DNA from: a virus
Lineage: Duplodnaviria > Heunggongvirae > Uroviricota > Caudoviricetes
Length of the DNA stretch: 23,885 nt
IMG/VR virus record: IMGVR_UViG_2778261635_000004
Span: 1 to 23,885 of that record
Direction: 5' to 3' (one strand)
In this document: positions 1-23,885 of the stretch, piece after piece
How positions within the stretch are numbered: the first letter of the stretch is position 1
Layout: each line of letters starts with the position of its first letter
Position numbers and translations under genes: made by a program
The notes under the pieces: model-generated
Database searches by the model: none
Seen by the model: the letters and a program-made list of their open reading frames with translations, nothing else
What the model was told of the DNA's origin: nothing

Positions 1-1101
1 TATCTGATTATCTCCTGTGCCCACATCCCTTTTCGCCGCTTCTCCCAAACCAAGGTATGTGAGAAGACCAGCTACATCCTTTCCACTCAAATTAGTCAGC
101 GTATTGTCCAGCGGTTGTTTACCTGCCAGCGCATTCAGCATTGTCGTGGCAAAGTTCGGATCATTCCCCAGCGCCGCTGCCAGTTCGTTCAGTGTATCCA
201 GTGCCGCAGGTGCAGAACCCACCATTGCCGCAATCGCCGATTTCACAAAAGCCGTAGTGGCAATCTGTGTATTGTTGACCGACTGCGCCGCCGTGGGGGC
301 TGTTGGCGTTCCGGTGAGTGCCGGACTCAACAACGGTGCTTTTAGTGCCAGCGCATTGTTAATGGTGGTACTGAAATTCGGATCATTGTTAATGGCTGCG
401 GCTATTTCTTTCAGCGTGTCCAGCGTGGCTGGCGCACCATTAATAAGGGCCGTCAGTGCCGCCTGTACAAACGCAGTGGTCGCAACCTGCGTGGTATTAT
501 CCCCCGCCGCTGGCGTTGGCGCTTTGGGGGTTCCGGTAAATGTCGGGCTGGCTTTTGGCGCGTACTGTGAATGCGGGTCCGGTGCGGCAAGATGTTTTGC
601 CATCTGATCATCCGCGTACACCTTCAGCTCCAGTGCCTTGTCATCCACATACTTGCGGGTTGCCAGCACTACAGCAGGGTCGATTTTCAGGGTGATATTG
701 TCCGTGCTGCTGGTAATCAGCACCATGCGCACGGTCTGAGTGCGCCCGCTGCCTTCAGCCAGTTGCGGCTTATAGCTTTCCGGGCAGTTGCCCACGGCAA
801 TCAATGCCCCGGACTCATCAAACAAGCCCACTTCACGTATCCACCAACCGCCCTCGTTTTCAGGGATCACCTGTTCGGCAATAATCTGGCTGCTGTTCTG
901 CGGGTCGATATAGAGCATATTCAGCGCAGCCCGGCGTTTCTCATTTACCAGTGCCGTCTGCTTTGCGTCCGGCGTTGGCAATACTCCGCCGCCATCGCCG
1001 ACCGCCATATGGGTAATTTTTAGCGGCACACCGAGCGCGGCGGCGCTGGCAAGTTTCGCCGCGCCAATATCCGTCAGCAGGGTATAAAATTTTGTGCTCA
1101 T
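1..1101 (-). CDS. H: Tail fibre protein (P2 gpH-like), N-terminal ~367 codons; gene continues beyond the left edge
   Basis: Minus-strand frame checked triplet by triplet: open from ATG at 1101..1099 (ATGA overlap with gene I stop) to position 1. N-terminus MSTKFYTLLTDIGAAKLASAAALGVPL resembles P2-family fibre N-termini; follows I in V-W-J-I-H order. The + ORF 17..607 is its antisense shadow. Confidence 0.8.
   Translation of the reverse strand, partial: MSTKFYTLLTDIGAAKLASAAALGVPLKITHMAVGDGGGVLPTPDAKQTALVNEKRRAALNMLYIDPQNSSQIIAEQVIPENEGGWWIREVGLFDESGALIAVGNCPESYKPQLAEGSGRTQTVRMVLITSSTDNITLKIDPAVVLATRKYVDDKALELKVYADDQMAKHLAAPDPHSQYAPKASPTFTGTPKAPTPAAGDNTTQVATTAFVQAALTALINGAPATLDTLKEIAAAINNDPNFSTTINNALALKAPLLSPALTGTPTAPTAAQSVNNTQIATTAFVKSAIAAMVGSAPAALDTLNELAAALGNDPNFATTMLNALAGKQPLDNTLTNLSGKDVAGLLTYLGLGEAAKRDVGTGDNQI
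125..568 (-). repeat. Diverged in-frame tandem duplication (period 222 nt = 74 codons) inside the tail fibre gene
   Basis: Segments starting near 125 and 347 share long near-identical runs (gccagcgcatt..., ttcggatcatt...); the same periodicity shows in the antisense ORF translation (FSVSS motif 74 aa apart). Confidence 0.55.
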
Positions 1102-1703
1102 GGATTCACTCTCATTGTGTCAATAACATGGACCGCCCCGCCTTCATGCGCAGTGCCGCCAGAAATAATTGTTTCGTTGATATACGGATAGATCGTGATT
1201 TCTTCGCCAAGATAGCTGGCGGCCCCCACCCAATGCGGACCGCTGGTCTGCAGATTGATGGACATGCCGATCATGTGACGGCTACATGGTTTGGCATCGC
1301 TTATCAGCCGCTCAAGTTCCAGATAGGTATCTTCAGTGATGCCCTGGTTCTGCACGCCGATATCCAGGCGAAACGTGCCCGGTGTTTCTCCGGTCTGCCA
1401 CCACTCAATAATGCGGATCAGGAATCCGAACGGTTCCACCACCCGCCGCACGGCACTGGTAGTTCCTTTATGCTGATGAATATAAAAAGCATCCTTCACT
1501 ACCAGGCGTTTGACGCTTTCTGTCCAGCCCTCGTCCCAGCGATCCACAGAGAACGCCCAGGCGAGATAAGGCAGGAAGCTGACCGGACAGGTAGCCGGAT
1601 TCCACAAGTCACGCAGCGGCACCTGCAGATCAGAAATCCCGCTACAGGTTTGCGCCAGTCGGCGCTCCAGTGAAGTTGAACCCGGTGGCAGCAGACTATT
1701 CAT
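1098..1703 (-). CDS. I: Baseplate assembly protein (P2 gpI-like)
   Basis: 201 aa; motifs LWNPATCP and LPYLAWAFSVDRWDEGW recalled from P2 gpI; sits between J and H with overlapping stop/start codons. Confidence 0.8.
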   Translation of the reverse strand: MNSLLPPGSTSLERRLAQTCSGISDLQVPLRDLWNPATCPVSFLPYLAWAFSVDRWDEGWTESVKRLVVKDAFYIHQHKGTTSAVRRVVEPFGFLIRIIEWWQTGETPGTFRLDIGVQNQGITEDTYLELERLISDAKPCSRHMIGMSINLQTSGPHWVGAASYLGEEITIYPYINETIISGGTAHEGGAVHVIDTMRVNP

Positions 1704-2604
1704 CCGTTCCTCCGTTGGTTACGCTCCACTGCGTACATGATGCCGCCTGTGTTTTGTTCAGGACCACATCCGCCAGCGGAGAAGCCAGCTCCACACGCTG
1801 CACACCCTCAACATGCAGGGCGGCAAAGATGGCGCTACGGCGAATATCCCGACCAAGACGCGTCTGACTGGCGATGTACTTCTGCAGGCTGGCTTTTGCC
1901 GCTGCCATTACCGGCTCTGCTTCCGGTCCCGGATAGAGAAAAATGGTGGCTTCCACGCGATACGGGATGATTTCTGCGCTGCGAACCGTCAGACGGTCAG
2001 CCACCGGGCGGACGTTCTCACTGTTCAGAGCTTTTTCCACCACGTCCAGCAGGTCTTTTTCTGCAGTTCCATCGCCTTCGCGGCTAAGGACAGTCAGCAC
2101 CACCTCTGCAGGCGCCGGACTGGTTGCACTGGCATCCGCCACCCGACCGTCAGCGCTTCGGGCATGAAATTCATAAGCTGCAGTTGGTCCCGCAACTGAA
2201 AGCCCCTCAAAGGCTGCAGGCACACGCAGGCGTAACGCTTCATCGCTTTCCATCACTGCCGCAACGGGCGGCACAGCGTCATCATCAGCAGGCGTCACCG
2301 TCAGGCGTTTCACGTTGTAGTTGGCAGCGAGCTGGTCAAGGTCCCCGCCCATCGCGTAAGCCACCATCACCGCCTGTGCGGCTTCGTTAATGCGCTGGCG
2401 CAGAAGCAACTCACGGTACGCGTTCTCCTGCAACAATTTGGTGACGGGTTCAGATTCCAGTTCCAGCGTACGCATCACAGCCTCCTGTTCATCTTTCGGA
2501 TGAAGCGCCACAAATTCTGCCTTGCGTTCGGCAAGCAGCGTCTCAAAGTCGGGCACATCCACAATCTGCGGCGCAGGCAACTGCGAAAGGTCAATCACTG
2601 CCAT
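1696..2604 (-). CDS. J: Baseplate assembly protein J (P2 gpJ-like)
   Basis: Track ORF 1696..2643; likely start is the internal ATG at 2604 (MAVIDLSQLPAP, AGGAG about 7 nt upstream), giving 302 aa. Resembles P2 gpJ N-terminus. Confidence 0.85.
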   Translation of the reverse strand: MAVIDLSQLPAPQIVDVPDFETLLAERKAEFVALHPKDEQEAVMRTLELESEPVTKLLQENAYRELLLRQRINEAAQAVMVAYAMGGDLDQLAANYNVKRLTVTPADDDAVPPVAAVMESDEALRLRVPAAFEGLSVAGPTAAYEFHARSADGRVADASATSPAPAEVVLTVLSREGDGTAEKDLLDVVEKALNSENVRPVADRLTVRSAEIIPYRVEATIFLYPGPEAEPVMAAAKASLQKYIASQTRLGRDIRRSAIFAALHVEGVQRVELASPLADVVLNKTQAASCTQWSVTNGGTDE

Positions 2605-2950
2605 TCTCTGCTCCTGTTGATACGGAAAAGGAAACAGGCACACCGTTATTACGCCGCCCGGTCAGCTCCACCACCGTTGAACCGTCAAAGTTGCTGTTGA
2701 TGGTGATGGAATCCAGCGTCAGGCGTGGCTCCCAGCGACTCAGCGCCACATACACTGCCGACATGACCTGCAGGCGTAACGCCGGATTTTGTGGCTGGTC
2801 TATCAGTGCCGACAGCAGGGAACCATATTCCCGACGGGCAATGCGGCTACCCTGCGGCGTCAGCAAAATATCCCGCACCGACTGGCGCAGATGGCCAATA
2901 TCAGTAATGGTTTTACCGCTGGTATTATTCATACCGATATAAAGCGTCAT
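2591..2950 (-). CDS. W: Baseplate wedge protein W (gp25-like)
   Basis: 119 aa, size and position match P2 gpW; ATGA overlap with V stop. Confidence 0.8.
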   Translation of the reverse strand: MTLYIGMNNTSGKTITDIGHLRQSVRDILLTPQGSRIARREYGSLLSALIDQPQNPALRLQVMSAVYVALSRWEPRLTLDSITINSNFDGSTVVELTGRRNNGVPVSFSVSTGAENGSD

Positions 2951-3555
2951 ACCGGGCCTCCGGTGGTATCACCGCCTTTCAGGACGCCTGTATGCTGATG
3001 CGTATCAACCACGATTCCGTTAGAACTCATTGCACCGCCGCCCTGGGTAACGCCACCATTGATCACCACTTCGCTGTTAATGCGCGTGCGGTCAGCCTCC
3101 AGTACAAACTCACTGGTTTTCAGGGTGATGTTGTCAGTGGCCTCAATGACCATGGATTTGATGCCCCTGACATACCAGCGCCCGGTGGCGGGTTCGTATT
3201 CAAACCAGCCACCGTCCGGGTATTCCGTCACGTTACCGTCCTCAGAGTCTGAAGGTGGCGGAAACTGGTTTGAGTAGACCGCAGGCAGGGCAAACGCGGT
3301 TTCCAGATTGCCGCCAAGGCTGAACAGCACAACCTGCTCACCCACAGACGGTTTCCACCAGGTGCGCGATTTGCCCGCGCGCAGTGTCAGCCAGTTAATC
3401 CAGTTGGTTTCAAGGTCGCCCGTTTTCACCCGACAAAGCCAGTTTTCCCGGTCCACTTCGGTGACTACACCAGTGCGGATCAGATTGGTGATAAGGCGCA
3501 TGATTTCTGTTAGTTGAGCGTTCATGGCAATTAGATTGCCAAATGCTGCCGTCAT
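2947..3555 (-). CDS. V: Baseplate hub/spike protein V
   Basis: 202 aa; resembles P2 gpV (NLIRTG..., TGGP C-terminus). Alternative start at internal ATG 3525. Weak RBS at both. Confidence 0.8.
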   Translation of the reverse strand: MTAAFGNLIAMNAQLTEIMRLITNLIRTGVVTEVDRENWLCRVKTGDLETNWINWLTLRAGKSRTWWKPSVGEQVVLFSLGGNLETAFALPAVYSNQFPPPSDSEDGNVTEYPDGGWFEYEPATGRWYVRGIKSMVIEATDNITLKTSEFVLEADRTRINSEVVINGGVTQGGGAMSSNGIVVDTHQHTGVLKGGDTTGGPV

Positions 3556-3573
3556 TAGGATAGGATTTAAAGC

Positions 3574-3591
3574 TGTGCCATTTCTGGCACA
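3574..3591 (-). promoter_or_regulatory. Candidate late-promoter activator site (TGT-N12-ACA dyad, Ogr/Delta type) for the V operon
   Basis: tgtgccatttctggcaca is a perfect extended dyad (TTGTGCCA / TGGCACA) lying between the cargo gene stop (3603) and V start. P2 late promoters carry TGT-N12-ACA upstream. Confidence 0.4.
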
Positions 3592-3602
3592 ACTTAGGGA
3601 GA

Positions 3603-4832
3603 TTATTGTGTTAGATCATTAAGTATTGGTGCAATCTCATCGTAAGAGTCGATCCAAATAACATTCACGCCAAATGAATTAGCATCGATTTCTTCAAAAG
3701 TATGCACTGTCTGTAAAAGAGAGGTCGCGATTGCATCCTCATTAATATTCAGTTTATTATCAAATCCATTTCTTGAGTCACTAACAATTCTTTGAATATT
3801 AGCAATCACATCTTCTTTCGAATGTCTACACTTAATTAAATAATGAGGTTTAGAATCATTCCCTCTAAGTTTTTTGGCTGTATCCATCAACCTTCTGAGG
3901 TTTGGATCTGTAAAGGAATGACCAACAAACAGGCAATTTCCATCTTTGAATTTATTCAACTGAACCATATTGCTCCAATGGTATAAATCCATGTATTGCC
4001 TATGATAGCTTTCATCAGAAAGGACTAGCGTGTCATCGAGTTCAACTTTCCCCTGCAATGGGAGATAGCCATGCACATGGTAGATCGGCAGTTCATCATT
4101 TTTTGCATGCTGCCCCGTCTTTGAAATCACCTTATACTTTATACCAACATCAGCTCTAGTTAATGTCTGTTCCAAAATATCATCATAGTTATATGTAATA
4201 ACGGAATCTAGACCTGGTGACTTGCCTGCCGATATGCACAATTTCTTGATTGCTTTCAATGTACTGCTTTCTTCCTCCTGATAATATTCATACAAAACAT
4301 GCTGAATTTCTTTTTCCAAGGGAGTATTAATACCATCAAAGTGTAGTTTTAGATATCTGGCTGCTATGAGTGCGTTCGGACCGAAAACCTCATTAAACAA
4401 AACCGATACCATTTTCTGATTTTCATTTTTATCATCCAAAGCTCTTGCCAATAGCCGCTTTAATAATTCACTCCATGTTGGTATGCTGTAATCTAAAGAA
4501 ATGCCAGCACCTAAAACAAGAACTAAATTCTCCTCTTTAAAAGAGGTCTTCAGGTTCCTCAATACCGTAGTTCTTGTCGCTTGAGAATGGCCCTTTACTT
4601 TTATTTCTAAATTTTTGATAGCATTTGAAGTTAGTTTTTCTATACCACCTGAACGTAGAAAATCCGCGATAATTGCAAAGGTTGATGTTTGAACTGACGT
4701 TGCTGTCGTAGCAACCTCTGCCGCTATGGCCATGGCATCTGCCATAGAGTTCGCTTTTGGTGGTTCAGACTCACTTTTATCTAAATTTGATTTATCAGCT
4801 TTGGGGGACTCATCTTGCTTTTTCATACTCAC
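3603..4832 (-). CDS. SIR2-like (sirtuin-fold, SIR2_2/ThsA-type) stand-alone protein; cargo gene at the S/V junction
   Basis: 409 aa track ORF uses a GTG start; first ATG is at 4826. After a charged N-terminus: LVLVLGAGISLDYSIPTWSELLKRLL (GAGxS Rossmann start), VITYNYDDILE, IYHVHGY, LFVGHSFTDPNLRRL, recalled as the SIR2-like NADase pattern. Markedly AT-rich versus flanking late genes. Confidence 0.6.
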   Translation of the reverse strand: MSMKKQDESPKADKSNLDKSESEPPKANSMADAMAIAAEVATTATSVQTSTFAIIADFLRSGGIEKLTSNAIKNLEIKVKGHSQATRTTVLRNLKTSFKEENLVLVLGAGISLDYSIPTWSELLKRLLARALDDKNENQKMVSVLFNEVFGPNALIAARYLKLHFDGINTPLEKEIQHVLYEYYQEEESSTLKAIKKLCISAGKSPGLDSVITYNYDDILEQTLTRADVGIKYKVISKTGQHAKNDELPIYHVHGYLPLQGKVELDDTLVLSDESYHRQYMDLYHWSNMVQLNKFKDGNCLFVGHSFTDPNLRRLMDTAKKLRGNDSKPHYLIKCRHSKEDVIANIQRIVSDSRNGFDNKLNINEDAIATSLLQTVHTFEEIDANSFGVNVIWIDSYDEIAPILNDLTQ

Positions 4833-4918
4833 CGCTTGTACAAATAGTTATATGTCAAATTAAACATACAGTGTTTAGAAGCATAAAACCTTGTAGAAGC
4901 TAGCAAAAGCGTGAATCT

Positions 4919-5365
4919 TCACCCCATTAAGTAACTAGATAAAATTGTTTTAATTTGAAGAGTAGCTTCATCGTTGAAACCCAATAGCCGCCGCTCAGCA
5001 TAACGTACCTCCGGCCCCTTACGACTAACACGATCACGCAGGCCGTAGTGATGAACGCGGGCAATGCGCTGCACCTTACCTTCAAACTGCACGCTGGCAG
5101 AATCGGCGCTGGCGGCAGTTTTCAGGTATTTTTTGGTGCGCAGCTTTGCAAACATCTGACGTTTGATACGGCCTTTTTTACTGCGTGCTGTTACCCGTCG
5201 CGGTTCATAGCTGCTGCCGTCAGGGTTGCGCTGCATCCTGATATTCTGCTGCTGTGTCCGGCGAAGTTCCTGCGCCAGCTGGCGCATCATGCGGCTTCTC
5301 GAGGCTGGTTCCAGATTCGCCAGCAAGGCACTCAACCAGTCGTCCACCTTCTGCAATTCAGCCAC
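4919..5365 (-). CDS. S: Tail completion protein S
   Basis: 148 aa; position and size match P2 gpS; 8-nt overlap with R. Confidence 0.8.
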   Translation of the reverse strand: MAELQKVDDWLSALLANLEPASRSRMMRQLAQELRRTQQQNIRMQRNPDGSSYEPRRVTARSKKGRIKRQMFAKLRTKKYLKTAASADSASVQFEGKVQRIARVHHYGLRDRVSRKGPEVRYAERRLLGFNDEATLQIKTILSSYLMG

Positions 5366-5810
5366 GTTTCACCGTCCACATTTCTTCAGGTTCATCGGGT
5401 TCCGCTACAGCTTCAACACTCGACACACTGCCATCAGTGCTGACCAGCACACGCTCCGTCAGTTGCAGGTTAAGGCTGATATCACAGACATCATTGCGCA
5501 GAATATCCACCTCAAAGGTGAATAACTTTTCCCGTAACGCCGGGTTATTGATGGCATCAGGCTGATTATCCCGCAGCCACAGCAAAACCGGGGCCATCAG
5601 CAGATTCTGGTCGCCGCTGAAATCCTCAATCACCACGTTCAGGGTATAGCGGTACTCCCATGACATGGAGCTGGCCCCCGTGGCAACCAGCAAACCGTTA
5701 TCCACAAACAGATGCAGTTTGTCCGGGTTATTGCGGACATAAGGCACTGCTTTATTGAGGGCGTGGCGCAGGGATTGTGGTTTGTTCACTGTTTCGCTCC
5801 TGACACGCAA
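5358..5810 (-). CDS. R: Tail completion protein R
   Basis: 150 aa; position and size match P2 gpR. Confidence 0.8.
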   Translation of the reverse strand: MRVRSETVNKPQSLRHALNKAVPYVRNNPDKLHLFVDNGLLVATGASSMSWEYRYTLNVVIEDFSGDQNLLMAPVLLWLRDNQPDAINNPALREKLFTFEVDILRNDVCDISLNLQLTERVLVSTDGSVSSVEAVAEPDEPEEMWTVKRG

Positions 5811-6042
5811 TAATCATGTCCACTTTGTCTGCACAGACCGCCCAGGCGGCCTCCGTTTCATCCAGCAACGCGTTCAGATCACCGTTAGTGCGCGGCGTTG
5901 CCTGATCCAGCCGACACGGCGTCACTCGCGGACAACCACTGACGGTAAGCTGCACCTCCGGTGAATACCGGACGTTTTCGCAGCCGGATAATGTCAGCAG
6001 GCAAAGGAGTATCAGCCCAGCGGCGTAAATCCTCGTTCTCAC
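5752..6042 (-). CDS. lysC: Outer-membrane spanin lipoprotein (LysC/Rz1-like), overlapping the end of lysB in another frame
   Basis: 96 aa; signal peptide with lipobox LTLSGC then Pro-rich periplasmic part; out-of-frame overlap with the i-spanin gene. Confidence 0.6.
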   Translation of the reverse strand: MRTRIYAAGLILLCLLTLSGCENVRYSPEVQLTVSGCPRVTPCRLDQATPRTNGDLNALLDETEAAWAVCADKVDMIIACQERNSEQTTIPAPRPQ

Positions 6043-6313
6043 GTTTCAGTTCCTCGATCCGGTGTTGTCGTTGTCTCAGCAGCGCGCTGGTCTGTTCTGC
6101 TTCGGCATAGAGCCGCGCCTGCTCCCGGTTATTGGTTTCAGCCAGAATGGACAGACTGATCAGCTGGCTATTTTTCTTCGTTAGTTCGTGCGCTTTACTT
6201 TTCAGCTCCGCGCGCTGCGTTTCGATGGTGTGGCTGGCGCTGTTAAGCCGCCACGACTGCCAGCCCAGCGCAACGAGTGCCAGCGCCGCCACTACCGCCA
6301 GCGCACGCGTCAT
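5885..6313 (-). CDS. lysB: Inner-membrane spanin (LysB/Rz-like)
   Basis: 142 aa; N-terminal TM helix (LAVVAALALVALGW) followed by charged coiled-coil-like region; directly after the endolysin. Confidence 0.65.
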   Translation of the reverse strand: MTRALAVVAALALVALGWQSWRLNSASHTIETQRAELKSKAHELTKKNSQLISLSILAETNNREQARLYAEAEQTSALLRQRQHRIEELKRENEDLRRWADTPLPADIIRLRKRPVFTGGAAYRQWLSASDAVSAGSGNAAH

Positions 6314-6825
6314 AGTCCAGCTCCTTTAAGGCACCAGGCCATCTCCCGCGCACGGCGGTTATCCAGCCCCTGATTAAACACACCTTTCACATAAACCCAG
6401 CGCGGCAACTGTCGGCACGCTTCTGCCCAGCGCCGCTGATTGAGTAATTTCACCAGTGTGGAACTGCAGGCATTGCCCGTTCCCACGTTGAAGGCAAACG
6501 ACACCGTAGCGTCATATACCTTCTGCGGCGGCTGTTGCTTCACACACCTTTCCAGCGCCCGCTCCACACGCAGCACGTTGGAAATCAGCCCTTCTGCTGC
6601 CTGTCGTTCCGTGATTGTTTTGCCGGGAATGACGCCCGATGTATTACCAATGCCGTCGGTCCAGACACCCGCGCTGCACTGATACGGCTGCAGACGACAG
6701 CCTTCGTAATCGGCAATCAGTTTCAGCCCCTCCACGGAGGTGTGAAGCTGCTGAAAACCCGGCAGCGTGGCAGCAACAGCCAGCACGGCCCCGATAAGGC
6801 AGCGTTTAACGATTGATGGATTCAT
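6310..6825 (-). CDS. K: Endolysin, T4-lysozyme-family muramidase with N-terminal SAR (signal-anchor-release) segment
   Basis: 171 aa; hydrophobic N-terminus KRCLIGAVLAVAATLPGF; catalytic-triad-like spacing in LIADYEGCRLQPYQCSAGVWTDGIGNT (E..D..T). Confidence 0.8.
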   Translation of the reverse strand: MNPSIVKRCLIGAVLAVAATLPGFQQLHTSVEGLKLIADYEGCRLQPYQCSAGVWTDGIGNTSGVIPGKTITERQAAEGLISNVLRVERALERCVKQQPPQKVYDATVSFAFNVGTGNACSSTLVKLLNQRRWAEACRQLPRWVYVKGVFNQGLDNRRAREMAWCLKGAGL

Positions 6826-7021
6826 AGTCCTCCCGCGAGATCTGCCCGTCGCGCAGAAGCTGGTAGGCTTTGTGTTTGTAGTACCAGTTGATAGCCAGCA
6901 TCAGCACACCGATCATCAGGCCGCCCAGCGTTGAGGCATCCTTGATGGACAAATCGCCCAGCCAGGCCAGCACGACGGCGATGCAATACGTGATAAAGGC
7001 GCTGATTCGCTCAAGCGTCAT
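6806..7021 (-). CDS. Y: Holin (possibly pinholin, given the SAR endolysin)
   Basis: 71 aa with two hydrophobic helices and a charged C-terminus; immediately upstream of and overlapping the endolysin gene. Confidence 0.6.
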   Translation of the reverse strand: MTLERISAFITYCIAVVLAWLGDLSIKDASTLGGLMIGVLMLAINWYYKHKAYQLLRDGQISREDYESINR

Positions 7022-7024
7022 AAT

Positions 7025-7228
7025 TCAGTCCCATAGCTGGACGGTCTGCACGGTGGTGGTAGTCGGAATGTCCGGCAGCTCCACCTGCAGCCCGTGAGGT
7101 AAAAAGGGGCCGTATTCGGCAAGCCCCGGATTTGCCTTCAGTACCTGCTCCGTGACACCCTGCGTGCGCCCGTAATGACGCCAGCAAAGCGCGTCCACCG
7201 TGTCATACTGATGCGCACGCACTTTCAT
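7025..7228 (-). CDS. X: Tail protein X
   Basis: 67 aa, same size and position as P2 gpX. Confidence 0.8.
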   Translation of the reverse strand: MKVRAHQYDTVDALCWRHYGRTQGVTEQVLKANPGLAEYGPFLPHGLQVELPDIPTTTTVQTVQLWD

Positions 7229-7692
7229 CAGATAAGCTCCACTGTGCAGTGAGGCGCATCCTGTACCCGGCTGATGGCCCAGCGGGCGTCACGCCACAAA
7301 TCACCGCTGGCTTCTGCCAGTTCCTCGCCTCGCTTCACACCGGATGCCGTGGCGTCATAGTCCTGGTATCGTTCGTTGAGCATGGCGCGTGCCCAGCAGT
7401 AAACCGCGTTGAAATAGTGCTGAATGCGCTCACTTTTCCCGTCCAGCTGTTCCGCCGGAACCTCTGCCAGCGACGCATATCCCAGCATCTGCTGGCGTCT
7501 GCGAAACTCATACAGCTCTGCGTTGACCTCCGAAATTGCCGACAGCGCAACCTGCTTTAAACGCGGCTGCGTCACCGTGCCGTCAGTGCGCATGACACTG
7601 CGAAACTCCGACAGGTCCACATCAGGCCAGAAAGGCGTATTTCTGATGATTTCTGCCTGTTCCGGTGCCTGTTCTGGCGCAACAAACTTCAT
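7228..7692 (-). CDS. L: Head completion protein L
   Basis: Track ORF extends to 7800, but the internal ATG at 7692 (MKFVAPEQ) has AGGAG 8 nt upstream and aligns with the recalled P2 gpL N-terminus. Confidence 0.75.
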   Translation of the reverse strand: MKFVAPEQAPEQAEIIRNTPFWPDVDLSEFRSVMRTDGTVTQPRLKQVALSAISEVNAELYEFRRRQQMLGYASLAEVPAEQLDGKSERIQHYFNAVYCWARAMLNERYQDYDATASGVKRGEELAEASGDLWRDARWAISRVQDAPHCTVELI

Positions 7693-7786
7693 GCTGCTTT
7701 CTCCTGAAATAAAGGGCGGTGGACGGGGTTTTGATGTGGCAGTACCTTTCGCCACCCCGTGCCGCCCGTGCGCGGGGCACGTTCTG

Positions 7787-8437
7787 TCAGCGGCTTTCAT
7801 TGCGCAGTCTGCGCTCCAGCTGCTGTTTGTCTTTTTTCACGCCACAGCGGGGATCGAGCTGTAACGCATGGTTAAGATGATTAAGGGCGGACGCCGGACT
7901 GCTTTCACTCAGGACAGCGCCAATCGCTTTATGCAGACGCGCCCGTGACTGGTCCGGCATATCCAGACCGTCTGTCAGTTCCAGCGTCTGCAGCAACAGA
8001 TCGGCATCAAAGCCGGTGGCGGCAAGCATTGCGCTCTGCGCGGCGTCTGCCATTTCCTCTGCCAGCACGGTCTGCACGTTGCGGTTACCCAGCGGCATCA
8101 CCCAGCCATGACGCAGGGCATGACGCCCGATCTCCAGCGCCCCGGCATAATCTCCGGCATCAATGCGCCACAGCATCACGTACATCAGCACGTCATCCTG
8201 TTGAGCGCCTCCGGCAGCCAGGACACCCTCCGCCCAGGCGGCGTACTTCGGCAGCAACTCCACTTTGATTTCCGCTTTTTTGACCGTGGACTGAACGCCC
8301 TTGAGACGGCGTCGGTCTTCCGCCAGTTGCAGCAGCATCAGGTCATAGCCCGACGCGTGGCGAACGCTGCCGCCCTCGCGGGCGGCCTGTTCAGCCTGAA
8401 CGCGCAGGCGATGCTGCCGTGCGGGACTCAGGCTCAT
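7787..8437 (-). CDS. M: Terminase endonuclease/small subunit M
   Basis: 216 aa, between capsid N and L as in P2. Confidence 0.75.
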   Translation of the reverse strand: MSLSPARQHRLRVQAEQAAREGGSVRHASGYDLMLLQLAEDRRRLKGVQSTVKKAEIKVELLPKYAAWAEGVLAAGGAQQDDVLMYVMLWRIDAGDYAGALEIGRHALRHGWVMPLGNRNVQTVLAEEMADAAQSAMLAATGFDADLLLQTLELTDGLDMPDQSRARLHKAIGAVLSESSPASALNHLNHALQLDPRCGVKKDKQQLERRLRNESR

Positions 8438-8440
8438 GGA

Positions 8441-9499
8441 TTACGCTCCGGTTTCTGCTGCGGCGGCGCTGAAGTCGCCAATCTGGATGTTTTCCACCAG
8501 TGCGGCGCAGCGGTAGTCCTCAACCACATAGGCTTCGTTAACGGATTCAAAGTTTTCAATCCGGTCACGTTTCGGGTTGTCGATAACTGAACGGCGACGG
8601 GTGTCTTCCTGCCAGTAGATGGACAGGTTATCCAGACGGGTGATCAGCAGTGCATTCGGCGGGAAGAACGGCGCACGCACGGCCTGCAGGCCCCCCATGC
8701 GCTTCTGACTGATGATCATATCGGCAGCCAGTTTTTCACTGTTTTCCTGCTCTTTGTTGACCAGCGGGAAATACTTGTCAGACAGCAGTTCACGCCCGCA
8801 AATCACCACCAGATCGTCATCGTCCTGGTAGACCACATCGATAAGCTCATTGACGGCATCCATCACCACGGCGTCCAGGTTGGCATATTCGCCACCTTTC
8901 CCGACTTTCACCGCACCCGGTGTGGTTTCACCGCCCGTGGTGGTGCTGCCCATGACGTGATCCGGTGCATCTTCACGGATTTTCTGCAGCCAGCCTTTGT
9001 TCACATCCTGCAGCAGCGGGTTTTCGCTACGGTTGGAGGTTTTCGCACGCTTCACGCCGTTAAAGCCGATCATGATGCGGTCCAGAGCCTGACGTTTCAC
9101 GATGGCGTCACGGATGCGCACCTGGAAATCCTGAAACTTCGCCCACAGGTCCAGCTTCGCGTAGGTCAGCACCGTGTCAAAGTTGGTCTGCTCGCATTTA
9201 TATTCCACATCGACCATCAGCGTCGGATCGACAGGTTCACGCTCTTTCGCGGTGGTGTCAGTGGTTCCGGCAATGGTGCTGCCAACTCCCAGCCCCAGCA
9301 GCTGACCGGACTGCTCAGTCACTGGCGTGACGTTAATCAGCGTCAGGAAAGCGGCGGACTGCTGGATCTGGTCTTCCAGCGTCTGCTGCACAGACGGCTC
9401 CACAGTGAACTTGCTGGACAGTTCTTCAACTGCCACACCGTTCAGACGCGCCAGCTGCTGCAGGTAAGCGTTAAAAGCAAAGCGGGTATTCTTCTTCAT
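8441..9499 (-). CDS. N: Major capsid protein N
   Basis: 352 aa; size and position match P2 gpN. Confidence 0.85.
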   Translation of the reverse strand: MKKNTRFAFNAYLQQLARLNGVAVEELSSKFTVEPSVQQTLEDQIQQSAAFLTLINVTPVTEQSGQLLGLGVGSTIAGTTDTTAKEREPVDPTLMVDVEYKCEQTNFDTVLTYAKLDLWAKFQDFQVRIRDAIVKRQALDRIMIGFNGVKRAKTSNRSENPLLQDVNKGWLQKIREDAPDHVMGSTTTGGETTPGAVKVGKGGEYANLDAVVMDAVNELIDVVYQDDDDLVVICGRELLSDKYFPLVNKEQENSEKLAADMIISQKRMGGLQAVRAPFFPPNALLITRLDNLSIYWQEDTRRRSVIDNPKRDRIENFESVNEAYVVEDYRCAALVENIQIGDFSAAAAETGA

Positions 9500-9515
9500 C
9501 GGGTTTTGTGCTCCA

Positions 9516-10349
9516 TCAGCAATTGGTCAGAGTGTCAGCGGGGGCGTTACCGCCTGTTGCACGCTGGCGGTAGTCCTGGCGGCTGTCTTCATGACTCAGC
9601 TTGTCCACCAGTTCGTTAAAGGCGGTCTGCTGTGCCTGCAGGGCAGTCTCCAGCTCAGACAGACGTTCTTCCTGCTCAGACAGGGATTTTTCGGTGCGTG
9701 CGCTCAGGTTTTGCTGCTCAGTGGCGACCAGCTCCACGGCCTTATGCACATCAGAGAACCGGGCATCGTCGGACTGCTCTTTTTTGGTAAACAGCGCCGT
9801 GACACGGGCAAACAGGGAGGGTTTGTCATCCTGGATTTCTTCCAGTTCGATCACCGTTTCCTCTGCAGCGGTAAAGAGATTGGCAGGATTCTGCTTGCGG
9901 TTTGCCAGCGGGTTATGGGCTGCACTGGCGCTGAATGTCAGCATTTCAGTGCCCAGACTGGCAGGGTCATCAGTGGCAGCCAGGCCGACCAGGTAGGCTT
10001 TGCCCGTATCAGCAAACTTCGGGCTGACTTCCATAGAGGTGAATAATTTCTGGCCTTTTTTCACCAGCTCCACCAGTGATTCCGTTGGCTCAACGTCGGC
10101 ATACAATGCCATCTTGCCTGCCAGCGGACCTTCCGTGATTTCTTCAGCAAACAATGCCGTCACCTTGCCGTAGCGATTAAAGGTGCTGTCCGGCAGATAA
10201 GACTTGATGTGCTCAAGGTTAATCAGCGCGGTATACACCGCCGGGTTGTAGCTGGCTGCCATCTGTTCCAGCCATTCACGCTGGATTTCGCGTCCGTCGG
10301 TGGTGGCACCTTCCACCCCGATGCGAAAACGCTTTGCTTTCACTGTCAT
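9516..10349 (-). CDS. O: Capsid scaffolding protein O
   Basis: 277 aa, acidic, coiled-coil-rich C-terminal half; first gene of the leftward late operon, divergent from P. Confidence 0.85.
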   Translation of the reverse strand: MTVKAKRFRIGVEGATTDGREIQREWLEQMAASYNPAVYTALINLEHIKSYLPDSTFNRYGKVTALFAEEITEGPLAGKMALYADVEPTESLVELVKKGQKLFTSMEVSPKFADTGKAYLVGLAATDDPASLGTEMLTFSASAAHNPLANRKQNPANLFTAAEETVIELEEIQDDKPSLFARVTALFTKKEQSDDARFSDVHKAVELVATEQQNLSARTEKSLSEQEERLSELETALQAQQTAFNELVDKLSHEDSRQDYRQRATGGNAPADTLTNC

Positions 10350-10427
10350 GAGCCGTGCTCCGTTAGAAAAAACTTACTGGAGCCTTATGGTTGCGGTGAT
10401 GGGGGCAGTGAAACAATGCGCGGTATT

Positions 10428-10445
10428 TGTACCGACAACCACACA
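10428..10445. promoter_or_regulatory. Candidate late-promoter activator site (TGT-N12-ACA) in the O/P divergent intergenic region
   Basis: tgt accgacaaccac aca, about 87 nt upstream of the O start codon and 55 nt upstream of the P start codon. The motif is short enough to occur by chance. Confidence 0.3.
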
Positions 10446-10491
10446 AACCGCAGGCGGGGAAAGCCTTCATTCAAGGCTGTAGGTTTGTGCC

Positions 10492-12258
10492 ATGAACACC
10501 ACACTGACACCCGCAGATCTCGATCCCCGTCGGCAGGCCATGCTGCTGTACTTTCAGGGATACCGCGTAGCCCGCATTGCTGAAATGCTGGGCGAGAAAG
10601 TTGCAACCGTTCACAGCTGGAAAAAACGCGACAAATGGGGTGACTATGGGCCGCTGGATCAGATGCAGCTCACCACCGCCGCACGCTACTGCCAGCTCAT
10701 CATGAAGGAGCACAAAGAAGGGAAAGATTTCAAAGAGATTGACCTGCTGGCGCGCCAGTCGGAGCGCCACGCGCGGATCGGCAAGTTTAACAATGGCGGC
10801 AACGAAGCCGACTTAAACCCTAACGTCGCCAACCGCAACAAAGGCCCGCGCCGTCAGCCGGAAAAGAATGTCTTCACCGATGAACAGACCGAAAAGCTGG
10901 AGGAAATCTTCCGCAACGGCATGTTTGAATATCAGCGCCACTGGTGGCAGGCAGGCGTAAAACACCGCATTCGCAACCTGCTTAAATCACGCCAGATCGG
11001 GGCAACATACTTTTTTGCCCGCGAAGCGCTGATTGACGCCATCACCACGGGGCGCAACCAGATTTTTCTCTCAGCCAGTAAGGCGCAGGCACACGTTTTT
11101 AAGCAGTACATCATCGACTTTGCAAAAGAGGTGGATGTTGAGCTGAAAGGCGACCCGATGACCCTCAGCAACGGCGCGTGCCTGTACTTCCTCGGCACCA
11201 ACGCCCGCACGGCGCAGAGCTACCACGGCAACCTGTACCTTGATGAATATTTCTGGATACCGAAATTCCAGGAGTTGCGCAAGGTTGCCTCCGGTATGGC
11301 CATTCACAAGAAATGGCGACAAACCTACTTCTCCACGCCGTCCAGCCTGACCCACAGCGCCTATCCGTTCTGGTCTGGCGCGCTGTTCAACCGGGGCCGC
11401 GCCAAAGCAGACAAGGTGGACATTGACCTGACCCACAGCAACCTTGCGCGCGGCGTGCTCTGCCCGGACGGACAATATCGCCAGATCGTCACCGTAGAGG
11501 ATGCGGTGCGCGGTGGCTGTAATCTGTTCGACCTTGACCAGCTGCGCATGGAGTACAGCCCGGACGAATACCAGAACCTGCTGATGTGCGAATTTATTGA
11601 CGATCTGGCGTCAGTATTCCCGCTCAGCGAGCTGCAGGCGTGCATGGTGGACAGCTGGGAAGTGTGGGCAGATTTTCAGGCGCTGGCGCTGCGCCCGTTT
11701 GGCTGGCGCGAAGTCTGGATCGGATACGACCCGGCGAAAGGCACGCAGAACGGTGACAGCGCCGGGTGCGTGGTGGTGGCACCACCAACCGTACCGGGCG
11801 GCAAGTTCCGCATTCTTGAGCGGCACCAGTGGCGCGGGATGGACTTCCGCGCCCAGGCTGACGCTATCAAAAAGCTGACGCAGCAATACAACGTGACCTA
11901 TATCGGCATCGACTCGACCGGCGTCGGTCACGGTGTCTACGAGAACGTGAAAGCGTTCTTTCCTGCCGTGCGGGAGTTTGTCTACAACCCCAACGTCAAA
12001 AACGCCCTGGTGCTCAAGGCATACGACATTATCAGCCACCGGCGTCTGGAGTTCGACGCCGGGCACACCGACATTGCGCAGTCCTTTATGGCTATCCGCC
12101 GGGCCACTACCGCCAGCGGCAACCGCCCAACCTACGAAGCCAACCGCAGCGAAGAAGCCAGCCACGCAGATTTGGCCTGGGCAACGATGCACGCACTGTT
12201 TAACGAACCGCTGCAGGGTGAATCCGCCAATACCAGTAATATCGTGGAGATTTTTTAA
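10492..12258 (+). CDS. P: Terminase large (ATPase) subunit P
   Basis: 588 aa; size and position match P2 gpP; transcribed divergently from O and followed by the portal. Confidence 0.9.
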   Translation: MNTTLTPADLDPRRQAMLLYFQGYRVARIAEMLGEKVATVHSWKKRDKWGDYGPLDQMQLTTAARYCQLIMKEHKEGKDFKEIDLLARQSERHARIGKFNNGGNEADLNPNVANRNKGPRRQPEKNVFTDEQTEKLEEIFRNGMFEYQRHWWQAGVKHRIRNLLKSRQIGATYFFAREALIDAITTGRNQIFLSASKAQAHVFKQYIIDFAKEVDVELKGDPMTLSNGACLYFLGTNARTAQSYHGNLYLDEYFWIPKFQELRKVASGMAIHKKWRQTYFSTPSSLTHSAYPFWSGALFNRGRAKADKVDIDLTHSNLARGVLCPDGQYRQIVTVEDAVRGGCNLFDLDQLRMEYSPDEYQNLLMCEFIDDLASVFPLSELQACMVDSWEVWADFQALALRPFGWREVWIGYDPAKGTQNGDSAGCVVVAPPTVPGGKFRILERHQWRGMDFRAQADAIKKLTQQYNVTYIGIDSTGVGHGVYENVKAFFPAVREFVYNPNVKNALVLKAYDIISHRRLEFDAGHTDIAQSFMAIRRATTASGNRPTYEANRSEEASHADLAWATMHALFNEPLQGESANTSNIVEIF

Positions 12259-13304
12259 TGAGTGAACAAAACGAGGCCGCAAGTCTGGGGACTATCGATC
12301 CACAGCACCTGCCTGACAAAGCAGCCACAGCCGAAGCATTCAGCTTCGGCGATCCGATCCCGGTGTTAGACCGTCGCGAACTTCTTGACTATGTAGAGTG
12401 CGTACAGATGGATCGCTGGTATGAGCCGCCTGTCAGCTTTGACGGACTGGCGCGGACTTACCGTGCCGCGGTGCACCACAGCTCACCGATTGCCGTAAAG
12501 CGTGACATTCTCAGCAGCACTTACATCCCGCACCGCCTGCTCAGCCAGCAGGCTTTTGCCCGTTTCGTCCAGGACTATCTGGTATTCGGTAACGCCTATC
12601 TGGAAAAACGCACCAACCGGCTCGGCGGCGTTCTCTCACTTGAGCCAGCACTAGCGAAATATACACGGCGTGGAGTGGACCTCGAAACCTACTGGTTTGT
12701 GCAGTATGGTCTGACCACACAGCCATATGAATTTACGCGTGGCAACGTCTTCCATCTGATGGAACCGGATATTAACCAGGAGATTTATGGGTTGCCCGGC
12801 TATCTCTCCGCTATCCCATCAACCCTTCTCAACGAGTCCGCAACGCTATTTCGCCGGAAGTATTACATCAACGGCAGCCATGCTGGCTTCATCATGTACA
12901 TGACTGACGCAGCGCAGAATCAGGAGGATGTGAACAATATCCGCCAGGCAATGAAAAGCGCCAAAGGACCAGGTAATTTTCGCAACCTGTTTATGTACTC
13001 CCCCAACGGGAAAAAAGATGGTATCCAGATCATTCCATTGTCCGAGGTGGCAGCAAAAGATGAATTTCTGAACATCAAGAACGTGAGCCGCGATGACATG
13101 ATGGCAGCGCACCGCGTTCCGCCGCAAATGATGGGAATTATTCCCAACAATACAGGCGGTTTTGGTGATGTAGAAAAAGCCAGTCGCGTATTTGTTCGCA
13201 ATGAGTTAATCCCCTTGCAAAAACGTTTGCAGGAATTAAATGACTGGCTTGGGGAAGCAATAATTACATTTTCACCTTATGAATTGGGTGCAGATGTAAA
13301 ATAA
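12258..13304 (+). CDS. Q: Portal protein Q
   Basis: 348 aa; start overlaps P stop; size and position match P2 gpQ. Confidence 0.9.
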   Translation: MSEQNEAASLGTIDPQHLPDKAATAEAFSFGDPIPVLDRRELLDYVECVQMDRWYEPPVSFDGLARTYRAAVHHSSPIAVKRDILSSTYIPHRLLSQQAFARFVQDYLVFGNAYLEKRTNRLGGVLSLEPALAKYTRRGVDLETYWFVQYGLTTQPYEFTRGNVFHLMEPDINQEIYGLPGYLSAIPSTLLNESATLFRRKYYINGSHAGFIMYMTDAAQNQEDVNNIRQAMKSAKGPGNFRNLFMYSPNGKKDGIQIIPLSEVAAKDEFLNIKNVSRDDMMAAHRVPPQMMGIIPNNTGGFGDVEKASRVFVRNELIPLQKRLQELNDWLGEAIITFSPYELGADVK

Positions 13305-13310
13305 TTGGTT

Positions 13311-14084
13311 CTAGCCTCTATTTTTTCTTCTATCCTCACGCCTTTCTTTTGCCTGAGCAAGGCGTTGAGGTTCAGTATATAAACGTTCCAACAATATATA
13401 AGTGAACTCTTCAAGGTCCTCCGCAGCCGCGTAATCTAAAGCTCCTTCATGCGCGCCATCATTGCCATCATCTTTCACACATTCAGCCAAGTCTCTTAAA
13501 GTCTCTGGCAACCGCTGATTATCAAACAACCAATTCATTCTTAACCCTAAGCTTCGCCGTATTTTTTGATTTGGTTCAGTATCTCCCTTAGGTAATAAGT
13601 CCTTAGTTGCATAATCCAAACATAACCTAAACATAGTTCCTGCTGCGTTATAGCAACCAATAGCTAAACACTTAGAACCTTCTACAAAAGCTTCGTGTAT
13701 ATGCTGAGGCAAAAATTCTGGCGGTTCTCCTGCATCTAAGTCTGCTGGACTAATTGGGCGTTTGACTTTTGCAATATCAGTTAGCTTAAATAAGGCCATG
13801 CCCCAGTTAATGCTGCTAAGATCACGTCCCCGATCTAAGCTATCACAAATATATATCGTTGTTTTCTTACACTCCCTGCATACACAATATACCTCATATT
13901 CGGGTAAATTATCGCCGGAAAATGTTTCATACGTACCGCAGCAGTTTGCCCCTAGAACATCAAATGCTATTTTTTGCGCACCACACCTTGGGCAGTTTTC
14001 CACTAACATAGCCATGCAACAGATATCCTTGAAATGGTGATTATTTGTATGTTCTAAATACCATAATTTCTTACTGACAACCAT
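13311..14084 (-). CDS. Cys-rich zinc-ribbon protein with DUF4145-like C-terminal domain; cargo gene between portal and cos
   Basis: 257 aa; CxxC pairs (CPRCG, CRECKK) plus other Cys in the N-terminal 90 aa; C-terminus LRDLAECVKDDGNDGAHEGALDYAAAEDLEEF resembles the DUF4145 pattern as I recall it. AT-rich; only 6 bp from the Q stop (convergent); start codon about 10 nt from the cos-like sequence. Confidence 0.5.
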   Translation of the reverse strand: MVVSKKLWYLEHTNNHHFKDICCMAMLVENCPRCGAQKIAFDVLGANCCGTYETFSGDNLPEYEVYCVCRECKKTTIYICDSLDRGRDLSSINWGMALFKLTDIAKVKRPISPADLDAGEPPEFLPQHIHEAFVEGSKCLAIGCYNAAGTMFRLCLDYATKDLLPKGDTEPNQKIRRSLGLRMNWLFDNQRLPETLRDLAECVKDDGNDGAHEGALDYAAAEDLEEFTYILLERLYTEPQRLAQAKERREDRRKNRG

Positions 14085-14093
14085 GAGCGCGCG

Positions 14094-14112
14094 CTCGTAT
14101 CCCCGCCACGCC
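14094..14112. other. cos-like cohesive-end site
   Basis: Reverse complement reads GGCGTGGCGGGGATACGAG, close to the 19-nt cohesive ends I recall for P2 (GGCGAGGCGGGGAAAGCAC) and 186 (GGCGTGGCGGGGAAAGCAT); next to the portal end of the map as expected. Confidence 0.45.
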
Positions 14113-14121
14113 TGCCCGCTT

Positions 14122-14238
14122 TATGCAGTGGTTTTCATGCACATGCATGACATGAGCAAAAGCCCGCCAGTTCTGGCGGATCTGAGCAAAGACGATCCTC
14201 AATCGATCATGCGATTTCATGCAGCATAGTCATGCACT
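14122..14238. repeat. Cluster of (T)CATGCA hexamer repeats plus a 16-bp palindrome (ccgccag tt ctggcgg, about 14164..14179) flanked by GAGCAAA direct repeats
   Basis: CATGCA or near-copies at about 14122, 14136, 14142, 14208, 14218, 14232; palindrome and flanking repeats read directly from the sequence. Confidence 0.5.
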
Positions 14239-14491
14239 GTCAAGGAAGTGAAAATCCGTATCTGAATGGCCACTTGAAAAACGGATCATACGGGTTTACA
14301 AAGATGAATGTTCGCTGTGAACGGGAAGCGGAAGTTAACTTTCAGATAACATAATCCATATGCACGAGAACCTCTAAAATAGAATGGGACACCTAAGCGG
14401 GGTACTTACAACGATTCTTTCCATATTCACAGTTAACACTCTGTTTGGCGTATTTTTATTCAAATAGCAAACACCAATAAAAGGAGTTTCC

Positions 14492-14827
14492 ATGAACAAT
14501 ATTCCCCCTATACCACAGTTAGGAATTTATGTCTCAAAAATCGATCCCACCCTACGTATCACTGTAACCGATGTTGATATTGTTGATGGTGAGGATGATT
14601 CTCCTGATGATGAATTGTTTTATTTAGTCCACTGGATCGAGGGGGAAGATGAAAGTGATATGACAGCAATGGGATTTGAGCTAGACCCATTAGAGTGGCA
14701 GGCTTTCGTTGAATCTGAGCAATTAGTGTTTGAGCGTGATCCGTACATGGATTCAATCCCCGAAAATTCAAACTTGGCAAAGATTCGGGATTTTCTCATG
14801 AAGACTAAACAGAATGATCATTCGTAA
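14492..14827 (+). CDS. Small, highly acidic hypothetical protein (Asp/Glu-rich), cargo gene
   Basis: 111 aa with strong RBS (aaaggag 7 nt before ATG); D/E runs (DGEDDSPDDE, EGEDESD); AT-rich. Confidence 0.65.
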   Translation: MNNIPPIPQLGIYVSKIDPTLRITVTDVDIVDGEDDSPDDELFYLVHWIEGEDESDMTAMGFELDPLEWQAFVESEQLVFERDPYMDSIPENSNLAKIRDFLMKTKQNDHS

Positions 14828-14981
14828 GTGTAAGCATCCATCAGGAAAATGGTTTTGTAAGTGAATCATCAACTTTTAGAGAGTCTCAGACACTCCCACT
14901 TCTGCTTCTGACACAAAGCGGACGATCACTTATCAAAATAACCGCCCACCTTACGCCTTATTTCACTCATTGCCCAAACTA

Positions 14982-15011
14982 GCCCCCATCAGAATGAATC
15001 CTCCTGGGGGC
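14982..15011. terminator. Possible bidirectional terminator hairpin between convergent genes
   Basis: GCCCCCA ... TGGGGGC inverted repeat (7-bp arms) between the acidic-protein gene and the convergent DinI-like gene; loop is long (16 nt) and the U-run weak. Confidence 0.25.
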
Positions 15012-15019
15012 AACATTTC

Positions 15020-15253
15020 TTAATGCAGCCAGCTGTCGTCCTCCCACACCTTCTGCATAATTTTCATCACTTGTTTTCTTTCTTCATCCAGTTGCAGTCC
15101 GGTTAGTTCCACACCGTTAGAGCTACCTTTGCGAATGCGAATTACCGTTTTGGGATACAGGGGGCGCAGATTGCGGTAAAGCTCGGATTCAAGTGCGTCC
15201 AAGGTAGACTGGCTAATCTTCTGCTCTTTATCGATCATTATTTCAATGCGCAT
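15020..15253 (-). CDS. DinI-family protein (SOS-induced RecA modulator homologue)
   Basis: Track ORF 15020..15325; the likely start is the internal ATG at 15253 (GAGGTG upstream), giving 77 aa. MRIEIMIDKEQ...ALESELYRNL...QKVWEDDSW follows the recalled E. coli DinI pattern (MRIEVTI..., ...TWE...W). Confidence 0.75.
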   Translation of the reverse strand: MRIEIMIDKEQKISQSTLDALESELYRNLRPLYPKTVIRIRKGSSNGVELTGLQLDEERKQVMKIMQKVWEDDSWLH

Positions 15254-15263
15254 AAAAGTCACC

Positions 15264-15452
15264 TCAGCTGATGACATCCATTGAGCGGTTGTATTCGTGG
15301 CTTCTGATTTTTGCCATGAGTTCATCAGTCAATTCAGAAACCCACTGCAGAGCCAGCCCCTTCTCTTCATCACTACACTCACTAGCCGCTACAAGCTTAA
15401 GAAAAAAATCAATGCGCTGGAGCTTCAAAGACTCCAAAAAATAGTCCTGCAT
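15264..15452 (-). CDS. Small hypothetical protein, first gene of the LexA-controlled operon (candidate Tum-like antirepressor part)
   Basis: 62 aa from the ATG at 15452 with AGGAGG 5 nt upstream; the longer track ORF (to 15554) would run through the LexA box and promoter. Confidence 0.5.
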   Translation of the reverse strand: MQDYFLESLKLQRIDFFLKLVAASECSDEEKGLALQWVSELTDELMAKIRSHEYNRSMDVIS

Positions 15453-15494
15453 CTTTCCTCCTATGACACCAAAACAATACTGTATGCATAACCA

Positions 15495-15510
15495 CTGTTT
15501 ATATTTACAG
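15495..15510 (-). promoter_or_regulatory. LexA (SOS) box overlapping a promoter for the small-protein/DinI-like operon
   Basis: CTGTttatatttACAG matches CTGT-N8-ACAG with AT-rich spacer and flanking ca/ta; about 40 nt upstream of the 15452 start; TTTACA -35-like hexamer just upstream on the coding strand. Confidence 0.7.
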
Positions 15511-15605
15511 TATATAATAATCTTACTGATGTAAAACGTTTTTTTTACGTTCATCGGCCTGATATGCCTGGTATTATTAAGAGCACGAATTGTTAACCCG
15601 CGTAA

Positions 15606-18020
15606 TTAATACAGGTTCCGCCACTTATCATCTTCCTTCAGACGCTGGTTCCGATAGAAGATACGCAGGCCTGCTCCTGACGGAATACTGCCGCCGCGAA
15701 GGAGCAAATCGACTTCTTTCTCGCTGCCATCAAATCCCCTGGACTTCAGTTCATAGACGAGCTGCTGTCGCTGATGGTCTGTAATTCGCTGTTTGTAGTC
15801 TTTACGCCGTTTCGGTTTCACCTGGCGTAACCTTGCAGCCAGTTCCCGGCGCTCTTTTTTGCTCATACTGTGCAGGTAATCGTGCAACTCCTTGTCATTC
15901 ATACGGGTAATATCCGTTCTGGAGTCCCCATCAGCTGATTTGTCTTTCCCTTGTTGGTTCAAATTTTCAGCAAGGGGACAGTTATTGCCACGAGTCCAAG
16001 GGGCGCAAGCGCCCTGGTCGGCTACCGCCTCCTGAACGTCAACGGCCTTACGAACCATTTTCCACTTCACTGCATGAGTGCAGATCTTGCCCTCTGCAAT
16101 GGGTGACCAGATGCCATAAATACGAATGCCGTGATCGCCATAGGCGGTCGGCTCTTCGTTGATTTCATAAGCGGTTCTGATAAGGTGATATTTACGGGGA
16201 ACCAGTACGCCGCCCTGCTTCATGATGTAGGTGGCAAAACAACCAGCATCAGCAGCAGCCAGGATGGCATCAAGGCGCGGGTCATCCAGTATCGGCGCAC
16301 CTGCTTTTTTGTCACCCTGTTGCCTTGCCGCCTGACCAGCCAGCAAGCGAAGTTCACGGTAAGCCTGACGTCCCGGAATACCAAAGAAGCGGAACTGCTG
16401 AACACGATGCAGAGACGCCCAGGCATTAACGTATTCGGCGTTATCACGCAGGGATTTACCCGTTTCCTTGCTGATCTCGCCAGCCAGACCACGCCCGTCA
16501 ATGTTCTTACTGATGTATTTCGCGATGTAGCTTGTCGGTGTTCCTTTGCGCCGGTTAATCAGCTCAGACTTAAAGCGTGGCCCCGTGTTGTTGCCCAGCT
16601 CCTCGCGGTCTACACGGATGGCAAACTTACGCAGTAATGCAGTGATGGCGCGGCGGTCTTTTTTACGCATGAAGCACATGAGATGCCAGTGCACAGTACC
16701 GTCATGGTGCGGCTCAGCCACCCGCACGCCATACCAGCGCAACCCGGTTTTGTGCATTGCCTTACGAAATGCAGCAAACATGCCGACCATATAATCGCTG
16801 CTTTGTCTTACCGTCGCATTTGTCCAGGTCGGGTTGGGTCTGCCGTTGTTGAGCGTGGAATGGAAACGTGACGGACAGGTGATAGTGTAGAAAACGGCGC
16901 AGTCACCGCGCATTTCCGCGATAAGCTCCAGACCTTTAACACAGGCCATCATCTCATTGCGGCGATGCGCAGGGTTGCTGCTGCTGGCGTTTACCACATC
17001 CTCCATGTCCAGCGTGTCGCCGTCTTCGTTCACCAGTTCATGAGAACGGAAAAACTCCAGCGACTTACGGCGCTGCTCACGTTTATGCATCACGGCTTCA
17101 TAGCTGACATAGGGAGATGCTTTTTTGCTGACCAGGCAGACAGCACGCAACTGCTCTTCCCGCCATTCGCAACGCATCTTCCATAATTTCCCATACCACC
17201 AGTCGGCGCACAACATACGCGCCAGCGAACCCGGAATGAGTTCATAGGGCACGGGTTTACGGCGGTTTCTTTTCCGACGGAGTTGCTCAAACGCAGGTGG
17301 GATGACATCCAGACGCAGGGTTTCCGCCGCCACCTTTTCCCATGTCTTGCGGATTTCTTCTGGCTTAACGTCATCGGTGGCATACAAATCGCCACAAGCT
17401 GCATCAAGGCACATGCTCATATGCGCAGCTACCAGGGTGGACAGGCGTTTCACCTGATCCTGACTCATTTCAGGCAGGATCAGCAGGCCCTCCAGCCCTT
17501 GATGGCTTGCCATAAAACGGAAAGAAGCAGACAGCTGACTGTCACGTACACAATCCAGTCGCTCCAGACATGGCTTAATCGTCTCACGCAAATAGCGGGA
17601 ATAAGCCTTTGGCCTGCCCAGGCTGCTGAAGTATTCGATACGTTGCATCAGCGGCTTGCTAATATGGGTGGGCTGGGCGCTGACGTCCGCCAGAATGACC
17701 ATGTCCGGGTTAAAACGCTGCTGTTCATGCGCTAGCTTTGCCCGGCTAATGAGCTTATCCTGCTCCATTTCGCGCTGGACAGGATCACGAGATTCATTAA
17801 AGAAATAACGCTCCCAGACCTGCTCACTCAGTGCATCGCGGCGCAGCTGTTCCTGCTCATTATCGGCAGCGTACAGAGTGATCAGGTTTAAAAGTGCAGA
17901 CTCCGGAGCAACTTCCGCCGGGTCCAGATAAGGGTTAATGGCCTTTTTCGGGCCGTTCCATGAAAATGCTGCAGCGGCCTCGTTAAAGCCGCTAGAGTTG
18001 CTCATATCGTCATGACTCAT
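15606..18020 (-). CDS. A: Replication initiation protein A (rolling-circle endonuclease)
   Basis: 804 aa; HUH-like motif [10 protein letters not shown] and active-site tyrosine motif YIAKYISK; GAGGTG RBS; start overlaps the Dam stop. Confidence 0.9.
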
Positions 18021-18874
18021 ACACGCACCTCGTACACAGCAGAACTATCCACGCCACGCGAAGGATCAAATCCCACCCAGCAGCGCGCCCCGGAAACAGC
18101 AATGATTTCTGTTGCAGATTTACTCTCGCCAGCCGACACGCCGATGCTGCGTTTTGCCTTGATGTAGTGGTGAGTGAAATTTCGATACAGCGAACGGATC
18201 AGGGATGTGTCACTGTTAGAAACAATGACTGGATGACCTTCTGATGATCGATATTCAAGAACAGATGCCAGGTGATACTGGTCATCTTCAGTGAAGCCGT
18301 CAGTGTGATAGCCGGAAAACGTACCGTCATAAGGCGGATCGCAATACACCACATCCCCCACCTGCAGCATCGCCAGCGTTTCATCAAAGCTGGCGCAGAT
18401 AAACGTTGCTCGCTGGGCTTTCTCTGCAAATGCGCGAATTTCTTTTTCAGGGAAATACGGATTTTTATAATTACCGTATGGAATGTTGAAATGCCCGCTC
18501 TTGTTATAACGACATAACCCACGGTAACCATGACGATTGAGATACAGGAAATATACCGCTTTCATGAAATCAGTAATTTCAGTGGAGTAATTAAACTCCT
18601 GCCTTATGTTGTAATAAGCCACCTCCCTGTTTGCTTCCTCAAATAAAGCTCTGGCACGAGATATAAACGCCTCGCAATCAGCAGCAACCTTTTTATAGAG
18701 GTTGATTAAATCAGGATTAATATCCGCAACAAGATAGCTGGGGTAATCCGTCTCCATCATCACAGCACAGGAACCCGCGAAAGGTTCAACCAGTCGCGGG
18801 CCAGCAGGAAGATGTTTTTTCAGTTCGGACATAATGGCAGTTTTATTACCCGCCCATTTCAGGATGGTGCTCAT
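18017..18874 (-). CDS. DNA adenine (N6) methyltransferase, Dam-like orphan MTase
   Basis: Likely start is the ATG at 18874 ([16 protein letters not shown] upstream), giving 285 aa; motifs [15 protein letters not shown] and DPPY; no adjacent restriction endonuclease gene. Confidence 0.85.
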
Positions 18875-19098
18875 ACAGCACCTCCGTTGTAATGTTTGCC
18901 TTTCAGCTCTGCGATTTCCTGACAGGTAATGCAAAGCTGCACACCTGGAATGGCGCGGCGGCGTGCTGGCGGAATTGGCGCTTCACACTCAATGCAAAGC
19001 ACGCGGGACACGCCCGGCGTTTTGGCACGGGCAGCACGGATATGGCGCTGGCGTTCTTCTTCAACGCGCTGCTGTACAAGATCCATTGCATCAGCCAT
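18871..19098 (-). CDS. DksA/TraR-family C4 zinc-finger protein (P2 orf82-like)
   Basis: 75 aa with CIECEAPIP...CITC four-Cys arrangement; start/stop codons overlap both neighbours. Confidence 0.7.
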   Translation of the reverse strand: MADAMDLVQQRVEEERQRHIRAARAKTPGVSRVLCIECEAPIPPARRRAIPGVQLCITCQEIAELKGKHYNGGAV

Positions 19099-19337
19099 TA
19101 GTGGATCTCCTGCGCTTCGTTCTGGATTGCTTCAGCAGTTACACGCAGTAGTTCTGCTGCTTCGACGTGGTTTAGCTGGCGGGATGTGATATGACACGCC
19201 AGGCTATCAAGGCGAGCTGCCATTGCTTCAGCCCTTGCCCGGCGTTCTTCCAGACGAGCCTCTGTCAGTAAAATATTAAGCCCTGCATCATCCGGTCCGG
19301 TTTTAGTCGTGAGGGTTTCAATATTACGCATAATCAA
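19098..19337 (-). CDS. Hypothetical protein (early operon)
   Basis: 79 aa ORF in a chain of overlapping genes upstream of TraR-like/Dam/A. Confidence 0.5.
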   Translation of the reverse strand: MIMRNIETLTTKTGPDDAGLNILLTEARLEERRARAEAMAARLDSLACHITSRQLNHVEAAELLRVTAEAIQNEAQEIH

Positions 19338-19398
19338 TTCTCCTGAATTTAGATAAAGGGATACCCGGCGGGTTTACGCCATTAATTTCATTAGTTGG

Positions 19399-19740
19399 TT
19401 AATTCGGCATGGTTAGCCGTCTGGGAAATAAGCTCACCACTGCACGAAAATGATTCATTGCTTTAATCAACTCCCGCTTTTCGTCAGTGGTCAGCTCATT
19501 AATGCTGATGCTATGACGTTCAGCTGGAATTTTTGCCATAAAGAATATAGCAGCCAGTGCCCGTTTATTTTGTTCGTTATTGATATCCCGTGGATCACGC
19601 ATATCTTTAATAAACCGCTCAAGCTCTGACTCAATATTCAGGCCAAATACTTTCGCCCTTAACTCCGCAATATGGTTAAGTCCATTCAGGCGTTCACCGG
19701 GGCTTAATGGAACAGTCGCCGCAGCGCCTTCAATAGCCAT
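19399..19740 (-). CDS. Hypothetical protein (early operon)
   Basis: 113 aa ORF with GGGGGA RBS. Confidence 0.5.
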   Translation of the reverse strand: MAIEGAAATVPLSPGERLNGLNHIAELRAKVFGLNIESELERFIKDMRDPRDINNEQNKRALAAIFFMAKIPAERHSISINELTTDEKRELIKAMNHFRAVVSLFPRRLTMPN

Positions 19741-19904
19741 TTGTTCCCCCGTTTTTTCGTAGATAGTTCTGCCAGCAATTCATCTTGTGAACGGCACGGA
19801 TGCCAGCGTTTACCATCCTCCCCCATGATCCAGCCGTGACCGTAGTGCATTGCCGGGCTTTGTTTTACCAGCAGCGATGCAAATGATGGTTCTTTCGTCA
19901 GCAT
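19704..19904 (-). CDS. Small hypothetical protein
   Basis: 66 aa from the ATG at 19904 (GAGGTG upstream); overlaps the next gene's start by 37 nt, so uncertain. Confidence 0.35.
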   Translation of the reverse strand: MLTKEPSFASLLVKQSPAMHYGHGWIMGEDGKRWHPCRSQDELLAELSTKKRGNKWLLKALRRLFH

Positions 19905-19911
19905 AAGCACC

Positions 19912-20421
19912 TCACAGCAAACCGAATGAGGCACCGAGGCCAGTCACGGTATCAACTGCACTCGCCATCGCAGGATTAGCCTGTAAACGGGCCTGCAATG
20001 AAACAGCAGCCAGCGCCATCAGTCGTGTAACAGAGTTAATGCTGCTGATCGCATCACGACGGCCTGCACTGGTTTTTACATCGCCAGAAACCGCACCTGC
20101 TGCGACACGCCCTATCTCTGCAGTTGCACTCATAACGTAATGCGGCAGTTTCTCTTTCGCTACCTCATTAATCGGAACACATGGCAGACAATGAATCTGT
20201 GCCAGAAAACCATCTACCAGCGTTGAATCTTCAGTCAGATCGGTAAGCAGCCAGATTTCTGGTGCGGTTAATAAATGAGGTTGAGCTGGGTTCAGCTTGT
20301 TCCGCAGAATCTGTACATTTATGCCTGCACGTTCTGCCAGTTGCACCAGGTTGTGGCGCAGTGCAAATGCACGACAGGCTTCATCAAAATGTGGATGTTT
20401 GGAAACTTTATAATCAAACAT
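19912..20421 (-). CDS. 186 CII-like lysogeny-establishment regulator (alternatively P2 B-like)
   Basis: Track ORF starts with TTG at 20430; the ATG at 20421 (GGAG upstream) gives 169 aa, the size I recall for 186 CII; first large gene downstream of the Apl/Cox-like gene. Confidence 0.5.
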
Positions 20422-20485
20422 AGTTTTCAACTCCGAACTTATCGCAAAATCGAACTCACCGTCTTATTGCGAAAGTAGACGGTTA

Positions 20486-20689
20486 TTAAGCAGACAAAGC
20501 ATCAACTGTCAGAGCAACCAGGTTAATCATTACCTTTTCACGTTTTTTGTCTTTTCGAAGACGATGACGAGGTAGTCGGCCATCAGCCAACATATCGTTA
20601 ATCGTATCAATAGAAAGGCCTGTCAGTTCGCTATAACGTTCGATCGTGACATGTGGTGTATTCAGAGTAATTGAAATGTTAGGTGTCAT
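20486..20689 (-). CDS. Apl/Cox-like small DNA-binding protein (lytic-side switch protein / excision directionality)
   Basis: 67 aa from the ATG at 20689 (AAGGAA upstream); basic, HTH-like (ERYSELTGLSIDTINDMLADGRL); divergent from the repressor gene. Confidence 0.55.
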   Translation of the reverse strand: MTPNISITLNTPHVTIERYSELTGLSIDTINDMLADGRLPRHRLRKDKKREKVMINLVALTVDALSA

Positions 20690-20834
20690 AAGGCAACATT
20701 CCTTATAGATATGGCTTGTGGCGAGCCGTAGTTTGTCGTGATTAGTAGTGAAGGCTCCAAAAGAACACTTCTGGTTCAACTTTAAGATCGCTTTTGGAAT
20801 CTGTCAACGAATTTTGGATTTCCTTGGAGGACTC
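20690..20834. promoter_or_regulatory. Lysis-lysogeny switch region (divergent genes; operators/promoters not resolved)
   Basis: 145-bp intergenic region between the divergent Apl/Cox-like and CI genes; inverted repeat CCAAAAG (about 20757) / CTTTTGG (about 20791) and direct repeats TTTTGGA(A/T)T (about 20793 and 20813). Confidence 0.4.
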
Positions 20835-21410
20835 ATGGATTTCAGCAGCGGTGGTAAGAAAGTCATTGAACGTCTAGTTGAGGCGTACGGGTTCTCTACG
20901 AGACAAGCTCTTTGCGATCATTTGGGAGTATCCAAGAGCACCATGGCTACACGTTACATGCGAGACATCTTCCCTGCAGATTGGGTTTTGCAATGTGCTA
21001 TTGAAACTGGTTATCCACTAGAATGGCTGGCATTCGGTATAGGGGACAAAAAACCCTCAAATATAAATGCACAAATTTTGGTACCAAAGAAAAAATTAAT
21101 TTCAGGAACGTTAATTGAAGATGGAGCATATATTTTTGATAAAACATTCTTACCTGAAAAAATATGTAATCCGTTCATCATTCAAGATCTGGATAACGAA
21201 TACATATGTAGCTTTGAATATAATGACATAAGCGATGGATTGTGGCTAATAGGCATAGACGAAAAAATTTCGGTCCGAACCCTGACCCGCTTACCTAATA
21301 ACAGGTTATATGTTGAAGGAGGAAATCGTGGCTTTGAGTGTTCCAGAGATGAAATACAGGTTATTGGAATTGTGTGGTGCTGCATACTAAGAAGAGCAGA
21401 AAAATTTTAG
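20835..21410 (+). CDS. cI: Immunity repressor, phage 186 CI-like
   Basis: Internal ATG at 20835 with GGAGG RBS gives 191 aa (186 CI is about 192 aa as I recall); N-terminal HTH-like segment (GFSTRQALCDHLGVSKSTMATRYMR); divergent from Apl/Cox. Confidence 0.7.
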   Translation: MDFSSGGKKVIERLVEAYGFSTRQALCDHLGVSKSTMATRYMRDIFPADWVLQCAIETGYPLEWLAFGIGDKKPSNINAQILVPKKKLISGTLIEDGAYIFDKTFLPEKICNPFIIQDLDNEYICSFEYNDISDGLWLIGIDEKISVRTLTRLPNNRLYVEGGNRGFECSRDEIQVIGIVWCCILRRAEKF

Positions 21411-21441
21411 TACTCAATATATTAAATAACTGGAGTTCTAA

Positions 21442-22773
21442 ATGCCTATTGAATATACGTTTGATTATCGTGATGAGTTCCTTCGTAAGCCTATTGCTGA
21501 AAAATTAATAGCTCTACTGAACTCTGATATTAACTTATCTCCGCTGGTTATAGATGGCGGATGGGGCACGGGAAAAACAGAGTTTTGCAAAAAAGTTGCA
21601 AATCTAATTGAAAACAATAATCAAAAACATAAAGTAGTTTACATTGATGCTTTCGCTGAAGATCATAATGATGCCCCCATTTTGACGTTAATGGCAGGTG
21701 TTGCTGCACTTTTGCCCGAAGACAAACGAAAAGAGTTGATAAGCAAAACACTACCAGCAATACGTTTTGGTTTGAAAACCATTTTCAAAGCTGGCACTGG
21801 ATGGGTGTTAAAACAAAATGCAGATGACATTGTTGATGGCTTCGAAGATGCTATCAAAGAAGCCACTTCGAGTGCAATCGACAGTACAATTGAAACATTA
21901 TTAGACGATCATATAGAAGCACAGAAAAACATCGAGACATTGAGAAATACAATTTCGCAACTTACAGAGAAATTTAAAATAACGATTATTATAGACGAAC
22001 TGGACAGATGTAAACCTACATTCGCTCTTTCAATCATAGAAAATATTAAACACATTTTTGAAATAAAAAACTTGAATTTTGTTTTGGTTGCAAAGACTCA
22101 ACAACTCAAAGCATCAATAAGCCATCTGTATGGTTTATCCATAAATGCAGAACAGTATTTAGACAAATTCATAAAATTTACATTTGTATTGCCCGATACA
22201 TTTAAACCAGACAACTATACACCTGCATACGCATCTGTCGCTTTATGGGAAATATTAAAAAATGATTCTCAAAGACTGCAAGAAGTAAACGAAGAATGCG
22301 GGCATATTATAAAAACGATAATACAAAGAGCTAAGTTGTCTTTACGTGAAGTAGAAACATTATCGCGCCATTTTGAAATATATCAGGTGCTATCTCAATC
22401 TGGAATTGGTCCAGAAAAAATATTTGGTTATTCATTATACCGAACGTTAGGAGTGATGCTATATTCTCTAAATCGCCCTTTGGCATTAAGCTATCTAGAT
22501 AATTCTGTGGATGCAGAAAGTACTATCAAAACATTAGGCTTTGAATATTTAAGTTATGATGAGGATATTTATAGTGTAGATAATACTGAATATGCTATTT
22601 ATGGGATCGTACTAGACTATATTGATGCAACATCTCCATTCTTTATAAAGGATGATGAAACCAGAAAAAAATGGACTGAACATGCTACCTATAGTTTCTT
22701 TCAAAAGGGCTTAAATACTGTTCCTCCCCGAAAACTTGTTTCGTCCGCCATTGAAGTTTTAATGCTCAACTAA
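21442..22773 (+). CDS. KAP-family P-loop NTPase, stand-alone cargo gene in the lysogenic operon
   Basis: 443 aa; Walker A GGWGTGKT with the KAP-typical Trp; Walker B IIIDELDRC; hydrophobic insert (APILTLMAGVAALLP) between them; AT-rich; 31 nt after the CI stop on the same strand with GGAG RBS; integrase follows. Confidence 0.8.
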   Translation: MPIEYTFDYRDEFLRKPIAEKLIALLNSDINLSPLVIDGGWGTGKTEFCKKVANLIENNNQKHKVVYIDAFAEDHNDAPILTLMAGVAALLPEDKRKELISKTLPAIRFGLKTIFKAGTGWVLKQNADDIVDGFEDAIKEATSSAIDSTIETLLDDHIEAQKNIETLRNTISQLTEKFKITIIIDELDRCKPTFALSIIENIKHIFEIKNLNFVLVAKTQQLKASISHLYGLSINAEQYLDKFIKFTFVLPDTFKPDNYTPAYASVALWEILKNDSQRLQEVNEECGHIIKTIIQRAKLSLREVETLSRHFEIYQVLSQSGIGPEKIFGYSLYRTLGVMLYSLNRPLALSYLDNSVDAESTIKTLGFEYLSYDEDIYSVDNTEYAIYGIVLDYIDATSPFFIKDDETRKKWTEHATYSFFQKGLNTVPPRKLVSSAIEVLMLN

Positions 22774-22806
22774 AGATGTATAATTGACTGATTTCATACA
22801 TTGACA

Positions 22807-22822
22807 CTGATTATATATACAG
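22807..22822 (+). promoter_or_regulatory. LexA-box-like dyad (CTGA-N8-ACAG) inside a candidate promoter just upstream of int
   Basis: TTGACA (22801..22806) followed by CTGAttatatatACAG: one mismatch to CTGT-N8-ACAG, with both CTG/CAG triplets intact; int ATG is at 22854. Confidence 0.3.
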
Positions 22823-22853
22823 TAAAAATGCTCTCCACTGGAGGGCATTTTTT

Positions 22854-23885
22854 ATGGCAGTACGAAAACTCACCACAGGAAAATGGCTTTGCGAATGTTA
22901 CCCCGCCGGACGTAGTGGGCGTCGTGTGCGTAAACAATTCGCCACCAAAGGCGAAGCACTGGCTTTTGAGCGTCACACGATGGAAGAAACCGAAGCAAAG
23001 CCCTGGCTGGGTGAATCAGTGGATCGTCGAACACTGAAAGACGTGGTTGAGCTATGGTTCAAACTACATGGTAAATCTCTGACAGCTGGGCAGCATGTCT
23101 ATGACAAATTGCTGTTGATGGTTGACGCTCTAGGCAATCCTCTTGCAACCGATCTCACCTCTAAAATGTTTGCCCACTATCGAGATAAACGCCTGACAGG
23201 CGAGATCTACTTCAGCGAGAAATGGAAGAAAGGAGCAAGCCCGGTCACCATTAACCTGGAGCAAAGCTATCTAAGTAGTGTTTTTAGCGAACTATCCCGT
23301 CTGGGCGAATGGTCGTATCCGAACCCACTGGAGAACATGCGAAAATTCACCATCGCAGAAAAAGAGATGGCATGGCTTACCCATGAGCAGATTGTTGAAT
23401 TGCTGGCTGATTGCAAACGTCAGGACCCAATTCTGGCACTGGTAGTTAAGATATGCTTAAGCACAGGCGCACGCTGGCGTGAAGCCGTAAATCTTACCCG
23501 CTCACAGGTGACCAAATACCGAATTACCTTTGTAAGAACGAAGGGGAAGAAAAACAGAAGCATCCCTATCAGTAAAGAGCTTTACGAAGAGATCATGGCG
23601 CTTGATGGGTTCAATTTCTTCACAGACTGCTATTTTCAATTTTTATCCGTGATGGAAAAAACGTCTATCGTGCTCCCTCGCGGTCAACTGACACACGTTC
23701 TGCGCCATACGTTTGCGGCGCATTTCATGATGTCGGGTGGAAATATCCTTGCTTTGCAAAAAATCCTCGGACATCACGACATAAAAATGACCATGCGTTA
23801 CGCACATCTGGCACCGGATCACCTGGAAACTGCATTACGGTTTAATCCGCTGGCAACACTACCAACATCAACAGCAACTGTTTGA
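22854..23885 (+). CDS. int: Tyrosine integrase (P2/186-type)
   Basis: 343 aa complete ORF with GGAGGG RBS; C-terminal catalytic region HVLRHTFAAHFMMSGGNILALQKILGHHDIKMTMRYAHL (R...H..R...Y pattern). Confidence 0.9.
   Translation: MAVRKLTTGKWLCECYPAGRSGRRVRKQFATKGEALAFERHTMEETEAKPWLGESVDRRTLKDVVELWFKLHGKSLTAGQHVYDKLLLMVDALGNPLATDLTSKMFAHYRDKRLTGEIYFSEKWKKGASPVTINLEQSYLSSVFSELSRLGEWSYPNPLENMRKFTIAEKEMAWLTHEQIVELLADCKRQDPILALVVKICLSTGARWREAVNLTRSQVTKYRITFVRTKGKKNRSIPISKELYEEIMALDGFNFFTDCYFQFLSVMEKTSIVLPRGQLTHVLRHTFAAHFMMSGGNILALQKILGHHDIKMTMRYAHLAPDHLETALRFNPLATLPTSTATV

Follow-up and report, generated by a model that had tools for sequence, protein, structure and literature searches.

What does a single AT-rich gene do between two conserved tail genes of a P2-like prophage, and could it act as a defence by itself? 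We address this for a SIR2-like gene in a 23,885-nucleotide stretch of DNA, here called the window. The prophage is of the P2/186 type, resides in E. coli and is integrated between ybjL and rcdA. The part that holds the gene (window 3400-5000, 1.6 kb queried) is 100% identical to E. coli strains E41 and GPEC1222.

The original prediction placed the gene at 3603-4832 on the minus strand. A gene is indeed present there, and the reading frame gives 409 aa when read from the GTG at 4832, as in the ORF listing, but the start needs revision. The GTG, which adds two codons, is probably not the real start: the ATG at 4826 is used in RefSeq and in all homologs and gives a protein of 407 aa. The coding sequence is accordingly 3603-4826 (minus strand, 407 codons and a stop), annotated as "SIR2 family protein" (WP_050491431.1). 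No other ORF of at least 50 aa overlaps it on either strand, and Rfam finds zero RNA families across the whole window.

The composition of the gene deviates clearly from its surroundings. Its GC is 0.37 and its GC3 0.32, against a GC of 0.53-0.56 and a GC3 of 0.56-0.63 in the neighbours S, V and R; the expectation of an AT-rich region is therefore correct, and the difference from flanks of about 0.55 marks the gene as foreign cargo. No informative direct or inverted repeats were found around the cassette. The cargo is rare: among 5,426 complete E. coli genomes four carry the window allele and four more an allele of 75% identity, and in 50,697 sequenced phage records a tblastn search finds the gene absent, with one weak match only. 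In one of the latter, E. coli EC05 (locus L003, 4205-6610), an ISKpn26 element splits the SIR2 allele in a rearranged prophage, an example of cargo inactivation.

The slot that holds the cargo can be defined precisely. Its left boundary is gpS, the tail completion protein (4919-5365, minus strand; Pfam Phage_tail_S). Beyond the other end lies gpV, the baseplate spike (2947-3525, minus strand; Pfam Phage_base_V and Apex), which is the first gene of the V late operon. Between the cargo and V sits the dyad of the pV late promoter, recognised by Ogr/Delta-type activators (3574-3591, minus strand). It has the form TGT-N12-ACA, reads TGTGCCAgaaaTGGCACA, starts 11 nt past the SIR2 stop (3603) and is centred 57.5 nt ahead of the V ATG (3525). 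Every SIR2 allele, and also a TIR-carrying prophage, has this dyad behind the stop of the cargo, and the slot therefore runs exactly from the S stop to the pV dyad. That the late-promoter dyad would be preserved between the SIR2 gene and V had been foreseen, and it is conserved in the related prophages as well. In P2 the annotated order is S, the O-operon terminator, orf30 (antisense), the pV activator site and V. The proposed equivalence with the position of P2 orf30 is thus right for the slot but not for the orientation: orf30 and its DUF6216 relatives are antisense, whereas the SIR2 gene of the window is co-directional with S and V.

The content of the slot varies. With the SIR2-deleted backbone as query, 1,065 of the 5,426 complete E. 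coli genomes were matched, and 50 full-length junctions spread over the ranks were sampled. The slot is empty in 26 of the 50. This is the commonest E. coli state (CFT073 type), with an S-V gap of 68 nt in which the dyad TTGTATCAGCACTGATACAA lies 3 nt after the S stop and the V ATG about 45 nt further. An antisense DUF6216 gene, in the slot of P2 orf30, occupies seven junctions, and unannotated hypothetical proteins fill 12, about a quarter. SIR2 is found in two junctions, and AIPR, TIR and PcfJ proteins in one each; an FRG protein sits in the slot of one partial match outside this sample. Some occupants resemble known defence proteins. Strain S88 carries a 566-aa antisense AIPR protein with a match to AbiU at 2e-24 (L093, 1565-3265), and 20Y000092 a different, 506-aa antisense SIR2 protein whose SIR2 domain is N-terminal and which matches the PDC-S25 and ThsA models (L091, 1525-3045). 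In AH02 a 266-aa sense TIR protein has weak matches to SpbK and PDC-S66 (L092, 1503-2303).

Cargo of deviant composition between conserved core genes, variable among relatives, is what characterises an accessory hotspot, and this is the pattern at S/V. The junction acts as a hotspot for cargo, and several of its annotated occupants are of defence type. In this it resembles the "moron" loci of P2 (orf30 at S/V, old/tin and Z/fun), which are likewise AT-rich, exchangeable cargo in a conserved backbone. Named hotspots of P2-like phages include gpA/Q (PMC9122126), Z/fun (PMC9519451) and the tail/CI locus (bioRxiv 10.1101/2024.10.15.618418), and minor ones have been placed "within the tail genes/downstream of GpL" (PMC13586616). 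In the literature searched the S/V junction is not named explicitly as a hotspot. Cargo that consists of a single-domain SIR2 or of ThsA only has been mentioned before for P2/P4 hotspots (PMC9122126, PMC13586616), a point not raised in the original prediction.

A second candidate lies elsewhere in the prophage. At the gpA/portal (old/tin) hotspot, in an AT-rich region at about 13000-14900, a gene at 13311-14015 (minus strand) encodes a DUF4145 protein that PADLOC matches weakly to PD-T7-4 (E=5e-6). PD-T7-4 is a single-gene system; here a DinI-like gene and small hypothetical genes come after the DUF4145 gene. Together with the SIR2 gene, the prophage may hold two candidate defence cargos.

Next, we studied the protein itself. 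Its assignment to the SIR2 fold had been proposed from short motifs, all of which are present: GAGIS at aa 106, NYDD at 213, HVHG at 250 and FVGHSFTDP at 300. The profile comparison that had been suggested against SIR2_2, ThsA and DSR families agrees. Pfam SIR2_2 (PF13289) scores 73.1 bits against a cutoff of 24.5 (E=3.2e-20), and the top PADLOC models are LmuA-SIR2 (9e-21) and ThsA1 (2e-20, over aa 85-408). The models for DSR1, SIR2-HerA and pAgo-SIR2 score far below these two. A profile built from 38 homologs matches ThsA (6LHX, 2.6e-10), KomC and human FAM118B in the PDB. The alignment with 6LHX begins at the GAG loop, takes in the Asn and His motifs and reaches the end of the SIR2 domain with its last strand and helix, which means that the 407-aa protein has no extra C-terminal domain; profile searches and the fold likewise give no SLOG, Macro or other domain there. 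No transmembrane segment is found in the protein.

The predicted structure divides the protein in two. In the AlphaFold2 model the SIR2 core, from about aa 84 to 407, has a pLDDT of about 85, while the N-terminus (about aa 1-83) is below 50. Foldseek ranks BcThsA, SeThsA, DSR2 and KomC highest for this model, all with a probability of 1.00, and superposition of the AF2 model on KomC by Foldseek gives a TM-score of 0.85 (normalised to KomC) and an rmsd of 2.8 Å. From profile and fold, codons 86-407 (3606-4571, minus strand) form an immune-type SIR2 domain (SIR2_2, or "SIRim") that runs to the C-terminus. The protein belongs to the SIRim branch of the SIR2 superfamily, a clade that holds all validated bacterial antiphage SIR2 proteins (bioRxiv 10.1101/2024.09.18.613514). 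Codons 1-85 (4572-4826, minus strand) are a fast-evolving extension of low allele identity. As anticipated, it is charged and of low complexity (43% of aa 1-30 are K, R, D or E), and residues 1 to about 85 are modelled as disordered. Prediction of the terminal extensions, which had also been proposed as a check, thus leaves about 85 low-confidence residues at the N-terminus.

The residues expected in an NADase of this type are conserved. All 38 diverse homologs keep G106, G108, S110, N213 and H252 unchanged. The first three belong to the GAGIS loop of the NAD-binding Rossmann fold, located by the homolog alignment at aa 106-110 (4497-4511, minus strand). Asn213 of NYDD (codon 4188-4190, minus strand) aligns with the Asn of TTNYD in ThsA in the 6LHX profile alignment, and His252 of HVHG (codon 4071-4073, minus strand) with the His of YKMHG. 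The protein contains just three scattered cysteines and therefore has no sirtuin Zn ribbon.

The two parts also differ in their evolution. Between alleles the N-terminal 85-90 aa or so are 25-51% identical, compared with 79-92% in the core, and dN/dS is about 0.4 in the N-terminus and 0.03 in the core for one allele pair, synonymous sites being saturated in most others. At the level of codon substitutions, the SIR2 core is under strong purifying selection. The alleles are synonymously saturated against each other, while the flanking backbone is about 92% identical, and it follows that the cassette has been exchanged and did not diverge in place.

The family is large, with 467 clusters at 50% identity (E<=1e-30, exhaustive phmmer against 1.84 billion representatives). 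Among the best 150 representatives the SIR2 core is C-terminal wherever the protein looks complete. The N-terminal extension in this set varies from almost none, through about 100 aa as in the 407-aa protein and about 140-195 aa, to rare long fusions; in the long forms of the family LRR-Roc-COR-A/B or Mrr_N domains precede the core. Six relatives of about 500 aa (P0183, P0195, P0209, P0215, P0223 and P0232) have an N-terminal module of about 180 aa with an invariant D51...E68-x-K70. By eye this pattern suggested a PD-(D/E)xK nuclease; Pfam and PDB profile searches gave no support for it.

SIR2 effectors often have partners, and the lack of one had been claimed for this gene. Locally the claim is right: the neighbours are the structural genes gpS and gpV. 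It also extends to the family. In 83 homolog loci (80 from different species and three others), where flanking ORFs within ±4 kb were clustered by all-vs-all blastp, no neighbour family occurs in more than six loci, and those that recur are paralogs of two-component systems. Further, Pfam and PADLOC annotation of the 146 largest adjacent ORFs gives no family in more than three, and TIR, HerA and SLOG are absent. The genes downstream of the Vibrio and Shewanella homologs were considered as a shared partner and are unrelated to each other. Most distant homologs in the 83 loci have housekeeping genes as neighbours and do not lie in defence islands, which the original prediction did not consider.

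Closer relatives have a more uniform context. Enterobacterial alleles of 70-77% identity are always in P2-like prophages, in the order S, SIR2, V and in the sense orientation. An intact SIR2 gene is also present in a decayed P2-like remnant of Enterobacter, seen in 20 contigs. The remnant (L094-L096, e.g. GCA_015208395.1) consists of a gpA fragment, an FRG-domain protein, a portal fragment, gpS, SIR2, a gpV fragment and ybjL; that the accessory genes outlast the phage suggests domestication. A V. cholerae homolog of 52% identity (L004-L006, 6001-7245) lies at the distal end of a filamentous prophage with Rep_trans and Zot and is followed by an unrelated 269-aa ORF; an immune-type SIR2 is unusual as inovirus cargo. 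In Priestia the homolog is beside GmrSD in an integrase island.

The literature searched holds no experimental report on the stand-alone SIR2 family. Two apparent matches concern, or probably concern, other systems: a paper on NAD depletion in V. cholerae deals with SIR2-HerA (Nezha), and the "Sir2 homologue" of Vassallo is probably the two-gene PD-T7-2, whose second protein is compared to HerA, with the system unnamed in the main text.

Taken together, homology and context lead us, with moderate confidence, to read the gene as a horizontally acquired one-gene cargo of the S/V slot that encodes a minimal, self-contained SIRim NADase, an NAD+-depleting effector of abortive infection. NADase activity, a defence phenotype, a trigger and expression in the lysogen are what we infer on this basis. 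The SIR2 protein would be kept inactive in the lysogen until a competing phage infects and a trigger is sensed by the protein itself. Sensing could use the fast-evolving N-terminal tail of about 85 aa, an induced assembly of the ThsA-like core into oligomers or filaments, or both. NAD+ hydrolysis dependent on Asn213 and His252 would then cause metabolic collapse and abort the infection, which would protect the lysogen population and the prophage with it. It should be kept in mind that the tail is predicted to be disordered and that many members of the family lack it, so its role may be that of a linker and not of a sensor. The housekeeping neighbours of most distant homologs, the rarity of the gene in E. 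coli and its absence from the sequenced phage records also count against this reading.

The orientation of the gene, which the original prediction did not raise, points to a different possibility, one that we consider rather unlikely. The gene is in sense, directly behind the late O operon, and shares the direction of S and V in all enterobacterial alleles examined. The 92 nt of spacer that separate the gpS stop from the SIR2 ATG (4827-4918, minus strand) contain no sigma-70 consensus match of at least 9/12, no intrinsic terminator and no conserved RNA hairpin, whereas P2 has a terminator after S and an antisense orf30. The best lenient promoter match in the spacer, TTGCTA-15-TATGCT, is not conserved. 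Given a spacer with neither promoter-like nor terminator-like sites, read-through from the late O operon is possible, and the gene may be transcribed only as the tail of that operon, which would be odd for a gene that protects a lysogen. SIR2 would then be an accessory gene of the late operon, made only once P2 late transcription is on and acting in the lytic programme instead of as a constitutive sensor in the lysogen. Induction of its own prophage, or Ogr/Delta from a superinfecting P2-like phage or a P4 satellite, would be the switch, and its role could be exclusion, a tripwire against satellites or modification of host metabolism. However, the family is widespread outside phages as an isolated gene, and a sense-oriented TIR cargo occupies the same slot. 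The Enterobacter remnant retains SIR2 with the upstream late operon largely deleted, which argues for a native promoter; the sigma-70 consensus scan is insensitive in AT-rich DNA, and a weak native promoter could lie in the spacer. A weak additional point for late-operon expression is that in three variants the ribosome-binding region of SIR2 has a GUGA with which a UUCAC just past the stop of gpS can pair (window 4827-4921, minus strand, and the L094 and L097 spacers). A part for this pairing in translational coupling or occlusion is a guess, most of the z-scores being insignificant. In Enterobacter the spacer further contains a perfect 12-bp palindrome, GCTAACTTAAAC/GTTTAAGTTAGC.

The absence of a linked partner can be turned around as well. 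Characterised SIR2 effectors (ThsA, KomC, SIR2-HerA, SIR2-APAZ and LmuA) use partners or fused sensor domains (PMC11559045), and the present protein might be an orphan effector, inert alone, whose activity depends on a partner or host factor encoded elsewhere, for example a signal-generating enzyme or a scaffold. We find this improbable. The 83 loci have no recurrent neighbour, the protein has no SLOG or Macro domain to bind a ligand, and it is found as a single-gene cassette in a P2 slot, in a filamentous phage and in islands of very different hosts; a cassette that moves alone among such hosts argues against a specific host-encoded partner. Still more improbable, in our view, is a protein that does not deplete NAD for immunity and is instead a deacylase, an ADP-ribosyltransferase or a counter-defence enzyme that degrades NAD-derived signals to serve the phage. 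In its favour, the SIR2 superfamily has a versatile chemistry, the gene lies on a phage and may be expressed late, and the SIRim relative of eukaryotes has reportedly moved away from strong NADase activity (bioRxiv 10.1101/2024.09.18.613514). Against this, the match is to SIR2_2 and not to the classical sirtuin profiles, the Zn ribbon is missing and the nearest structures are all NADase defence effectors.

The reading as a self-contained NADase effector can be taken further, to a proposal that we put forward as speculative and regard as doubtful. The protein would be the smallest SIR2 immune protein that suffices by itself, with a ThsA-like NADase core and no sensor domain. Its phage specificity would lie in the disordered, rapidly evolving N-terminal tail of about 85 aa, or the "sensor" would be transcriptional coupling to the P2 late operon, a tripwire against satellites and superinfecting phages; P2-like phages would have at S/V a defence hotspot that has gone unrecognised and is specialised in minimal NADase and Abi cargo of one gene.

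Should the gene protect by itself, it would represent a minimal architecture of SIR2 immunity that does without SLOG, HerA, APAZ and a large sensor, and a tractable system to study how a bare SIR2 core stays off and is switched on. The S/V junction would then be added to the defence hotspots already known in P2-like prophages. Of the E. coli prophages of this type that were sampled, about half have S/V cargo, mostly unannotated, which invites guilt-by-association mining. Further, the family is large and taxonomically broad, and a result would annotate many genes now called "SIR2 family protein".

Finally, the protein can be compared with the known SIR2 and TIR defences. The SIR2 core of type I ThsA (BcThsA 6LHX/8BTO, SeThsA 7UXT) is the best match in both sequence and fold; by analogy NAD+ hydrolysis is likely the common chemistry, and activation through higher-order assembly is a reasonable model. 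However, ThsA continues into a C-terminal SLOG (type I) or Macro (type II) domain, whereas the 407-aa protein has neither, ends inside SIR2, carries an added N-terminal tail and is 18-20% identical; the ThsA1 profile is matched over positions 4-275 of 478 only. Thoeris also has an adjacent TIR protein, ThsB, and none is present at the window or in the 146 adjacent ORFs. KomC, the SIR2 NADase of Kongming (8ZSF/9XVC), is likewise a small stand-alone SIR2-domain protein of very similar fold, but it acts with KomA, KomB and a dITP signal, and neither KomA nor KomB is linked to the SIR2 gene of the window.

DSR1 and DSR2, each a SIR2 defence encoded by one gene, recognise a phage protein directly and have a similar SIR2 fold. 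They are, in contrast, about 1000-1300 aa long with an N-terminal SIR2 domain and a large C-terminal sensor, whereas the window protein has 407 aa with SIR2 at the C-terminus, and the NCBIfam Dsr1 model gives it 29.6 bits against a cutoff of 1400. SIR2-HerA (Nezha) has an adjacent HerA, which is found neither at the window nor among the neighbours of the homologs. As for Lamassu, the LmuA profile is matched over 4-236 of 433 only and there is no local SMC-like LmuB. As a defining domain or partner is missing in each case, the gene is not Thoeris, DSR, Nezha, Lamassu or Kongming. By analogy with these five systems, however, the 407-aa protein most plausibly works as they do, by triggered depletion of NAD+. 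A parallel exists in the single-protein short TIR systems of E. coli (TIR-V and TIR-IX), which also consist of one short NADase-type effector with a divergent N-terminus and sense portal proteins, their N-termini being different (PMC11350192); their effector is a TIR where the window protein is a SIR2, and the S/V slot of AH02 holds a TIR protein.

Follow-up and report, generated by a model that had tools for sequence, protein, structure and literature searches.

Between the portal gene Q and cos of a P2-like phage there is, in the window analysed here (the whole stretch of 23,885 nt of Caudoviricetes record IMGVR_UViG_2778261635_000004), a gene that is missing from P2 itself. The locus raises the question of what this gene encodes, why it is found beside cos, and from where it is transcribed. 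In an initial annotation, made from the letters of the sequence, the gene had been described as an AT-rich 257-aa ORF filling a stretch that in P2 is short and non-coding, coding for a zinc-ribbon/DUF4145-like protein, and depending on a promoter located on the far side of cos. The description of P2 is correct, as only 167 nt, containing the tQ terminator, separate cosL from the Q stop codon. The features of the locus are collected in Table 1.

Table 1. Coordinates of the features of the cos-portal junction, in window positions
Feature	Position	Strand	Remarks
Portal gene Q	12258..13304	+	Pfam Phage_portal; convergent neighbour
Putative RAZR-like defence gene	13311..14015	-	234 aa + stop; stop codon 13311-13313; true start ATG 14015-14013
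Residues 1-60, Cys4 zinc ribbon, presumed sensor	13836..14015	-	C8, C11, C46, C49
Residues 61-97, segment absent from RAZR (~27 extra residues), then linker start (ISPADL...)	13725..13835	-	
Residues 98-234, linker end, predicted DUF4145/HEPN RNase domain, long C-terminal helix, basic tail	13314..13724	-	
Predicted catalytic motif K181-D-D-G-N-D-G-A-H189	13449..13475	-	Corresponds to RAZR R146...H154; read from sequence
5' untranslated spacer, cassette-borne	14016..14093	-	78 nt, AT-rich; SD AAGGA 14030-14026
Candidate promoter	-35 TTGTCA 14080-14075; -10 TAGAAC 14056-14051	-	18-nt spacer; candidate only
cos cohesive-end 19-mer GGCGTGGCGGGGATACGAG (minus-strand reading)	14094..14112	.	Aligns with P2 cosL/cosR
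Conserved cos flank, gpA side	14113..14238	.	Outside the cargo; 87-91% identity to gene-less P2-like phages
Putative terminator-like hairpin, then CTTTTGCTCA	14163..14180	-	Consensus scan; same strand as the gene, cos ~50 nt downstream

The ORF of 257 aa exists, being the longest minus-strand ORF at the locus (13311..14084) in the ORF list of the window, but its 5' end was misplaced. Nearly all of the approximately 120 homologues among the matches listed are 228-245 aa long and start at the residue matching M24, i.e. at ATG 14015, and the identical gene of E. coli E41 and GPEC1222 is annotated by PGAP as 705 nt; the protein has the accession WP_063080201.1. The upstream ATG (14084-14082) sits within GCGCGCTCATGGTTG, directly beside cos, and is spurious: in phage Cartapus its equivalent runs into a stop after 9 codons. 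A hand count on the alignment with L008, a related locus, gave 13 non-synonymous and 1 synonymous changes in the 23-codon "extension"; for the gene proper, dN is 0.08 in the same comparison (0.08-0.40 across comparisons), with dS saturated, and the gene is under purifying selection. The N-terminally extended form was rejected on the basis of the homologue starts, the Cartapus stop and the alignment of the cos-to-ATG spacers. Since translation starts at ATG 14015, the gene begins 78 nt from the cohesive end, not about 10 nt as had been supposed. The low GC content (41.6%, compared to 50.8% for Q and 57.7% for P) and the convergence with Q, whose TAA ends at 13304, 6 bp from the stop codon of the ORF, were instead described correctly.

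The adjoining cos, initially called cos-like, is a genuine P2-type site. The 19-mer read from 14112 to 14094 shares 13 of 19 bases with P2 cosL/cosR, as read off the alignment, it is found unchanged in Cartapus within bases 1-59, which are annotated there as a "putative cos site", and all of the 75 related loci examined contain it or a one-base variant. On the gpA side the conserved flank is 87-91% identical in many Klebsiella, Escherichia and Salmonella P2-like phages which do not carry the gene, and 99% identical to the copies found in E. coli B and C; it is probably the packaging-recognition part of cos, and the terminator-like hairpin falls within it. On the Q side, in the 75 related loci, conservation ends about 7 nt past the 19-mer.

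With gene A at 15606-18020, the gene lies within the gpA-gpQ interval, beside cos. This interval is a published defence hotspot which, in the available parts of the reports describing it, is treated as one single interval, both sides of cos being taken together (Rousset et al. 2022, PMC9122126; Vassallo et al. 2022, PMC9519451; NAR 2026, PMC13586616). Its portal side was surveyed in IMG/VR and in a collection of E. coli genomes. Among 75 sampled related P2-like phages with a recognisable cos, 25 have a Q-cos gap of 152-169 nt, while 50 carry diverse cargo of 260-2998 nt, so that the gap is indeed filled in the window, as first noted, but a filled gap is not unusual. Much of this cargo consists of known defence genes; nearly all of the cargo points from cos to Q, and the slot is occupied by PDC-S06, AbiU, HEC-06, bSEFIR or a type II methyltransferase in other phages. 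The zinc-ribbon/HEPN gene is present in 7 of the 75; in complete E. coli genomes it occurs in 46 out of 5426, compared to 1266 cos regions. Of 80 homologues collected from IMG/VR, 49 are in P2-like phages, and 48 of these are followed by a convergent portal gene, the homologue usually lying right after cos. More distant homologues (identity of 46% or less) are scattered in unrelated prophages and have no neighbour in common; examples of adjacent genes are tape-measure, gpD-like, methylase and terminase genes. The last ~150 nt of Q have a low GC content, like the cargo (0.39 vs 0.53 in the rest of the gene), and its C-terminal residues change along with the type of cargo.

The N-terminal portion of the protein is predicted to fold as a Cys4 zinc ribbon, in agreement with the initial annotation. 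The cysteines of its CxxC...CxxC pattern (C8, C11, C46 and C49) are kept in 46-48 of 48 diverse relatives, and the AF2 model shows beta-hairpins at residues 3-6, 16-30, 36-46 and 52-59 with pLDDT of 91-97. Homology to the zinc-finger domain (ZFD) of RAZR is not implied by this assignment; a profile match of the domain to the RPA12 zinc ribbon is weak and not significant (E 1.3). The HMM check proposed for the C-terminus was run and gave a match to Pfam DUF4145 (PF13643) at 28.2 bits, above the cut-off of 23.1 (E 2e-6), with the sequence KDDGNDGAH carrying the ...GN..AH motif of the family. Fusions to zinc ribbons and presence in dsDNA viruses are both listed for DUF4145/HEPN proteins (Anantharaman et al. 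2013, PMC3710099). Mean pairwise identity is 69-74% in the HEPN domain, 45% in the zinc ribbon and lowest, 27%, in residues 61-97. In the 48 relatives H189 is found in all and N185 in 46, while position 181 is occupied by Arg in 30 and by Lys in 14, the latter being present in 21 of 21 closer relatives. No NCBIfam model was found for the protein.

A defence or abortive-infection context had been suggested, and is borne out by the family to which the protein belongs. PADLOC PD-T7-4 matches the window protein at E 5e-6 and 40 of the 48 family members, with a best E of 8.9e-13. PD-T7-4, first found by Vassallo et al. in 2022 (PMC9519451), is RAZR, the ring-activated zinc-finger RNase of E. coli UMB1727 (PDB 9Y9C and 9Y6U; Zhang et al., Nature 2026, PMC13017515). 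Its triggers include phage portals; the ring measures ~170 A and may be, for example, a portal dodecamer or an Erf-like recombinase ring. Specificity is set by the zinc-finger domain, and replacement of R146 by alanine abolishes defence (PMC13017515). Once activated, RAZR assembles into a ring of 24 protomers.

Comparison with RAZR was carried out at several levels. Searches of PDB sequences with the single sequence or with a narrow profile gave no match, and only a broader profile, built on 48 family sequences, reached the RAZR cryo-EM chain 9y9c_OA (E 1.1e-4), with H189 placed on H154 and K181 on R146. HHalign of the two families gave a probability of 97% (E 9.4e-11); its alignment ends at the linker, leaving the zinc-ribbon domains unaligned. 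By BLASTP the identity to RAZR is only 23% over 128 aa, restricted to the linker and the HEPN domain; the linker ISPADLDAGEPPEFLP is paired with IIPAAGNVELPNPDMP of RAZR, where the linker comprises residues 66-79, P99 is invariant in the 48 relatives and E112 is paired with E88. For the sensor domain BLASTP paired only NCPRCG with NCPHCG (E 0.11), the ZFD being hypervariable within RAZR too. The main differences are thus a zinc ribbon that cannot be aligned, followed by ~27 extra residues after the second CxxC, so that the trigger may differ from that of RAZR, and the replacement of the catalytic arginine of the Rx7H motif by K181. This substitution is conservative, the catalytic histidine is aligned and invariant, and RNase activity with Lys at this position is presumed. 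Structural searches with Foldseek gave a best E above 0.001 against the PDB, RAZR entries being absent among the 50 matches listed, and only two unnamed viral proteins against BFVD. Taken together, the alignments indicate that the HEPN domain is homologous to that of RAZR, with a conserved His/Asn/Glu/Arg130 constellation, and that the family, distantly homologous to PD-T7-4/RAZR, is one in which a variable Cys4 zinc-ribbon sensor appears to be joined through a conserved linker to a DUF4145/HEPN RNase.

The gene is best interpreted, with a probability of about 0.7, as an anti-phage module of the RAZR/PD-T7-4 type that consists of one gene and acts by abortive infection, carried as lysogenic-conversion cargo on the portal side of cos in the gpA-gpQ hotspot of a P2-like prophage. 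By homology, anti-phage activity and activation by rings are most likely. According to this model, the protein would be made in the lysogen in an inert form; upon infection by a foreign phage, an assembly of phage proteins would bind the zinc-ribbon domains and template a higher-order oligomer, in which HEPN dimers would be positioned to cleave RNA non-specifically, translation would halt and the infection would abort. Speaking for this type of protein are also the sensor, far more variable than the HEPN domain, as in RAZR, and the occurrence of the gene on its own, with different neighbours across cos in the window, E41, GPEC1222 and LF82; on the other side stand the unaligned ZFD, the change of Arg to Lys, the lack of RAZR among the Foldseek matches listed and a consensus scan which found no promoter.

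The same domain pair might, however, work in another way, and a zinc-ribbon/HEPN defence protein in which an enlarged sensor recognises a non-ring target, for instance a monomeric phage protein or nucleic acid, and no 24-mer is formed, is an unlikely alternative. The unaligned zinc-finger domains and the ~27-residue insertion are in its favour, as is the case of DS-38, whose zinc finger differs from that of PD-T7-4 and for which a distinct mechanism is argued in a preprint (10.1101/2025.01.08.631726). PHROG 1305, which matches the protein over its full length (E 7e-45), is labelled "DNA binding protein"; the label would suit this mode of action and also a function for the phage itself, either as a packaging or cos accessory factor or as an addiction toxin stabilising the prophage. 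The proximity of cos, portal and terminase genes, and the presence of HEPN domains in toxins of toxin-antitoxin systems (PMC3710099), are compatible with such functions. They are nevertheless very improbable, and were set aside because the distribution is patchy, the gene being absent from P2 and from 68 of the 75 close relatives, and because there is no partner gene, nor space for one. Furthermore, distant homologues occupy unrelated prophage positions, RAZR alone is non-toxic, and lysogens express the Cartapus orthologue but not the packaging genes. The initial annotation had itself considered a broadly conserved packaging factor with no DUF4145/HEPN similarity, a description at odds with both the DUF4145 match and the distribution. 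[quoted passage not shown] A module of the RAZR type stays the preferred interpretation.

As for transcription, the initial annotation had argued that any promoter must lie across cos, so that RNA polymerase would have to cross the site and expression would occur only from circular or integrated DNA. This argument is left unsupported because it presupposed an incorrect start codon: the 78 nt that separate cos from the actual start include a Shine-Dalgarno sequence. The spacer is specific to the cassette, and its motif CTCATGGTTG...TGGTAT is found, among the 75 related phages, only beside this gene family. Its length is 81-113 nt in other clades having such a spacer and 163-305 nt at five loci. 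Thirty-two distinct cos-to-ATG spacers were aligned and scanned for -35/-10 and extended -10 elements. They share TTG(T/A)NN-N14-TG(G/A)TAT(C/T)(A/T)A, a spacing which in some clades misfits a canonical sigma-70 promoter. Reading TATCAA as an IHF site failed across loci upon inspection of the alignment. A strict consensus scan detected no sigma-70 promoter on the minus strand in positions 14016-14093, and the best -10 of the window, TAGAAC, does not have the conserved final T. These two findings are in favour of a promoter located across cos, but the near-identical locus L006 has TTGTCA-18-TACAAT at the same position, and at L008 TAGAGT is read from the alignment at the -10. A further possibility raised at the outset, that cos had been misassigned and that a conventional promoter sits directly upstream, fails as regards cos, and the strict scan detected no consensus promoter in the spacer.

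The surroundings of cos also bear on the matter. The same cassette is found with four different neighbours across cos, in the window, E41, GPEC1222 and LF82. The nearest gene across cos in the window (14492..14827, plus strand) points in the opposite direction, E41 has no cargo on the far side and yet a 100% identical cassette, and the hairpin upstream of cos, on the same strand, might terminate incoming transcription. Expression independent of the lytic cycle is documented, in published RNA-seq, for the orthologue CARTA_1 of Cartapus in LF82 alone (PMC9928086): in LF82 lysogens log2(fpkm+5) ranges from 4.7 to 9.6 for CARTA_1, while portal, terminase and gpA are at the floor, 2.3-3.1 (S1 table). 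CARTA_1 was not scored as a moron by the 5-fold rule of the authors; its value in LB, by our reading of the table, is 25.6 against a local level of ~6-7 (PMC9928086). CARTA_47, co-oriented and just across cos, follows CARTA_1 over five conditions, so that read-through over cos could take place. In condition MB1, however, CARTA_1 is slightly above CARTA_47 (9.2 vs 9.0), and unrelated prophage cargo genes rise across conditions in the same manner (PMC9928086). On the whole, dependence on a promoter beyond cos is considered doubtful, and the gene most likely has a weak promoter of its own within the cassette-specific spacer, at a position that we infer. The point has in any case little biological weight, since a lysogenic-conversion gene works from the prophage in its integrated state, with an intact cos.

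The gene does not represent a new kind of system, being a distant relative of RAZR at a cargo hotspot that had already been described. It leaves the general view of P2 hotspots as it was, and the finding is useful rather than surprising. It adds a defence gene, by homology, left by routine annotation as "DUF4145 domain-containing protein", and a phage-borne relative of RAZR in dozens of P2-like prophages across Enterobacterales. It also delineates the portal side of cos as a cargo slot of its own, with the direction of reading and the sharp end of conservation described above. RAZR is an immune RNase switched on by wrapping round a phage portal ring, and its relative lies here beside the portal gene of the carrier. 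The carrier makes its own portal ring, and a sensor of portals would face a difficulty here unless it could tell one portal from another. It may be speculated, as a tentative and rather unlikely extension, that an old, separate zinc-ribbon/HEPN lineage, diverged to ~50% identity, resides at the cos-portal junction of P2-like phages, with a sensor that tells foreign rings (portals, recombinases) from the ring of its own gpQ, encoded 6 bp away, or that responds to another trigger. The co-inherited extreme C-terminus of Q could be part of avoiding self-activation during the lytic cycle of the prophage, and so could the terminator-less junction, which would allow late transcripts of P-Q to extend across the gene in the antisense direction. 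If portals are indeed sensed, the carrier has necessarily dealt with a self/non-self problem, and these prophages would be a natural test bed for sensor specificity, in which zinc-ribbon variants can be compared against resident and foreign portals.

Among known systems, RAZR is the closest in organization. It is likewise a single protein of ~220-235 aa, in which a Cys4 zinc ribbon at the N-terminus is connected by a conserved proline-rich linker to a DUF4145/HEPN domain at the C-terminus, and its residues E88, R105, N150 and H154 correspond to E112, R130, N185 and H189; it is borne by mobile elements and its sensor is the most variable region. The genomic location is different, as the gene of RAZR-Ec extends into an integrase gene at the 3' end of the latter, whereas in P2-like phages the present family occupies the cos-portal interval. 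DS-38, which has been validated experimentally as a defence protein of E. coli, has the same combination of HEPN and zinc finger (10.1101/2025.01.08.631726) and may belong to the same family; no ECOR strain name is listed for the 46 complete genomes of E. coli in which the family occurs.

With respect to position, old and tin of P2 are similar in being low-GC, swappable anti-phage cargo located between A and Q beside cos and acting from the prophage, as described in the hotspot reports (PMC9122126, PMC9519451, PMC13586616). Side and direction differ, however: old and tin are found where cos faces gpA and point away from cos, while the present gene is found where cos faces Q and points from cos to Q. 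The P2-like prophage Cartapus of LF82 (OV696611), whose genome record starts at the annotated cos site, has in the same slot the 69%-identical orthologue CARTA_1 (WP_000245245.1), annotated as a DUF4145 protein; compared to the window, its spacer is ~30 nt longer and the cargo gene across cos is co-oriented. The classical precedent for cargo between cos and Q is ctx of phiCTX (NC_003278), where the layout is identical, with cosL at 1-21, ctx at 362-1222 reading inward and a convergent Q at 1417-2469. There the annotated -35/-10 elements (281-308) sit between cos and the gene, which also argues against a promoter beyond cos in the window. The two cassettes differ in that terminators are annotated between ctx and Q, whereas in the window the stop codons nearly adjoin, and in the product, a pore-forming toxin in phiCTX and, by homology, a defence RNase here.

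A P2-like (Peduoviridae) prophage makes up the window; its features are collected in the table. The initial annotation had described, between the portal gene Q and a cos-like sequence, an AT-rich gene convergent with Q; both its composition (41.6% GC for the longest ORF vs 50.8% for Q, 57.7% for P and 53.4% for A) and its orientation, with 6 bp between the two stop codons, were confirmed. The cos-like sequence was also recovered, as the 19-mer GGCGTGGCGGGGATACGAG aligns with the P2 cohesive end and is identical to the matching bases within the annotated cos of Cartapus, a P2-like prophage of E. coli LF82. The gene shows 100% DNA identity to that encoding WP_063080201.1 ('DUF4145 domain-containing protein') in E. 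coli E41 and GPEC1222; since the gpA-ward flank beyond cos is unlike that of either strain, the window represents a third, related prophage.

Features of the prophage, in window coordinates
Feature	Position	Strand	Remarks
SIR2-like gene	3603-4832	-	GC ~0.37; between baseplate gene V and virion morphogenesis gene (P2 orf30 position)
Terminase gene P	10492-12258	+	Pfam/ORF calls
Portal gene Q	12258-13304	+	convergent neighbour of RAZR-like gene
RAZR-like ORF, longest form	13311..14084	-	ORF call; 257 aa
RAZR-like gene, corrected	13311..14015	-	234 aa
cos 19-mer	14112..14094	- (as read)	aligns with P2 cohesive end
Weak hairpin with T-run	14116-14131	+	just past cos; next on that strand after Q
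Short variable stretch			gpA side of cos, before DinI-like gene
Very acidic 111-aa ORF	14492-14827	+	gpA side of cos, directed away from cos
DinI-like gene	15020-15325	-
Replication gene A	15606-18020	-
Dam-type (D12 class) N6-adenine methyltransferase gene	18017-18934	-	immediately upstream of gene A
KAP-family P-loop NTPase gene	21442-22773	+	PADLOC candidate system PDC-S20, E 5e-174

The start originally proposed, about 10 nt from cos, was replaced on the basis of five results. Homologues are nearly all 228-245 aa long and, among about 120 listed, Met 24 of the longest ORF (M24, ATG 14015) is the invariant first residue; PGAP assigns 705 nt to the identical gene of E41 and GPEC1222; ATG 14084 sits inside GCGCGCTCATGGTTG, directly beside cos, and its counterpart in Cartapus runs into a stop after nine codons; in an alignment with L008, a related locus of the same clade, the 23 extra codons contain 13 non-synonymous differences and 1 synonymous one, the gene proper (from M24) having a dN of 0.08 and a saturated dS; AAGGA or GGAGG is located 8-10 nt 5' of the M24 ATG in every clade. 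The gene is thus reduced to 13311..14015, encoding 234 aa, with 78 nt to the cohesive end.

The product had been read as a zinc ribbon followed by a DUF4145 domain, correctly so: the Pfam DUF4145 score exceeds the gathering score and C8/C11/C46/C49 (numbered from M24), together with E112, R130, N185 and H189, are fully or almost fully conserved in 48 relatives. The functional area suggested, abortive infection or defence, was well chosen, as the protein matches the PADLOC model PD-T7-4 (E 5e-6), which is matched by 40 of 48 diverse relatives, with a best E of 8.9e-13. PD-T7-4 is now named RAZR, ring-activated zinc-finger RNase, and combines an N-terminal Cys4 zinc ribbon with a C-terminal DUF4145/HEPN domain carrying catalytic R146 and H154 (PMC13017515). 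A profile built from the 48 relatives matches the RAZR chain 9y9c_OA of PDB (E 1.1e-4), pairing H189 with H154 and K181 with R146, and BLASTP against the representative of the cluster of RAZR-Ec, the E. coli form, gives 23% identity over 128 residues of linker and HEPN. The RAZR family was recovered from the 9y9c_OA alignment and 20 members were aligned for comparison; HHalign of the two families returned 97% probability, with E 9.4e-11 over 113 columns. Judged by sequence, the gene is related to RAZR but has diverged from it.

As the initial annotation stated, the stretch between Q and cos is short in P2, only 167 nt from cosL to the Q stop, with the tQ terminator inside. That it is filled here also holds, but is not unusual. 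When the 80 closest portal relatives in IMG/VR were sampled without regard to their cargo, 75 had a recognisable cos; the gap measures 152-169 nt in 25 of them and is filled by 260-2998 nt of cargo in the other 50, the RAZR-like family being present in 7/75. Cargo ORFs run from cos to Q in almost all cases and include the PADLOC families PDC-S06, AbiU, HEC-06, bSEFIR, type II methyltransferase, Hp2 and PDC-S33, while several cargo proteins (e.g. 399, 360 and 454 aa) have no PADLOC match at E 1e-5 or a marginal one at most. In the window (14086-14238) and the 75 loci, conservation on the Q side ends about 7 nt past the 19-mer (CGCGCGC) and gives way to cargo-specific sequence; on the A side it extends about 125-150 nt. 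This asymmetry suggests that nearly all of the signals for packaging are to be found on the gpA side.

Starting from the gene itself, 49 of 80 IMG/VR loci of relatives lie in P2-like phages, and of the 51 with at least 48% identity only two do not; those with 46% or less occupy assorted positions in unrelated prophages. A convergent P2-type portal gene is located downstream in 48 loci and a cos motif upstream in most, usually about 97-130 nt from the ATG. Portal identities across the P2-like loci span 64 to 95%, so the association with portal and cos is either old or repeatedly re-created. Among 5426 complete E. coli genomes, 46 contain the family and 1266 the cos region. The hotspot is already described three times, PMC9122126, PMC9519451 and PMC13586616 presenting the gpA-gpQ interval as a hotspot for defence genes, 'adjacent to the cos site', and RAZR has since been characterised in depth.

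Published RNA-seq of LF82 covers CARTA_1 (LF82_788), the Cartapus orthologue, 69% identical. Its log2(fpkm+5) rises from 4.65 and 4.71 in stationary LB to 7.0-7.6 in B1 and B6 and to 9.2-9.6 in MB1 and MB6, the latter being LF82 inside THP1 macrophages at 6 h; the Cartapus genes for portal, terminase, capsid and gpA remain between 2.3 and 3.1 in every condition (PMC9928086, S1 table). CARTA_1 is therefore transcribed in the lysogen, apart from the lytic programme. The initial annotation had argued that any promoter must lie across cos; the argument fails with the wrong start codon 14084, as a 78-nt spacer precedes the true ATG. Dependence of transcription on polymerase crossing cos now appears unlikely, even if a strict scan found no promoter in the window spacer and, in Cartapus, CARTA_47, co-oriented across cos, is expressed in parallel with CARTA_1. 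Four features favour a promoter within the cassette. The spacer is cassette-specific, its motif CTCATGGTTG...TGGTAT[C/T][A/T]A being seen, among the 75 related loci, with the RAZR-like family only; the near-identical locus L006 holds a candidate promoter, TTGTCA-18-TACAAT, its TACAAT being replaced by TAGAGT in L008 and TAGAAC in the window. Moreover, one cassette is found with four differing neighbours across cos, one oppositely oriented and one absent, and a terminator-like hairpin lies on the same strand ahead of cos.

The cassette may extend into Q. The last ~150 nt of Q (13155-13304) have a GC of 0.39 vs 0.53 in the rest, the last ~15 residues co-vary with cargo type, and the C-terminus reads F-[T/S]-P-Y in the window and in 7/7 relatives with a RAZR-like gene, F-E-P-Y in most others. 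From these patterns the recombination junction seems to lie inside Q, so that the portal C-terminus would be co-inherited with the cargo. A consensus scan found no intrinsic terminator between the convergent genes (13305-13310), and P2 tQ has no counterpart here; transcripts of P-Q made late would cross the RAZR-like gene in antisense.

The SIR2-like gene (Pfam SIR2_2, E 3e-20; PADLOC LmuA/ThsA-like matches near E 1e-20), whose E41 counterpart is labelled 'SIR2 family protein', is probably a second defence cargo. The KAP-family NTPase gene, located between the CI repressor gene (20748-21410) and the integrase gene (from 22854) in a low-GC stretch, is the third of defence type. PADLOC scores the methyltransferase as orphan, and E41 and LF82/Cartapus have it too. 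The acidic ORF has a full-length match to PHROG 17127 (unknown function) and none in Pfam, PADLOC or NCBIfam; it is missing in E41 and GPEC1222, where an identical cassette is present, and is thus not a partner of the RAZR-like gene. On the same side of cos in LF82 (NC_011993 2759532-2760958), the genes that follow gpA, namely CARTA_44, the DinI-like CARTA_45 and CARTA_46, are strongly up in macrophages with gpA at floor, and CARTA_47, adjoining cos, is expressed under all conditions; a transcription unit therefore starts downstream of gpA, independent of the early operon.

RAZR by itself is inert and acts by abortive infection: 24 protomers assemble round a ~170 A phage protein ring, either a portal (T7 gp8, T3, SECphi18) or the Erf-like SECphi27 gp77, the zinc-finger domain setting phage specificity, and the activated enzyme cleaves ssRNA non-specifically (PMC13017515). 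By homology, a RAZR-like mode of action is most likely here. The lysogen would produce the protein in the form of an inactive oligomer, the variable face of its zinc ribbon would bind a multimeric protein of the infecting phage, the geometry so induced would turn on the HEPN RNase, and translation would collapse before progeny are produced. The twist is that kin of a portal-activated RNase is encoded beside a portal gene; if the protein does sense portals, it would have to tolerate that of the phage carrying it. The layout cos, cargo, convergent Q is shared with the ctx toxin gene of phiCTX, where a promoter is annotated between cos and ctx. The family resides in P2-like phages, whereas RAZR-Ec overlaps the end of an integrase gene (PMC9519451; confirmed here). 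HHalign leaves the zinc-ribbon domains unaligned, and the family has about 27 residues more than RAZR after the second CxxC, ahead of the linker. The R146 position is Lys in the protein and in 21/21 closer relatives, with a putative catalytic role (R in 30/48 and K in 14/48 relatives). In both families the sensor part is far more variable than the RNase part, mean pairwise identity being 45% over residues 1-60, 27% over 61-97 and 69-74% in the HEPN region, and 47%, 75% and 86% for the corresponding regions of RAZR.

Follow-up and report, generated by a model that had tools for sequence, protein, structure and literature searches.

The 23,885-nt stretch of DNA analysed here (the window) is a P2-like prophage of the Fels-2/186 type (186 family, Peduoviridae) from E. 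coli, and the operon that follows its replication gene A is, with a probability that we put at roughly 85%, the SOS operon tumA-tumB of this Fels-2-like prophage, acting through the antirepressor mechanism proposed below. The module itself is already known, this being another copy of the split tum described for PSP3 and Fels-2 and of 186 Tum. A first-pass annotation had seen at this place a two-gene operon for a 62-aa protein and a DinI-family protein, and had taken it for the Tum equivalent, possibly split into two polypeptides. All of this stood: the two genes were confirmed (Table 1), both products are homologous to halves of Tum (TumA to residues 5-48, TumB to residues 71-145), the operon has the same position after gene A, and a tumA/tumB pair is on record for PSP3.

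Table 1. Features of the tumA-tumB operon, its prophage surroundings and the int-side element, in window coordinates
Feature	Position	Strand	Remarks
Terminase	10492-12258		
Portal	12258-13304		
G+C-rich hairpin GCCCCCA...TGGGGGC, weak U tail	14982..15011	-	8 nt past the tumB stop; where 186 has t95a
tumB, 77-aa DinI-family protein	15020..15253	-	Equivalent to the C-terminal half of 186 Tum
tumB Shine-Dalgarno sequence GAGGTG	15260..15265	-	Overlaps the tumA stop TGA (15264-15266)
tumA, 62 aa	15264..15452 (stop included)	-	Homologous to the N-terminal (antirepressor) half of 186 Tum
LexA (SOS) box	15493..15512	.	Minus strand TACTGTAAATATAAACAGTG; core CTGT-N8-ACAG at 15495-15510
Putative -10 TACTGT	15507..15512	-	Inside the LexA box; hexamer and register as in the annotated 186 p95 -10
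Putative -35 TTTACA of the SOS promoter (p95 equivalent)	15530..15535	-	17 nt from TACTGT; inferred
Gene A, rolling-circle replication endonuclease	15606..18020	-	Pfam Phage_GPA E 1.7e-125; upstream neighbour of tumA-tumB
cI, 186-type immunity repressor, 191 aa	20835..21410	+	Presumed TumA target
LexA-type box, promoter and hairpin before int	22801..22853	+	Outside the reported module coordinates

The operon follows directly on gene A, with all its elements on the minus strand; a 153-nt intergenic region leads from the gene A stop codon to the tumA side. In the 186 map gene A is likewise followed by p95-tum, and with gene A as its direct neighbour the operon is thus fixed at the same genome position. 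Beyond the structural and replication genes of Table 1, the window encodes a Dam methylase, CII-like and Apl/Cox-like regulators, the CI repressor, a KAP-family NTPase and an integrase. At the DNA level it is closest to E. coli chromosomes and to Peduoviridae phages of Escherichia, Klebsiella and Salmonella. The full 62-aa TumA query has a 100% identical counterpart in E. coli, and the promoter-tumA-tumB DNA is 96% identical to that of Fels-2. Of 5426 complete E. coli genomes, 1317 match parts of the 3-kb region around the module, some of these matches falling in the flanking genes for portal and replicase. Homology to related phages stops at 15010-15022; the stop codon of tumB marks this limit, and a variable cargo slot begins there. 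An Rfam search of 14300-15700 returned no RNA family.

The control region was the starting point of the first-pass annotation, which had described a near-consensus LexA box overlapping a promoter. The 16-mer CTGTTTATATTTACAG at 15495-15510 is the single exact CTGT-N8-ACAG in the window. By itself this core is not significant, with 0.32 expected per window and at least one in 27 of 100 shuffles, and a sigma-70 consensus scan of the region called no promoter; both facts would suit a palindrome that arose by chance in AT-rich intergenic DNA, the genes then being under constitutive expression or read-through from gene A. The complete site tells against such an origin. At 15493-15512 the 20-mer matches the consensus TACTGTATATATATACAGTA at 17 of 20 positions, while none of 100 shuffles yielded any site with three or fewer mismatches to the 20-bp LexA consensus. 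Boxes of 17-19/20 stand upstream of tum or tumA, in the same position and register, in ten phage loci of several genera (the phages compared being Fels-2, 186, EtG, ENT90, vB_YenM_324, vB_YenM_201.16, ESSI-2, ESSI2_ev015 and PSP3), 20-40 nt ahead of the homologous gene and within surrounding sequence that is divergent and otherwise unalignable. CTG-N10-CAG is moreover present in all 52 IMG/VR loci with tum or tumA, either inside the tum reading-frame segment or no more than 120 nt upstream of it, and the homologous p95 promoter of 186 is LexA-regulated. It is the 20-bp match absent from shuffles, together with the conserved placement among divergent flanks, that makes the LexA box convincing, and we regard its origin by chance as very improbable.

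Since the consensus scan found none, the promoter was placed through its register with the annotated 186 p95. Its hexamers are weak (the -10 matches the consensus at 3/6 positions), TATACT at 15509-15514 is an alternative -10, and the arrangement TTTACA-17 nt-TACTGT of the window differs slightly from TTCACA-18 nt-TACTGT in p95. The region thereby presents what is expected of a LexA regulon member, a near-consensus palindrome that overlaps promoter (-10) elements and is kept while the flanks drift; by analogy with its homologues, the operon is probably bound by LexA and transcribed in an SOS-dependent manner. A second, overlapping LexA box (CTGTATGCATAACCAC, 15481-15496) was considered and rejected as a full site because its right half reads CCAC; all that Fels-2 has in common here is the ACAGTA half-site at 15478-15483.

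The first gene, tumA, runs from an ATG at 15452, with AGGAGG 7 nt upstream, to the TGA at 15264-15266. A program-made list of open reading frames gives instead a 96-aa version from 15554, which runs through promoter and box. The 62-aa start is preferred because the longer frame contains the promoter, because a strong ribosome-binding site precedes the ATG at 15452, and because most homologues are 62 aa long and start with MQDY. An exhaustive HMMER search with TumA gathered 67 cluster representatives, nearly all of 55-75 aa. A profile built from 30 diverse homologues matches residues 5-48 of 186 Tum with 34.8 bits (E 3.5e-12), and it picks up the Tum-like proteins of EtG, ENT90 and two Yersinia phages as well. 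In a direct Smith-Waterman comparison of TumA with the N-terminal half of Tum (Tum-N), the score of 57 (z 9.5) was reached by none of 2000 shuffles. The relationship is distant, given that BLASTP with composition adjustment produced no alignment of TumA with 186 Tum; a tblastn search of phage genomes with Tum-N missed the Fels-2-type TumA, and identity is about 20%. The two share the core E-x3-(Q/E)-R-(I/V)-(D/E)-x3-(R/K)-L-x6-C-x3-(D/E)-(K/R)-x-(L/I)-A-L-x-(W/L)-(I/V)-(A/S)-E-(L/I).

TumA falls into phrog_698 (unknown function) at E 5.9e-38; Pfam, NCBIfam and PADLOC hold no family for it, and it matched no solved structure by sequence. An AlphaFold model (pLDDT 88) shows a two-helix hairpin with helices at residues 2-23 and 28-61, for which a Foldseek search of the PDB returned generic helical hairpins only (best E 0.83). 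The distribution of the gene is more telling: in ENT90, Yen324, Yen201.16, ESSI-2 and ev015, a LexA box is followed by a Tum-N-like gene on its own, without a DinI partner. These five phages argue that the small helical protein would be the essential core of the module and the DinI-like protein an add-on.

The identity of the second product is clear from its family. TumB matches Pfam DinI (PF06183) over the whole profile (positions 1-63 of 63; E 6.6e-23, 81.3 bits where the gathering threshold is 24.2). It shows 41% identity (E 3e-24) to 186 Tum, over residues 71-145 of the latter, and aligns end to end with E. coli DinI (PDB 1GHH, residues 1-77). Against the NCBIfam DinI equivalog NF007893 it scores 42.7 bits, under the cut-off of 111, which makes TumB a phage paralogue and not the host DinI. 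The alignment of both products to 186 Tum and E. coli DinI, suggested by the first-pass annotation as a check, has thus come out in its favour, for TumA by profile and Smith-Waterman comparison and for TumB by this 41% identity and the match to 1GHH. By analogy with DinI, TumB probably binds RecA filaments and modulates co-protease activity.

The tumB ATG at 15253 lies 10 nt past the tumA stop and 6 nt beyond GAGGTG, and translational coupling of the two genes is likely, since the ribosome-binding site of tumB overlaps the stop codon of tumA. Downstream of tumB, the hairpin of Table 1 may be the terminator of the operon: it appears in the minimum-energy fold, for which the z-score of the whole segment is just -0.95, and a terminator scan did not call it. 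The sole match of that scan spans the tumA/tumB junction and was read as the coupling region, not as a terminator.

The presumed target of TumA supports the same assignment. Called 186-like in the first-pass annotation, the repressor indeed consists of the Pfam domains Phage_CI_repr and Phage_CI_C, aligns end to end with 186 CI at 34% identity and matches the solved 186 CI structures 2FJR and 2FKD. That annotation had also noted that 186 CI is not cleaved through RecA and that induction runs via the LexA-controlled Tum; the cited 186 work agrees, with UV induction of 186 through LexA-controlled Tum both shown and used experimentally (PMC7708051), and the CI of the window carries no Peptidase_S24 domain. 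A lambda-like route, in which RecA would stimulate self-cleavage of CI and tumA-tumB would be dispensable, has the general paradigm of prophage induction in its favour and nothing from the sequence. With 186-type domains in place of a LexA-like S24 peptidase, with matches to the 186 CI structures, and with 186 itself induced through Tum and not through cleavage, we consider this route very unlikely. TumA, as its homologues suggest, probably binds CI.

Taken together, these features suggest the following course of events. In the lysogen, host LexA on the 15493-15512 box would cover the -10 region and keep the operon silent. Upon DNA damage, active RecA would bring about self-cleavage of LexA, and the promoter would fire to give one bicistronic mRNA. 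TumA, the predicted helical hairpin, would serve as antirepressor and, like the N-terminal half of Tum, bind CI non-covalently and keep it off its operators. The early lytic promoter would then be derepressed, Apl and the replication genes would be expressed, and the prophage would be induced. For TumB, coupled to TumA, the most likely role is to bind RecA filaments and adjust how strong the SOS signal is or how long it lasts. Inducibility of the window prophage is expected by comparison with its homologues; the strength of induction is not readable from sequence.

The same genes could instead form an accessory 'moron' module, in which the operon modulates the host SOS response via the DinI-like protein, the 62-aa protein has some other role, and induction proceeds independently. 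DinI homologues are common SOS-regulated prophage cargo, the dinI genes of the Gifsy phages being an example (PMC3121763). TumA is also near-invariant while CI diverges (see below), and DuoHS, a P2-like prophage of E. coli HS, is only weakly induced by mitomycin C, its response being ~100-fold below that of a P22-like neighbour (bioRxiv 10.64898/2026.05.19.726188); the link of DuoHS to tumA-tumB is indirect and runs through the Fels-2 record, which likens its tumA gene to EcHS_A0919 of E. coli HS. An accessory role sits poorly with the homology of TumA to the N-terminal half of Tum, and with the five related phages that have no DinI and keep only the Tum-N-like gene behind a LexA box. In addition, the tumA of PSP3 is annotated for UV induction of the prophage, and CI has no other visible route to inactivation by SOS. 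We therefore judge an accessory module unlikely, and retain the antirepressor operon as the reading of tumA-tumB.

How TumA relates to its target across phages was followed in CI, Tum/TumA and DinI-like genes extracted from 19 sources, namely the window and 18 phage genomes. Over its core (residues 1-47), TumA does not differ at a single position (100% identity) between the window, Fels-2, 4LV2017, KP12, Cartapus, Kp4846-2 and Kp4865-2, whereas the CI proteins of the phages with this identical core are just 38-48% identical to the window CI, with 59-68% identity in the N-terminal domain and 22-36% in the C-terminal domain. An invariant TumA facing divergent CI proteins is unexpected for an immunity-specific antirepressor. 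Either TumA recognises a conserved surface of CI, or the pairing of TumA and CI is looser than assumed. In all pairs among 18 sources (MLG42 was omitted for its incomplete CI extract), TumA identity correlates with identity of the CI N-terminal domain at a Pearson r of 0.82, against 0.43 for the C-terminal domain, and the N-terminal domain carries group-specific blocks, SKSTMANR and RD-FPA-W-IQCALETG in the Fels-2 type and IASSSLSNRY and SYD in the 186 type. Correlation and block together would fit a TumA that contacts the DNA-binding domain of CI. One TumA might then serve several divergent CI alleles, common descent being the alternative; if one TumA does so, a shared TumA could cross-induce Fels-2-like prophages with different CI repressors.

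The window holds one other site within three mismatches of the LexA consensus, CACTGATTATATATACAGTA at 22805-22824, ahead of the integrase gene. This box fills the spacer of a near-consensus promoter, TTGACA-17-AAAAAT (22801-22829), 25 nt before the int ATG (22854); between the two lies a hairpin followed by T6, and the int ribosome-binding site forms the 3' arm of this hairpin. Homology to 4LV2017, KP12 and 813R9 begins exactly at the int promoter element, and the cargo genes upstream differ. To survey the element, IMG/VR was scanned with a pattern that specified CATTGA and the int start and left the LexA box unspecified, which returned 119 loci with 71 distinct upstream variants. CTG-N10-CAG occurs in every one of the 71, which form two main clades and hence should not be counted as 71 independent cases. 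ACTG and ACAGT never change, in contrast to the inner positions, the left half reading CTGT in 33 variants, CTGG in 37 and CTGA in 1. The pairing of the hairpin is likewise kept through double changes (GCCCTC/GAGGGC, GTCCTC/GAGGAC, GCTCTCC/GGAGGGC).

The int promoter always stands behind a variable cargo slot that parts int from cI; the cI-int distance is 385-2732 nt in all scanned loci in which a cI-like reading frame was found, and tum or tumA is also present in 43 of the 47 int-box loci with enough flank. By its conservation, the int-side element has the pattern of a functional LexA site. Its hairpin and T-run could insulate int from read-through and so make the supply of integrase dependent on SOS. 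For P2-like phages, a literature search turned up no relevant work on control of int by LexA, which is not proof of novelty. That LexA gates a dedicated int promoter besides tumA-tumB, and at the same time a near-invariant TumA is shared among divergent CI proteins via their conserved N-terminal domain, is a combined proposal that we advance tentatively, at somewhat less than even odds.

The value of the tumA-tumB assignment itself is correct annotation. Thousands of database entries label the 62-aa TumA 'hypothetical' and some call it 'levan regulatory protein'; others give an over-long tumA reading frame of 87-101 aa that runs through its own promoter, and several phage records leave the gene unannotated. 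Naming it TumA would flag widespread prophages as likely SOS-inducible through an antirepressor. More important, if confirmed, would be a LexA-gated int promoter tied to a cargo slot and one antirepressor for many repressor alleles, both of which would bear on how induction and excision are coordinated among co-resident prophages.

Among known systems, the closest are Fels-2 and PSP3, 186-related Salmonella phages with the same two-gene layout after gene A and a LexA box in the same place. That tum is split by a stop codon in both is stated by Lemire et al. 2011 (PMC3121763), who cite Bunny et al. 2002 as the primary source for Fels-2 and attribute antirepressor activity to the upstream gene of PSP3 on the basis of a personal communication, cited second-hand. 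The products of Fels-2 STM2728 and STM2726.1 are 96.8% identical to TumA and 100% identical to TumB, respectively. The two prophages differ in their immunity regions (cI, apl), which are not homologous at the DNA level, with CI 38% identical, and in the genes downstream of tumB. The PSP3 record describes tumA as 'similar to 5' end 186 tum; UV induction of prophage' and tumB as 'similar to dinI and 3' end of 186 tum'. Its LexA box reads TACTGTATAAATATACAGTA, and its TumB is, by eye, very similar over the full length, whereas its TumA is a different allele, scoring 3.9 bits against the TumA profile and lying closer to 186 Tum-N.

With p95-tum-orf97 of 186 the operon shares its genome position, the LexA box over a -10 TACTGT, both halves of Tum and the type of CI target. 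After gene A, the 186 record annotates p95 as 'SOS-dependent transcription of SOS operon', with a LexA site, and tum as 'expression repressed by LexA; inhibits CI DNA binding', with internal starts, including a GTG, that give the DinI-like half alone. 186 Tum is a 146-aa fusion of the two halves via a 20-residue linker, whereas in the window they are parted by a stop codon and a 10-nt spacer; 186 also has orf97, of which the window contains no homologue and to which Fels-2 STM2726 is not detectably related. TumB shares with E. coli DinI the C-terminal W-E-acidic-W segment. The logic of the module recurs further afield in dinI-gfoA/gftA of Gifsy-1 and Gifsy-3 and in AntC of N15, where, as PMC3121763 describes, LexA represses a small antirepressor that binds a non-cleavable repressor; the antirepressor genes of the Gifsy phages share their transcript with a dinI homologue. 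The repressors there, gfoR and gtgR (of a group that includes DicA and RacR), are not 186-type CI, and the description in the same source sets their antirepressors apart from that of the 186 family.

The core of TumA, the homologue of the N-terminal half (Tum-N) of the phage 186 Tum antirepressor, is 100% identical in seven compared sequences, namely the window and six phages. Despite this identity, the CI repressors of the same six phages share just 38-48% identity with that of the window, with 59-68% in the N-terminal domain and 22-36% in the C-terminal domain. In the comparison of the window genes (tumA, 15264-15452; cI, 20835-21410) with phage loci L009-L025, TumA type follows the N-terminal domain of CI (r 0.82) and not the C-terminal domain (r 0.43).

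A near-consensus promoter, TTGACA-17-AAAAAT, lies immediately upstream of int, and a second LexA-type box takes up its spacer (see table). CTG-N10-CAG was present in 71/71 distinct IMG/VR variants of this region, a set that falls into two main clades rather than 71 independent observations, and the box itself had been left out of the search pattern. Across these variants ACTG and ACAGT are invariant and the inner positions vary. The int ribosome-binding site forms the 3' arm of a hairpin, whose pairing is preserved in relatives by compensatory changes (GCCCTC/GAGGGC and GTCCTC/GAGGAC). RNAs from the LexA-boxed promoter would start within the 5' arm, and the hairpin could terminate or mask read-through transcripts, although both ideas are speculative.

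Features in and around the tum region and upstream of int (window positions)
Feature	Position	Strand	Remarks
DUF4145 protein	13311-14084	-	phrog_1305
111-aa ORF	14492-14827		phrog_17127, unknown function; convergent with DUF4145 gene
Over-long tumA reading	15264-15554	-	start at 15554, 96 aa
Extra ACAGTA half-site	15478-15483	-	10 nt downstream of first LexA box
KAP-family P-loop NTPase	21442-22773	+	443 aa; insertion between cI and int
LexA-boxed promoter element before int	22801-22853	+	int = 22854-23885
Second LexA-type box	22805-22824	+	CACTGATTATATATACAGTA; 17/20 consensus positions
Hairpin at int start	22830-22853	+	GCTCTCC/GGAGGGC + T6; adjoins int ATG

In the IMG/VR loci, this promoter element always comes after the variable cargo slot that separates cI from int. 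The window carries a KAP-family NTPase here; it scores E 5e-174 against PDC-S20, a candidate defence family of PADLOC, and hits PifA and QatA more weakly. The cargo differs in other phages.

Public gene calls frequently lengthen tumA to 84-101 aa, as in the 96-aa reading of the window, whose start is probably mis-called because the coding sequence would then contain the LexA box and promoter. Some sources name TumA a 'levan regulatory protein', and the records of vB_YenM_324, ESSI-2 and 4LV2017 leave the Tum-N/TumA-type gene wholly unannotated. The extra ACAGTA half-site downstream of the first LexA box is kept in Fels-2; it has no matching left half, since CCAC stands in place of ACAG in the would-be overlapping box (15481-15496).

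No DinI gene lies beside the LexA-boxed Tum-N/TumA-type gene in ENT90, vB_YenM_324, vB_YenM_201.16, ESSI-2 or ESSI2_ev015 (the loci behind these stand-alone or unannotated genes are L003, L004, L005, L007, L008 and L010). Many distant stand-alone TumA homologues (P0147, P0149, P0153, P0156, P0173, P0178, P0181 and others) share a conserved C-terminal tail, K-(N/S)-P-Q-x-G-G...G-x-x-(L/F)-Q. Among the examined phage loci, two encode it, Yen324 (L004) and ev015 (L008), both without a DinI-like partner. The window TumA and 186 Tum both lack the tail.

A further variable slot separates tumB, the DinI-family gene, from the portal gene (13311-14827 in the window). Its DUF4145 protein weakly matches PADLOC PD-T7-4 (E 5.9e-06), and E. 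coli relatives carry other genes here, a TIR-domain protein among them. The equivalent slot of 186 holds orf97, the gene after tum, in place of the DUF4145 protein and 111-aa ORF of the window.

What the first reader, a model, noticed from the sequence alone, without database searches (positions are those of the whole stretch)
21442..22773. Stand-alone KAP NTPase inserted between the CI repressor and integrase, apparently expressed in the lysogen
The protein has the textbook KAP P-loop signature (GGWGTGKT, IIIDELDRC) with a hydrophobic insert between the Walker motifs. It sits where P2 and 186 have nothing, as I recall: directly after the repressor and before int, same strand, 31-nt gap, own RBS, no visible terminator. 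That places it on the lysogenic transcript, the classic layout for a prophage-encoded superinfection-exclusion or abortive-infection gene. It is strongly AT-rich against a GC-richer backbone, and no partner gene is present. I cannot place it in a named defence family from memory.
Basis: partly seen in the sequence, partly recalled or inferred. Interest (0 to 1): 0.8.

Follow-up and report, generated by a model that had tools for sequence, protein, structure and literature searches.

The report
Prophage KAP NTPase, candidate anti-phage gene
A 186-like E. coli prophage carries, between its repressor and integrase genes, an intact single-gene ATPase of an already catalogued but untested candidate anti-phage family (PADLOC PDC-S20), in a slot where sister prophages carry known defence genes, so it is a sound but fairly ordinary defence candidate.

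Summary
ORF 21442-22773 (+) encodes a 443-aa KAP P-loop NTPase (Pfam 9.9e-52) with Walker A aa 39-46 and Walker B aa 182-190. It lies 31 nt after a 186-type CI gene and 80 nt before int. Phages 186 and P2 have nothing there.

One detail is wrong. The insert between the Walker motifs is not a membrane segment (maximum hydropathy 1.09). It is a conserved amphipathic segment.

The protein can be placed. It matches PADLOC candidate family PDC-S20 over its full length (5e-174). That family was predicted by embedding in defence loci and has not been validated.

The CI-int slot is a cargo hotspot. Sister prophages at the same E. coli attachment site carry Old, PD-Lambda-1, an OLD-like ATPase, two other KAP alleles, unknown genes, or only a tiny ORF.

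The family recurs at this slot in Serratia and Yersinia, and at the Q-holin site of lambdoid prophages. The nearest solved folds are the defence ATPases RdrA (RADAR) and BrxC (BREX). dN/dS is 0.19, and no effector domain is recognisable.

Verdict: a new member of a known kind. A defence role is likely (about 0.8) but untested, and the mechanism is inferred. Interest is about 0.35.

The parts
20835..21410 (+). 186-type CI repressor gene, first gene of the lysogenic operon. The mechanical ORF starts at GTG 20748; the likely start is ATG 20835, with GGAGG at 20826-20830.
   Evidence: Pfam Phage_CI_repr 2.3e-29 and Phage_CI_C 1.7e-23. The RefSeq CI of the sister strain is 191 aa.
21011..22853 (.). 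AT-rich mosaic block: CI C-terminal domain, KAP gene and spacer.
   Evidence: Identity to the YdcA-type sister prophage L018 stops at 21010 and resumes at 22774. GC runs 0.475, then 0.352, 0.342, 0.312, then 0.477.
21411..21441 (+). 31-nt CI-KAP spacer with a GGAG ribosome-binding site at 21432-21435. No terminator-like site.
   Evidence: Sequence and terminator scan.
21442..22773 (+). KAP P-loop NTPase gene, 443 aa, PADLOC candidate family PDC-S20.
   Evidence: Pfam PF07693 9.9e-52. PADLOC PDLC04956 5e-174 over aa 4-442. dN/dS 0.19 against the 93% allele.
21556..21579 (+). Walker A, GGWGTGKT (aa 39-46).
   Evidence: G39, W41, G42, G44 and K45 are invariant in 70 homologues.
21760..21912 (+). 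Conserved insert within the NTPase domain (aa 107-157). It is amphipathic and not transmembrane, and the structure model has low confidence here.
   Evidence: pLDDT below 50, yet column entropy is only about 1.0-1.4 and there are 0 nonsynonymous against 3 synonymous changes. Maximum hydropathy is 1.09. The basic half is aa 93-125 and the acidic half aa 126-177.
21985..22011 (+). Walker B, IIIDELDRC (aa 182-190).
   Evidence: D185, E186, L187, D188, R189 and C190 are invariant.
22387..22770 (+). Variable all-helical C-terminal domain (aa 316-443), the candidate specificity or sensor region. No recognisable effector fold.
22801..22829 (+). Conserved promoter-like element just 5' of int (TTGACA, 17 nt, AAAAAT). 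It overlaps a LexA (SOS) box, CACTGATTATATATACAGTA, at 22805-22824. It marks the right border of the cargo slot.
   Evidence: Promoter scan. The -35 element, CTG-N10-CAG and -10 element are conserved in all 10 sister prophages whose aligned stretch covers this region, including Serratia and Yersinia. The window has 2 SOS-box matches against 0 expected.
22824..22852 (+). Hairpin AAAAAUGCUCUCC-ACU-GGAGGGCAUUUUU followed by U, ending at the int ATG. It is terminator-like and occludes the int Shine-Dalgarno sequence.
   Evidence: Free energy -24.7 kcal/mol, z -4.8 to -5.0. Equivalent hairpins with different stems occur in sister lineages, but the RNAalifold consensus is weak.
22854..23885 (+). Tyrosine integrase, 343 aa.
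   Evidence: Pfam Int_N 3e-32 and Phage_integrase 6.7e-22. 95-98% identical in more than 1000 E. coli genomes.

Best explanation
The gene is prophage cargo. It encodes a soluble, single-protein KAP P-loop NTPase of PADLOC candidate family PDC-S20 and sits in the variable CI-int slot of a 186-like E. coli prophage. It is most likely made in the lysogen from the CI transcript and protects the lysogen against other phages.

Shown here: an intact Walker A and B NTPase core with a conserved non-membrane insert, an AAA+-type lid and a fast-evolving small helical C-terminal domain; purifying selection; hotspot position; recurrent prophage-moron contexts.

Inferred: the protein acts as a nucleotide-dependent switch of the RdrA, STAND or PifA type. 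The variable C-terminal domain, possibly together with the insert, recognises a phage product. NTP-dependent oligomerisation follows. Because no enzymatic effector domain exists, the output is then either ATP consumption, or membrane or nucleotide leakage as reported for the TM-less KAP protein PifA, or direct sequestration of a phage component.

Read-through from CI probably ends at the hairpin and U-run just before int. In that case CI and KAP would form the lysogen-expressed unit.
For: - Identity: Pfam KAP_NTPase 9.9e-52 and a full-length PADLOC PDC-S20 match at 5e-174.
- Hotspot: the conserved int block begins at 22774-22796 in more than 1000 E. coli genomes, while the sequence upstream varies.
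- Slot contents in sister prophages at the same rcdA/ybjJ attachment site: Old (1.4e-234), PD-Lambda-1 (3e-120), a 660-aa OLD-like ATPase-TOPRIM, a 505-aa PDC-S20 variant, a 55%-identical 443-aa KAP allele, unknown proteins, or only a 63-aa ORF.
- Recurrence: the same family occupies the CI-int slot in Serratia and Yersinia prophages.
- Other contexts: it lies beside antiterminator Q on the opposite strand in lambdoid prophages of Salmonella, Citrobacter and Klebsiella, and next to type I RM and a Tn7-like element in Vibrio.
- Viral contigs: of the best 80 relatives, 27 are of the CI/int type and 48 of the Q type.
- Selection: dN/dS is 0.19, the insert is invariant at protein level, and the C-terminus is variable.
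- Operon logic: phage 186 transcribes cI and int from pL. Here the gap is 31 nt, a GGAG site is present and no terminator is seen.
- Literature: other KAP NTPases give Walker-B-dependent phage defence (PMC13552941), the single-gene KAP system 'Reve' from P4 hotspots protects E. coli (PMC13586616), and PifA lacks TM helices and causes membrane depolarisation and nucleotide leakage (PMC13001434).
Against: - No experiment exists for this protein or, as far as I could find, for PDC-S20. PDC systems are explicitly called unvalidated, and the name appears in no paper of the library.
- No effector domain and no partner gene were found, so the output step is guesswork.
- Expression from pL is inferred from layout only.
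- The allele is rare: 15 of 5426 complete E. coli genomes. In one strain it is split by an IS element, so it is dispensable.
- The matches to PifA, QatA and RdrA cover only the NTPase core.
Confidence: 0.62

Rival explanations
1. The gene has a housekeeping role in the prophage's own life cycle. On this view it is an NTPase that modulates CI, Int or excision because it lies inside the lysogenic operon, and it is not a defence gene.
For: It lies between CI and int on the same strand. The AT-rich mosaic block couples the CI C-terminal domain and the KAP gene as one inherited unit. The fold resembles ORC/Cdc6, DnaA and TnsC-type DNA-handling ATPases.
Against: It is absent from 186, P2 and most sister prophages with the same int. 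Unrelated defence genes replace it in the same slot. The same family occurs without CI or int at the Q-holin site of lambdoid prophages and beside an RM system. An IS-disrupted copy persists in a resident prophage.
Confidence: 0.07
2. The gene is a selfish or addiction-type toxic ATPase, or an exclusion factor aimed at plasmids or conjugation rather than phages. The primary role of PifA has also been questioned.
For: It shares a KAP core with plasmid-borne PifA (1e-16). The literature notes that phage restriction may not be PifA's primary function. The family was found embedded in RM, BREX and DISARM loci, which also act on plasmids.
Against: There is no antitoxin-like partner. The family is strongly enriched at prophage moron sites. 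Neighbouring occupants of the slot are anti-phage systems.
Confidence: 0.1
3. The gene is a non-functional or decaying passenger, a moron with no current activity.
For: It is rare, and one copy is disrupted by an IS element. It has a foreign AT-rich composition.
Against: dN/dS is 0.19, with 51 synonymous and 40 nonsynonymous changes between alleles. All catalytic motifs are invariant across 70 homologues, and length is uniform at about 440-455 aa among the homologues listed from more than 2000 matches. The structure model is confident outside the insert.
Confidence: 0.05
4. The gene is one part of a multi-component system. It would need a host factor, or the small ORF seen next to it in relatives (YdcA-like 61 aa, or a 160-aa ORF in Yersinia).
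For: The 55% allele is preceded by a YdcA-family ORF. The Yersinia copies are preceded by a 160-aa ORF. CI-KAP distances cluster at 35, about 230-250, about 550-580 and at least 1000 nt. No effector domain is present in the KAP protein.
Against: In this window the gap is 31 nt with no extra ORF. The Serratia and lambdoid contexts show no conserved neighbour. The YdcA-like ORF also occurs alone in slots without a KAP gene.
Confidence: 0.12

Closest known systems
PADLOC phage defence candidate PDC-S20 (Payne et al., bioRxiv 10.1101/2024.01.29.577857)
   Same: Full-length HMM match (PDLC04956, 5e-174, aa 4-442 of a 450-position profile). It is a single-gene KAP NTPase of about 445 aa.
   Different: PDC families were defined by embedding in BREX, DISARM or type I RM loci and are unvalidated. 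This copy is prophage cargo in the CI-int slot and is not embedded in such a system.
PifA of the F plasmid (KAP family; excludes phage T7)
   Same: It has a KAP NTPase core without transmembrane helices and is a single protein carried by a mobile element.
   Different: The match covers only aa 35-252 against a 720-position profile (1e-16). PifA is much longer and has other C-terminal regions. No T7 gp1.2 or gp10 trigger is known here.
RdrA, the ATPase of the RADAR defence system (PDB 8fnt, 8fnu)
   Different: RdrA is about 800 aa and works with the adenosine deaminase RdrB. No RdrB-like neighbour is present, there is no PADLOC RdrA hit, and sequence identity is 14-15%.
Experimentally validated KAP-domain defence proteins: EF_KAP and three gut-metagenome KAP fusions (PMC13552941), and 'Reve' from a P4 satellite hotspot (PMC13586616)
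   Same: All are single-gene, KAP-NTPase-based and carried on mobile elements or in hotspots. Walker B is required in EF_KAP.
   Different: EF_KAP has two TM helices and a 322-aa C-terminal region of unknown function. Here there is no TM helix and only about 128 aa beyond the Pfam domain. Reve was picked from P4 loci without identifiable defence genes, so it may be a different KAP lineage.
P2 Old and Tin, and the defence hotspots of P2-like prophages (Rousset et al. 2022, PMC9122126; NAR 2026, PMC13586616)
   Same: Lysogen-expressed, AT-rich cargo genes in fixed slots of P2-like prophages that exclude other phages. A cI-int hotspot is described for K139-like Vibrio phages, and an integrase-primase hotspot holds 8% of P2 systems. 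Old itself occupies this very slot in a sister prophage.
   Different: The main described E. coli P2 hotspot lies between gpA and gpQ. The E. coli 186-like CI-int slot and its occupants are not described individually in the papers I could read.
Tmn (YobI-family transmembrane NTPase) and QatA
   Same: P-loop NTPases used in phage defence, with a weak QatA hit (6.5e-12 in PADLOC; 42.9 bits in NCBIfam).
   Different: Tmn has two TM helices inside the P-loop domain, and none is present here. The QatA score is far below the 600-bit cut-off and no QatBCD genes are present.

Membership tests
KAP family P-loop NTPase (Pfam PF07693) | Profile match above the curated cut-off | tested here: met
   176.4 bits against a cut-off of 20, E 9.9e-52, aa 15-315 covering profile positions 1-290 of 293.
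KAP family P-loop NTPase (Pfam PF07693) | Walker A GxxGxGK[ST] and Walker B hhhhDE(L)DR separated by a long insert | tested here: met
   GGWGTGKT is aa 39-46 and IIIDELDRC is aa 182-190. Both are invariant in 70 homologues.
KAP family P-loop NTPase (Pfam PF07693) | Transmembrane helices associated with the NTPase domain. This is typical of many members but not universal; PifA lacks them. | tested here: not met
   The maximum 19-residue Kyte-Doolittle mean is 1.09, so no TM segment is present. The insert is amphipathic and charged.
PADLOC PDC-S20 | Full-length match to a PDC-S20 HMM | tested here: met
   PDLC04956 5e-174, 577.9 bits, aa 4-442 covering profile positions 5-448 of 450.
PADLOC PDC-S20 | Association with, or embedding in, BREX, DISARM or type I RM loci (the discovery criterion) | tested here: inconclusive
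   This copy is not embedded. One 42%-identical homologue in Vibrio harveyi lies beside hsdM/hsdS and a Tn7-like element. Most of the viral-contig relatives examined (75 of the best 80) are prophage morons.
PADLOC PDC-S20 | Demonstrated anti-phage activity | not testable with these tools
   PDC systems are stated to be unvalidated, and no paper mentions PDC-S20.
PifA (F-plasmid T7 exclusion) | Full-length similarity to PifA | tested here: not met
   Only aa 35-252 match, covering profile positions 43-255 of 720, E 1e-16.
RADAR (RdrA and RdrB) | RdrA-type ATPase with an adjacent RdrB adenosine deaminase | tested here: not met
Qat (QatABCD) | QatA equivalog score and QatB/C/D neighbours | tested here: not met
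   NCBIfam QatA scores 42.9 bits against a cut-off of 600. No partner genes are present.
Tmn / YobI transmembrane NTPases | Two TM helices inserted within the P-loop domain | tested here: not met
   No TM segment and no Tmn hit in PADLOC.
Cargo of a P2-like prophage defence hotspot | Variable gene content between conserved flanking genes at one position in related prophages | tested here: met
   At least nine different contents were found between CI and the conserved int leader in prophages sharing an int that is 88-98% identical. The E. coli examples share the rcdA/ybjJ attachment site.
Cargo of a P2-like prophage defence hotspot | Known defence systems among the alternative occupants | tested here: met
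   Old 1.4e-234, PD-Lambda-1 3e-120, and OLD/AriA-like ATPase-TOPRIM proteins.
Cargo of a P2-like prophage defence hotspot | Expression from the prophage in the lysogenic state | not testable with these tools
   Only layout is available: a 31-nt gap to CI, its own ribosome-binding site and no terminator, together with the 186 pL operon model.

The most novel reading that the evidence does not exclude
PDC-S20 proteins may be a minimal, effector-less class of immune NTPase. On this reading the P-loop core with its conserved amphipathic insert (standing where other KAPs carry TM helices) is itself the effector, and the fast-evolving 128-aa helical tail is the phage sensor. In 186-like prophages the protein would be delivered through a dedicated 'lysogen-only' expression slot. 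The slot is closed on its right side by a LexA-controlled int promoter and by a leader hairpin that terminates or occludes read-through, so cargo can be swapped without disturbing integrase control.
Probability: 0.2. Interest if true: 0.55.

Novelty: new member of a known kind. Interest (0 to 1): 0.35.

Why it matters
If the gene is confirmed, an unvalidated PADLOC candidate family (PDC-S20) would become a real defence system. More than 2000 homologues were recovered here, and 375 of the scanned viral contigs encode relatives. The protein would also be a compact, soluble, single-protein KAP NTPase, which is convenient for working out how effector-less P-loop sensors stop phages.

The locus also documents the CI-int junction of E. 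coli, Serratia and Yersinia 186-like prophages as a swap-in slot for defence genes. Its borders are sharp, which is useful for mining further candidates such as the 314-aa and 349-aa unknown proteins found there. None of this is conceptually surprising, given published work on P2/P4 hotspots and on KAP NTPases in defence.

Tried and rejected
- Transmembrane insert: rejected by hydropathy.
- Sequence search of the PDB: no hit.
- Foldseek against AFDB50: the library was unavailable.
- Membership in RADAR, Qat, Tmn or PifA: rejected (see the membership table).
- Literature for 'PDC-S20': none found.
- 'Reve' KAP system: I tried to get its sequence to compare, but no supplementary files are held, so whether this gene is a Reve homologue stays open.
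- Rfam and tRNA scans of the window: nothing found.
- RNAalifold on the int-leader hairpins: the consensus was weak (-2.8 kcal/mol) because the stems are out of register between lineages. I therefore do not claim proven covariation.
- Own promoter for the KAP gene: only low-scoring AT-rich consensus hits were found inside CI or the KAP gene, and these are not above expectation in a meaningful way (15 found against 10.1 ± 2.7 expected).

Full report
**What is in the sequence.** The window is part of a P2/186-like (Peduoviridae) prophage of E. coli. It is 100% identical over 20400-23885 to strain E9 from poultry. Other genes confirm the type: terminase, portal, replication protein A, Dam methylase, and the 186-type CII, Apl-like and CI genes.

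ORF 21442-22773 (+) is real. It has an ATG start with GGAG six nt upstream, encodes 443 aa, and carries GGWGTGKT at aa 39-46 and IIIDELDRC at aa 182-190. Pfam KAP_NTPase matches at 9.9e-52 over aa 15-315.

The gene begins 31 nt after the stop of a 186-type CI gene (Phage_CI_repr plus Phage_CI_C; likely start ATG 20835). It ends 80 nt before int, 22854-23885. The scan finds no terminator-like site on the + strand between CI and the KAP gene. In phage 186 the cI stop overlaps the int start. In P2 only 115 bp without a gene separate C and int.

**Corrections to the observation.**
- The insert between the Walker motifs is long (135 aa) but is not a membrane insert. The highest 19-residue Kyte-Doolittle mean in the whole protein is 1.09.
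- The insert has a basic amphipathic half (aa 93-125, 8 K/R against 3 D/E) and an acidic half (aa 126-177, 4 against 13).
- It is the least confident part of the AlphaFold model (pLDDT below 50 for aa 107-157), yet it is among the best conserved parts of the protein. F109, G110, K112, T113, K116, A117 and G118 are invariant or nearly so. There are 0 nonsynonymous and 3 synonymous changes between the two close alleles.
- The AT-rich block does not begin at the KAP gene. Identity to a sister prophage with the same CI N-terminus stops at 21010, after the CI helix-turn-helix domain, and resumes at 22774, the first base after the KAP stop. GC runs 0.475 (CI 5' part), 0.352 (CI 3' part), 0.342 (KAP), 0.312 (spacer) and 0.477 (int).

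**What kind of protein it is.** More than 2000 homologues of uniform length (about 440-455 aa) occur in Enterobacterales, Vibrio and other bacteria. In a 70-sequence alignment the NTPase motifs are invariant. The last 128 aa are highly variable: entropy is 2.2-2.95, and the two 443-aa E. coli alleles found in this slot are 32% identical there against 63-75% in the core.

Between the window allele and its 93%-identical relative dN/dS is 0.19 (C-terminus 0.31), so the gene is under purifying selection.

**Named family.** PADLOC-DB places the protein, over its full length, in 'PDC-S20' (5e-174). Hits to PifA (1e-16) and QatA (6.5e-12) are weak and cover the core only. PDCs are 145 'phage defence candidates' predicted from genes embedded in BREX, DISARM and type I RM loci. 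They are explicitly regarded as unvalidated, and no paper in the library mentions PDC-S20.

**The slot is a hotspot.** The int gene and its leader are 88-98% identical in 1134 of 5426 complete E. coli genomes. The identity starts sharply at window 22774-22796. Between CI and that border, sister prophages at the same rcdA/ybjJ attachment site carry:
- only a 63-aa YdcA-family ORF;
- P2-type Old (PADLOC 1.4e-234);
- PD-Lambda-1 (3e-120, in Escherichia phage vB_EcoM-813R9);
- a 660-aa OLD-like ATPase-TOPRIM;
- a 505-aa PDC-S20 variant (EPEC strain E2348/69);
- a 55%-identical 443-aa KAP allele;
- an unknown protein of 314 aa. Klebsiella phage 4LV2017, which shares the int, carries an unknown protein of 349 aa in the same position.

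The three KAP alleles occur in 15, 9 and 17 complete genomes. One copy of the window allele is split by ISKpn26.

**Other contexts.** The same family occupies the CI-int slot in Serratia and Yersinia prophages at 46-47% identity. In lambdoid prophages of Salmonella Typhimurium, Citrobacter and Klebsiella it sits alone, on the opposite strand, between antiterminator Q and the lysis genes. In Vibrio harveyi it lies beside hsdM/hsdS and a Tn7-like element. Of the best 80 of 375 IMG/VR contigs with relatives, 27 are of the CI/int type, 48 of the Q type and 5 other. No neighbour is conserved across contexts, so 'stand-alone' holds.

**Transcription logic (inferred).** In phage 186, pL transcribes cI and int. 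Here the tight coupling to CI argues for co-transcription in the lysogen.

The 80-nt spacer before int belongs to the conserved int module. It contains TTGACA (22801-22806) and a near-consensus SOS box, CACTGATTATATATACAGTA (22805-22824). That box is one of only two such matches in the window, with none expected by chance. The other lies upstream of the Tum/DinI-like genes. An AT-rich -10 element follows, and then a 13-bp hairpin with a U-run (22824-22852, -24.7 kcal/mol, z about -5) whose 3' arm contains the int Shine-Dalgarno sequence.

The -35 element, the CTG-N10-CAG box and the -10 element are conserved in all 10 sister prophages whose aligned stretch covers them, including Serratia and Yersinia. 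Each lineage has a hairpin over the Shine-Dalgarno sequence, although a joint RNAalifold consensus is weak.

My reading is as follows. Read-through CI-KAP transcripts end or are translationally closed at this hairpin, so CI and the cargo form the lysogen-expressed unit. Int is made from its own LexA-controlled promoter, which would start inside the 5' arm of the hairpin. This is untested.

**Mechanism.** The domain anatomy, conservation pattern and contexts are shown. The mode of action is inferred: a nucleotide-dependent switch of the RdrA/STAND/PifA type. The variable tail, perhaps with the insert, would recognise a phage product and oligomerisation would follow. Because no enzymatic domain is present, the output would be ATP consumption, a PifA-like membrane or nucleotide-leak effect (PifA also lacks TM helices), or sequestration of a phage component. 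I put the defence role at about 0.8 and any specific output step at no more than 0.3.

**Comparison with the literature.** Prophage hotspots in P2-like phages are established. A cI-int hotspot has been shown for K139-like Vibrio phages, and an 'integrase-primase' hotspot accounts for 8% of P2 systems. KAP NTPases are experimentally linked to defence through EF_KAP and three other KAP fusions, 'Reve' from a P4 hotspot, PifA and QatA. I could not obtain the Reve sequence. Reve was chosen from P4 loci without identifiable defence genes, so it may be a different KAP lineage.

**Verdict.** The finding is real and its interpretation is largely right, but it is a new member of known kinds: the PDC-S20 candidate family and P2-like prophage hotspot cargo. 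Interest is about 0.35. The more original leads are secondary: the effector-less architecture with a conserved non-membrane insert, and the LexA-box and hairpin gate that closes the cargo slot.

Noticed in passing
window 22801-22853; also L012, L013, L015, L016, L017, L002, L005, L022, L026 just 5' of int: A conserved promoter-like element overlaps a near-consensus LexA (SOS) box, CACTGATTATATATACAGTA (22805-22824). It is followed by a hairpin that occludes the int Shine-Dalgarno sequence and, in E. coli, ends in a U-run at the int ATG. This suggests an SOS-controlled int promoter and termination or occlusion of read-through from the CI-cargo transcript. I found no paper describing it.
   Followed up: partly
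window 15493-15512: The second SOS-box match, CACTGTTTATATTTACAGTA, lies upstream of the minus-strand small ORF 15264-15554 and the DinI-like gene 15020-15325. This is probably the equivalent of the LexA-controlled p95/tum induction module of phage 186.
   Followed up: no
window 3603-4832 (-): An AT-rich island (GC 0.36-0.38) encodes a 408-aa SIR2_2-domain protein (Pfam 3.2e-20; weak PADLOC LmuA and ThsA hits). It lies between tail gene S (4919-5365) and baseplate V (2947-3555), the position of P2 orf30. It is a second candidate defence cargo.
   Followed up: partly
window 13311-15554: An AT-rich region lies between portal Q (12258-13304) and replication gene A (15606-18020), the classical P2 old/tin hotspot. 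It holds a 256-aa DUF4145 protein with a weak PD-T7-4 hit (6e-6) and an unknown 111-aa ORF at 14492-14827.
   Followed up: partly
window 21010/21011 (inside CI) and 22773/22774: Mosaic breakpoints. The CI helix-turn-helix part is shared at 91% with a sister prophage, but the CI C-terminal domain travels with the KAP gene as one AT-rich block. The right breakpoint is the base after the KAP stop.
   Followed up: partly
L013 1255-2190; L015 1510-2430; also L001, L016, L017: Several sister prophages have CI proteins of about 290-313 aa. In the two that I scanned (L013, L015) there are two Phage_CI_repr matches, suggesting a duplicated helix-turn-helix domain. E2348/69 has a normal 189-aa CI followed by such a long CI and then the KAP variant.
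   Followed up: no
L016 3027-3971 and L001 2313-3362: Proteins of 314 aa and 349 aa occupy the same CI-int slot and have no Pfam or PADLOC match. By position they are untapped defence candidates.
   Followed up: no
NZ_CP178694.1 (strain VTB97432v), equivalent to window about 22162: The otherwise identical KAP allele is interrupted by an IS5-like ISKpn26 element after nucleotide 721 of the gene.
   Followed up: no
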